Shown here: piece after piece, positions 1 through 64,000 of the stretch
How positions within the stretch are numbered: the stretch's first letter is position 1
How the letters are laid out: the number at the start of each line of letters is the position of its first letter
Origin: Octopus vulgaris
Taxonomy: Eukaryota
Assembly (NCBI GenBank): GCA_951406725.2
Contig: OX597814.1
Location: 178,622,001-178,686,000, forward strand
Direction: 5' to 3'
Length of the DNA stretch: 64,000 bases
Position numbers and translations under genes: made by a program
Notes under the pieces: generated by a model
What the model was told of the DNA's origin: nothing
Seen by the model: only the letters and a program-made list of their open reading frames with translations
Database searches by the model: none

Positions 1-1
1 C

Positions 2-341
2 ATATTATATTATATTACATTAGAGACAAAACCACTATTATGCAAATCAAGCAAAGAAAGACTTAAGCCAATACATAAAATAATTTATATAAATTAAAAT
101 TTAACTATTATAAGTAACCACTACGATCGTTTTTGTCAGCACATCTTTGAAACATTCTTCAGGTGGTTTCAAGATCTTCTTGGCGAGTTTTAAACTGAAA
201 AATATCTCAAAGATGTGCTGACACGAAACGATCGTAGTGGTTACTTATAATTGTTAAATTTTAATTTATATAAATTACTTTATGTATTGGCTTAAGTCTT
301 TCTTTGCTTGATTTGCATAATAGTGGTTTTGTCTCAATATA

Positions 342-350
<9 letters not shown>
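2..350. mobile_element. Fold-back (inverted pseudo-LTR) non-autonomous Penelope-like element with a hammerhead motif in each arm
   Basis: Arms ~2-155 and ~200-350 are reverse complements (e.g. GAGACAAAACCACTATTATGCAAATCAAGC / GCTTGATTTGCATAATAGTGGTTTTGTCTC). Followed by (TA)n. Confidence 0.75.
116..168 (-). ncRNA. Type I hammerhead ribozyme motif (G12 mutated in this arm)
   Basis: Minus strand AACCAC-CTGAAGA-stem II-AAAA-CGATCG-TA-GTGGTT. The plus arm (195-242) keeps GAAA-CGATCG-TA-GTGGTT but has a degenerate CTGAAAA core. Confidence 0.65.
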
Positions 351-381
<31 letters not shown>

Positions 382-420
382 AAAAAAGGTTTGAAAATGC
401 AATTTAAACGATGTTTATTT

Positions 421-461
421 ACTTAACCGGTTTCACTCTTTGGTAAAAGATTGTCAAAAGT
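421..461 (-). ncRNA. Minimal type I hammerhead motif with U3-A8 variant core
   Basis: Minus: ACTT-TTGACAA-TCTTTTACCAAAGAGT-GAAA-CCGG-TT-AAGT. Palindromic stem III ACCGGT, GUU cleavage triplet, imperfect stem II base. Confidence 0.6.
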
Positions 462-474
462 TACATTTAAGGAA

Positions 475-710
475 ACATTGAATAATATGGGTTCAAAAAA
501 AGTTTTTTACATAATTGTCACATTGAATATTATGCATTCAAAAAAGTTTTTTACATAATTGTCACATTGGATATTATGGGTTCAAAAAAAGTTTTTTACA
601 TAATTGTCACATTGAATATTATGCATTCAAAAAAAGTTTTTTACATAATTGTCACATTGGATATTATGAATTCAAAAATATTTTTTTATACATAATTGTC
701 ACATTACATG
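475..710. repeat. ~44-bp minisatellite, ~5 copies
   Basis: Repeated CATTG(A/G)ATATTATG..TTCAAAAAAAGTTTTTTACATAATTGTCA. Confidence 0.9.
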
Positions 711-1117
711 TATAAATATAGTGTTTGGTAACAGAGAAGTTCAATAGTGTGATGAGACTATTTGGGAAAATTTGGCAGAAAAGGATAAAACAAATATATT
801 ATTGGGAATTGGTTGCGTTAATTATCGGTTGTCGCAAATTGTCACATTACATGTATATATATACAATCTTTGGTATATATATACAGCGTTTTGACAGCAA
901 AAATTAAAATGGATTTTTTGTACATCTCAGAATATTTTAAGTATGTTTTTACTGACCTGTCAGTATTAGCAGAAAGGCTGAACTGAGAGAACAGAAGAAG
1001 TAGCCAATGTGGTGTATACTTCCCCTTTATGCATGAATGATTTTGGGGTTATCAGGAGGTTAGTATGCGGGTGTGAATAGATGTGTCCGTGCCTGCTGGT
1101 CAGACAGCGTCTGTTTG

Positions 1118-1322
1118 TCACACACATATATATACACACAAACACACACACACACAACAACACACACACACACACACATAGTATACAAACACACACCACA
1201 TACAAACAACACACACACACACAGAACACACACACCCACACACAACGCACCCACATATATCACATATACACACAGCACACAAATATAACATGTATCTATA
1301 TATAACATACACAGATATATAA

Positions 1323-1371
<49 letters not shown>

Positions 1372-2176
1372 CACACGCACACATACATACATAATATAAA
1401 TATCACACAAATACACCTAGCATATATATACACACATACAATACACACATACAGCATGTAAGCAATATACATACACAATATATGCATGCAATATACATAC
1501 GCAATACATACATATAATATATATATATATAGACAATGCATATACATATATACACATATACATATAAATAGTGTTTACATACACATACATAGATGTACCA
1601 CATATACACACAGCACACATACATACAATGCATACACATACACGTACGCATACATATAATATATATATACACACACACACACATAACATACATACACACA
1701 CAATGCATACATATATATACACGCAATGCATATACATGTATTCATGCACATATAGCACACCTACAATATACATATATACAGTGCACACATACACACAAAT
1801 ATATACACTTAATTGTACACGTACATATACAATACACATACATACAATATACATATACACAATGCGCATGCAAATAATGTACATGTTTATACACACATAA
1901 ACATGCAAATAAATATACACACACACACATACACACACACACATATATATACACACATATATATATATATATACACACATACATACATACATACATGCAC
2001 ATACATATATTTTTTCACACACATACACACACATATATATATATAAAAATTCACCCCCCCCCACACACACAAATTACAAACCTATAGCGTACACACTCAA
2101 ATATATCTCTACATGCCGCACACACACACAAACAAAGTACTAACATATACACACATACCATGCATATACACACACA

Positions 2177-2213
<37 letters not shown>

Positions 2214-2390
2214 AAAACAGATACATATGTAAATACATACACACGTACACAATGCTCACACACACACACACACACACATACACACACACCCGCACACAGT
2301 GCACACACACACACACATATATACACACGTGCACACACACACACACATACAACGCGCGCACACACACATATACACACACACGCACACAGT

Positions 2391-2422
<32 letters not shown>

Positions 2423-2460
2423 CACTCACACACATACATCACCTACATATATATAATGCA
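1118..2460. repeat. Long imperfect (CA)/(TA)/(CATA) cryptic microsatellite in the 3' region of the PLE
   Basis: Alternating purine-pyrimidine sequence. All overlapping ORFs are CV/HT/YI low-complexity artefacts. Confidence 0.9.
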
Positions 2461-2607
2461 TGCGTGTGCATGCCACGTATGTGTGCGGTCAATGCCCGCT
2501 AGTGTGTCCTATGCGTGCCGATGCGCGCATGTGCCCGCCCGCACGATATGCTGTGAGCGTGCGCGCGTCCCTGTGTGCTTGCTCTGGATGTGCTTCCAGG
2601 GGGTATG

Positions 2608-3671
2608 TTAGAGTATGTTTAGTTGTGGTCTGTATTTTTGAATAAGATTACTTTCCTTATTTATTCGTGTTTGGTCTGTGGTGTTGTCCGAGCATTGGTA
2701 TAGTGGGAAGACTAAGAATTTGGGGGACTTATTGTGTGCACAAAGGTCTAAGTGTCCACTTAGTGGTATCTGTCTTGTGGAGGGGTCCCTCAGTTGTTGT
2801 CGGTGAACTGTCATTCTGTCTCTGAGGGTAAGGCTCGTTTGCCCTATGTAGTCTTCGTGGCATCCTTCACACCTTATGACGTAGAGTAAATTTTTTGATG
2901 CGCACGTGAAGTTATTTTTTATGATGAATGTGTGTCCCGAGTGGAACTTGTACGACGATCCCTCAATGAGGTGGATGCAGGTCTTACAGTTGGGGCGACC
3001 ACATTTTTTGATGGTGGGCGGTGGGTTTGTGTTGTGTAATTTTGCGTTGGTGAGGAGGTTTTTTAGGGATTTAGGTTGTCTCTTACTTTTTATTATTTTA
3101 TGAGCTGCCAGTATTTTTTTCAGGCGTGGGTCTTGATTTAGTTGTGGAATGTTGTTGTATATAATAGTGTAAGCTTCTGCATTCCTTGGGTTGTGTGTTG
3201 AGAGATAAGGGAGGCTATTGACTGTACTGTGGATGTGTTTGGGTTTTCGAAGGTCTTGAATGTTGATTGATTTGGCCCGTTCTATTCCGTTGTCTACTAG
3301 TGATGCCGGGTAATGTCTTTCGAGAAGAATTGCCCTTAGTTCCCGGAGTCTTCTATTTCGTGTTGTGTCATTTGAGACAATAGTGCAGATTCTTCTCGCT
3401 AGGTTGAAGGGGATATTTGTCTTTGTGTGTTTTGGGTGATTGGAGGTGAATAGAAGGTATTGTTTAGAGTCAGTGGGTTTGTAATGGATGTCAGTTTCAA
3501 TGTTGACGCCTTTTTTAATGATTAGGATGTCAAGAAAAGGGAGTTGGTCCTGACTATATTCCATTGTGAATTGAATGTTGTTATTTACACTGTTGATAAG
3601 GTTTTTGAAGTCTATAAGTTGGTCGAGTGTGTGGGACCATAGGATGAGGCAATCATCTAAGTAGCGTTTCC

Positions 3672-3672
<1 letters not shown>
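2608..3672 (-). CDS. Penelope-like RT C-terminal part, thumb, Cys linker and GIY-YIG endonuclease (5'-truncated)
   Basis: The frame is open upstream of the annotated Met: WKRYLDDCLILW (RT catalytic YxDD) lies at the (TA)n junction. Then LPFLD, HYKPTDSKQYL..SNHP, CGRPNCKTC, NLLYVIRCEGCHEDYIGQT..R..H and E..I....P.LN. Confidence 0.93.
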
Positions 3673-3766
<94 letters not shown>

Positions 3767-3770
3767 TGTG

Positions 3771-3960
3771 TATCACCATGATAGATCGCTAGCCGCTACA
3801 CATTCTTTATTTTCTCTCCTTGTTGCTTTTTGTCTTCCTTTCTGTGGAAGAGCGTAGGCTGGAAACGTTAAAGTCTTTTTGACTTCCTGAGTTTATACTA
3901 ATACATCTGTTTGTTGTCTACACCACCTGTCTTCGTCTTTTGTTTTTTGTAAATTCCAAC

Positions 3961-3962
<2 letters not shown>
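3771..3962 (+). mobile_element. Short PLE pseudo-LTR / retrozyme-like fragment with hammerhead motif at 3838-3873
   Basis: CTTT-CTGTGGA-AGAGCGTAGGCTG-GAAA-CG-TT-AAAG between (TG)n and (TA)n. Related to 27411-27445. Confidence 0.6.
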
Positions 3963-4023
<61 letters not shown>

Positions 4024-4502
4024 ATGTATATGTATATATGTATGAGCCTTCGCGATTGGACATTTATACTTGTATATTATATATAAAGCAATGTTATAAA
4101 GACACATTTGTATGACGTATTTAACTTAACCCAGAAGAAAAAAATAAAAACTGTTAATTATATTTCATTATTTTTTTCCCCTTTTGATATGAAGAGAAAG
4201 AAACTAATAAAACGCTACAGAAAAGGAAATTCATATGTTTTGCTGAAAAATTCTTCAAATTAATACAAAGTATTTGAAACGTTAGAAAGAATGATGATAA
4301 AAGTAAAAAAAAATTGCAACTGAAAACAAATGAGTGAATTGATAGATAGGTAGGTAGATACACGAAAGAAAATTTTATTAAGAATATAGCAAAATAAAAG
4401 CAGTAGATATCGGAAGATCTAAGAGTTAAAGGAAATAAGAAATAAGAGAAAACATTAAAAAAAAAATGTATCTATGTAACTACGTGCTTATACCTGTATG
4501 CA

Positions 4503-4586
<84 letters not shown>

Positions 4587-4773
4587 ACATCTATAGATAT
4601 CGACATATATGTGTGTTTATGAAACAGGGGATGAGGAGGGTGCAAATAGTTAAGATCAAAGAGAGAGAGAAACTAATACATACATACACACATACATACT
4701 TACACACGTACATACATACAAACATACATGTATTCATACATATTTGTATATATATACATGTATTTATTCGTAC

Positions 4774-4838
<65 letters not shown>

Positions 4839-5108
4839 TGAACACTCAAATATACACGGATAGATATGTATGCATATGGAGATATATGTCTGTATATACA
4901 TACATACATACATGATACACACTCACACACACACATATATATATATGAATATGTATATATACACACATATATTTATACACACATATATATATACATAAAT
5001 ATACATATATGTATATACGCACATGCGCACTCACACTAGAAATGCACTAATAAATTTATATATATTTAGATAAAAGAATTATCTAAATATATATAAATCG
5101 ATGCGTAC

Positions 5109-5172
5109 AAGAAGAAGAAGAAGAAGAAGAAGAAGAAGAAGAAGAAGAAGAAGAAGAAGAAGAAGAAGAAGA
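5109..5172. repeat. (AAG)n microsatellite
   Basis: Perfect trinucleotide run. Confidence 0.95.
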
Positions 5173-5350
5173 GTATCATTGGGTGCAAACAAAACCTACG
5201 TAAAATATTTGATCACTTTTTCTCTTTTTAGTAACTGTCGTTTTCGATTAGAGCCAGGTATCCATGATTGTGCGAACTTATGATCAAGCGCTTGCAAATC
5301 ATGACCACCACGTCCTTTATATCTGAGCCAAAAGTTTCTTGTCTGCTATA

Positions 5351-5599
5351 TCTATTTCTTTACTACCCACAAGGGGCTATACATACAGGGGACAAACAAG
5401 TATAGACAAACAAGGATAGACAAACGGATTAAGACGATTACATCGACCCCAGTGAGTAACTGGTACTTAATTAATCGACCCCGAAAGGATGAAAGGCAAA
5501 GTCGACCTCGGCAGAATTTGAACTCAGAACGTAACGGCAGACGAAATACGGCTACGCATTTCGCTCGGCGTGCGAACGGTTCTGCCAGCTCACCTCCTT
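5351..5599 (-). mobile_element. tRNA-derived CORE-type SINE (family B, octopus OR-like)
   Basis: Minus: GAGCTGGCAGAA..GAGTTCAAATTCTGCCGAGGTCGACTTTGCCTTTCATCCTTTCGGGGTCGAT..AAGTACCAG. Many copies in the window. Confidence 0.85.
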
Positions 5600-7649
5600 T
5601 ACTTGTCTGCTATATCTAACCTGTCATTTCATCTCGTAGAAACTCCCTCGTTTGTTCGTGCAATTATAAACATGTAGGTGGAGTTAATATTCTATGGATG
5701 AAACCTTTAACATTTTAACAAAAAACGAGCCATTGTCGTATAACTCAAAGATACTCTGAATGGTTGGTATTGATGAATCAGTCAGTTTGTTGATCTGTCT
5801 TTCAAGCCACACAAACACTCTATGAAACATCACCATCAACAACATCAGACAGCAGTGCGCAAATACCACCACCATTAACTCCAGCCAGCAGCAACACCAC
5901 CACCAAAACCGCCACCGCCAACATCAACACCAAAACCGCAGCCTCCACCACCACATAACCAACAACAACAATATTAACCTCAACAACACGAATACCACAA
6001 CCACTAGCCTTACAAGCCGTCGATCGATAAATGATGAAGAAATAAGCAGTTAACATAAACGATAATAACACAATGCATAATTCTGCTGCTGCCAAAACAT
6101 ATATTATACGATGTCGTCTGCAGAAACAATTTGTGTATTTATATATCTGTCACAGACTTCGGTTTACTGCTGTTTTTGTGTACACATGAGTTGTTGGTCT
6201 TATTAATTCTTACTAGTTTTTAAGGCGTTTGAGTAAACAAATCTTAACTAGTACGAAAAATGGTGTTAAGATGTTGCACCTAATAGCCATAGTGAAAAAC
6301 CAATATTTATTTTATTTTCCAATCGATGAGATCATATAAGCCCTTTAAAGTTAGTTGCTGCAATCGATTTCATAACATAAGCCCTTTTATGTTACATGCT
6401 AAAATCGATCTCATAATGCAAGCCCTTGTAAATCAATGCGTTTAAGCTGCATAGTATATAGCTAATGCATTAAAAACGCACGACTCCTGTAAATGAGTAG
6501 ATCCAGCATTGTACGGATATGCCTACTTATAGATGCATAAGTTCACGGGTATAGTATTGATTTTAGAGGACATATGAATAGCTGTCTTAGTTACTATAAT
6601 AATATATGTAATATCGAGGGACTATTTAAAAGTTACATTTACAAAATACATATATGCATGCATACATGACTACATACATACATTCATGTATATATGCATG
6701 CATACATATAGACATACATACATACAATCATACACAGGCATGGGCACACACACATATACGTATCTATGCGTCATACTTATGAAAACACTGCGTTAGACAC
6801 TTTAAACCAGTATTCTAGAAGAGATAAAATCGTTTATGCACATGATATTTTGTTAAAATGCAATAAACCTCGAACGTTCACTGAAATAGTCTCAACATCA
6901 GCTTACGAGAGTGACAGATGCATTTCTGCCTCGATGGGCCTGATGTTTATATTTAATAAACAAAGGATTGATACGTGAGCTACCATAGGTTTCGTGTGCA
7001 ATGACTTAGAGTAAGCTGACAGGCTTGTATAGCTGGCGTGTACTATCCTGCAGTCGATAAAGCTAATGTTAACATGGCTGTTCCCTGAGAGACGGTGAAG
7101 AAAAAAAATGAGATAAAAAAGGAAAACAAATGGGAAGAGGAAAGCTTGGATGCAAAGGGAGATAATTATTTAGTATTTCCGTCAGAAGCAAATACTAAAT
7201 AAGTTTATTTATGAATTAACGATGCATGGTAGGGTAATCAACTGGAGAAAGGTTAAAGTTTGTAAAACAGTAACCCTAATCTGGAGAGGGTGTTGTTCTC
7301 CAGTTAAATAGTAGAAATTTGTCGATTTGCACCCTGTGAAAATTTCCGATCTCGAATGCAGTCGCTCTATAGAATTCTTAGATTTAAAATGTATATAAGT
7401 TCTTTCACCTACAAAAAACATACTGCTTCATGAGCCGTTATTGCTCTACTCTGTGATGCTCCACTCTATGTGTGGTGACCACAGGTATTCCGCGATGGAC
7501 ATTCGATAGATGAATGAACTGAATAAAACGCTTCTGAATGGAGATATCAGTAACTGACAATTATGCACTTAACTGAATTATCGGGCAGAATTAGAGTGAC
7601 GTACCTTAAGACAAGGTCGTAACATTTCAATTAGTCAAACAATCCACCG

Positions 7650-7800
7650 GATGGGCTTCTACACAATTTCCGCCAACCCAATTTCAATCACATGCTATGG
7701 GTCAACTCGAGAATCTAAAGAATGACTGGTCCAAGAGATCTTGCCGAGAGATTGATCTTAGACCTCGTGGTTGCGAAGTGAACTCCTTAGTCATTTTTCC
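7650..7800 (-). mobile_element. Degenerate SINE family A fragment
   Basis: Diverged match to the GGGCTTCTTTCAGTTTCCGTCTACCAAATCCACTCAC...CCCAAGG part of family A. Confidence 0.45.
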
Positions 7801-7857
7801 ATACAGCGCTTACCGTTCCACACATACATGCATCGAAAATTCATGGATATATGAAGG

Positions 7858-7939
<82 letters not shown>

Positions 7940-8388
7940 GATTGGCACTTAGCTTTCCCTTGTATAAGCCATCAGACGAAACTTAAATGCCGTTTTAACA
8001 CGACGCTTTCAATATAGGATGTAATAGCCGCTGGTTTTATTCCTCATATATATATATATATATATATATATAAACACTGTGTGTGTGTGTATGTGTGTAG
8101 TACTTACATGTGTATAATGTAGGTAGGGTAAAATTGAAGCTGTATAATCTTGAAGCACATCTGGTTGTTCCAGTATTAAAATCCAGTGTATAGTAGCTGT
8201 CGTTGTCGAATTGATGTGAGGTTAATATTAAAGTTGGAAAGTTTGGAAATGACATTTGCAGACTTATGTAACACATCAAGAAATTGGAAAGTTTTTAGTG
8301 CTTCGTGATTACGTACATTTCAATTGCTATAAGGAATCAAAAAGTTGGATAAACATGTAAGAAATTTTCTATGAGAAATTCTTAAGAC

Positions 8389-8707
8389 CAGGTTTTCTCA
8401 GCCACTTTTTCTTATCTATGATTACTATCATATTCTGGTTGACTAACTTAGCCAATCGATGTTTAAGAGCTAGTTTTACAGAAACTTCTTTCAAAATTCC
8501 AAATTTGTTTTTCACACATTAACTTGTGTAGATTGAACTACGGAAAACGTTTTAGAAAGAAACCTAGCTGTTTCTTACAATACACACCGATACATATATC
8601 TAAAGCAATATTATTTGTGGATGCTCAATTTACTATTTTATTGCGTGGACTCCACAAAATTTTATATGGGCCCTAAGGGACATACGAACGCCGGTTGAGA
8701 AACACTG
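8389..8707. mobile_element. hAT (Charlie-like) MITE
   Basis: TIRs CAGGTTTTCTCAGCC / GGTTGAGAAACACTG. 8-bp TSD CTTAAGAC / CTTTAGAC (1 mismatch). Confidence 0.75.
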
Positions 8708-8926
8708 CTTTAGACAGAGAATCAAATATTAACGAAATTTACATTTGGATTAAGCGCTTACATATAGTTTGTAATGATTTGTATAGATAGTCGGGGCAAA
8801 GAATAAAGAGCAAATCAAATAGTAAGGAAAAAGAAGAGAGAAAGAGAGAGAGGGAGTGAGAGAGAGTGAGAAAGAGAGAGTTAGATACGTCAATTTTCCA
8901 ACTTTCTGTTTTGTTTTATGCATGTA

Positions 8927-9803
8927 CGTAGTCTGATCAATACGTATCCGGACTTTTGCTATAGTAACGAAGCTAAAGCACGAACAGTAAAGCTGCTTTG
9001 CACAGATTGACCTTGAGCTCTGTTGTGTGTGTTCCCTAAGCTTTTACGTTCTAGATCACTTCCTCTGCTTGGAAGAAACGTGTGTAGCATGTGATCGTCA
9101 CATTGACAATAACAGAGAAAGTTGAAGAGAAATTCTGCATCAAATTTTGCCAAAAGCTTTACGATGCCTGCTCAGAGGCCTACGCAAAGTTTTCAAAACA
9201 TTTTCATCGTTCTCGACACAATCAAGAAGATTTTGTGCATATGAAACCCGAGTGTCACTTTGGTCAGCTGAAAGCAGTTTTGGCACAAACTTAGCAGACA
9301 CGCATCTTATACCCAAATCTTAAGTGATAATAGACTGAACTGAACCGTAACTAATCTGCACATCAACTGATAAGTCACGAATGGTTATTCGACGATTTCC
9401 CCTCATGGCTGCATGCATATCTGCAATGTTTTTCTCAGTTCTGCCAGTTGCTGGTCTCTCAGAACGTTCGTCAATATCGACACTTTTTCGGCTGTCTTGG
9501 AAAGGTTCGAGCCACTCGTACACTTGTATGTGACTAATACATTCCTCTCCATCCACTTTCTGCAACTTTCCGTAGGCCTAGGCATCGCCGTGACAGCTTT
9601 CTCTGTCATGGTCAATGTGACGATTGCACGCTACACGCATTCGTTCCAAGCACTTCTGTAAACAGCGGAAGTAAGCCAGAACGTTAAAACTTAGTGCGCA
9701 TGCACATCAGAGTTAAAGGTCAATCTTTGCCAAGCGGCTTTACTCTGCGTACTTTAGCTTCGTCACTATGGCAACAGTCCAGATATATATGGATCAGACT
9801 CCG
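8927..9803. mobile_element. Mariner derivative built from two convergent 5' ends (transposase N-terminus on both strands)
   Basis: TIRs CGTAGTCTGATCAATACGTATCCGGAC / GTCCAGATATATATGGATCAGACTCCG with TA TSD. Plus strand TEKVEEKFCIKFCQKL. Minus strand MTEK..QVYEW..F..SRKSVDIDERSERP..NRRITIRDL..ISYGSVQSII (mariner HTH). Confidence 0.85.
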
Positions 9804-10679
9804 TATCTATGTATTTATGTATGTATGTATGTATGTATGCATATATATATATATATACATAAACACACACTCACACACACACACACACACTCACACACAC
9901 ACACTCACACACACACACACACACACATACATATAAGTGATATAAATGTCGGTTAGTCGGTTGGTTGATTTCTCCATTGAAGTTTTACAGCCTGTAAGGA
10001 AAGGGGAGAAAAAAGAATAAAAAGTGAAAAAGAGAGTTGTAACATAAGAATTACTCAATGAGTGTTTTAGTACATATATCTCAATGAAATTTGATTTTTA
10101 ATCAAGTAGTTTGCGATTATGTAAAAAGTTCAGAAAAATATTAACGTATTCAATGCAAATACACTGGGCAGGAATTTGTTCTATTAGATAATATTTGAAG
10201 GTAATAAATACTTTCCCACATTGTATTCTTGAAAATTATTATTGGCTTCATATATACTGATATTACCTATGGTAATATTCTAACGAACTTAGTTTGCATA
10301 ATTGAAATGAAAATGGAAAATGAGGTAAGATATAAATCTGATTGGCAACAGGCATGTATTTGAACAACACAGATTAATAACGGTACATTAAGGACATACA
10401 TACATACTTTCTCACACACATACATACATACATAACATAACATACAAACATACATACGTACATGCATCTATTAACCACCAAGTGTTGAAGTGCATCTCTT
10501 GACCAATTTTGCATACATGAGACTGATAGCATCATAAGAGTTGAAAAGCAACTTCTTAAGGAACAAGAACCTTTAATGCATGCCTCAAGGAGTCGCACGA
10601 CTTTACTGCAATGTATCATTAGAAGAAAGGGTGAGAATATATCGACAGAAGACCATGCATGTATATGTTAGTAGAAACC

Positions 10680-10906
10680 TTTACTCTTTACTCTTTTACA
10701 CATTGCTTCAGTCATGTGACTGTGGCCAGGCCGGAGCACCGCCTTTAGTCTAGCAAATCGACCCCAGTTCTTATTCTTTGTAAACCTAGTACTTATTCTA
10801 TCGGTCTTTTTTGCCGAACCGCTAAGTTACGGGGACGTAAACACACCAGCATCAGTTGTCAAGCGATTTTGGGTGGACAAACACAGACACACAAACATAT
10901 ACCCCC

Positions 10907-10968
<62 letters not shown>

Positions 10969-11131
10969 GACGGGTTTCTTTCATTTTCTGTCTACCAAAT
11001 CCATTCACAAGGTTTTGGTCGGCCCGAGGCTATAGTAGAAGACACTTTTCCAAGGTGCCACGCAGTGGGACTGAACCTGGAATCATGTGATTCGTAAGCA
11101 AGCTACTTACCACACAGCCACTCCTACGCCT
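10680..11131 (-). mobile_element. tRNA-derived SINE family A (octopus OK-like), full length with internal (TA)n
   Basis: Minus head AGGCGTAGGAGTGGCTGTGTGGTAAG (A box), GGTTCAGTCC (B box), (GTAAAAGA)n tail. Confidence 0.9.
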
Positions 11132-11134
11132 GTA

Positions 11135-12090
11135 CTGATCATCAAAGTAGTCTACGATGGGCCACCAAACGGATTGCTCCTCCCCGTTTGCAATCCAGCA
11201 ACAGATAACATATCAACCATGTACCTGATGCACAAAAGGGACAGAGATGTGCAAAAAGCAGCAACCTTTGTGGAGTTAAACATGAAGATATCACTCACAT
11301 TGTAAGCAGTTGTCCGAAAATTTCATCACGTTATTTATCTACCGATGAGATATGTTGTAGCTAGGAAACTGTATAACGAGATCCGTCCGAAGGATAACCC
11401 CGAGGACAAAGAAATAAGAACCCACCCTATGGTGGAAGACATAGTTACTCATAATGAAAAAGAGTACTGGTGGAATGTTCCAGTGAAAACTTTAATAAAA
11501 TGTAAACATAATATACCTGACATAATGATTTGGGATAAAAAAAAAAAAAGAGAAACTGTGTCCAGTTGTGGAAATAAGCTGCCCATACAGCTAAAGAGCA
11601 GCGAAAAAGAAAATACCTACGCTGAACTATAGAGACATTTTCAGTTAGTCTATCTAAATTACAAGTTCAGGTTTATATCTATAGTCATTGGGGTACTGCG
11701 ATATATGTAAACACACTGCCCAAATAAGAATCAAGATAAATAAAGCCTCTCAAAACCAGAAAGCAGAAAGCTGATTCGATGATTACCGATCTAATTCATC
11801 ACTGCAACTGTAAAAATGTGTAAAATTTTCCAGAATTTTATCATTTAAGTATACATGAGTATGTCAAGATATGCAAGTATATGCATGACAATATATACAT
11901 AAAACATATTAATCTGCACATACATACATACATACATACATACATACATACATTCATACATAATACACACATACATACATACACAATTATCCAGTAGGTG
12001 TTGAAATTCCAATGAAGAAGCCTTGGATCTAGGTTAGAAATCGGCTCTCTCCGCTTATCGGCAAGAAATCTTAAAGTAAAACTGTATAAT
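11135..12090 (+). pseudogene. R4/Dong-type non-LTR retrotransposon 3' part (CCHC zinc motif and restriction-like endonuclease), decayed
   Basis: Frame-shifted C..EDITHIVSSCPK, RY/H.VVARKLY, YWWNVPVKT..KHNIPDIMIWDK..VEISCP..EKENTYAEL (PD-(D/E)xK type). The 3' end at ~12090 is tentative. Confidence 0.75.
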
Positions 12091-12153
12091 GGCATAGATA
12101 TATACAAAAATATTTACATACACACACACACACACCATCACACACACAAACAT

Positions 12154-12184
<31 letters not shown>

Positions 12185-12404
12185 GATATATGCGTATACG
12201 TATGTGTGCGTGTGTGTTTGTGGAGGTACGTAGCTTAGAGATTAATGGGATGTGCTGCACGGCGGGAGATATATAGGCCACAAAATACGATTAGCCAGCC
12301 ATATGAGTGTATGATTCGGAAGAATCTTTGATCCATTTTAATACAAGCACATGGATATATAGTCTGTATATATATACATACATACATACATACATACATA
12401 TAAG

Positions 12405-12478
<74 letters not shown>

Positions 12479-13261
12479 TTATATATGTATACTTATTATT
12501 TGATAGTGCTTTTCTTAATTTAGATACAAACGTTGCTATTTGCATATATAGGCCCCTTAATGTACCCCAACTTTGACTCAGTGAAATATAAAGAATATAT
12601 CTATTTGAGAGAGAGAGAGAGCGCGCGCGGTTGATTCTCATTACATTTGAGTGGCCTATAAAATTGTGCAGTCAAATACTTTGCTTAAAGAAGAATATTC
12701 TACTTGGCCTTCAGTCACATCAATCTACTTTCAAAATCAACAGAAACTGCAACAATAACTGAAGTGGAATATATTTTATGTAACAGGCTTAAAGAAAAAT
12801 CTATTGAAGCAGCGAATAACCTCCTAAAGGCTTCGACAGGAATACATCTTAATTCCTATTAATGGAAGTGTAACTCAGAAAACTCAGATAAATAAATACT
12901 GGAAAGTACGATTGTGAATGTCTGAATTGTGCTTTAGCCTCGAGTCTTCCCTATTTGATAAGAAATAAAATATAAGATACATGGCAGTCCTGGTGTTTCC
13001 GCCTTTTAAAATTATGTACGCCTTTTTTGCTATAAAGAACAGTAGCGTGTGCTCAAGAGAAATTTCTCTGCTATTTCTAGCATATTAAGTGGTATCATTC
13101 CCACCGAAGCACGAAATTTTATATATCATTAATGATTAAGACACAGTGAAGTTTAAATAAAAGAAGATTTAATGACTGCTTTTGAATCAGCTCACTAATT
13201 TACTCGTTCTGAAAGCAGAAGTAATAATTTCGTGATTAATTATTTAATGGTGAATGTAGGA

Positions 13262-13264
<3 letters not shown>

Positions 13265-13344
<80 letters not shown>

Positions 13345-13345
13345 C
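13265..13345. repeat. (CT)n/(CTTT)n microsatellite
   Basis: Direct. Confidence 0.95.
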
Positions 13346-14001
13346 CCTTCCCATCTCTCTCCCTCGATAATTAGGTTCAAATAAGAGTGGGAAGTGTCAC
13401 CCTAGATATCATATATAACTATTGCCAGTACCACTCGTAAATGATGTTCTATCAATTGCATAAACTATGATGAACATATATTTAGAATACCATCCGCGCA
13501 CACGCAACAAAAAGCAACCAAAGAGGAGTATTCCAGCTACATTTGTATAGTTCGATGCCATCACATTAACCATTCGATCATTTCACCATTCGTCGGACAA
13601 AAATTAACATGAACATATTTTTAAAATAAAACAAGGGAGTGAAAAACTTTAAACGACTAGTATTTGTCAGGCTGCTTGTCAATAAAAGTTGCTGCTTGTT
13701 TTCATCTGTTGAACAAAAAAGGGATTACAGATTTCTTGTTTTTATCTTCCAGATTATGAGATTTACTGGAAATCCACCAAACACATGTGGGCTTCATTCG
13801 AAATCGAATCAATCGCAGGATTTTTTAAAGAGCCGTATTCATTAACAATCTTATGCATTATCGACTGATTTTGAGATAAGTTGTGTACTGTACTGGGCGG
13901 ATAAGTAACACTTTTGAAAATTCAGATTCGGACTGGCGTATCTGCCATGAGTACCCTATTAAAGCTATCCTCCTGAATGACATATCCAATGTCATTCAAT
14001 G

Positions 14002-14035
<34 letters not shown>

Positions 14036-14037
<2 letters not shown>

Positions 14038-14105
14038 GGCGGTGCCCCAGCATGGCCACAGCTCATGAGCTGAAACTGGAAAAATCAAAATCAAAAATCA
14101 AAATC
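14036..14105 (+). mobile_element. SINE family A 3' tail fragment
   Basis: GGCGGTGCCCCAGCATGGCCACAG..CTGAAAC followed by short (AAAATC)n. Confidence 0.65.
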
Positions 14106-14163
14106 ATATCATTCAATTATCATTCAGAACTTCCATTTTTTATCACCCCTTGTCGCAGCATCC

Positions 14164-14164
<1 letters not shown>

Positions 14165-14243
<79 letters not shown>
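14165..14243. repeat. (ACT)n microsatellite
   Basis: Direct. Confidence 0.95.
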
Positions 14244-14244
<1 letters not shown>

Positions 14245-14289
14245 TCTTTTTCTCTCTCTTTCATAATTTATTTCTGTAAGGTAGCTGAA

Positions 14290-15110
14290 CATTGCTATAA
14301 TCTTCCAACGCATGGTAGATTCAGAAGAGGTATGAGCACGATGGTTATGCTGTTGTGTCTCCGTCAGATCTTGGGAAAATATGAAGAACAGAATGAGGCA
14401 TTGTATGGAGTCTTGGAAGGCACCTCGCAGGCTTCACTACAGTATATCTGCTCTTTAATACTTAGGAAAATTCATTCATATGATCGAGAGCCTTCGCATG
14501 ATCGGGAGATTTACGTTAGGCATTTGCAATTTAGCACTGCACCAGTTGAACTACTTTAGAACCTCTAGCAGGGCAACCTGTTAACGCCAATGCTGTCCTC
14601 ATTCAATCTCTTAACGATATCTTAGGAAGCATTTTGTATCTCAGTTGATGGCGTACTCGTATGAGATTTAATGTCGTCCAGCTTAGGGTGTCACTTCTCT
14701 ATGCTAAACTAACACAATTCATATTTTAGAATTGTTTACTGACGATTATACTTTTATATATCGTGGTAGAATGTCATGCAAAGCTTGGTGGATAATTTTG
14801 AGGGTGTACCCACAAATCTCGTATGGAATAATACTGAAGACACAAGTAGACTGAACTTCTTTACTAGCGAAGCCAGGACGTGAACTAATTTGACACAAAC
14901 TGAGCTCATCAACGTCAGAAGTCAGAAACTGGGGACGGCAAACCACCTTCTAAAACTGTGTAATAAAATCAGTGTTAATGGTAGGCCTCTGACGAAATTG
15001 ATTACAAGATGAGCAAAGCCAAGAATGTTGAAAGAGCGACTGTAGAATAACCGGCACGTTGCTGTCTAAGAGAAATTCAAATTATAACGAACTGCAGGAA
15101 TACTTGGTTA
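14290..15110 (+). pseudogene. Decayed RTE-clade LINE RT fragment
   Basis: RFRRGMSTMVMLLCLRQILGKYEEQNEALY resembles RTE GFR..RST.DM.F.LRQLQEK..EQN..LY. A later LKERL*NNRHV remnant is present. Confidence 0.6.
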
Positions 15111-15634
15111 TTTGAACAAATTATTAAGAAGTTGAGATGCTAATATATTATTAGGGGAAACAACTACATTATATTGATTCCTTGTTTTATATTTTATGAT
15201 CTCTGCTATGACGAATGAATGTTAAAGTCAAAAGAGTTGAATTCGATCACAAGTCAAATTTTAGCAATATTTTGCGGAATATCTCCTCTAACATTCTAGC
15301 ATCTACACAAGATCTTTCATGAAGAATGTAATCAATCATTTAGGAATGTTTACAAAATGAGATATGGGAGTTTTTTTATGATGCCTTTAGGAAGTAAGGG
15401 TCAAGCATTATTCAAAAGATATGTTAACTAGTCCAATAGCATTGCTATTAAATAAAAACAAAATATTCGAGAAATGTTGAATTGTATTGTACAATCAATT
15501 GATAGAATCTAAAATTGTCAGTAAGCAATAGAGGGAAAAAAACGTTAGTTATCACGATGATAGTAATATACATTCATAAAAATTTATACACTTCCATTTC
15601 ACTTTTTTCCTGCACACACGCGCTTATATATACT

Positions 15635-15673
<39 letters not shown>

Positions 15674-15676
<3 letters not shown>

Positions 15677-16056
15677 TAATAAGAGAGAGACCACATGTGG
15701 TCACTCTAACGCTAGAAATAAATCCGCAAAGGGAATCCACCACTAAAGAATTGTTCTCAAGCATTAATTCAACACGCCAAGAATGTAATCAGGCAGGACA
15801 AATGAAAAATAACGAAAAAATAGATTAACTCTATACAATTGTTTCATCGTTAATAGATTGAATAATTTTACTTACTTAATCCTTTTCGAATCCTCAGTAG
15901 AGTATATCAAAAATATAATTTGCTGAACCGAACGCCAAAATCCACACGAAGCCGAGCAAATAATTTTACTGTATCCCAGTTTTTTTTTCGCTAGGCCACT
16001 TGGTGTTTTAAATTGAAATTATTAATTAATATTAAATTTTTTTCACCCTTATCGTG

Positions 16057-16058
<2 letters not shown>
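15674..16058 (-). mobile_element. (TA)n-flanked PLE pseudo-LTR / retrozyme-like insert
   Basis: Unique 385-bp insert between two (TA)n runs, containing a hammerhead motif. Confidence 0.7.
15828..15903 (-). ncRNA. Type I hammerhead ribozyme motif
   Basis: Minus: ACTCTA-CTGAGGA-TTCG...CGAT-GAAA-CAATTG-TA-TAGAGT. 6-bp stem I, palindromic stem III, GUA triplet. Confidence 0.75.
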
Positions 16059-16097
<39 letters not shown>

Positions 16098-16154
16098 GTA
16101 TATATACACGTATATGTGTGTGTATGTGTGTGTATGTATGTACGTATATATATA

Positions 16155-16990
16155 CAGGAATTGGACAAAATAATGAGAAAATCCTTAAAATTTCAAATTT
16201 ATTTTAATATGAAGTAGGACCGTCTTTGGAAGGAATTACAGCTTGAATTCTACGAGGTATGGACTCAAAGTTTCAATGTTTCCAAAGGAAATTTTGTCCA
16301 TTCTTCAGTTAAAACAGTCTCCAGTTCTTGTAGTGATGATGGTTGAGGATATCGACTCCTTACTTGTTTTTCTAAATAGCACCATAAATGTTTTAAAATA
16401 TTGAGCTCCGGGGTCTGCGGTGGCCAAGTAAGATGTTCAACTTCACTAGAATGTTCCTCGTGCCATTCAGTAACAACTTTAGCTGTGTGAATTGGTGCAT
16501 TAACATCCTGAACGATTGCATTTCCCTCTGGAAACAGTTCTGCAAACATAGGATGAATTTGATCAGATAAAATGTTTAAATAATCTTCACAATTAATTCT
16601 GCCATGAAGGGAAACCATTGGACCGGTGGATTTCCAAGATATAGCCCCCAGATCATCACAGATCCTCCTCCATGTTTAACAGTTGGACGAAGGCAGTCTG
16701 GGTCAAATACTTCGTTTTGCTGTCTCCACGTATACTCAGCCGGTGGTCGGAAATTAGGTAAAGGATGACACCGCCAAGAAAATAACATTCTTCCACTGCT
16801 CTAGGGACCAATTTTGTAGGTTTTTACTCCACTTTAAACGCATTGCAACGTTTGTTTTTGAAAGAAGTTGCTTACTGATTGCAGCCCTCCTGTGAAATCT
16901 GGCTTTGTGTAGCTCCTGCCGAACAGATTTGAGGAAACTGAGTAGTGGAGGCGATCATTAAGCTCTGCAGTGATTTTGGGAGCTGTTAGA
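16155..16990 (-). pseudogene. Tc1-family transposase remnant with 3' TIR
   Basis: TA-CAGGAATTGGACAAAATAATG TIR. PTVKHGGGSVMIWG, VQDVNAPIH and WPPQTPELNILKHLW (decayed DD34E motifs), with a frameshift. Confidence 0.9.
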
Positions 16991-17810
16991 TCCTTAGTTA
17001 ATATATTTCATATTTATCACCCCTCACTAGTCAGTTAAAGTGAGACAGTGTCAGGTGACAACTTGCTGGGGATGCCTGCTGGAGCCTAGCGGCAGGTATT
17101 TAGAGGGAAAAATTTGACAAGTCATTCAGTCTCCGGCTGACTCTCGCTGACGATACATCGAAGAGGTCAGGGAACAGAAGAAAGAAGAAGAAAGAAGACA
17201 TGCACCTAACACCAGAGCTGAAGACACCTCCGAAAGGGGGTCCCCGCCATGTCAAAACGGTAGAGGAGTAGGGGCTGAAACTGGACGTGGTTCCTCATGA
17301 TGATGTCTTGAGCTAACTGGATCCTATAAAGGAGATGTTGTGGTAGCAGACCACGAAACACGGTTGTAATTCTCCTAGGTCATGAATATCATTGAATTTG
17401 TAATTTGTGAATCGTACCATATGTTCCAAGTAATCTCGCAATTACTTTCCTGTATCTGCTGCATAGTCATTACGTAATTACACACCTCAACTATTAGCAA
17501 GCCAACCAATTGTACAGGGGACTAGAAGAAATAAATGTGTCTTATTTCCCCAGAAACAGGAAATAATGAGTTAAAACTTTATTAATTATGAAGTGTAATG
17601 CCTACTGTAGTCAGGGAAAAGCTGTCAGATTATTGATATATTCATTACAAAATCTTATTCATCATTTTGGCTTGTTTATAAATGATTTCTAATTAACTTT
17701 CCTAGCTAGAGCTATTTTTAATTTTGTACATTAATTTTATGTCAAATTCAGAACAAGAATTTCGAATTACTAAAATGAAATCATACTACGTTTCCAAATA
17801 TAATTATATG

Positions 17811-17814
<4 letters not shown>

Positions 17815-17902
<88 letters not shown>
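17815..17902. repeat. (TA)n microsatellite
   Basis: Direct. Confidence 0.95.
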
Positions 17903-17904
<2 letters not shown>

Positions 17905-17920
17905 ACACACATATAGAAAC

Positions 17921-17955
<35 letters not shown>

Positions 17956-18419
17956 AACGTAAATTGTTGACGTCTTAAGCATTTAGAAACTTCGAGACAG
18001 CAATTCTCTTTTTGGGAAGGCGGCTTAACTGGAAGCAAACAAAGCTATATATAATAGCATGTAAATATTGAGTTACAAATGTTCTTGGATAGAAAAATTT
18101 GTAGACTCTAACCCACATCTCTTGTATACATTACACCCATTCTATAATACTTCGAATTTCGCTATTCATTTTAGAATCTCCATTCTTATCACTAAGAATT
18201 GTATAATGTTGATGGCATAATAATTCAGAAAAATTATCTCGTATTTACATGCTATTATTTATAGCTTTATTTGCATCGAGTTAAACCTTTCAAAAGCAAT
18301 TATTTCCTACTCATACACACACACATACATACACACACACATACATACACACATAAAGACACACTTACACAAACACACAGAGATACACACACAAGCACAT
18401 GAACATATTGTATTTAGAA

Positions 18420-19590
18420 ATGGATAAGAGAAAATGGAGTGGATGACATTCTATATTTTATGTTACTACAATTGTTTCCTTACATCGTGACGCTTGCAGT
18501 ACATTGGTGAGATGAGATAGCTAACAAATACGTAATCGCTACTATCTATCAAAGGTGTAAAATGTGTTTCTTCAGATGATTGCTTTGAGTAAATCACTTG
18601 TCAGATCAAACAATAATATCCAAAGCAGTGTGCTATTTTCTACAATTTGCAGACAAAGCTAAGTCCATAGATAAAAATATCAGAAGTAAAAACAAATTAT
18701 ATAAACAAAAAAGTATACACAAAATAATCACATGTCCAGTTAATTATAAATTAAAATTCTATTTTCACTGTCAGGTTATTAGCGAAAAATAAAACAAAAT
18801 AAAGAATGGAATTAAGCGTTTAGAGATAATAATTAGGTAAAGTGGTAAGCACCAACACTTTCCGTGCTTCTTAACTCATTAAAATTGCTCTAAAGTACCC
18901 CGCTATCTGATATAACAAAACATTTGGCTCCTCCTTCACCAGAAGTTCATTTGAATCTCTTACTCTTTTACTCTTTTACTTGTTTCAGTCATTTGACTGC
19001 GGCCATGCTGGAGCACCGCCTTTAGTCGAGCAAATCAACCCCGGGACTTATTCTTTTGTAAGCCCAGTACTTATTCTATCGGTCTCTTTTGCCGAACCGC
19101 TAAGTTACGGGGACGTAAACACACCAGCATCGGTTGTCAAGCAATGCTAGGGGGACAAACACAGACACACAAACACACACATATACATATATATATACTT
19201 CTTTCAGTTTCCGTCTACCAAATCCACTCACAAGGCGTTGGTAGGCCCGAGGCTATAGTAGAAGACACTTGCCTAAGGTGCCACGCAGTGGGACTGAACC
19301 CGGAACCATGTGGTTGGTAAACAAACTACTTACCACACAGCCACTCCTGACTGTCTAGCTTTTATATACTTTAATAAGAAAAAAACATTTACTAAAATAA
19401 ATTAGTAGGCAAACTCTCCTCTTCGTAAATGTGCTATCACTATCATCGTTTGATGGATTGTAGTGATTACAAAATATGTTAATTATATCATCTCACCAAT
19501 GTACTACGGGTACGACAATGTGTAGAAACAAACGTAGTGATTTTAAATAAAGAAAGTCGTTCAATCCATTGCATCATATTCATCTCTTTG
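18420..19590. mobile_element. Old fold-back PLE-like element (inverted arms 18420-18550 / ~19455-19585) interrupted by a SINE
   Basis: The arms share ATCTCACCAATGTACT..GAAACAA..GTAGT in opposite orientation. Degenerate hammerhead at 18462-18580 (-): ATCAT-CTGAAGA...GAAA-CAATTG-TA-GTAAC. Confidence 0.5.
18957..19348 (-). mobile_element. SINE family A (OK-like)
   Basis: High similarity to 10680-11131. Confidence 0.9.
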
Positions 19591-19764
19591 AATAAACTGA
19601 ACGGATACATGGCATTCCAGATGTATATCTAGGGATTGAAGTACACTCGTTGTATGATGACATTCGGTAGTCAATACCTGTGGACGAGCTTTGTATAGCA
19701 TACTGAAACGATTCCCCGCCCACCATATTTTATTCTACTATGTATGTACGTACTTATTGATTTT

Positions 19765-20069
19765 CGTTGATGTTCCTTCTCGAGCCACGCCTGGCTGATA
19801 AGGGCCGGTCTCCCAATTTCCTTGCCATATAGGTTCCCCAACTAGACGGGACGCCAGTCCGTCGCAAGTGAGCTGCAAGATGCTGGAGGAAAGAGTGAGA
19901 GAAAGTTGTGGCAAAATAGTCAGCAGACGTTCGCCATTACCTTCTGCCGGAGTCGCGTGGAGCTTAGGTGATTTGCTCATAAACACATACATCGCCCGGT
20001 CTGAGATTCGAACTCGCGATCCCTCGTCCGCGTATCTGCTGCTCTAACCACTAGGCAATGTGCCTCCAC
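19765..20069 (-). mobile_element. tRNA(Arg)-like SINE family C with V-domain-like core
   Basis: Head GTGGAGGCACATTGCCTAGTGGTTAGAGCAG..GTTCGAATCTC, core GCGACGGACTGGCGTCCCGTC..GGAAA. Confidence 0.85.
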
Positions 20070-21876
20070 TATTATCGTTGATGTGAATGTACAGCATGCT
20101 TAGATACAACTATATATCTTTGATATTTCACTAGTAGCACTGAAATATTTGGAACACTGCATTAGCATGATGGGAAGGCTCCAACGAATATGCCTAGATT
20201 ATTACGTTAAGAAAAAAAAACATACTCTACCTTCATACATGATTAGAACATTTTGGCAAATGTAATGGTAGATAAATCTAAATGGATGGAATAATTTCGT
20301 ATGAATTGCTTTTTTATTACTCGTTCACTGTTCTGAGGCCGAACAATAAGAACAGCAACATGTTTTTTGTAATGAAATTAGCAACATTAACTTTAAATTT
20401 CTTGAAGTAAATCGAATTAAATTTGAATCACGAGAATAAATCTCGGAATTCTTTTATAGAGTAAGATTATGTCAAAGTTTTTTGTTGCTTTTTTTTTTAA
20501 CCATATATTCAGAAATGTGTAATTAGATAGTACTGGGTAATAATATAATAACAATCTAATCGGGATATCTATTATATGAAATTACATGTAATAATATTTC
20601 TTTATTTAGGCAGAAATCAAATTGTCGAAGGAAATAATATAACTGATTACATCAGCTGCAGTATATTAGTGGCACTTATTTTAGCCATTGAGAATGGATG
20701 AAAGGCAAATCAATTAGAACATAATATTAATTCTGTACCAAGAGGAGCGAAACTAAGCAGTGTATTGTGCTGTCTATGAGCGCCATTATCGAGACCACAC
20801 TCACGCACACATATTTTATTTAATAATGTCATTACTTGCTATTATACGTATTCCCAATATTGTATAATTAATTCAAATATCTGCCGTAAAAGTTCCTCTC
20901 CAGTGTATAATATGTATAAACATATCAGTGCATTGCGCCATCCTGTAAAAACCACAAAGGGAAAATATTCATTCTTGATTAAGTACTGACTGAAGATCCG
21001 CCCATCGGCACCAAATTATTTTAGCGTGACTACATAGCTATCCAGAAAACGGTAACTAGATATCTGCAATGCATGAAGGCACTAGATGATTATAGAATAT
21101 TATACATTGTTATAACTCAGGAAATATCACAATGCATATAATCTGACACGTTGTACTCCACCCCTCAGACCTATTAAAGATTTCATCATTATCGTGTCTG
21201 CCCAGGCTAACATAGTCATGACAATATGTGTACATTGCACTTAATTACATTTAAGTCATAAATTATTAAATCATGATTTCTTTAAGAAAATTTTAAATTT
21301 CTAAAATTAATTACATTTTAAAAAAATAATAGCGGCTCGCTGTTAAATAAATATTGCAAAAATAAATAAATAAATTACATACACAAAGTATGGAATTTTC
21401 CAGTTGATTCAGATAAACGTTGCCTTGTTCGCACTATATCCAAAATGGTTACTTGCATAGATTACCTTCCTGTGTTATTTTAAACAACCGCAATTATTAG
21501 AGAGTAGAGAGAAAACAGTAAAATATGAATGTCGACAAGATGTTGTTTTAACAAATAACGGCTTAAATAAAAAAAACACTGATCTGTAGATTTGGAAACC
21601 AAAAATCACATACACATAATGTATACATATTTATAATATGTATTTACATACAGAGAAAGTAAATATATATATCACAAAATACAGGCCCTTACGAGTGCAT
21701 CTACAACAAATGACATATCCACCACGATCTTAGAATAGCACACACGCAAATATTAAAAATGATACATCCAAAAGAGATATCTCAAGAATGAAATCACGAC
21801 TACCATCTACAACAAGTCACTTTCAGGTCACTTGACCATTTAACATCCTACTACTGCCATACCACACCCGTATACC

Positions 21877-21921
21877 TTTCTTCTTCTTCTTCTTCTTCTT
21901 CTTCTTCATCTTCTTCATCTT

Positions 21922-21983
<62 letters not shown>

Positions 21984-22005
21984 TGTTGTTGTTCTTCTTC
22001 TTCTT
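21877..22005. repeat. Compound (TTC)n/(CTA)n microsatellite
   Basis: Direct. Confidence 0.95.
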
Positions 22006-24801
22006 TGCGAAGAATTCACACCGACCTCGAACTCACAAGAGTAAAAAAGAGAGACAGAGACAAGCAGAAACAAGAAAAATGCCCCTTGTATTTTTTGAAT
22101 ACCATGCAAATATTCTTTAAAAAAACTTTTCATTTAATTTTTCCAAAATTTAATTGTTTACCATGCTTACAGTTGAAAAGTGTCAATGACCCGAAACCGG
22201 TACTGAAATGTCTTTTATGACAAAATTAATTTAGCATTTTCTATCTTGACTAATTTCCATTAAACATATCAATTCGTGTGTGCCGTTTCAACCTTCTGTA
22301 TATATATACACACACATACTCAAACAGAGAAAGAGCAAGGATGAAACAAGCAAAGGTATTCTACAATTGACCATGATGTCTTATAAAGGGTTTTAGAATT
22401 ACTATCTGTAATATGTACTTTTAAACGGTGAATGTGCCATTGGAGAATATTTTATTTGCTCTTAGGAAACGTCGTCATTGCTAATCGGCCTCCTAAAATT
22501 ATATACATTAATATACTTCGATAAGAGAAGAACTTGAGCATCAATTAACAATTAGAAGTTGATCATTGGTATTGAATGATCATAGTTTAATTGTAGTTGT
22601 TTCAGTTTGTTATTTTTTATGTGAACTTGCATTTATCTTGTTCCATGTAACAAACATCGTCAGAATGATTTCAAATTTATCAGAAGGCGAAAAAAGGAAC
22701 GCACACACATCAAGATCCATTGATCCAAAAGAGAACACAAAAGAAATTATATATATATATGTTTGTGTGTGTGAGTGTATGTGTGTGCATGTGTGTGTGT
22801 TTATGCATAATAAATATGCCAGTATATCTACACACATACATATGAATATGTGTGTGGGTTCTAACACGATTTGAATCACGTAACATAATTTTTGTTTTAT
22901 AGATTCCCTTGACATTATAGATACAGGTTTTCATCGCATTCTTATTAATCAATAGGGTCATTATGTGATTAACTGTTCAATCGACACGTTACTACCGTGT
23001 TTTGGTTTCTTATATACTGAAAGCTGTTAAATGATTATGATGATAAATTTCTTTTCCTCTTGTTGTGCAGCTCAGGTTAATAGTTTAAAATCACTCTTCG
23101 ACAAACTTATTCCAGTACGGTTTCAATGAAAGCAGACACCTTAACATAAATTCTCGTTATATATTATCCTATGAAGAATACACTCCAATTCTCGAGGCAA
23201 GTGACCTGAACTCTTCTCAGGAGAATTAATTAACACTTCCATATTTCTTTGTTTCCTAATGTTTCCTCACCATTCACAACTCTCCTGCAAGCAAGCAGCA
23301 TCTCAACGGTAACATTTCTCTCATTTACAACACAAATGCAGCCAGTATTTAATATGTTTAACCTAACTGAACTCAGATTACACTAGTGAAATTTACCGTT
23401 ATATCACGTTCATTAACCTGTTTGTCGGTGCATTTCATAATTCTTTTGTCTTTACGTACAATCCATTTTGAGGAATTTCCTACGCAAGAATAATATCATT
23501 TCTTCACAGACTTTAAGTAATTTATCAGCATATTAGATTTCTTTGAACAATCTTATAAAGAAAACATTTTCGTCTTCTATTAATTTAAAGTTGCTTTTAG
23601 GAAATCGAATCAATATAATTTATTATGATTTCAATGAAATATTCAAAAACATTTTCATAGTCAGATTGTTTTCGTTAACAAAATATAAACACATACAGTA
23701 AAATAAAAACTATAAAAAAAAAAGACGAGAAACTATAAAGAAAATAATATGCAACATTAATATAAAATAAATACTCTATAGAATAATAAAATGATATAAA
23801 GCAAAATATATTTTGAAAGAAAACAAAAACAAGCAAAAAATAAATAAAAAATATCTTTTTCTGATTCTATTTTATCCTTCCGTTAAAAGCTGGTATAGAA
23901 TTGATACCCACTACTAGATATTATTTTTGAAGATGTTAATTTTATTCCGCTTACAGACAGATAAAATGAAAATTATCGGTTTATCATAATCCGAACATAT
24001 CAGCCGTTTAAATGGCAGAAAATATATGAAAAGAAGAAAATAGCAGGACAAAAATAGAAAACAAACAACAGCTAACATATAATTTCCAGTTATAAATCTT
24101 TTCGCGAATAAATGATTTATTTAGTATTTGTATTTGAACAACGTTCACAGATCTGTGAGCTGTGGGCAATCACACATCAGCACATAGTTTAGTTCTTCGT
24201 ATCGAAACAACTGCTAATAGTATTGAAATTGTAATAGGCGTTGGATTTATTATATTGTTTTGAAAGGCTTTAGCGAATCTAGTGTTTATCTATCGCTAGA
24301 AGATAGAACGGAAATCGTTAAATTCATTGACATCTGATTCGAGCGTACTGAACTCTTCGAACAGAACACACTTCCCTCCAGCTCAGGCTTCACGTTACCA
24401 ACTATGCATCTGTGTATGTATGTATGTATGTATGTATGTATGTATGTATGTATGTATGTATGTATATATGTATGTATGTATGTATGTGTATATGTATGTA
24501 TGCCTGCATACATGAATGTATATTTGCTCAAGTATATATTATGTTCATTCGGGATTAAGCACATGTATGTGCATATGTGTATATTTATAAATAATGTTGC
24601 AAATATAGACACTTCTTTTCTATCGAGTGTCTAATAGTAATATATCGTCCCTTTTTTATCTCCGCCTATCTCTTCGTGTATAAAAATGCATTCTTACGCG
24701 TACTCCTATATAAATTGTATACATATACAGGAACATGCATATACAAATAAATGTAAATATTGACTTAAAAATCAGGTATATATATATATATATATATATA
24801 A

Positions 24802-25110
24802 TGGATTATAAAGTATACTTTTCTTGCTGAATTAAGTGTTCGTTCCTCTTTTTATATTCTGCAATTTTATTACTGGATCTTCTATATATATGAAGAATCT
24901 TCCCCCGTCTGGCTGTTTTTCTCTCTACACAACGAAAAATTGCATTATGGAACTGTCATTTTATCGAGATTTTTTATTTATTTATCATCTGACGACATAC
25001 GCCTGCACCAGTTTCTGTGTATCCCACAAGAGGAGTCGATGCTAGATGTATAGAAACAATTGTTGTAATTAATGATATATTCTCGTATATTCCATCTTCT
25101 GTCTTTCATT
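24802..25110 (+). mobile_element. (TA)n-flanked PLE-like insert with degenerate hammerhead at 24984-25069
   Basis: ATCAT-CTGACGA-CATACGCCTGCA...TGCTAGATGTATA-GAAA-CAATTG-TT-GTAAT. Confidence 0.55.
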
Positions 25111-25201
25111 TGTTATATATATATATATATTTGTTATATATAAATATATATATATATTTGTTATATATAACTAAATATATATATATATTTGTTATATATA
25201 A

Positions 25202-25247
<46 letters not shown>

Positions 25248-25783
25248 AGAGAGAGAGAGAGAGAGGCAGATATACAGACAGACAGAAATTACTTATGCAG
25301 TTATAAATGACAGAAATAATTTAATGTAATTTTATTTAAGAAAATTCAAAAATCACGATAAATTATTTCGTAACTTAAAACATGTAGATAACTTATCGGT
25401 TTATCATATTTAAGGATAAATGAATTACATACATGTCTACATTGAGTCAAAATCTTAAAATTCTTTCAAAACAAGCTATGTCTACATTGTGCTGTTGGTA
25501 TAAGACTAATATTGGTATAGCATCCATCCATCCATCCATCCATCCATCCATCCATCCATACATACATACATACATGCAAACATACATAATTTTTCTGTGC
25601 ATTTTTATTAGCTAGTAATGGCTGAATATTATACACATTAATGCATTAAAATGATCCAACAAAATCTGTGTTCCTGTACGTCATCAGGTGAGTGAGTTCG
25701 AGAGCATCGCTAGTTGACCTATAGTTTCCCATTGTTTAGTCCCATATTGTATTTGTAGTATTTCCTTGACAATGATGTTTATA

Positions 25784-25826
<43 letters not shown>

Positions 25827-25904
25827 TTATGTATGCATGTATGTATATACATATATATATCGCGCCTGTGCGTGTGTATATATAAATGTATGCATATATA
25901 TAAA

Positions 25905-26070
25905 GTTGTCTGCGGAGAGTAATTTTCTTTTTGCGCCTTATAACTTAAATTATAAGTGTGTTAAATTATAAGGCACAAAAAGAAAATGACTCTCCGTAGA
26001 CACAACAGAATATGCCTCAACACATGAACACACATAAGGAATCTTGCAAACCGAATCCAAAAACGAAATA
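25905..26070. repeat. Short fold-back inverted repeat in TA-rich flanks (PLE-type end)
   Basis: TGTCTGCGGAGAGTAATTTTCTTTTTGCGCCTTATAA / TTATAAGGCACAAAAAGAAAATGACTCTCCGTAGACA. Confidence 0.8.
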
Positions 26071-26850
26071 TATATATATATATAAATATATACGTAAATA
26101 TATTATGTACAGATATATGTGTCTGTATGTGTGTATGTTTATGTATATAAATGTTTTATAGGTTTGTATTATCCATATACGTGGTTAAATGCATTCTTTG
26201 AGGTACAGGGAGTGAGAGAGACAGATAGACAGAATGAAAGAGAAATAGCATCAAAGACTGAGCTCTCCAGAACATATGATTAATATTTTGATTACTCTAT
26301 ATATAGAAAGTTAGATATTCACATCCAGTACTTGACAGCCAGCACATGAGTACAGTGAAACTGTAGAATCGAAAGAAGCTAGTTATATTCTACGTCAGGA
26401 AATGCTAAGTACAAATAGTTCAAACAGTGGAGAACAGCGTGTTCTGCCGTGAGGAAGAAAAGAAGTCTGGCTGTTCTGATAGAACACATCGTTGGAGAGA
26501 GAAGAAACAGCAGTAGGTGTTGAAGAATCAATAAACTCAGATTAGCGTCTGCGCATTTGTGCGTGTGTATGTGTGTAAGAGAGGAAGAAAGCGGGAGATG
26601 GAAAGCAGAGAAGAAAAGGCGGAGAATGGAGATTTAATAAGTATGAATGGACAAGAAACGGACTGTGCAAATATTAAATTAAAGGAACATTAACAAATCT
26701 GAAAATCATTGAGAGGACGTAAAGAAGTAATAATAGAGGGAACACGTGGTAAAATATATATACATCTACAATTCGATATGTAGACACAAGTGAGTAAACA
26801 TCTATGTATATGTGCCTATAAATACACACCCCACACACACACACACACAT

Positions 26851-26884
<34 letters not shown>

Positions 26885-26885
<1 letters not shown>

Positions 26886-27103
26886 CTCTCTTTACTCTCT
26901 TTTACTTGTTTCAGTCATTTGACTGTAGCCGTGCTGGAGCACCGCCTTTAGTAGAGCAAATCGACCCCAAGACTTATTCTTTGTATGCCTAGTACATATT
27001 CTATCGGTCACTTTGCCGAACCGCTAAGTTACGGGGAGGTAAACACACCAGCATCGGTCGTCAAGTGATGTTGGGGTGGGGACAAGCACAGACACACACA
27101 TAT

Positions 27104-27140
<37 letters not shown>

Positions 27141-27312
27141 CATATATACGACAGGCTTCTTTCAGTTTCCTTCTACCAAATCCACTTACAAGATTTTGGT
27201 CGAGTCGAGGCTATAGTAGAAGACCCTTGCCCGAGGTGCCACGCAGTGGGACTGAACCTGGGACCGTGTAGTTCGTAAACAGGCTACTTACCACGCAGCC
27301 ACTCCTACACCT
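26885..27312 (-). mobile_element. SINE family A (OK-like)
   Basis: Similar to 10680-11131 and 18957-19348. Confidence 0.9.
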
Positions 27313-27410
27313 ATAGCTTATCTAAATACTTACATTTTCACTATATGTATATATATGTATACATTCAAAATGTGACCGCGTGTGTACCGTTGGATCTTTC
27401 CTTTTCCTAT

Positions 27411-27445
27411 GTTTCTGACGAAGAGCTCCGCTCGAAACGTTGAAC
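27411..27445 (+). ncRNA. Minimal type I hammerhead motif in a PLE pseudo-LTR fragment (~27360-27550)
   Basis: GTTT-CTGACGA-A-GAGC-TCC-GCTC-GAAA-CG-TT-GAAC. Palindromic AACGTT stem III. The element ends in (TA)n. Confidence 0.7.
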
Positions 27446-27544
27446 CCTCCTTCTTTCCTTCTTTCCTGAGCGTCCAATAATACTATACTTGTTCCACGTC
27501 CTCGCGTTGATGTGTTTTCTCTTTGTGTTTTCATGTTTGGATTA

Positions 27545-27598
<54 letters not shown>

Positions 27599-27724
27599 TG
27601 TGTATGTGTGTGTATTGAACATGTTTAAATGGCACTATCCCTTTAAATGGACTATCCCTTGCTTTAGTCCATGTAAAAATCTAAAAGGCTCTAAACTATT
27701 TACCACATTTCAATCTATAATATT

Positions 27725-28173
27725 GATTTAAAATTTTTACCCGAGACTAGCAATTTCTGGGAGTGGGCAATTCGATTACATCGAAGCTAGTGGTCAACTG
27801 ATACTTATTTTATAGACCATCAAAAGATGAAAGACAAAGCCCATTGCAGTGGGATTTGAACTCAGAACGTTAAGTCAGGAGAAATGTGCAAAGCAATTTT
27901 CCGTCGCGGTAACAATTCTGTCAGGCGGCTGCCATATTTCAAAACATAATATTGGTTTCAAATTTTGGAACAGTGCCAGATATTTTGGGTCCAGGTGTAA
28001 TGTTAGTCTATTATATTGACTGCAGTGCTGAATTGCTATTCAATTTATCGAACCAGAAAGGATGAAAAGTAAAAATCAACCTCAGTGGAATTTAAACTCA
28101 GAACGCTAAGACGGACGAAAGACCAGTAAGCATTTGATCTGGTAAGCTAACGATTCAAGCAATTCGCCACCTT
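27725..28173 (-). mobile_element. Two tandem diverged SINE family B copies
   Basis: Twice GAAAGGATGAAA..GGAATTTGAACTCAGAACG-type motif. Confidence 0.75.
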
Positions 28174-28231
28174 AGTTCAAGCTATAATTATTATTATCAA
28201 TTTACATATCATGCAAATACATTTAATAATA

Positions 28232-28366
28232 CAGGAGTGGCGGTGTGGTAATTAGCTTGCTTACAAACCACATGGTCCTGGGTTCACTGCGTGGTACCTT
28301 GGCAAGTGTCTTCTGCTATAGACTCGGGCCGACCAAAGCTTTGTATGTGGATTTGGGAGACGGAAA
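28232..28366 (+). mobile_element. SINE family A 5' part
   Basis: CAGGAGTGGCGGTGTGGTAA..CCACATGGTCCTGGGTTCA..GGCAAGTGTCTTC. Confidence 0.85.
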
Positions 28367-28668
28367 GTGGAGCTACATGGCCTAGTGGTTAGAGCAGCGG
28401 ACTCGCGGTCGAGGGATCGCGAGTTCGAATCTCAGAACAGTCGATGTGTGTGTTTATGAACGAAACACCTAAGCTCCACGCAACTGCGGCGGAAGGTAAT
28501 GGCGAACTTCTCCTGATTCTTTCGCCACAACTTTCTCTCACTCTTTGCTCCTGCATCTTGCAGCTCACCTGCGACGGACCGACGTCCCGTCCAATTGGGG
28601 AACCTATACGCCAAGGAAACCGGAAAACCGGCCCTAATGTGTCAGGCGTGGCTCGAGAAGGAACAAAT
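28367..28668 (+). mobile_element. SINE family C, full length, abutting or nested in a family A copy
   Basis: A box TGGCCTAGTGG, B box GTTCGAATC, V-like core GCGACGGACCGACGTCCCGTCC..GGAAACCGGAAAACCGGCCC. Confidence 0.9.
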
Positions 28669-30529
28669 AATATAATTGTCAAAGTTGTATGGTACCGTCT
28701 TAATCACTATTAGACTATCAAAATATTTTTATCTAACTGCAAAATACAATGCCATTAAATATCGTTACGTTATTTTAAAACGATATAAAACAATATAAAA
28801 CAAATTAATATAAATTTTGTCACAAATCGTTTCTGTAGTGTTAATGGAGTTACGGTTTCGAACGTAAGCACTTTAGCACAAGGGACGTAATCGAGTTATT
28901 TCAAGTGACTTAAATATGTCACTAAGATCATGTAGGCATGTAAGAATGCTATGTCAAGTCAAAATGCAATTATATACAATGTATGTATGTATGTATAAAA
29001 ATTGCATTTTTGTTTATTCACTCTACAAGTCCTCACATGGGTAAACACGGAAAATACAGTTCTTAAAATTTGGCTTTGTGCCAAATTTTAAGAACCGGTT
29101 CAAGTCAACTAGATCGATCCCAGTGCTAATGAGGAAAGGTATACTTCTACATTTCTACTTTGCTCAACAACATTAATCAAACATTTATCGTATTTTTCCT
29201 TCAGCATCGTTCTTCTTACACTGCCGCGTTTTGTTGTCTTGTGTCTTATTTAAATCGTTGTAGACATATGTTTTATTATACCGAAAAAACCTTTATTTTA
29301 TCTAGTAACGTTATAAATAGACCTCGTATTTTTATTTTAGTAGCTACGCTTAACCATACACCCTTATTTATTTTCCTCCCTCGTCGCTTAGATTAGATCG
29401 TGCCTTTGGAATGCTCAGTTCCTTCCAAGCTTGTCAAAGAGCAGGTGATTCATCTGGTCAAACGACTGACACCATAGTTAAATCCAATGGAGATGCATAA
29501 ATACATTCTACTATTTATTGATAAATTCTACTATATTTATGTATACAACTTCCATATAATTGCTTACATGTCTCCCATGAATGAGTTCAATGCATAACTT
29601 AAACGAGCTTTTCGAATGCTCAGTTATCAGGCACTTGTCATGGGAATTTGATAGTATTTTTTTAGAACATTAACATAAGTGTCCAACTTATTTAAATATC
29701 TATATACCAAATGATTGCTGTCGTCAAAATTTTCTTTATCGCTACTGAATATTCCTTCCCAAAATATTCCTTTTTGCACTTTCATACAACTATCAACAGA
29801 AAGAAAGGTATTTCATTATATATACACACACACACATACACTTACGCGCAGACACAGACAGACACACAAACACATATATACTCTCACGAACACATGCAAG
29901 CACAGACACACTCTCAGACACTCATATACATAAATTAAGAGAGCATATTAGTGTGTGCACATGTGTACATGGCTAAGCGTTGTAGCATTGTTTCAAGTAT
30001 GAGCCTTAGGTATCGCTATTATATATATTTAATCTCACACCGACATATGCATTCATGTGTATGAACAAGCCTATGCACTTCTCCTTGTCTGCATGTGCGA
30101 CTGTCTGTGTGATTTTCTCATTCTATATATGTATAAGTCGCGTGCCTGCGTTGTGTGTTGATGTGTGTATTATTATATATATTTTTAGTAATATTTGCAT
30201 GTCTATACGACAAGCTGACATAGGAAAATACATATACGAATACAGACAAATATGTGCATATGCAGGCATGTGTTTGCGCGTTCATGAATTTATTTAACAA
30301 TATAGATCTGATGTAAAGGATTATGTCAATGCTGATATATAATATAATTATTTGCATTTGCGTATCACACGGTATATATTACTAGTATATACTCGTTTGC
30401 GTATATGTATTCATGAACATTCAACTATTCTGCACATTCTTCGCCTTGCATGTACAAACAACAAATCATCCTTCAATGACTGATGGAGGCGTTTATGGAT
30501 GTATGAAATTATTTATGCATACATATATG

Positions 30530-30599
<70 letters not shown>

Positions 30600-31429
30600 T
30601 AGGTAAATATGTTCACACGATATTTTTACATAATTTTATTGAGAAGTGATATGCATGTGTGTGTCTGTGCGCACGCATAAACACACGCACACACACACAT
30701 ATACATACACGCGTATACATATCTATCTCGTGCGTCTGCGGGTATGTGTGCGTATATGTTTCAATATACTTACATGCGTATGTTTGTAGCAAACTTTGAA
30801 AAAGATCAGATCGCCAAAGCATTAAGTCATTTATAAAAGCTCGTTTGGGAAAGTGGCATGCACATATAATCAGAAAAGATGACAACAGAATCGTTAAACA
30901 GTCAAACGAAGGCAAATATTCAAAACATAAAGCAACAGCGAATTACAGAGAACGCCATTAAGTGCCTCTTGAGAAATGGAACGTTGCCGGGAATAATCGA
31001 AAAAGCGTTGTCAGGGCCGTTTTGCTATTAGGAATAAATGTAATGAGCAAGAAGCTGCCAGGCTGTGGTGATATGATTTGAATCATTCAAAAATAAGAGT
31101 CATACTAAGGTTTGCAGCATTCACATCGTGTTCTTCCAATAATATCTTAGAAAAGGAAAAGGTAATATTTTAAAGTAACTTATATACTCGGTAATTAATT
31201 CTTGCTGTCGTGGGAGTGTGAAAAAAAGCTGCGGTATTACGTTTTTCATTGGATCTTTATTGCATTATACATACACACATTAACTCATATAAACATATAC
31301 ATATATATTAATATATGCGTGAAAGAATGTATGTGTGTGTGTGTGTGTGTACGACGGGTTCTTACTCAGTTACATCTATCAAATGATTGCAAAGCTAATT
31401 TCTATCTCTCTCTCTCTCTTTCTCTCTCT

Positions 31430-31465
<36 letters not shown>

Positions 31466-31501
31466 CTGTAAATGTAAATGTAACAATTATTCGGTAGGCA
31501 T

Positions 31502-31562
31502 GATAAAACTCCGAATTTCAGATGCCGAGGTGGAAATCCACGCCGCCATCTCTTCAGTTATC
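31502..31562 (-). ncRNA. Type I hammerhead motif near the (TA)n end of a PLE-like insert (~31465-32000)
   Basis: Minus: GATAA-CTGAAGA-GATGGCGGCGTGG...CCACCTCGGCATCT-GAAA-TTCGGAG-TT-TTATC. Confidence 0.7.
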
Positions 31563-34500
31563 CGGCCATCGGAAAAATACTATGAAAAATGACCGTTATA
31601 AAAAGAGAAATTACTGTGTGACTGAACGTTATTAAGAAAAAAGGGCTATTTGAATGACCACTAAGTGAGGAGAGGAAGTAAAAGTAAGGGGGTAAAGAGT
31701 TCATAGTATTCGCGTAAGCGCGCCTGTTCCTACCTACTCATGTGCGGCCGCACACCCTCGTGCGTGCGCCTAAAGCTATACATTCATTCACACTCACTTA
31801 AAAACGTACACATCCTCACTTCCATCCTTCACCAAAAGTATATGCATATACATACAAGCCCACACACACACACGCGCGCACCATAAAGGTTCATAAACAC
31901 CTCTACATATGCACAAGCACAGGAAGAACAGGGTTAAGGGTAACAATAGAGAAAAAAGGCATAAGGGAATATACAAAGAATAAACCATAAATAATTAGAT
32001 AAACGTCATGCACCGTGTCTTATGATATATTAACTTAAAGACCATAAACGAAGAATCGAACTAATTCCTATTTAAATCGACCGTTATTTGATGTAGTTAA
32101 AATATATTAATGTTTGTTAAATGACTTCCAGCTCTCAGATTCATACTTTACATTCCAAGGAAGGAATTGTTTTATGTATTTATAATAACGGTTATTCAAT
32201 TTTATTGAAATCAAAACTTGTATGTTGTAAATTGCATAAGAAAATGTTGCATTTTTCGTTAGTTTAAATAGAGATTTTTGTAGCGTTTACCATTGGTGAC
32301 TCATATCGTCATTTGTAAAGTGAAACTTAGAGGAATTAAAAAGAACTAAGCTCAATGGTTAACATGTAACACAGTATTATCTCTTTCAATTACATATGCC
32401 TAGAATTCATGATGCAAATAAAGAATAACATTGCGTTTATATGTCCTAAAAAAGCTTATTGTTCAGTATATTTTTGAAAGCATAATAGATTAGCTTTGAT
32501 GCAATATTTATCTTGTTATTGCTCTATTTTCTGATACCAATCTTGGAACATGTCAATTTTACGCCTGTACTCGGCATTAATACTGGTTAAGATGAAATAT
32601 TCAAAATACAACATAAAAAAATCTTTATGAAATACACAAACATATATACGCGCGCTGTATACATAACCGTATTACGTCAATATTGTCTGGTCATGTATTG
32701 AAAATATGGCGTTGTTTGTGATAAAGTATCAAATGTGTATAGTATTGTTAAGCTGTTCTCTGACATTACTGGAATGCAGAAAGTGTTGAATGAGAGGATA
32801 CGTTGCTTAATAAATCAGTAAGACTATCAGTGATATACTGTAATATAATGTAATATATTATTTAATGATGCACATACTTTGCACTAATGTATATTGCAGT
32901 GCATACGTTTATAGCATAATGTAGTAGTATAATAATTATTTACTTTACACTTTAAAAGTGCTAAGTATTTTTAAAGATAACAAAAATTTCCAGATGATAT
33001 GATTTGGCATACTTTATGTAAAATATTTACTATTATGGTCACAAAATATGATTCCGAATAATTAATTTCTGACATGGTTTAATGTGGTATCACATGTGAG
33101 GAACCGTGGAATATTAAATATAGTTGAACTTATGTACTTTTGAAATACAAATCACGGAGACGAAATTCGTGCTTCCCAAAATGCGTTCTGCTCATTAGAT
33201 GTTTTTGTGTGAGTATGTGAGTATAAACGTGGTAATTGGTATTTGTGTTTAAGTGTGTGTGTGTGTGTGTGTGCGTGTGTGTGTGTGTGTACGTTTTCCG
33301 GGAAGATTGTTCGTGCACGCTGATACATAGTTGAGTGCATGCATATGTGAGTCTGTGTGTTGGCGAGGTAGAGAGAGATAAATAGAAATAGAATTGCTGT
33401 ACTTTGTCGGTGTATTGCAATTACAATGAGTATACACTAATGATGTATATTGTGAGAGCGTATATATGTTGTGAAGTAAGCTGTGGTGGTGGTGCTGCTG
33501 TTGCTGCTAATGACACTAGAGACAGTAATGGCGGTGGTGGAAAAGCCAATGATACTTCTATGTGTGTTTGTGTGTGTATCTGTGCACATGTGTGTGTGTG
33601 TGTGTGGCTTTGTAGGTGTGTGCGCGCCGTTCGTAGGTGTGTAGAGTTACTGACAATAGTTTTATATCTAAAAATTAGTCTTTGATATAGCGTGATATCC
33701 CTTGTTAATATCACTTAATTGTTTCTCATCATATCCTATTAACACCCTTATCGCAAGTTTCGATACATCTCGATTATATTCTTTTGATATAACAAGATGA
33801 AAAGGTCTGGATATCTCAAAGTCGTAATATATTATATATGTCGTGTTTATTAGCTAACTCAAATCGAACCAATGTCTGACTTAGCGGAAATCGTGATTCT
33901 GATAGGAATCAAAAACAGAAAAATGAATGAAAAAGAATGAGTTGAGAGTGGTCGAAGGGGTTTTGTTGGGGATGGAAGGTATTAGTTTTAAATAACATCT
34001 TGTATTAAATGAAATCGAATTCTTACTTTTAAGTAAAATAATTTGTCACTATAACAGATGGAAGACATGAGACTGTTCGACGCCCATATATCTCTTACAA
34101 GCGAACCCGGTCCTTCAATAATTTTTAAAAATCTTTCTTCTTGTTTATTCTAGCGTCCTAAATCGTGGTGCGTCTCACAATGCTGCGCCTGGGATCTTTG
34201 TCTCATATTAGCTTTAGTAGATCCTCAATTTCATGCTGTGTGTCTCTGCTAGTAATAACAATGCAGTTGAGGGATATTCATCTCCTATTAATGTGCGGAA
34301 GCGTCCAAACAAAATATCATTTGATTTGGCCTGTTATTCAGTACAAACCAGTGATCAGGACAGAATACTTTGCGTTGAGTAATAAGAGTTGAAATTAATG
34401 GCGTATTTTCATAAAACTCCTCTTTGGCCTTGTGCTCACGTCATGAAATGCTTTGGATATCCATTACAAACTTGTGTATGTACGAAAAACGGGACTTTTT

Positions 34501-34604
34501 AAATCGAAACTAAAAACACGAGATGTTTCTTTGGTTGGTTATGAACTATGAATAGTTTGTATATCTGATGTAAAATAAAATCATATTAATTGCAAAATAA
34601 TTAG

Positions 34605-34666
<62 letters not shown>

Positions 34667-35639
34667 GGGGAGAGAGAGAGAGAGAGAGAGAGAAAGGGAG
34701 CTCGTTGATGTGCATTGAAAGAGACCTCATTGATATGCATTGAATTACTCTTGTCTGGAAGTAAGATTTCGGTCCAAGAAAAAGGTGGCAAAAAATGCAG
34801 TTTCTTCCTTTTAACATTTGTTGAAGTTATTCAATGATGCTATTCAAGCGGGGAAAGGAGTGATCCTTTGATTTTCGCAGTTTAACTCCACCTGCTAGAC
34901 TGAGAATGCAGATCGGAGAATATCTTTATTGAAAACGTAGTCAAGTTATTTTAACACTATGGCAGTAGGGAAATAGATTAGGGATGCAATTTCATCCATT
35001 TTTTTCGAAGATAATACTTCAAAGGATGATGAGCGTCTGAGAGAGAAACACATTTTTCGAATGTAAGTGAAAGGATTATGATAGTCAGAATATCAATAGC
35101 TGTGAGAGGTATACCAATCACAGTGCGAAAACATAGTGCATTTGATGGACAGAGTTGTTGCGGATTTGTGAATGAATTTTTGCTATTCAGTTATATGACT
35201 GTTTTAAATTTGATCACAGTAGTCATAGTAGGCACACAACAGCTAATATGACTTTCTGAATAAACCACTTGACGAAAAAACACTTTATTAGTAGCATGGC
35301 CTGCTTGGTTATGGACCATGTATCATGAAGCACCATTCTCATATAATTTTTCCCATGTTTGATCTGCAGTGATTTAATTAGTTATTACACCTTTTTCTAA
35401 CATTCGAACAGTGCTATATTGTAAGTCGCACCTGAATGTTTTGTGAAAAGTTAGCCAATAATTTAGACTGAAATATTTCCTAGTGACAGAGAAAAAAAAT
35501 TATTATTGGGAAAGTATTTTTGATAATGACTTATAAGTGAAGTTGCCATGAGAGAACATAGAACTCAATACTAAAACTTTTCATCGAATTGGAAAATTTT
35601 GAATGTGCTACTGTTCATGACTGAGAGGAAAAGAGGGAG

Positions 35640-35672
<33 letters not shown>

Positions 35673-36127
35673 GGTGGTGGTGCTGAAGGAGATTTCGTTA
35701 TGTGGTCCCACTGGAAAATGATTTTGTGGTTTCTGCTCTTCTGCTCATGGAAGCTCTACAGGTCTAGTTGGAAATTAATAGATTTGCGTGTGCAAGACAC
35801 CTGTGTGCGAAACCTTAACGATGATGGATTAATGAATGTTAAGTTTTGCATGAGAGTGCAGAATTTTAGGAATAACAGTGTGTATATAACATTACTATAG
35901 CGAAGAACATGCCCTTACGATGCAGAGAAGTAAGAAATTACGATACCGAGGAAAAAATGGGGAGATATAATCAAATAATAGTCTACTATGCCGACAGAAT
36001 GTAGAATGTCTAGTACAGAAAATTTCTTTTGTGTAAATTCATTATTTCATCGATATTCCTTTTTGTATTATAAGGCTACAAACACACTCTGCTCTACTGA
36101 TTTTAATCTTTTATATTTTTTTTATTG

Positions 36128-36224
36128 CCGATCCGCTAAGTTACGGGGACATAAACACACCAGCACCGGTTGTCAAACTGTGGTAGGAGACAGGCACAAA
36201 TACAAAACACACATGCACATAGAC

Positions 36225-36255
<31 letters not shown>

Positions 36256-36373
36256 CGACGGGCTTCTTTCAGTTTTCGTCTCCCGAATCCCCCCATAAAG
36301 CTTTGGTCGGCACGGAGCTATATTAGAAGACACTTACCTACGGAGCCACGAGGTGGGACTGAACCCCGAACCA
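36128..36373 (-). mobile_element. SINE family A internal fragment
   Basis: CCGCTAAGTTACGGGGAC..CACCAGCA..CGACGGGCTTCTTTCAGTTT..GTGGGACTGAACCC. Confidence 0.85.
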
Positions 36374-36734
36374 TATCGTCTTGTAAATATATACGTTAAA
36401 TATAAGGCAGATTACGACAGTCAAGAAATGTTTAGTGTCGACAGAACGATTTTACTGTGAAGAAGTATGCTTCGAAACAGAGTAGCTTGGGTTTGACCCT
36501 AGTATAGAGTTATTTGGCAAATAGTTGTGTTCACCAATGTTTCGTATTGATGAAGTGTTAGGATTCTCATTTTGTGGTTTAAAAAGACGCGAGAAAGAGC
36601 GAGAAAAGAAGCAAAGGAACTAACCAATGATAAGTATTTGCAAGTAGGATGAGTTAAAAGAAAGCGAAAGATGTAGTTTAAATATCAAAAGGCTTCACGA
36701 TAACAGCGGAGAACAAAGATTTTGCTACTTTTAG

Positions 36735-37800
36735 CAAGTGTTTTAGACTTCAGATTTAATCGAGAATGCTGATTTCGAATCCGCACTCAGAATTGTTGTA
36801 AACGTCACCCTTTTCAAGCCTAGCCAGGCTCATGGGCCCGGTTTCCCGGTTTCTGTGGCGTATGTGTTCCCCCTAGCCGGACGGGACGCCAGTCCATCGC
36901 ATCGTTACTCAAGAAACAGGAAGAGAGAGTGAGAGAAAGTTGTGGCGGAAGAATACCACAGGCGTCGCCACCACCACCTGCCGGAACATCGTTGAGCTTT
37001 TAGGTGTTTTCGCTCAATAAACACACACAACGCCCGGTCTGGGAATCAAAGCTGCGATCCTCCGACCGCGAGTCCGCTGCCCTAACAACTGGGCCTTTGC
37101 GCCTCCACCAGAATTGTAGCACGTCAGAATTTTGAGTTATGCGTATGCGCAAGTATGCTCATTATTTAGGTTAGTGGTGGATGGTGCTGACGTATTGTGT
37201 GCAATGACACATACACCAGTTTGTTCTTGGTAACTCTCATTGTCGTTTGCGCTGCCGTTACGTATGGTGTGTGTATCTCTCGCTCAGCGTGATTATAGTT
37301 TTAATTGTGTCCATTGTGTTAGATCATGAATAAGAGAGACTTTGTGAATCACCTAGGCAACTTTTGATATGTCTCTGGCAAATTTGCTTCCCGTGACCAG
37401 CGGAGGAACATTGCCACCAAATTAAAAATTGCCTATAAATATTATTTCGAATGTGAAGTTGGGGACCAAGAAAAGAGGTAGGTCCGTGTGTTACACAATG
37501 GCTGAATGGAAAACGGAAGGAAATGCCTTTTTTCTGTACGAATGGTATGCCGTGAGCCAACCAATCCTGTGGCTGATAGTTACTTTTGCATGACTAATGT
37601 TAGAAGTTTCTTAAAGAAGAGCACATCAAAAATTGTGTATGTAGGTTGTAAGTCGGCTCTAAAACAGATCCCACTTGACTTAGGTAACCCTATCCCAGTT
37701 CCCCTCACACATGCTTCACTTGAAAATCTTGACATGTAGCACGATGAACCCCTGACTCTCCTATCGACGAAGGAGTGCGTCCTACGATAAGGTGGATTAC
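36735..37800 (+). pseudogene. Tc1/mariner m44-like DNA transposon 5' part, decayed, interrupted by a SINE
   Basis: MNKRD.VNH..NF*YVSGKF..QRRNI..K..AYKYYFECEVGDQEK..QWLNGKRKEMPF..MV.REPTN.VAD.YFCM matches the m44-type N-terminal Cys-rich domain. Left end GAATGCTGATTTCGAATCCGCACTCAGAATTG. Confidence 0.7.
36803..37108 (-). mobile_element. SINE family C variant with CAGAATTGT target-site duplication
   Basis: Head GTGGAGGCGCAAAGGCCCAGTTGTTAGGGCAGCGGACTCGCGG. CAGAATTGT occurs at ~36788 and ~37109. Confidence 0.85.
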
Positions 37801-37834
37801 AGGAAATTATTGTAAATAACCCTTCCTTATTTGG

Positions 37835-37960
37835 ATAGAAGGTTAGCAAATTTGGTACTCAACTGCTACTTATTTTATCGACATGATGAAAGACAAAGTC
37901 GACCTCCGCGGTATTTAAAGTCTCAGAACGCAAAGAGTCGGAAACGGTGCCGCTAAGCGT
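37835..37960 (-). mobile_element. SINE family B fragment
   Basis: GATGAAAGACAAAGTCGACCTCCGCGGTATTT..CTCAGAACG. Confidence 0.7.
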
Positions 37961-38285
37961 ATATGTATGTATATATGTATTATGTATGTGTGCATGTATG
38001 TATGTATGTATGTATCTATGTATGTATGTATTTATGTATTATGTATGTATGTATGTGTGTATGTTTGCATGTATGTGTGCATGTATGTGTGTATCTATGT
38101 ATGTATGGATGGATGTATGGATATATGTGTATGCTTGCGTGTATGTATGTATACATACAATAAATCTACTAAAATATTTTTCTCAGAAAATTCCAGTTTC
38201 ATGAGAGATGGATACATGTATACTTCTCTATGTATATGTGCGTGTGAGGTTGTGGTTGAGAGAGAGAGAGAGAGAGAGAGTGAGC

Positions 38286-38324
<39 letters not shown>

Positions 38325-38840
38325 AATGACAGAGCTTGTGTGAGATTTGTTTGCACAAAAATTAGCAGGAACTGAAGTATTTTTTAAGATAAACTCCATA
38401 GGGATGTTGAAACATGGATATAGACTGAATATTAAGGTCATCCATAATGTCATTCATTGTTGTGACAGAGAAATGTAAATGCAAAAGAGCAGGCTACTTG
38501 ACAGAGTGAAAGTGAAAGTCAAAAGCGAAACAAATACTTTAATAGAATATATGATATGCTCAGCTACCATACGTGAATCAAAAATAAATCAGAATATCAC
38601 ATATAAGCGTTAGTATTTTGTATAAATATAGCATTATATTATTTCTATCAGAAGCAAACAGGAGACCACTTGCTGTCATAATTGAATTTACTGAAACCTC
38701 GCTATGGATTGTCTTTCGATCATCCAAATGGCTTCCGATTCTATATTACAAATGAATCTATCTATCTATCTATCAACCTACCTATCTGTCTTTCTCTCTA
38801 TCTGTCTTTCTTTCTACTCACACACAGATGTATAAATATG

Positions 38841-38842
<2 letters not shown>

Positions 38843-38937
<95 letters not shown>
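38843..38937. repeat. (CA)n(TA)n microsatellite
   Basis: Direct. Confidence 0.95.
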
Positions 38938-40209
38938 CCCACATGAAGATACACATTCGCTCTCTCTCTCTCTCTGTATATATATCTGTCTCGTTTACAG
39001 ATTTCAGTAGTCTTGCAGTTCCATGTTTATGCATTGCGAGTTTGTGCAGACGTACAAAGTCAAGATGAAAGTCAATAGAAAGTGAGTTTCTAGTGTGAAA
39101 CAGTTTTATATTTGCTTACATATCTGTGTAGTTAAGAAGAAACGTATTCTCCTTTCGAACACATCAACGTTCGCTTTTAAGGCATTTATACTATTATACA
39201 GTCAGTCAATATCACAGTTACGTATTTATGATTGAGTGCTTTCTGTTTTGATTCTTTCGATGTTGCAAGCTGCGACAGAATTTATTACAAAAATTTATTA
39301 TAAAATGTTCGCCGAATCATTTCAAATCCTTCGTGCTGAATATAAATCAGACCTCCTTTGAATATGAAGTATATATACATATATACATACGTGAGTGCTT
39401 TGCGTTTATGTCTTCCACCAGATTGCTTTGCGTTTATATTTTTCAACGCATGGATACACATGCGTTTCTATTTCTCCGTTTTTCCTTCTCCGTTCTTAAT
39501 TTCTCCATTTGTATCCTAACTTTCAGAAAAAGAGTGTATACTCAAAATGTTAAAGACACTTTCTTCTTGTTCTCTCTCCAATTCATGAGCCTCACTCTAA
39601 TATATTTTTCTATGTTGGTTTTGCACCATCTTTGCACTATACATACATAAATACACATACACACACACACACACACACGCACATTTTATATATAGCTAAC
39701 CTTTAGAAAACCGATCTAAGGTGAATGGTAGTATGACCTAATTCCTTAGAACTACAGCTAGCCATTGTCTACTGTCGTCGTAGTTTAATCTCAATCTATT
39801 TTTAGAAAAGGATCCAAAAGACACAAATGCTGAAAAATACGAAGCATACAAAGGATGCTGCTATCTCACTCTGTATGCAACTCTCCCTGCATTAAGATGT
39901 GAACGAATACATGTCAATTTTTGTCTTGAAGAGATTTTTACATTTTAAATGCATTATGCAGTCTTCATTGCAAAATATGAATGAAGGTTAGAATTTGAAA
40001 CGTACGTAGGCGATATAAAACTGACTATTATATAAATGAATTGATTTTTCCTGTGTTCAAACTCTCCGTTTTCCCTATATTCTATACATACATATGTCCA
40101 ATTCAGTGGTTATAGAAATGAAAATTTATCGGAATGTATGTGTTACGGTTTATGTAACGTAAGACTGTTTAAGCAGGTAGTAAAACTAAACCAAAGGAAT
40201 AAGTCTATA

Positions 40210-40442
40210 TATTACCAGAGTTGCCTTTTAAGTGATTCGTACATGCGATAAAGTATTGATGTCCATATCGATCTCCAGATCGCGATCTCTGTTTGACTCT
40301 GGGATTGCTGCTCCTTCTGGACCAAAGTAACTTTCTTGCGGCGCTGTAGTACAAGCTGGCAGATACCGGAGGGCTTCGAATTTCCCTGGATTAAATTGCA
40401 TGTTGTTTTCTTCAGGCCATTTATATATGGCATCTAGATCTT
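40210..40442 (-). pseudogene. CR1-clade LINE RT fragment
   Basis: DLDAIYKWPEENNMQFNPGKFEALRY...RDLEIDMD. Confidence 0.75.
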
Positions 40443-41002
40443 TATTTATGTATATGTAAACAAAGAGAGAGAGAAAAAAGTGTATGTCTGCGTGTGTGTA
40501 AGACATAGAGAGGGGGTGGCTGGACATATAGACAGTGAAAAGAGAAAAGAACAGAAATAGAGATAGAGATAGATGCACACGGTCTACATAAAGTAATTTA
40601 CAACTCATAAAATTTTAACTCTTTATGGTTCTTAAAGTTTTACTACACTATTTGCCTAATAAAACTTTCCAAAACGAATTTTTATTTAGTATCAAAATAT
40701 TCTCATATAAATCTTTAATAATTCAAATTTTATCTTCTTTTTTTTTTATCTTTCCTTAGGTTTTGTTTGCCACATTGTCGACCACATTATACTATTGTTT
40801 TGTTGTTTCGTAGACTAAATATTGTTTAAGCTGTTTATTTATTATTTTTCTCGCTTGCGAATTTTATTTTACTCTGATATCTTGGTAATATTAGTTTGTT
40901 GATCTTTTGCAAATAAAATGTTTTCTTTATAATTTCTTCAAAACTATATTTTGAAATAAAAAAAACTGTTTCAGAAATATCTATATTACAGATATACCAT
41001 AC

Positions 41003-41046
<44 letters not shown>

Positions 41047-41106
41047 CTATCATATATATATATATAGAGATAAATTTATCATATATATATATATATAGAT
41101 AAATTT

Positions 41107-41161
<55 letters not shown>

Positions 41162-44100
41162 AATTTATCATATTTTTTTCTTGAAACTCCGATTACATTT
41201 CTGTCAGAATTGTCCTTATTACCCAGTTTCTACGACGCTTAGAAATCCGTGTTTATTTTTTCCGTATGCACTACAAACCGCTGTCTTTATTGTTACCTTT
41301 ATGTAATCATGTTCTGGTGCTTTTTGTATTTTATAGTCGATATTTATTACCATCGATTACTTATTGCCACTTACTAATATTTTATTACAGTGTTTTTCAT
41401 TGCCTTTTCGTGTTGATACAGTCATTACTTTTGTCATAGTTTATGGTATTTTAGTTAAAATGTTGTAGTAATTAGTACTTAGGAAACTATATCAATAACA
41501 ATTTTTGAGAATGAAGTAGTAATGAAAGGAAAAACAGAAAATAAGTATTGGCTTCCGGTCAGTTACAAACAATATTGTAATTAAATGTAAAACGTTTTTA
41601 CAAAACTATCTTTTTAGTATTCATATGGCCAAAGAAATATCACACTTAAGCTATTCACAACTATATTTATCACGTATTATGTCTTGTTATTTTCCAACTA
41701 TATATTTATGATTTTTAAATATTGACAATTTGCCTTCTTTTTAAGAGGAATATTCTCTTATGTCGCATGGAGCGCATGAATTAATAGTGAAATAGTGAAG
41801 TGAATGTCAGAAAAAGAAAACAAAAGAGGCTAGTTTTAAATCATTTAGATATGTTTGCTCGATTCACGATTCAATGTATCGTAAGGCTGGATGATGGCTA
41901 GGTTTTTCAAAAGACTGAGCTTCTAGGCCTCCATATGATACAGCTGATGCTTGTTCTTCTAGTATGCAGAAGACGAAATAGTGGAAATAATATAAAGTAA
42001 TGCAGATGAGCATGTTGACGGGGACTTTGACCATTGTATTATTATAAATTAAATGAGAGACGTTAAGGAGAAATATTTACATATTTTATATGTTCTTTCC
42101 ATCTGAGTAATACATGTTCTACACCATTTGGAAGTAGTCAAGAGATAATGCTTCTTTCCAGAACAAAGATAGATTGCCCGTTTTAAGACAGTACATATTT
42201 AAGTATAGAAAAATTGAAGCCGAAAATTTCTTTAGATTGGTTAGTAAGATTCATACAGAACACTGATCAAATCTGATCAATGTTGCAGACTCTCAATTAT
42301 GCGTGTCTAAAAGGAATTTGATCTATAGCTATTCGATAAGTATAACAAATATACCAGGTTAAAATGAACGCTGAAGATGGTCTCATTTATTATTCATATT
42401 GAAGGTAGCCCATTAATACGACTGAAACTAATAAATCAATGGAAGACTGAAACAAAATGCTTATTATACGAGTTAGAGTGCTGACAATAATTATACCGTG
42501 CATGTTATCTACATAGCAGCAGGTAGAAGAGACATCTATAAAAAATGACTTTATAGAAAAAAATATTAAAATAAAAGGTAAATTTATGTAGTCAGATAGT
42601 TCAGAGTAACAGTTACAATAAACAATGTTCTGGAGATAAATTTAGTTGAGACAACAATAATGCTGATTAAATGTAAGCATCACCCATACGGTAACCGAAT
42701 GGAGAATTGCATTATACTTTTGTAAAGCTTCAACTTGTCTTCATTAATTACGGGGATGCCAAAAACAATTCTCGATGCATTTCCGATCTGTTGTCAGATT
42801 AGAGGATATTTAATAAAGCGTCTATGCACTACACAACAAAGTATTAATTGGAAGTTGTTCCAACGGTAAAATCTGGGTTTGAAGTGTGTGGTTCACATGT
42901 TACTCAACCCATAGCTGGGATGCTACGAAATACTACTACTCCTGGTCAGAGCCAACCTGGGAACAATAGTGACTAAGAAGTGGTTCTGCACTCCTCAAAA
43001 CTGGAACTCACGTATAAACGCCCCACTACCGGATGCAGTTTAAATTCTTAGCCAGGACTCCTGATAATCAGCGTAGACTTACTCAGCGACTCTTTTGCGG
43101 CGATCGTAGTCTAATACTATATGAGCTTCTACGAATCACACAATCCTGAAGTGTTTATGCATGTGACCGGGAACCACGTTTGAGCTTGTATTCCCACTAG
43201 AAAAACTTCGAATATGAACTCTTCTCCTCAACAACGAAAGACGACTACGGCTACGGCACCCGACCTGCTTGCTCTCCCAGTGAGGCATTTGTCAAATTTC
43301 CAAACTGGATATTTGGCCGCAGACGGAAGCCATACTTTGCCTTTTGCTTGCTGGAACTTTTGAGCCGACCGTCGAAAGCGATTAGCTAGCACAACTCACC
43401 ACAGGTAAATGCCTCCACAAGAGCAAGTAAGTACTATAGTTAGATAAAGTACATAGAACATGTCTACAAAGACTTACTCAAAAATGAACAAAGTAGCAAT
43501 ATATTATAACTCACCATTTGGTTTATAAGTAACTACAACCATTAAAATGAGGTTCTTAACCTTCATATCTTCACACTTTCACATTTATCACAGATATCCT
43601 AACGTTTTAAATTGCAATTTTGCCAATATCGGCTGATCAAATAATGGAGAATCAAAATTTAAAAGATAACAAACTCTCTAGAAATGCTATAATTCTAACA
43701 TGACTGTAAGTAATAATATAAGTGTTTTCTTAAGAGTATTTGTTGATTCAGGAGATTGGTATTCAAAATCTATGAAAAAGATATTGATAGCAAGACAAAA
43801 TAGATACCGGGATTAGTAAATATATGATAAAAACTTGATGCACCTATTACAGAATAACTTTATAGCAATGTCAGAACTGGCAACGACTTCGTCAAAACCA
43901 CGAACTTGCGTTGTCCCACCGAAAAACTAAAGATATATATCCTGTCGACAAATGTATCAATCAAGGGAAATGAATGATTTCTTTTCTATTTGTTTGCATT
44001 GGAGAAAATATAATTTGAAGCATATTGGTCTTCTCGATATAGTCTATTTAACAATTAGTTTAACATCTGTATCCCGTTCAACTGCAAAACATGACATCTT

Positions 44101-45238
44101 AAATAAGACATGCAAAACAAGATCGTCGGTTGGTGACTTCTCTACACATCATTGGATGAAATCCTTCATGATCTAATATTTATGTACGTATGTTGAAGAG
44201 GAACTTTATTTTTCATTGAAATATACTAAAATTCAAGGACCAAACCCGACTATTCAACGTGTAGTCGGATATGCTCTTTACTTTCAAATACCTTCAACAA
44301 AGTTTTATACAATAATTATTACTTCAAAGTGTTGAGCCCAAATTGATTTTAATACGTGTGAAGAACACCTGATGTACTTTAGTATTCCATGAAACAAATC
44401 ATCGAGATGAAGCGAAACCTCAACCTTTCCGCGGTGGATTTGGCAATGAACTACAGTAATAAAAGGAAATACTTAATCTTTAAACATTTTATACGTTTTA
44501 GAGGGGTTAGATTAAGTTACCATAAAAAAAACAACATAAAGCTGAACGGAACACAGTTGGACCGCTTAACTACTCCATTATTTTCAATAAACATTGATAC
44601 TTCAGTTATTCAGATGTCATAGTATGATAACACAGGGCGTTGATAATACCAGAACGGCGTAACAAAGGATGCCAGTAAGAATGGATACCTATGCTAACAT
44701 CTACCGCTGCAACCATGACAAACTCAGAAATTCAATTTCCATTGCGTAAATACTACGTTAAACTACTCCTCTGGAACAAATCAACCCGTCTAAACATCCA
44801 ACCATGATTAACCCTATTGCATGTAATCCTTACTGATTTATTATCGCTAATCCTGTAAGATTTACAGTCTATTCTATCGTTCGATTAATTTATATCCCTC
44901 AATTATTCTAATTACTAGCGAAATAATTACTTCCATTTTATGTTATCTTCCTCTTGATAGTAACCCCCAATCGAATTTACAATTACAGTTACAATTAGCC
45001 ACTTGCTGATAATCTCCATTGTCTCATTTGGTTCCTGCACAATCTTTGTTTAGTTTCCGTGTTCCTTTGCGAAAAATCTATCAGTGATCAGTCTCAATGA
45101 ATGGCATATCTTCTTGATATTCCCCCTAATGCAATTGGCTTTTCATCAAAATTTCTGTGCTCGCAGAAGTGTAGAACGTGGATATTACGAACAACAACAG
45201 AAGTGTATCAACTAAATAGATCATATATATATATAAAC

Positions 45239-45311
<73 letters not shown>

Positions 45312-45528
45312 AAATACTAAATTTCTAAATCTCTCGTAGAGACATGTACGGTAGTGGGGCTATAGAATGGTTGTATACTGTCAATTTAACACGAACGTGA
45401 CAGTAGGGGGGTACCCCACCGCTGTATAGCCCTAGGAAGCATCGACGCCTCCTGATGGCTTTGACACATTTTTCCCTGTGTCCTTATATACATTTACGAA
45501 GGGGAGACAAACACCCCCGGAGCTGCAT

Positions 45529-45571
45529 CTAGGGACACGTGTTTCAGGATCATTGTCCTTTATCGGCCTAG
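45529..45571 (-). ncRNA. Minimal type I hammerhead motif (core CCGAUAA, two deviations from CUGAUGA)
   Basis: CTAGG-CCGATAA-AGGA-CAATGA-TCCT-GAAA-CACGTG-TC-CCTAG. Perfect stems I and II, palindromic stem III, GUC triplet. Confidence 0.8.
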
Positions 45572-45848
45572 AGTAGCATACACCGGTCAGCTGGCGATAT
45601 TATATCTTTATTATGGGCACGATGGCCCGAATGCAGAGGGGACATTACAAGACGGGACATGGGGTACATAAAGTAAAAATAAATTATGAAATAAAGCTGA
45701 ATTATGTGTAATGATTTAGATGGAACGGCTTACGAGCCCCCCAACTCGCAGTTCCGTTTAAAATACAACTTTACATTTTACAATTACATATATTCCAGTT
45801 CAAAATACAATTTTACATTTTACAATTTTACAATTTACAATGTTACAA

Positions 45849-47210
45849 TTACATAAATTCCAGTTCTGTTGGACGTTCGTCCGTAACGTACTTTGTTAAT
45901 TCCATCTGGTCTATCACATTTGGCAAATTGTCATAACATACATAATACGTTAAATAAACCTCATCAAACATACTTTTCAATTTAGTAAATGTTCCTTTAT
46001 CTACAACTACCCCTTTCACAACGTCATCATGCAGTTTTGGGTGTAATTTAACCCTAATCAATCCTTTCCTACCTGCAAGTCTTTTTTCCACTTCTGTGTC
46101 TTTGACGTACAACACGAATACTTTCAGGTATTTTCCTACAGGTCTTTTTCCCTTTTTACAAGCATCCAACTGTTTTCTCACTTTTTTTCTCCATTCTAGG
46201 TTTACCTCTGTCTTTGTCTGTTCCTCCTTTTCTTTGCACGTTCTCTCTTCTTTTTCTTCTGTTATCTTGCTTTTGATTTTTTTCTTTTTTAGAACTTTCG
46301 GTGGTGATTCCACACTTGTTCTCTTCCTATCTTCTGTTCTTTCACCCTCTGCACTTGCACGTTCTTCTTCCATATCCTCAATTAGCTGCTCCTCCGTTTG
46401 CGCCTCCACTACTTTCTTTTCCTCCTCCAATTCTCCCTCCTCCACACACGTATCTTTCCACTCCTTCGTTACAGCCTCCGGTGCTATCGTTTTCTCCAGC
46501 GGGCACACATCCTTCATGTGGCCTCTTAATTTGCAATTATAACAGACTGGAGGTCTTCCCTCTAACACGACTCTAAGCCGTGTCTCATTAGGGAAGACCA
46601 ACTCCTCCGGGATGTTGTATAGGTCTGGCACGGTTATATGTGCCAGAACCTGTACCGCATATCCCCACCACTTAACTTCTGTTGACTTTTCCACCTTCAC
46701 CACCTCCACACTTTCCTTGCAGTTGAAAACTACTGCCGCTAATATCCTCTCCATGTTAAGTTCGGGCGAAATCCTACTAATTCTTATTCTGACTGCCCTC
46801 TTTCCGCAGTAACTAGGTAATAAAGTCCAACTTTCAGATTTCAGAATTTTTGTCGCATTCTTTCTTGCTTCATTTTCATTTTTAAAGTGTACCACCACTG
46901 TGGCATATTTCCTTCCTCTTTTGAAAAAGGTAGGTTCACCCTCAATTCCTTGCAGACATTTCTCTATTTCTTCCGTCTCTGCTACTTCTATTTTTCTTGA
47001 CGCCACACACCATGTCCTGTATGTTATCATACGTTTCTCCGCGTTGTTTTCTTCTTCTTCGGACGGTGTGACTCTCACGCAGTCACCCTCCCTCTTCAAA
47101 ATGTCGAAATATTTTTCTAAAGTCTTCTTCTCGACTACCACTTCTTCCATTTCTAGTTCACTCGCAACCAGGCCTCTGCCTGCTGCTCTCGCATACGTCT
47201 GGTCTTGCAT
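45849..47210 (-). CDS. Gag/ORF1-like nucleic-acid-binding protein with CCHC zinc knuckle (~453 aa from first ATG)
   Basis: N-terminal TYARAA motif, putative RRM-like region (YATVVVHF..E..A), RVVLEGRPPV-CYNCKLRGHMKDVC (CX2CX4HX4C), acidic/coiled region, basic PPKVLKKKKIK. The ORF track start at 47261 is a TTG. Confidence 0.85.
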   Translation of the reverse strand: MQDQTYARAAGRGLVASELEMEEVVVEKKTLEKYFDILKREGDCVRVTPSEEEENNAEKRMITYRTWCVASRKIEVAETEEIEKCLQGIEGEPTFFKRGRKYATVVVHFKNENEARKNATKILKSESWTLLPSYCGKRAVRIRISRISPELNMERILAAVVFNCKESVEVVKVEKSTEVKWWGYAVQVLAHITVPDLYNIPEELVFPNETRLRVVLEGRPPVCYNCKLRGHMKDVCPLEKTIAPEAVTKEWKDTCVEEGELEEEKKVVEAQTEEQLIEDMEEERASAEGERTEDRKRTSVESPPKVLKKKKIKSKITEEKEERTCKEKEEQTKTEVNLEWRKKVRKQLDACKKGKRPVGKYLKVFVLYVKDTEVEKRLAGRKGLIRVKLHPKLHDDVVKGVVVDKGTFTKLKSMFDEVYLTYYVCYDNLPNVIDQMELTKYVTDERPTELEFM

Positions 47211-47850
47211 TTTCAAAATCTCCAAATAAAATTCACCACGTCCTCCAGCAACGAACTCCAACTCACAACCTCTTCACAATGACGCACTCAAAACAAACAC
47301 ACCAGAATAACGACTCCAAAAAAAAATAGGTCGGCTGGTGATATTTGTCTCGACATCGTATTGTATATATCTATAATTCAGTGAAGTCTATTCACTGATT
47401 ATCAAAATAAGAAATACTAAATTTCTAAATCTCTCGTAGAGACTTGTACGGTGGTGGGGCGATAGAATGGTTGTATACTGTCAATCTAACACGAACGTGA
47501 CAGTAGGGGGGTAACTCACCGCTGTATAGCCGTAGGAAGCATCGACGCTTCCTGATGTCTCCCCTTCGTAAATATATATAAGGAAACAGGGAAAAATGTG
47601 TCAAAGCCATCAGGAGGCGTCGATGCTTCCTACGGCTATACAGCGGTGAGTTAGCCCCATACTGAAACGTTCGTGTTATATTGGCAGTATACAACCATTA
47701 TATATATATATATATATATATATTCATATATATATGTATGTATGTATGTGTGTATATGTAGAGAATGTTAGGTGAGGTGTACAGAAATTGAATATTGAGA
47801 AAAAAGTCGTCAGAATTTTGGTAAAAAATATTTTTATTTCTTCATTTTTA

Positions 47851-47890
47851 TTATTAGCGCTTTCGCTCGTTTCTCGAACTTGTCAAATAA
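47851..47890 (-). ncRNA. Minimal type I hammerhead, U3-A8 variant (copy 1)
   Basis: TTAT-TTGACAA-GTTCG-AGAAA-CGAGC-GAAA-GCGC-TA-ATAA. Confidence 0.75.
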
Positions 47891-48358
47891 AAATCTTGTG
47901 AATGTACAAACAGCTTCGTATTTATATAAAACAGATGATTTTGGGGGTGGGGTCTTAGAAGACGAGAGCATTGTTTTTGTTTTTGGGGGTGAGGTTCCAT
48001 GACAATGTAGATAGATAGAGCGAAATATAGGTAGGTAAAAAGGCTGACAGACAGATACATAGATAGGTAGAGAGAGATAGAGAGAAGGGGGAGCCCCCTT
48101 CCTATTCACCATTCATTTATTTATTTAGTCATTTGCCATTGTATTGGAAAGGGTTTAAAAATCAAAAAAAGAACAGGTATGGTGTGGTCATCACTGAAAG
48201 TCTTTTTGCTTTCTTTCTCTCTTACCCTCTCTTTTTCTTCCTTTTCTCTTTCTTTTTTCTCCTCATTCCTTCTTTGTCCCTCTTTCTTTTTCTCCTCTTT
48301 ATATATAGAATTGAAAGTCGTCAGAATTTTGGAAAAAAATCTTTTTATTTCTTCATAA

Positions 48359-48398
48359 TTATTAGCGCTTTCGCTCGTTTCTCGAACTTGTCAAATGA
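48359..48398 (-). ncRNA. Minimal type I hammerhead, U3-A8 variant (copy 2)
   Basis: TCAT-TTGACAA-GTTCG-AGAAA-CGAGC-GAAA-GCGC-TA-ATAA. Core and stems II/III are identical to copy 1. Confidence 0.7.
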
Positions 48399-48992
48399 AT
48401 TTTTGTGAATGTACAAATAGCTTCTTAATTATATAAAACATGTTTTTTGGTGGGGGAGGGTGTGCAGTTGTTTAGAAGAAGAGAACCTTGTTTTTGCTTT
48501 TTGGGGTGAGGTTCCATGACAATGTAAATAGATATATGGAAATATAGGTAGGTAAATAGGCTGATAGACGGATAGATAGGTAGAGAGAGAGAGATAGAGA
48601 GAAGGGGAGCCACACTTCCTATTCACCATTCAGTTATTTATTTAGTCATTTAACATTGTATTGGAATGGGTTTAAGGATAGTGACATCGTCAAAAGGTCA
48701 AAAAAAGAACAGGTGTGGTGTGGTTATCAGTGAAAGTCTTTTTGCTTTCTTTCTCTCTTACCCTCCTTTTTCCTTCCTTTTCTCTTTATTTCTTTTCTCC
48801 TCATTCCTTCTTCGTCCCTCTTTCTTTTTCTCCTCTTTATATATAGAATTGAAAATGTACTGTCACCCCTTTTCTTTCAAACATACAATTTTGGAGATAA
48901 TTTTTTGATGAAATGTAGTTCTGCATGAAAAAACATTAGTATAATATTCGCAAATTAAAAATTAAAATACATAAATTATATATATATATATA

Positions 48993-49692
48993 TAAACTTA
49001 CTTGGAGAAAAGAAACGAAACGACGCGAGGGTGCTCACTCATATAATAATTTAATAAATAAAATATATGCATACATACATACATATATGTACGTACCTAC
49101 ATCTATATGTATATATACATGCATATATATATATATATATATATTTATGAGTCCAGGGCACCACACATAAACATAGAACACAACGAGAAATAAAAACATA
49201 AAAACAAACTAGGAAACGGCCTTTTTTAACAACGAAAAAACAGAGTACAAGACAAACAATACAAGGAATATTCCTCTTCATCAGCTGTCCCTTGTTCGAC
49301 TCAATGCGTGTTTCGAAGGTAAGGACAGAACACGATCCGGCCGAAGTTGTCCTTCCTGCAAAATAATTAAATAAAATTCTTTTGCAGAGGAGTAAAACAA
49401 GGAAAGAAAAAAAAAGGAACAAGAACAGGACGTAAAAGCAATACAAATAAAAATACAGTACACATAAAGAATAAAAACAGGACAATGAAACCAACATTGA
49501 GGGCTTTTTTAAAGCCTAGACGATGGAAAAATTCGGAACGCAATTGAGAATCGACTTTCTAGAGACAGAAAAAGTTGGTGTTGACTTGTAGAAAGCTGCG
49601 AGCCAAAGAAAGTTAGTAGTCCACTAAAGTTTTATACGACTGAGCGCCCTCGCGTCGTTTCGTTTCTTTTCTCCAAGTAAGTTTTTATATAT
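48993..49692. mobile_element. TA-flanked element with ~60-bp terminal inverted arms (PLE-type) and a permuted hammerhead-like core
   Basis: AAACTTACTTGGAGAAAAGAAACGAAACGACGCGAGGG..CTCA / TGAGCGCCCTCGCGTCGTTTCGTTTCTTTTCTCCAAGTAAGTTT. The internal part is related to 56490-56810. Confidence 0.7.
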
Positions 49693-49699
49693 AATTATG

Positions 49700-51462
49700 A
49701 CGCGAACTCTCTAACCCTTTAATTGACCTTTCCTTTCTTCCTGTCTGTCTTCCTCTCTACCTATCTCTCTCCTTCTTATTTTTCACCCTTTCTGGTTTCC
49801 TTTCCTCTCTCTCTCTCTCTCTCTCTCACTCCTCCTCATCTCTCTCACTCCTCCTCATTTCTCTCACTCCTCCTCATTTCTCTCACTGGTGTTCATGTAA
49901 AGAGTTCAGGCCACTTGAGGTCAAGGGAGGCTTTGAACAAAGCGGTCGTAGGCATCTTCACCATCTCGTCTGGCAGCTTGTTTCACGGATTCGCAACCCG
50001 GACGGAGAAAGCTCCTCTCCTTCGATTGAGATGAAATCGTCGCAGGTAGAGCTTTTCGGAATGACCCAGCAGCCGACGCTCTGGAGCAGGAGTGAAGAAC
50101 AGCTCTTTCGAGAGGTTACACTTTCCGCTTATGATGTTGTGGGCGAGAATGAGATCACCACGGCGGCGGCGTTTTTCAAGAGAATAAAGGTCGAGCGTCC
50201 TCAGCCTTTTTTCGTAGGACAAATTTTTGAGACCATGAACCATGCGGGTAGCCAGCTTCTGGACTCTTTCGAGATGCTGTATGTCTTTGAGGAGATAAGG
50301 AGAAGAGGCTTGAATCCCATACTCCAATATAGGTCTCACCAGCGTGACATAGAGTGGTAGGAATATGGCTGCTGTGAGCATTCCGAATGACCGTCGAATC
50401 AAGAACAGAATTCCGCGTGCTTTGTTGGCAGCATGGACGCACTGGGCCGAAGGCGAAAAGGAGGAATCCACCAAGATACCTAGGTCCTTTACCTGATCGG
50501 TCCTCTCCAGCAGCAGACGACCCGGCTCGAAATCAAGTTGAGTTGCAGGAGTAGAGCCGACAGGCAGATGACAGCACTTTGACACGTTTAGACACAGGTC
50601 CCAATTGTTAGACCACTTCCAAATTTGGTGGAGGCATCGACGAAGATCCTCTATATTACCGCGAGGAGCGACCAGTTTGATATCGTTGGCAAATAGAAGG
50701 GTGTGTTGCGTGAGGTCGTCGGGCAAGTCATTTATGAAGACTAAAAACAATAACGGCTCAAGCACTGAACCTTGAGGTACGCCACTGCTCGCACTGGAGA
50801 CGTCGGGCAGCGAACCATTAACTTGGACTTGGAAGGAGCGATCTGAGATGAAAGCACCAACCCATCGTATAATATCCGGATGGAAACAATATGCTTGAAG
50901 CTTGACAAGTAATAGTCGGTGGTTAACCGTGTCAAAGGCTTTGGCAAAGTCCAATAAAACGATGTCAACAGCATCACCATCATCCAGGATACGCGTCATC
51001 AATTCTTCCATTACCAGTAAGTTGGTTAAGCATGATCTCTTCGGCACGAAGCCGTGTTGGGAATCATAGATAGAGGCTGTGTTTTGGAATTGGAACAACA
51101 TACTTTTCTTGAGTATGGTTTCGAACATCTTGCTGATTATTGAAGTAAGGGAAACCGGTCGGTAGTTAAGCGGGTCTTCGCGGCTCCCTTTCTTGAAAAT
51201 AGGGCAGATTATCACTGTTCTCCAGTCCGCAGGTACAACACCCGTCGCCAATGACATATTGAATAGAAGTGTTAAAGGTCCGCAGATGACCGGAGCCAAC
51301 GCTTTGATAACCTGTGGATGTATGTCGTCAGGGCCGTGACCCTTGTTAACATCGAGGCCTTGAATAACGCATTCGACTTCGTCCCGAGTGATGACCAATC
51401 TAGGCATTGGAGGTACCGATCTATCAAATGGAGGGGGTTCACGGCCATCATCTTGTTTGAAA
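49700..51462 (-). pseudogene. 5'-truncated CR1-clade LINE: RT domain and 3' UTR, inactivated
   Basis: KGHGPDDI, PIFKKG..NYRPVSLTS, QHGF..KRSC.TNL, LDFAKAFD, GVPQGSVLEP, FAND (for FADD). TGA replaces Trp at 49983, after which NKLPDEMV..FKASLD continues to ~49893. Confidence 0.92.
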
Positions 51463-51825
51463 ATTGTTGATTTTCCAGGTAATTTTCCAGTTGACCATTG
51501 CATGGATAATACTTTGTTGCTCGGTCGAAATCTACCCAGGGGACAGTAGATATATTGTCAATGTCTAAATAATTGGGGTTTTTTTAAAAGCCTTTATAGA
51601 AATTATTTACTCTTATCATTATATTACTATTTGGATTTTTCACTCCCTTTGACAACCTAACTGTAGTGCGCATGGCAAAATTTTGGAGGGAAGATTTATG
51701 AATTCAAACGTCTATGTAGGTTTAGCCTTTGCTCACTTTCTTCAAATATTTTGATGTCGCATGGTCAGAAGGTTTGAGGTACGTAGCATTTGATAAATCT
51801 ATGATAAATCTTTTTCAATGGAAAG

Positions 51826-51936
51826 CTGTGCTGAAGAAGGATGTGAAATATATTTGCAATATATATGAAATATATATCAAAAATATATGGAATATATATT
51901 CAATATGTTTATAATCCAGAAACATGATGTTCACAG
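51826..51936 (+). ncRNA. Type I hammerhead with long AT-rich stem II (copy 1)
   Basis: CTGTG-CTGAAGA-AGGAT...ATCCA-GAAA-CATGATG-TT-CACAG. Confidence 0.75.
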
Positions 51937-52441
51937 ATAACCGCCAGACTTCGTATTCGTTATCTATTCCTTCTGTTTTGCATATGTGAATTACAGGGTC
52001 TGTCATGCCCGGAGTCCAACTTTGATAGAAATAAGCATTCTTGACTGCTATTTCTATTTTTTCGGTATGCGGTCAAGCAACCTGTTTTGCCTGTCCCTTT
52101 TTCTTATATACAATATATATACTGAACTTTACAGAAGTTCCTGCCGGTAATCGGCTATATTTACATACCGAATTCTACCAGTAAATAATTGGGGTTTTTT
52201 TAAAAGCCTTTATAGAAATTATTTACTCTTATCATTATATTACTATTTGGATTTTTCACTCCCTTTGACAACCTAACTGTAGTGCGCATGGCAAAATTTT
52301 GGAGGGAAGATTTATGAATTCAAACGTCTATGTAGGTTTAGCCTTTGCTCACTTTCTTCAAATATTTTGATGTCGCATGGTCAGAAGGTTTGAGATACGT
52401 AGCATTTGATAAATCTATGATAAATCTTTTTCAATGGAAAG

Positions 52442-52552
52442 CTGTGCTGAAGAAGGATGTGAAATATATTTGCAATATATATGAAATATATATCAAAAAT
52501 ATATGGAATATATATTCAATATGTTTATAATCCAGAAACATGATGTTCACAG
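52442..52552 (+). ncRNA. Type I hammerhead with long AT-rich stem II (copy 2)
   Basis: Same as 51826-51936. Confidence 0.75.
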
Positions 52553-52747
52553 ATAACCGCCAGACTTCGTATTCGTTATCTATTCCTTCTGTTTTGCATA
52601 TGTGAATTACAGGGTCTGTCATGCCCGGAGTCCAACTTTGATAGAAATAAGCATTCTTGACTGCTATTTCTATTTTTTCGGTATGCGGTCAAGCAACCTG
52701 TTTTGCCTGTCCCTTTTTCTTATATACAATATATATATATATATATA

Positions 52748-52800
52748 TAGGCGCAGGAGTGACTATGTGTTAAGAAGTTCGTTTCCCAATCACATGGCTC
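52748..52800 (+). mobile_element. SINE family A head fragment
   Basis: AGGCGCAGGAGTGACTATGTG..CACATGG. Confidence 0.65.
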
Positions 52801-53041
52801 CTTGTTCTCTTTGTATCGTCTATCTGGATGTTTTGTTGTCCCTTTTTGTATCACCTAGTTGTCCGGATGTTTTGTGCTCTTGTCCCATTTTGTATTTTAT
52901 ATATATGTGTGTATATATATATATATAAATAAATATAGGGATGGTATTATTAAAATACCATCACAAGTGATAAGCGAATTATTAGCCGTACAGGCAAATT
53001 AATAAAATATATACATACAATGTATATATGTATATATATAT

Positions 53042-53437
53042 AAGAGAGAAGAGCAAAGACTGGTAACGGCTCAAAGAGCCATGGAAAGGTCAATGCTTGG
53101 TATCTCGTTGAGAGAGCACATAAGTAGCAAGATCATCAGAAAGAAGTCCGGCGTGAGACATGTCATCGCAGAGTATACACGCAGCAAGTATAGATGGGCT
53201 GGACACGTCGCCCGGCTCACTGATAATCGCTGGACGCACGCAGTTGTCGAGTGGTACCCGCGAGAGCGGAAAAGACCACCCGTAAGACCTCCGCGACGGT
53301 GGAGTTATGATTTCAGGAGGACGATTGGGATCACGTGGATGAGAAAGGCGCGATCCAGAGAGGAGTGGACAGCGTGCTGTGACCAGCGGTGTCAAATGGA
53401 CGCCTGACGGACTGGTCGGTCAAAGTGATCAAAGTGA
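53042..53437 (+). pseudogene. RTE-clade LINE 3' end inserted in (TA)n
   Basis: AQRAMERSMLGISLREHI..KYRWAGHVAR..DNRWT..W.PR..KRP..RP.RRW, with tandem tail TCAAAGTGA x2. Confidence 0.88.
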
Positions 53438-54785
53438 TATATATATATATATATATACAAACTATATAATTTATATAACATACATATTGTAATATCTATA
53501 TATGAAATATATATATAATGCATAATATGTATATATATATATATGTGCGTGTGTGTGCGTGTGTGTGCGTGTGTGTGCGTGCGTACGTGTGCATGTGTGT
53601 GTGTGTGTGTGTGTTTGAGCGTGTGTGCTTACGCGCGTGTTTGTGTGAGATAACTACAACGTGATTATAACACAGTTTGGTATTAAGAAACTGGTAACTG
53701 GATATTGTCATGTATAATTCTAGAACGGCATAAGTAGAATTATCTACAGCGTCCTTTAATTTACCCTCTTAAAATTCAACATCAACATTGGTCTGCCATT
53801 TCTTAATAGACTAATTGTTAAAAATTATCACTACCGTGTCACTATTAATAACTCCGTGTCCATACATGCATGGTCTATTTTCAGTAATATTAATTAAATG
53901 AAAGGCTTTGATGTTCATAAAATCTTCCGTGGATCATTCTACTGACAATATTATGAGTGACAGATCGAAAACAAAATTTATTTTGATACTAAGTATTCAA
54001 AGTAATTACATTTTTTACACCTTCTCCAACACAACAGACTTCTGACATATCTCTCTGTATCAGTTTCTGATCTGTTAGTGATAAACATCTTGTTAATAGT
54101 CGTGATGGTGATGATAATACTAGTAATAAGTGGTGTCTATAGTGCTTGCAATAATTATGTCTGTATTTAACGTGTATGTACTACAATCTCTTGTTAAGGG
54201 TGATCGTGTTTACAAGTTGTTTTTAATATCTTATTGTTGATTGATAATGCCAGTCGTTTGCTGATAGTTTTATATATATATTTCCAAAATGGTCTTATCG
54301 TATCTGTTGTATATGTTCACCAAATGAAATTATACTAAGCGAGGTATTTGTCGGATTTTAACGTGATAGGAGATTGATATTCGAGTCTCTTGAAAGTGAT
54401 ATGTGGCACAGAAACAGTATGAAGTCCTGTGTTTTATCTTAAGGAAAGTAATTAGAATTTAGGACAAATCAATGCCATAACGAAATTCGTGGAAATCAAA
54501 AAACAGGTGTAAATCAGACAGGTGGACTGGACTTAAGAATTAGGCCAATGTTTTTAGTGTAAAGAAAATATCTTTTAATCAGATTATGTAAAATTGCCCC
54601 TAGGAAGAAGTGAGATTTTCGAAATAACGGGTTGAATTTCGGAAAATTGCCAGAAGAGTTCTTATTAACAATGTAAGGGCGTCGGTGACGTAACAAAACG
54701 GAATATCATTCAAATAAAACGGTTAGTTTAAACTACGATTCTTACTCACTCAACATATTTCACCGTTTTTTAAATTACTACAACT

Positions 54786-54817
54786 TATTATTACTACTAC
54801 TACTACTACTACTATTT

Positions 54818-54886
<69 letters not shown>

Positions 54887-54907
54887 ACTACTACTACTAC
54901 TACTACT
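54786..54907. repeat. (ACT)n microsatellite
   Basis: Direct. Confidence 0.95.
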
Positions 54908-55083
54908 AAGGCGGTGAGCTGGCAGATTCACTAGTATGCTGGACGAAATCCTTAGTGGTATTTCGCCTGTCGCTACGTTCTGAGTTCCGCAGAGGTTCAC
55001 TTTCATCCTTTCGGTGTCGATATATTAAGTACCAGTTGAGTATTGGGTTGATGAAATCGACTACTCTTGTGCCTATAGTAGAA

Positions 55084-55178
<95 letters not shown>

Positions 55179-55410
55179 CAGCATCAGCAGTAAGGAGGCG
55201 AGCTGCCAGGTTCATTAGCACGCCGGGGAAAACTCTTAGTGGCATTTCATCCATCTTTATTTCCGTGTTCAAATTCTGCCGAGGTCGACTTTGCTTTTAA
55301 TCCTTTGAGGGTAGATAACTTAAGTACCAGAGAAACGCTGGGGTCGATGTAATCGACTAGTCCCTCCCCACGAAAATTTGAGGTCTTGTGCCTCCAGTAG
55401 AAAAGATTAT
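54908..55410 (+). mobile_element. Two SINE family B copies separated by (ATT)n(AGT)n
   Basis: AAGGCGGTGAGCTGGCAG at 54908 and AAGGAGGCGAGCTGCCAG at 55192, with ATT tails. Confidence 0.85.
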
Positions 55411-55519
55411 TATTCGATTTGTTTCAGGTATGTTCTTATTACTGGTAGAATTTATGTGGGTAGCAATGTTACTACTTATAAAATTATATATCCACAATCT
55501 TTGAATAATCTTTCAGATG

Positions 55520-56290
55520 CTCAAAATCTTTCTGATAAACTTTCCTCTCCGTGACGAAGAATTTGAGGAGAGCACAAGTTACAAATCCAATCGAGGTGTG
55601 GGCCCCATTTGTCTAGGAGAGACTGTATCAGCAAAAACACGATGCCTGGAAGAAGCTAAGAATAGACAGGTAGAAGGAATCCTGAGAAAAATATGAAGTT
55701 ATTTGAATAGGTCAAGGTTGTTTGGGAATGCGCATGTCTTCTTGAAGAGCGAACCATTTGTGGCGAAGTACTCCATAGGAAAGTACTTCCACTCAGCATA
55801 ATTTGTGAGAAAAGCCTTTTCTGTTAAGATATTAAGCACTCCTTCGAGACATCAGCTGGAGTTGGCTTGTGGTGTTTTTCAGGGCACTCTACTCGATGTA
55901 AAATGAACTGAAAGGGAGATTTGGTTTGAGAGTACACAGGGAATTTTATTCCGAGTGAAACCTTAGGATGTAGAAAAGATACCTGTTATTACCTACCTGC
56001 TAGATGGAGAGAAGGGGTTGCGGGCAGGGGCCAAGGTGCCAACTGTTTGGTTCTGAATGCCATTTAAGAATTTACTGTCTGTAACAATGTACGGGTGAGA
56101 GGTATCCCTCTCACTACCTCTGTGCCTACACCATAGTCCCATTAACAAAAGCAGCTTATAGTTGTAACAGCAACAACAGCAGTGAAGCGAACGAAATCTA
56201 CTGCAAGCTTTGAGAAGAAACACGCAAAAGCACGTCTTGTCTTTAAGAAGGAAGTGGAAGAAAGTTACGTAGCAGTTGGTCACGTGTGAG
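55520..56290 (-). pseudogene. Possible decayed L1/Tx1-type ORF2 C-terminal (zf-RVT) fragment
   Basis: With a frameshift: HRV.LIQSLLDKWGPHLDWICNLCSP...EESL, resembling H..L.T...L...G......C..C....E. Confidence 0.4.
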
Positions 56291-56489
56291 CAACGAGAGA
56301 GTCAAGGAAGAAGAGGGAGAGGGAGGGAACGGTGAAGGGGAGAGAAGAAGTATTAGAGAAAGAGTGGGACAGAAAAACAGAAAGCTGTCTATCTATCTTT
56401 CTTCCACTTTTTTCCTAAAGACAAGACGTGTTTTTGCCTGTCTCTTCTCAAAGCCCGTTTCTCCAACGTCACCACTTCACCTCGTTATA

Positions 56490-56812
56490 GCTTAACAGCC
56501 GTTTGTTTTTACTGTTTTGTTATCACTGTCCTGCTTTTATCACCACTTTAACCCTCCATAAATCCCCATTTTTTTAAAATTTGCTTTGCGGGAACGACTT
56601 TTTTAAAGAAGTCGCATCTTGTTCCTATGTTCGAAATGCGGAGTACATAAAACAGGGGAGAACTGATGAAGGGACAGCTTTTTATGTTGCCTGCCTCGTT
56701 TCACTATTTGTTTCTTTCGTTGTTCGTAAAAAAGGTTCGTTTTCCATCTTTTTAAAAAATTTTTATGATCTCGCTTCGCATTTTGTTCATTTTTTCTGAC
56801 GCCTGTACTCAT
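56490..56812 (+). mobile_element. PLE-like 3' end related to 49150-49500, ending in (TA)n
   Basis: Shared TTCGAAA-N26-CTGATGAAG and TTTCGTTGTT..AAAAA(A)GG..CGTTT. Confidence 0.6.
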
Positions 56813-56813
56813 A

Positions 56814-56814
<1 letters not shown>

Positions 56815-56902
<88 letters not shown>

Positions 56903-57150
56903 GGTATGTACATATACGTATATTTATATCTATGTATATGTGTGCATATATATACATATATATATACTCACACACACACAAAATATATATATATATAATA
57001 TACAAATAAATGTATATATATACACACATATATATATATATACATATATATACATACATATATAATACATATACATATATATATATATATATATCACACA
57101 CGCACACATATATATATACACACACACATAGACAAACATACATACACAAA
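56815..57150. repeat. (TA)n and imperfect (TA/CA) microsatellite
   Basis: Direct. Confidence 0.95.
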
Positions 57151-57980
57151 TTCATAAAAGTGTGTATGGGTTATGTTAAGATAAATCTCGAAAGTTGACA
57201 AATATCACGCCCTCGGCGAAAATCAAATCAAATTTTCATGTCTGACTTGCCTTTATTGGAACCGTAAAATTGAGATAGGCAATCGAAAACAGATTCTAGA
57301 GCAGCATAAAAATAGCAACCACATCCCACACTATCGGCAGACATTAAAATTCTAGTTCCTTTAGGTCATCTCGAGTTCTAATTACACATCTTCCTACCTT
57401 ACTGTCCTATCCCATTTATATCATTGCTCTGACTTCTTTTCCTCGATAAATATTATGATTATAAGTAGTGTCGGTGATAAATCTTGTTAGTTTCACTTTC
57501 GTTAATATCAGTTATCTTTATGGAATTTGACTGCGATGTGATTCTAATTGAACTCATGTTGATTACCACCCATCTAAAATAAGCGGCATCGTATTATTGT
57601 CATCAATCAACATTTCAGTTGTTATTGGCACTATCACAACACGAAACTTTTTCCATTCCGTTATCTATCTATAAAATCCACAATATATATATTGCGCTAT
57701 TACAATAACACAATAAGACTATATTTACACAAATACAATAACACAATCGCTAGATTTAGATTATTTATGCATTCATAGATTTATTTATTCATTCAAAAAT
57801 AGCAAATAAGTAAATAAGATCAAATCACGTCTCTTTGTTTGGGTAATCAAGTACTTTCGCTTCTATTTATATTCACATTAGAGAGAAACGAAATGTGTTA
57901 CTAAATCAAAATCGAATACATTTTTTAAAGCTAATTAAAAAAATTAAACTTTATACTTTATTCTCTTTTTTTATTTCTAT

Positions 57981-58028
<48 letters not shown>

Positions 58029-58146
58029 TATGTATAAGTATATATATAAGTATGTGTATTTATATATATGTTTATATATGTGTGTGTTTATGTATGTATA
58101 CATATGTTTGTATATATATATATATCTGTATGTATATATGTGTATA

Positions 58147-58187
<41 letters not shown>

Positions 58188-58450
58188 TTTTTTGTCTTGG
58201 GGAAAAAAGAACACTTAAGTGTGAGGAGATTGTCTTTTTGAGTGTCTGGCACCTCATTATGTGTGTAAAGTTGTTAAGATTTTGCTGTTAAAATTTGTTT
58301 CATCTTTCTTAACCAATATTAAATAAGAAGAAAATATACGCAATTTTCAATCAAAAATCAATTACTTTAAACTATGTTTTGGTGAGTATATACGGCCATC
58401 AAACAAATGTTTTTTTCTTGCCTCTTTATTTTTCTATTTATATTTTCCTA

Positions 58451-58493
<43 letters not shown>

Positions 58494-60130
58494 ATATACA
58501 TATATAAGCATACATACGCCTACATGTACATATACAAACACACACACACACGCATGTATATATACGAGCATATGAATATACATACACACATACATGTTTG
58601 TGTGTGTGTCCTGAGTTCAAATTGCGCCACGATTCATTTTATATTTCATGCTTCTGCGCTCAATAAATCAAAGTACCAGTTAAATTACAATAGGCGATTG
58701 GGAAAGGTATAGCGACCAACGTATGATAGAGGCGATATTGAATCTAAACCATTTTGCGAAAACGAAACTTGAGCGCTGCAAAATTCGATCCTTTGTAGAC
58801 TGTATTGCCTTGTGTTGGTCGATTCCAAGGAGTTTTTTTTTTTTTTTAGTTTCTAATGACTATTTACACAATTATTCATGGATTATTCTGTGAGAGACAG
58901 GAGACTGTAATTCGTTTTAGAAATACTTGTTCACGTATTGGTCGTACAATTATTCAGGAAATAATACCACGGTCAACACCACATTTGTCACTGAATATAT
59001 CGTCCCCACCTTATGGAGTATTTGTGGCCCAATTTGAACTGCTAGTCAGTGTAGATATAAATGTCGGGACTATATGGTTGGGTGAAGTTATGTCCGGCAT
59101 GGAAGTTGTGAGGACACGTTCATAAGTCGACAGAACAATCCCCGATGAATAGTACTGAGAAAAAAAAGCTTGAAATTTGTAAAGCCATTGCAGATAGCCC
59201 AGGAACCTCCCTTGTAGTAATCACATCCACTTAAGTTTTACTTATTTGCTTATTCGTCTTCAATATATAAAAACATGTAACAGCATAACAGCCACCATAT
59301 ATCTACGGAGTAACTTACCGATTAAGTAGCCTTGAGTGTACAGCTGTCGTCTTCAGGAAAAAAAATTGCCTTGACTTCATTTATAGGACTCAGATTACAA
59401 AAAAAGTTCTGTGTGTAGCCATATGAGTCGGTGATAACGGGCATAGAGGTTAAGAAAATGTGTGTTTATATGTGTGAATGCATATGTATATGTGTGTGCG
59501 CGTGCGTGCGTTTGTGTGCCTGTGTGTGTGTGAGTGTGTGCATGGGTACGTGTGTCAGGGTAACAAAAACAACGAGTAGCAAACGACAACGAATTCTCCT
59601 CACATGTTGGTTATCTCTTCATTCATTTTGTCGAGATGAGCTCCAGACAAAAGCCGTGAAGATCAGCAAATATTTACAAGAAGTGAAAAAGATTAATCCG
59701 ATTTTCATCATTAGCACGCAAAAACTGCCTTTGCGTAGACAACTTGATCAAAATAGGCCGGTGCATACGAAACCATAAAGATTTTTGTATCCAATATTTA
59801 CGTCATAAAGTACTGTTTTCGCCGAATCAAATGCAATCATGTACCATAATAACGATAATAAAGGAAGTACAAATAAATTATAGTCTTAAATTATAACGGA
59901 GAAATTTGAATGTTTTCAGAAGTAATATTCCAATTTAAATTGTAATTTGAAGAGGAATTATAAACGTAAAAAATATAATAAGTCCGTTTAATAGAGACTC
60001 CATTTGTTAAGAATTACATTTTCGAAATGAACAATATTAATTGAACAAGTTGTTATTTTACATGTAGTTATATGCACTATCGAAACACGTTGAATTTCAA
60101 CGGATTATGCTAGTGGTGGTGGTCGTCATT

Positions 60131-60171
<41 letters not shown>

Positions 60172-60352
60172 TATTATTATTATTATTCTATGTTTGACTT
60201 TTGCTTTATATTTGTACAAGTTGGCTCCAAGTCTCACCCAGAGACCTCAGGAGACAACAGGGTTGGAAGTTCATGTTGTTGTTATGCCTAGTGTGCCATA
60301 TATTTGGGGGGTGGGGATGTTGTACTAATGAATGTCTAAAAAAAAAAAAAGA

Positions 60353-61030
<678 letters not shown>

Positions 61031-62902
61031 ATTGTCAATGTTAAAAACTGAGAAAATGCACAACTGGATCTAGTAAGATTACTTAAATCATGTTGCTGTC
61101 AAGTTTATTGCCACTCAAGGGTCGTTATATATAAATACCAGCACTTCAATCTATACATCGCAACTGGTTTAAGTTCATTGGCTTAGGCTAGAGCAAGGCT
61201 CGGGATGCTTTTTTAACCGATTACCCCAAAATATATTTTATTTATGCCGACGTTATAACATGCGACTCTTTCTACACTCTTATGGTTTGATTTCAGAGGC
61301 ATTTGGTTGAAAATTTTAACCGTAGCAGTTGCAGAGATATATCCGTTGTTGGAGTTGTCCTTTGTAGGTCGATAAAACAAGTACCAGGTTTGCATTAATT
61401 TCAATAATAACGACACTAACATTAGTCTCCTTTTATTTTTTTGGCGAGAACAATCAAATACTGGCAACAGTATCATGCAGGTGTCAGTTGTATAATTCTT
61501 ATGAGTTCAAATATAACCAGTTAAGTTTCTTATTCATTATTCTTATCCGGCTGTTAATTTGATCTCTCCACGACTCCATCTAAAGCAACGAATTATCTAC
61601 GTCTTTAAATAGTGAAATAGAATTTCTGCGGTGTTAATTCAGTCAATCGCTGCTCTGAGTTCAAATGTAATCGAGATCAACAAGGCCCTTTTTTTTTACC
61701 TGGTCGACAAATAAAGCCTGCAATGAGATCGATTTTTCTCTGTTTCACTTCCAGAAAGAAATAGGGTGTGCTCAGATATGGAGATGGATAGATTCTTCCA
61801 GATTTGTAATGTTAAAAGACACTATATTTCACATTAATGTCACTAGGTCTCCGTATCGAATGGAAGACTCAAAGCAAAGACACGCCTTGCATAAATATCA
61901 CCTTGATCCGATTTATACAAGATAATTATTAAAACATCTATTTCAAATTTCAAGTTGCACGGTGTTTATTTTCCATTTCATAGCATATATCTTTATAATA
62001 CTCTTCGTTTAACGTTGATATAGCCATGGCTGTGTACGTAATACCAACACGAAGAACATTTATTCTCTCACATTAAATTTCAGTACGCGTCAATCAATCA
62101 CATTTCGTGTGAAGTGATATAAGATACGTTGGTGATGTTAGCACTGATTGCTTATAGCGCTGTCAGTTTTAGTAGTTTTATTAATATTAGTCTTATCGCT
62201 GATGGTGGTAATGGTGGTGACGATGGTAACATCAATAGTGATAATCGTTTTCCGGTGACGGTGTATTTTGGCACGTTAAATGACAGCCAACAAATGCATG
62301 AATACCGAAGCAGCTGATTTAAACGACAACTAAATAAAGATGACGTCAATATTTAGGAGATAGCTGCAGAGATGAAAGATGCTGAGATTGAGGATGATTT
62401 TCATGTCTACCTTCCCTTCTCTATAACTTAATCTCGACATCTATTTCGTAACGTATTCCTCTTTTTCCTCAAATTACTTTTATGTATAAACACACAGGTG
62501 AAATCACATACGTGGATATATACATATTACGCTAAATCCAGTATTACATCATTTTAAAAACGTTTTTTTGAAGTATGCGTGGATTCCCTTTTTCTGTCAT
62601 GCTGGAAGGTATCACTAGATTTGGTGAAACAAATGACAGAGAGAGAGATGCAGAGTGACGTGAGAGAGGAGGAGGAGGAGGTGAGAAAGAGAGAGGGCGA
62701 GTAGGAGAGTTGAGAGAAAAAGAGGGAGTAATAAACAGAAGACGAGAGAGAAACAGAGAGACTGAGAGAGATAGACAGATAATAAGTGAGAGAACGATAG
62801 TGTGTTAGGAAGAGAGATATATCTAGGTTTTAAATGCTACCTATCCGTAATATTTTCACTGAGTGAGAGTCACCAGCTACTGAAACACGCAAAATATCGT
62901 TA

Positions 62903-62996
<94 letters not shown>

Positions 62997-63001
62997 AATC
63001 T

Positions 63002-63570
63002 ACGAGGGTGGGTTACTGGCTTTGAGAAAAAGAAAATACAAGAAGATCAGTTAAATATGATTTTATTTAATACTAGCAGTATCGCCCGGCGTTGCTCGGG
63101 TTTGTAAGGGAAATAACTATATAAGAATTTTTAGAGATGTAAAGTATAATAGCCATCTCAATATGGTTAACCACAAAGTGGGGTGTTACTGTAGCTTTTT
63201 ACGTTCTGAGATTTAATACGTTTTTAGAGAGTTAAATCCCTTATATAAACCGAGCGAAAATGCATTAAAAATGCGGAAAAATTATGTTAATTTTTTTTTA
63301 AATCTCAGACTCATCGTAGACGCGCGCTAATACCCAGAAAGGCTCGATATGAATCACGACTATAAGATACCCGCTTTTGGTTACACTGCACCGCAAAATG
63401 TGGGAGTAGTTAGGAATCTAAATCGTAGGAGACAGACACAACTTGACTTTTATATATAAAGATATACCCATCTTGGATTCACACACTTATTGCAGCGGTC
63501 TTTCAATTTTTCTAAACCACTTAAAATAACTCGGAAGGCTGGGCCTCCAACCGGGCCTTTCACGATACCG
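63002..63570 (-). mobile_element. Mariner 3'-end remnant split by a Helitron
   Basis: TA-CGAGGG TIR start. Minus strand KLKDRCNKCVNPRW resembles the mariner C-terminus KL..RW.KC...G.Y. Confidence 0.55.
63073..63462 (-). mobile_element. Non-autonomous Helitron
   Basis: Minus: A|TCTTTATATATAAAAG ... CCCGAGCAACGCCGGG hairpin-CGATACTG-CTAG|T. Inserted at an AT site, no TSD. Confidence 0.85.
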
Positions 63571-63589
63571 TAAAGTCACACACACACAT

Positions 63590-63970
63590 CTTTTATCTTC
63601 TATCTTGTTTCGGTCAAGTGAGTACGGGCATGCTGGAACACAACCTTCAAGGGTTTTCTCCGAATAAATCGACTACTTACTTTTTTAAAGCCTAATACTT
63701 ATTCTATCGAACGCTGAGATGCTGGGTTGCGGAGACGTAAACATACCAACACCGGTTGTTAAGCGGTGGTAGCGGATAAGCACAGACCACAAAGATGCAT
63801 CAACATCGGTATACACACACAGACACACGCACACATTTACGACCGGCGTCTTTTAGTTTCCGTCTGCCAAATCCAGTAATAAGGTTTTTGTCAGTCCGAG
63901 GTTGTATTACAAGACATCTATCCAATTTTGCACGCAGTAGTACTGAACTCGGGACAATGTGGTTTGGAAA
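63590..63970 (-). mobile_element. Diverged SINE family A
   Basis: TACTTATTCTATCG..GACGTAAACA..CCGGTTGT..AGTTTCCGTCT..CACGCAGT..ACTGAAC. Confidence 0.75.
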
Positions 63971-64000
63971 CACGCTGGCACTGTGTCGAACTTTGAAACC

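Follow-up and report, generated by a model that had tools for sequence, protein, structure and literature searches.

HAL1 (half-L1) and TRE5-A.2 are non-autonomous derivatives of LINEs that retain ORF1 alone and rely on an ORF2 supplied in trans; for TRE5-A, ORF1 is reported to work in cis and, in vitro, to bind subunits of TFIIIB (PMC5753468, PMC3159450). Other LINEs use transposons as targets: Tx1, which inserts into Tx1D, and Tx1-Mar, found with SINEU, occupy a fixed site in another transposon and stack in tandem around the target-site duplication (TSD), and such elements may be host-transcribed (PMC4494074). Finally, the Penelope-like element (PLE) Chlamys-2_cBra has, besides a canonical 3' hammerhead, a gag-like ORF with a zinc knuckle upstream (PMC8557442), which makes it a precedent for PLEs that carry a CCHC ORF. 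Here we analysed a window of 64,000 nucleotides of the Octopus vulgaris genome (contig OX597814.1, positions 178,622,001 to 178,686,000), in which a 2.4-kb insert very probably consists of two nested elements, an ORF1-only LINE within a hammerhead retrozyme.

The host resembles non-LTR retrozymes and non-autonomous PLEs in its ~365-nt monomer, type I hammerhead, tandems, inverted arms and (TA)n targets (bioRxiv 10.64898/2026.07.22.740005, PMC8557442, PMC4209133). It is in itself an ordinary, non-coding retrozyme, and the coding part is the inserted LINE derivative. As far as HAL1 and TRE5-A.2 are described in the accounts cited above, the octopus cassette is like them in keeping ORF1 with no ORF2, which would be provided in trans. 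It differs in that its ORF1 has two RRMs, a CCHC knuckle and an extra C-terminal domain, in its many diverged lineages, in having no evident promoter of its own, and in its targets, which adjoin TATA-like boxes of other repeats and not tRNA genes. Tx1 elements are described as specific to one host family, whereas the octopus hosts share an upstream TATA-like box and no nick sequence; many of them are hammerhead PLE derivatives, unlike Tx1 targets. Chlamys-2_cBra is described with its own RT/EN, whereas the octopus element is without RT and its ORF is bracketed by TSDs. HeT-A, to which the octopus cassette may be likened, is gag-only, stacks head to tail and uses its neighbour's promoter; HeT-A is telomeric, whereas the octopus copies are interstitial and have TSDs. 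To our knowledge, site choice of non-LTR elements by means other than endonuclease specificity has been little studied beyond the TRE elements of Dictyostelium. The literature listings searched gave no description of the present system (Repbase and most subscription papers lay outside their scope, and library entries may exist).

Anatomy of the locus and its hammerhead

Coordinates are those of the window, and features lie on the minus strand unless stated. The retrozyme sits between a (TA)n/(TACA)n tract on its upstream side (47700-47760) and a (TA)n tract on its downstream side (45244-45307), both part of its landing site. Beside the upstream tract lies a 5'-truncated arm of the monomer, inverted on the plus strand (47556-47699), which is of PLE type and lacks the terminal ~54 nt; 47704-47556 is 92% complementary to 45361-45509, and empty loci show the same arrangement. 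Then come a pseudo-LTR (pLTR), which repeats the 3' end of the monomer in partial tandem (47408-47560, 93% to 45460-45308; measured as a direct repeat, 47560-47400 against 45460-45300 at 93%), and the 5' part of the host monomer (47346-47407), with a hairpin (47397-47379) and a TATA-like box, TATATACA (47369-47362), a putative promoter element. This box lies 24 nt upstream of the left TSD, AATATCACCAGCCGACC (47329-47345), identified by comparison of empty and filled sites, and an initiator-like TCA occurs 30 nt downstream of the box, at the duplication. The LINE cassette, an ORF1-only, non-autonomous member of the L1/Tx1 group, takes up 1,727 nt (45602-47328), with an intact ORF1 of 453 aa that ends in a normal stop (45849-47210) and a 3' tail, TTGT..TGTCCC (45602-45665), containing a hairpin (45628-45615) and AATAAA (45612-45607). 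After the right TSD, AATATCGCCAGCTGACC (45585-45601), the host monomer resumes with its 3' part, up to the (TA)n tract (45308-45584, 94% to the empty monomer L072), which includes the type I minimal hammerhead (45529-45571). All the features listed in the preliminary description (TA tracts, repeats, hairpin, ORF and hammerhead) are present on the minus strand; absent from its list is the 17-bp duplication (47345-47329 and 45601-45585) that flanks the ORF cassette. Loci of this kind would be mistaken by annotation for single LTR-like or PLE elements.

The host family is defined by a 365-nt period, tandems and full-length empty copies of a ~365-nt non-coding monomer with a type I hammerhead. It shows partial tandems, inverted 5' arms and microsatellite targets, with (TA)n directly abutting 16 of the 27 scorable host 3' ends. 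In the window, the hammerhead (45571-45529) has stem I CTAGG/CCTAG, stem II AGGA/TCCT, GAAA, a palindromic ACGT loop and a UC site. No hammerhead model of Rfam matched at E<=5, and the monomer folded no better than shuffled sequences (z -0.84), and the hammerhead is therefore called from the anatomy of the motif and its conservation in the family. The repeats and hammerhead are of the Penelope/retrozyme type originally proposed. Among 57 family copies the core reads CCGATGA in 50, CCGCTGA in one and CCGATAA in one, the window copy, with five unassigned. The family core CCGAUGA corresponds to U4C, a change reported to lower hammerhead activity (PMC3088659). The window copy, CCGAUAA, adds G8A and therefore breaks the C3-G8 pair, and its hammerhead is probably dead for this reason. 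No autonomous PLE with this pLTR was found, the candidate followed up being a single adjacent remnant with RT and GIY-YIG (L027/L171), which was rejected because its end is not this repeat. In four sequencing runs presumed to be RNA, contigs span host and ORF, with cassette-skipping joints; they were not counted as expression.

The cassette and its autonomous relative

The ORF had been noted to have an RRM+CCHC layout typical of L1/Tx1-type ORF1, and it is an ORF1 of this type with the order RRM-RRM-CCHC, as AlphaFold2 (mean pLDDT 81) and Foldseek indicate. Two tandem RRM-like domains are predicted (aa 48-137 and 136-219, 46554-47069), a region whose best matches in Foldseek and VIA-align are RRM proteins. 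They are followed by a CCHC zinc knuckle with the motif CYNCKLRGHMKDVC (aa 222-237, 46500-46547), invariant in the consensus of the ORF1 alignment, while Pfam gave nothing above cut-off on the ORF (zf-CCHC lay below it, E 0.064). The C-terminal alpha/beta domain (aa 353-441, 45888-46154) is a candidate targeting module. Its pLDDT is 88-97 within the full model and an uninformative 44 when folded alone, and the structure atlas gave no usable match for it. The open frame remarked upon in the preliminary description is borne out by purifying selection (median dN/dS 0.19, range 0.09-0.65, over 216 pairs from 24 intact ORFs). Homologues of ORF1 numbered 349 in a HMMER search and one, from Octopus, in a word-index protein search; among 10 HMMER matches looked up, five were from Octopus and one from Argonauta. 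A DIRS/Ngaro identity was rejected, as the element contains neither RT/RNase H nor tyrosine recombinase and its autonomous relative is an APE-RT LINE.

This relative is young (73 scored matches at 95-100%), encodes an ORF2 of 1,132 aa, and has ORF1, tail and arrays in common with the cassette family. The two ORF1 proteins are 34% identical over 207 aa (E 1.7e-35), and the cassette's 3' tail is homologous, though not identical, to that of the LINE, as well as to the tail of a SINE. In the L031 and L042 copies ORF2 has the Pfam domains APE, RT and zf-RVT; its best match in the PDB is L1 ORF2 (E 4e-65, with R2 at 1e-25), and its matches in the protein search are unnamed or hypothetical proteins. 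We take the element to be a Tx1, an assumption made from its domain layout and target specificity. No ORF2 occurs within 1.85 kb at any of 30 tail-selected loci, so the search did not reveal the exact autonomous partner that goes with this type of tail. An autonomous LINE with several ORF1s was considered and rejected: each array unit ends in a separate tail, and the units follow one another in different orders at different loci. Copies with 5' truncations and TSDs occur in the host position at L149 and in unrelated places at L146, L167 and L168. Given the TSDs, the truncated stand-alone copies and the shared ORF1 and tail, the cassette is an ORF1-only LINE of the HAL1/TRE5-A.2 kind, not a Penelope cargo gene. 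ORF1 and tail thus tie it to an APE-RT LINE, instead of the PLE RT/EN that it had been proposed to use. Two genomic copies are hypermutated from A to G (164 of 171 and 159 of 193 differences), a pattern that points to an RNA stage.

Choice of insertion sites

Copies with this tail occupy one position in several hammerhead/PLE families in 45 of 56 cases, and relatives of the cassette use unrelated hosts and are stacked in arrays. Of 11 target clusters, 10 have a TATA-like box, defined as at most one mismatch to TATAWAWR, 22-40 nt upstream, against a background of 24% and 1-4 of 11 clusters in shifted windows, the 22-40 nt window having been picked after the data were viewed. Many target hosts are interrelated, and the loosest threshold gives eight clusters, seven with a box. 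The test left out nine of 69 sites: three duplicate loci, four false, stacked or complex TSD calls, and L090 and L102, where the duplication includes the TATA box itself. Among the 11 of 56 copies that are off target, those with clear TSDs have no TATA-like box. With moderate confidence, we favour from these comparisons the reading that the LINE family targets TATA boxes or start sites; that ORF1 is the targeting factor is a more tentative suggestion.

It is unlikely, but worth weighing, that what the endonuclease reads in these repeats is a degenerate motif, a bendable AT-rich patch or a cruciform, transcription being incidental. Tx1, Tx1-Mar and Tx1-9_AMi give a precedent in their preference for particular transposons (PMC4494074). 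The TATA control is high on the reverse strand, where seven of 11 clusters score in the same window, and only one of 11 has a perfect TATAWAWR match; given also the post hoc window, an AT-rich patch may be what is read. The retrozyme site lies within an imperfect inverted repeat, and its TATA-like box sits in a long predicted stem surrounding the hammerhead. In the ORF1 tree, moreover, G-type tails nest among R-type tails and have different hosts, a pattern suggesting that the ORF2 partner plays a part. Three points count against recognition of sequence or structure. First, the nick sites across hosts have no common sequence visible by eye. Second, the SINEs that share the tail have a TATA-like box in two of 13 cases, which is background level. 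Third, several unrelated hosts presumably carry CCAAT and E2F-like motifs in addition to the TATA box.

Independence of cassette and host, and a model for their spread

The ORF had been described as the retrozyme's own cargo, and its linkage to the pLTR and hammerhead does recur at many loci. In its strongest form this claim would make cassette, hammerhead and pLTR one protein-coding retrozyme copied by PLE RT/EN, with most filled loci as its daughters, which we regard as quite improbable. The ORF is bracketed by a 17-bp TSD, and the linkage is neither obligate nor co-inherited. Empty monomers outnumber filled ones, 166 to 13 by exact junctions of the retrozyme, and the best 41 matches to an empty monomer are all full-length and empty (one is the query itself). 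Empty and filled sites occur at the same loci: filled loci also yielded eight empty monomers (L002 twice, L003, L004, L006, L007, L013 and L020), which show that the host landed there empty. Of the 56 tail matches, 11 place the cassette away from retrozyme/PLE hosts. A Mantel test of low power (n=12, rho 0.15, p 0.16) detects no co-phylogeny between cassette and host; it leaves out the damaged loci L015 and L019 included in an initial version (n=14, rho 0.004). In the window copy, the host half is nearest to an empty monomer and the cassette is nearest to that of a locus with a host 5.8% different; L002 lies at 3.4% (host) and 3.1% (cassette), and by comparison with it the window copy, taken by itself, may have arrived as a ready-made composite.

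Some loci do look like copies of the whole. At L147 the inverted arm carries 89 nt of cassette tail and the direct copy is truncated within the cassette; L165/L175 has the order TA, inverted arm, truncated ORF, hammerhead, pLTR, TA, and misses the left TSD; a truncated composite immediately follows (TA)n at L169; L019 has composite pieces in partial tandem; and L094, L100 and L158, on three chromosomes, have a common unit of hammerhead and cassette (91-95%) with the same deletion junction. Yet the inverted arm ends at or near its own target site at L112, L147, L163 and L165, as it also would if the LINE had nicked both arms or if twin priming had occurred, the trio is possible as LINE 5' transduction because L100 ends at the cassette tail, and the structure of L169 can be mimicked by later deletion. 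The mobility of the composite thus stands in part: six of 36 hammerhead-linked loci are without left host flank and fit PLE copying, but LINE double nicking, twin priming and deletion fit them as well. These loci suggest that composites may, in some cases, later travel as a unit. Highly improbable is RNA-guided homing, in which a read-through RNA with target sequence at both ends would pair with related targets, so that the donor site would pass on its specificity: in many cases the left copy of the TSD has donor-type CCGACC at its end or bears an extra donor tag (L110, L116, L141), but the right TSD and the hammerhead agree with the empty monomer of the same locus and not with the donor (L003, L004, L006), one cassette subgroup occurs in at least five dissimilar targets, and homology probably assists the 5' joint only.

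Taken as a whole, we consider likely a model of nested parasites with LINE insertion in trans, start-site targeting and a borrowed promoter. It would involve 1) placement of a ~365-nt non-coding hammerhead retrozyme in a (TA)n tract, leaving the partial tandem and inverted arm seen in the anatomy, presumably by Penelope-like RT/GIY-YIG machinery; 2) insertion of the ORF1-only LINE 24 nt past the TATA-like box by target-primed reverse transcription, as TSDs, truncations and homology indicate, with ORF2 probably supplied in trans by an autonomous element of the L1/Tx1 group; 3) choice of the site by position and not by sequence, the position being the putative start site of TATA promoters in other repeats; and 4) transcription of the cassette from the borrowed host promoter, later copies stacking at the same place. 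ORF1 would act in cis as an RNA chaperone, probably also as a targeting factor, as in TRE5-A, and would be kept intact because it acts in cis. The most specific version is one that we doubt somewhat: ORF1 in cis would steer insertion to pol II TATA/start sites, as a pol II counterpart of TRE5-A, ORF1-only satellites would colonise PLE and retrozyme promoters, and composites would be moved by LINE or PLE machinery.

The nesting shows a route by which non-coding retrozymes can acquire protein cargo, and the cassette is a hyperparasite that would interrupt the promoters of PLEs and retrozymes. Cassettes with ORF1 and SINEs without it combine one tail type with different targeting, which makes them a direct test of targeting. 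Insertions of the cassette could mark start sites within repeats. If confirmed, this would be a naturally occurring LINE that recognises the architecture of promoters and not their DNA sequence.

A cassette nested in a hammerhead host

All the features listed in the preliminary description were confirmed in the sequence. The insert is flanked on both sides by (TA)n tracts, its inverted arm matches its counterpart at 92%, its direct repeat of ~155 nt is 93% identical between copies, and the minus strand carries a 453-aa ORF with a CCHC knuckle (47210-45849) and the anatomy of a type I minimal hammerhead (45571-45529). The proposal that these form a dedicated protein-coding retrozyme did not hold, as the insert, a member of a repeated family (at least 126 DNA matches and at least 94 protein matches), is a nested insertion. 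First, junction comparison shows that a 17-bp target-site duplication (47345-47329 and 45601-45585) brackets the ORF segment, hereafter the cassette. Second, several loci have empty and filled versions of the host next to each other. Third, exact junction patterns gave 166 empty versus 13 filled sites. An empty host consists of a monomer of ~365 nt, and its best 41 matches, one being the query itself, are all full-length and empty. Empty monomers are accompanied by partial tandems and inverted arms, and (TA)n directly abuts 16 of 27 scorable monomer 3' ends. This agrees with non-LTR retrozymes and non-autonomous Penelope-like elements (PLEs), as described earlier (bioRxiv 10.64898/2026.07.22.740005, PMC8557442, PMC4209133, PMC7229834). 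The host's autonomous PLE partner was not found: the one adjoining RT+GIY-YIG remnant followed up (L027/L171) has a different end from this repeat.

Rfam returned no hammerhead match in the insert and the motif folds no better than shuffled sequence, so the hammerhead is identified from the anatomy of the motif and its conservation across the family. Of 57 family copies, 50 have the core CCGATGA, and the window copy alone has CCGATAA. C3-G8 is a base pair of the core, and a U4C change was reported to lower activity (PMC3088659); the window copy's hammerhead is probably inactive. Related retrozyme families (loci L037, L094, L095, L142, L162) have TTGATAA or TTGACGA cores, i.e. U3 with A8 or U3 with G8, a natural core covariation between octopus families. 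Immediately upstream of the insert (47790-48600), a unit of ~510 nt occurs in two diverged copies, and a separate LINE remnant (49983-51503, minus strand) has an open frame of 506 aa that includes an RVT_1 domain (E 1.6e-26).

The ORF1 family and its LINE relatives

By homology, the cassette is an ORF1-only LINE, because its ORF1 and tail are homologous to those of an autonomous LINE and truncated copies carry their own duplications. This young LINE, ~5.2 kb long (73 RT matches were scored, at 95-100%), shares arrays with related cassettes. It encodes a 1,132-aa APE-RT-zf ORF2, whose top PDB match is human L1 ORF2, and an ORF1 with 34% identity to the window ORF1 across 207 aa; the 3' tail is alignable between autonomous LINE, cassette, and a SINE. 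We provisionally take the LINE group to be Tx1 from its domain layout and target specificity. A 5'-truncated cassette of 117 nt with its own duplication occupies a host site (L149), and others, likewise duplicated, lie at unrelated sites (L146, L167, L168). HAL1 (PMC5753468) and TRE5-A.2 (PMC3159450) are ORF1-only LINEs of the same kind.

In the AlphaFold2 model of ORF1 (mean pLDDT 81), two RRM-like domains and the knuckle are predicted along with a linker that is disordered, a long helix, and a C-terminal alpha/beta domain of compact shape; fold searches retrieved tandem-RRM proteins. Median dN/dS was 0.19 among 24 distinct intact ORFs (216 pairs, kept only at dS>0.15), and lowest across the RRM/CCHC half. 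Of ten relatives of the ORF looked up, five are assigned to Octopus and one to Argonauta. In two cassette copies, L085 (G000:C7:29256421-29257782, in the assembly including the window) and L050:5375-6739, A>G accounts for 164 of 171 and 159 of 193 differences; about one third of sense-strand adenosines are changed to G and both ORFs are still open, presumably the pattern expected of ADAR-edited RNA that was then reverse transcribed into the genome. Several predicted proteins (P0036, P0042, P0065) combine the ORF1 family with domains of the WD40, RGS, or LDL-receptor A type; these are probably gene-model fusions, less probably products of exonisation. By eye, L173:330-700, which adjoins a cassette with the window's tail type (R-type), looks like the C-terminal part of ORF2 from another, diverged LINE, and may help to trace the autonomous partner that is still missing.

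Insertion sites and TATA-like boxes

The R-type tail pattern had 57 exact matches, of which 56 were examined (one locus was left out and one duplicate row removed). A hammerhead core follows directly in 36 copies, in several different retrozyme/PLE families; six more are stacked onto another cassette at a hammerhead-host site, one is cut off at such a site, two occupy the same kind of site with no adjoining hammerhead, and 11 are elsewhere. Where the tail is of the other type, relatives occupy a PLE 3' repeat that carries CCAAT/E2F-like motifs, two unidentified sequences that resemble promoters, and what we assume to be Helitron-like elements, in one case past a TATAAAG inside a probable remnant of an old ORF1. 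Nearly all of 20 examined copies of a very young autonomous L1/Tx1-group LINE (L121-L140, e.g. G000:C7:128221816-128229815) end at one ACATGGAGGAAA-type site, ~38 nt past a TATAAAG that lies in what seems to be an old ORF1 remnant within a Helitron-like element; up to eight or more mixed ORF1-only cassettes are stacked upstream of this LINE (L031, L032, L120).

No shared sequence was visible at the nick sites across hosts. Across three clustering thresholds, a TATA-like box (TATAWAWR, at most one mismatch, 22-40 nt upstream, a range picked after inspecting the data) precedes 13 of 17, 10 of 11, and 7 of 8 target clusters, with 60 of the 69 sites included; it occurs at 24% of random positions in the window and at 1-4 of 11 clusters when the range is shifted. 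Against a TATA preference, the reverse strand of the range reaches 7 of 11, and target clusters show no enrichment of perfect matches. SINEs with the same tail have the box at only 2 of 13 scorable sites (18 copies found). In the window copy the box precedes the duplication by 24 nt and an initiator-like TCA by 30 nt. The abundant ~224-nt SINE with the LINE 3' tail, which lacks TATA preference (L044:3000-3760), also occurs in the window at ~5,400-5,600 on the plus strand (read as ~58405 on the reverse-complemented window). At L090, L102, and L047 the duplication spans ~50 nt and starts shortly before the TATA box, which gives a second nick position on the opposite side of the box.

Assembly and inheritance of the composites

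Most likely, the host retrozyme was placed first, by the PLE route. Cassette RNA, with its own ORF1 bound in cis and LINE ORF2 acting in trans, would then have been reverse-transcribed at a nick close to the host's putative start site, and the cassette would now be transcribed from the host's putative promoter. Left junctions carry donor-type bases and extra tags, which fit RNAs starting inside the duplication, and repeated insertion would build the mixed arrays. By analogy with the ORF1 of TRE5-A and TFIIIB (PMC3159450), ORF1 may select the site via the pre-initiation complex, a reading whose one line of support here is the contrast with SINEs. In the ORF1 tree, the tail swap coincides with a switch of hosts, which in part implicates the ORF2 partner, rather than ORF1, in target choice.

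Composites travelling as a unit are mostly not detectable: host and cassette distances are uncorrelated (rho 0.15, p 0.16; n=12, two damaged loci dropped), and the nearest neighbour of the host half is an empty monomer in 11 of 14 cases. Of the 36 hammerhead-linked copies, judged by eye, 25 retain the left host flank and the duplication, five are complex or unclear, and six lack the left flank and abut the inverted arm or (TA)n. PLE copying of composite RNA would account for these six, as would a LINE that nicks the two arms of an inverted pair, twin priming, or a later deletion. L094, L100, and L158, on three chromosomes, share one hammerhead-cassette unit (91-95%) with the same deletion junction, so some composites are heritable, and LINE 5' transduction is the probable route. 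We favour, short of proof, an independent insertion for the window copy.

Each component has precedent, and the insert combines known kinds. Tx1 elements likewise insert into other transposons and form stacks (PMC4494074), a gag-like ORF has been described in a PLE (PMC8557442), and a recent octopus annotation reports active L1-Tx1 and Penelope families (PMC13282606), with the words "hammerhead", "ORF1", and "nested" absent from its main text. A literature search, covering mainly open-access main texts and not Repbase, found no description of a LINE directed to pol II TATA/start sites or of ORF1-only LINEs within retrozymes; the targeting rule is possibly new. Taken jointly, and tentatively enough that we would lean against it if pressed, LINE ORF1 acting in cis would target pol II TATA/start sites, satellites would colonise PLE/retrozyme promoters, and the composites would be moved by LINE or PLE machinery.
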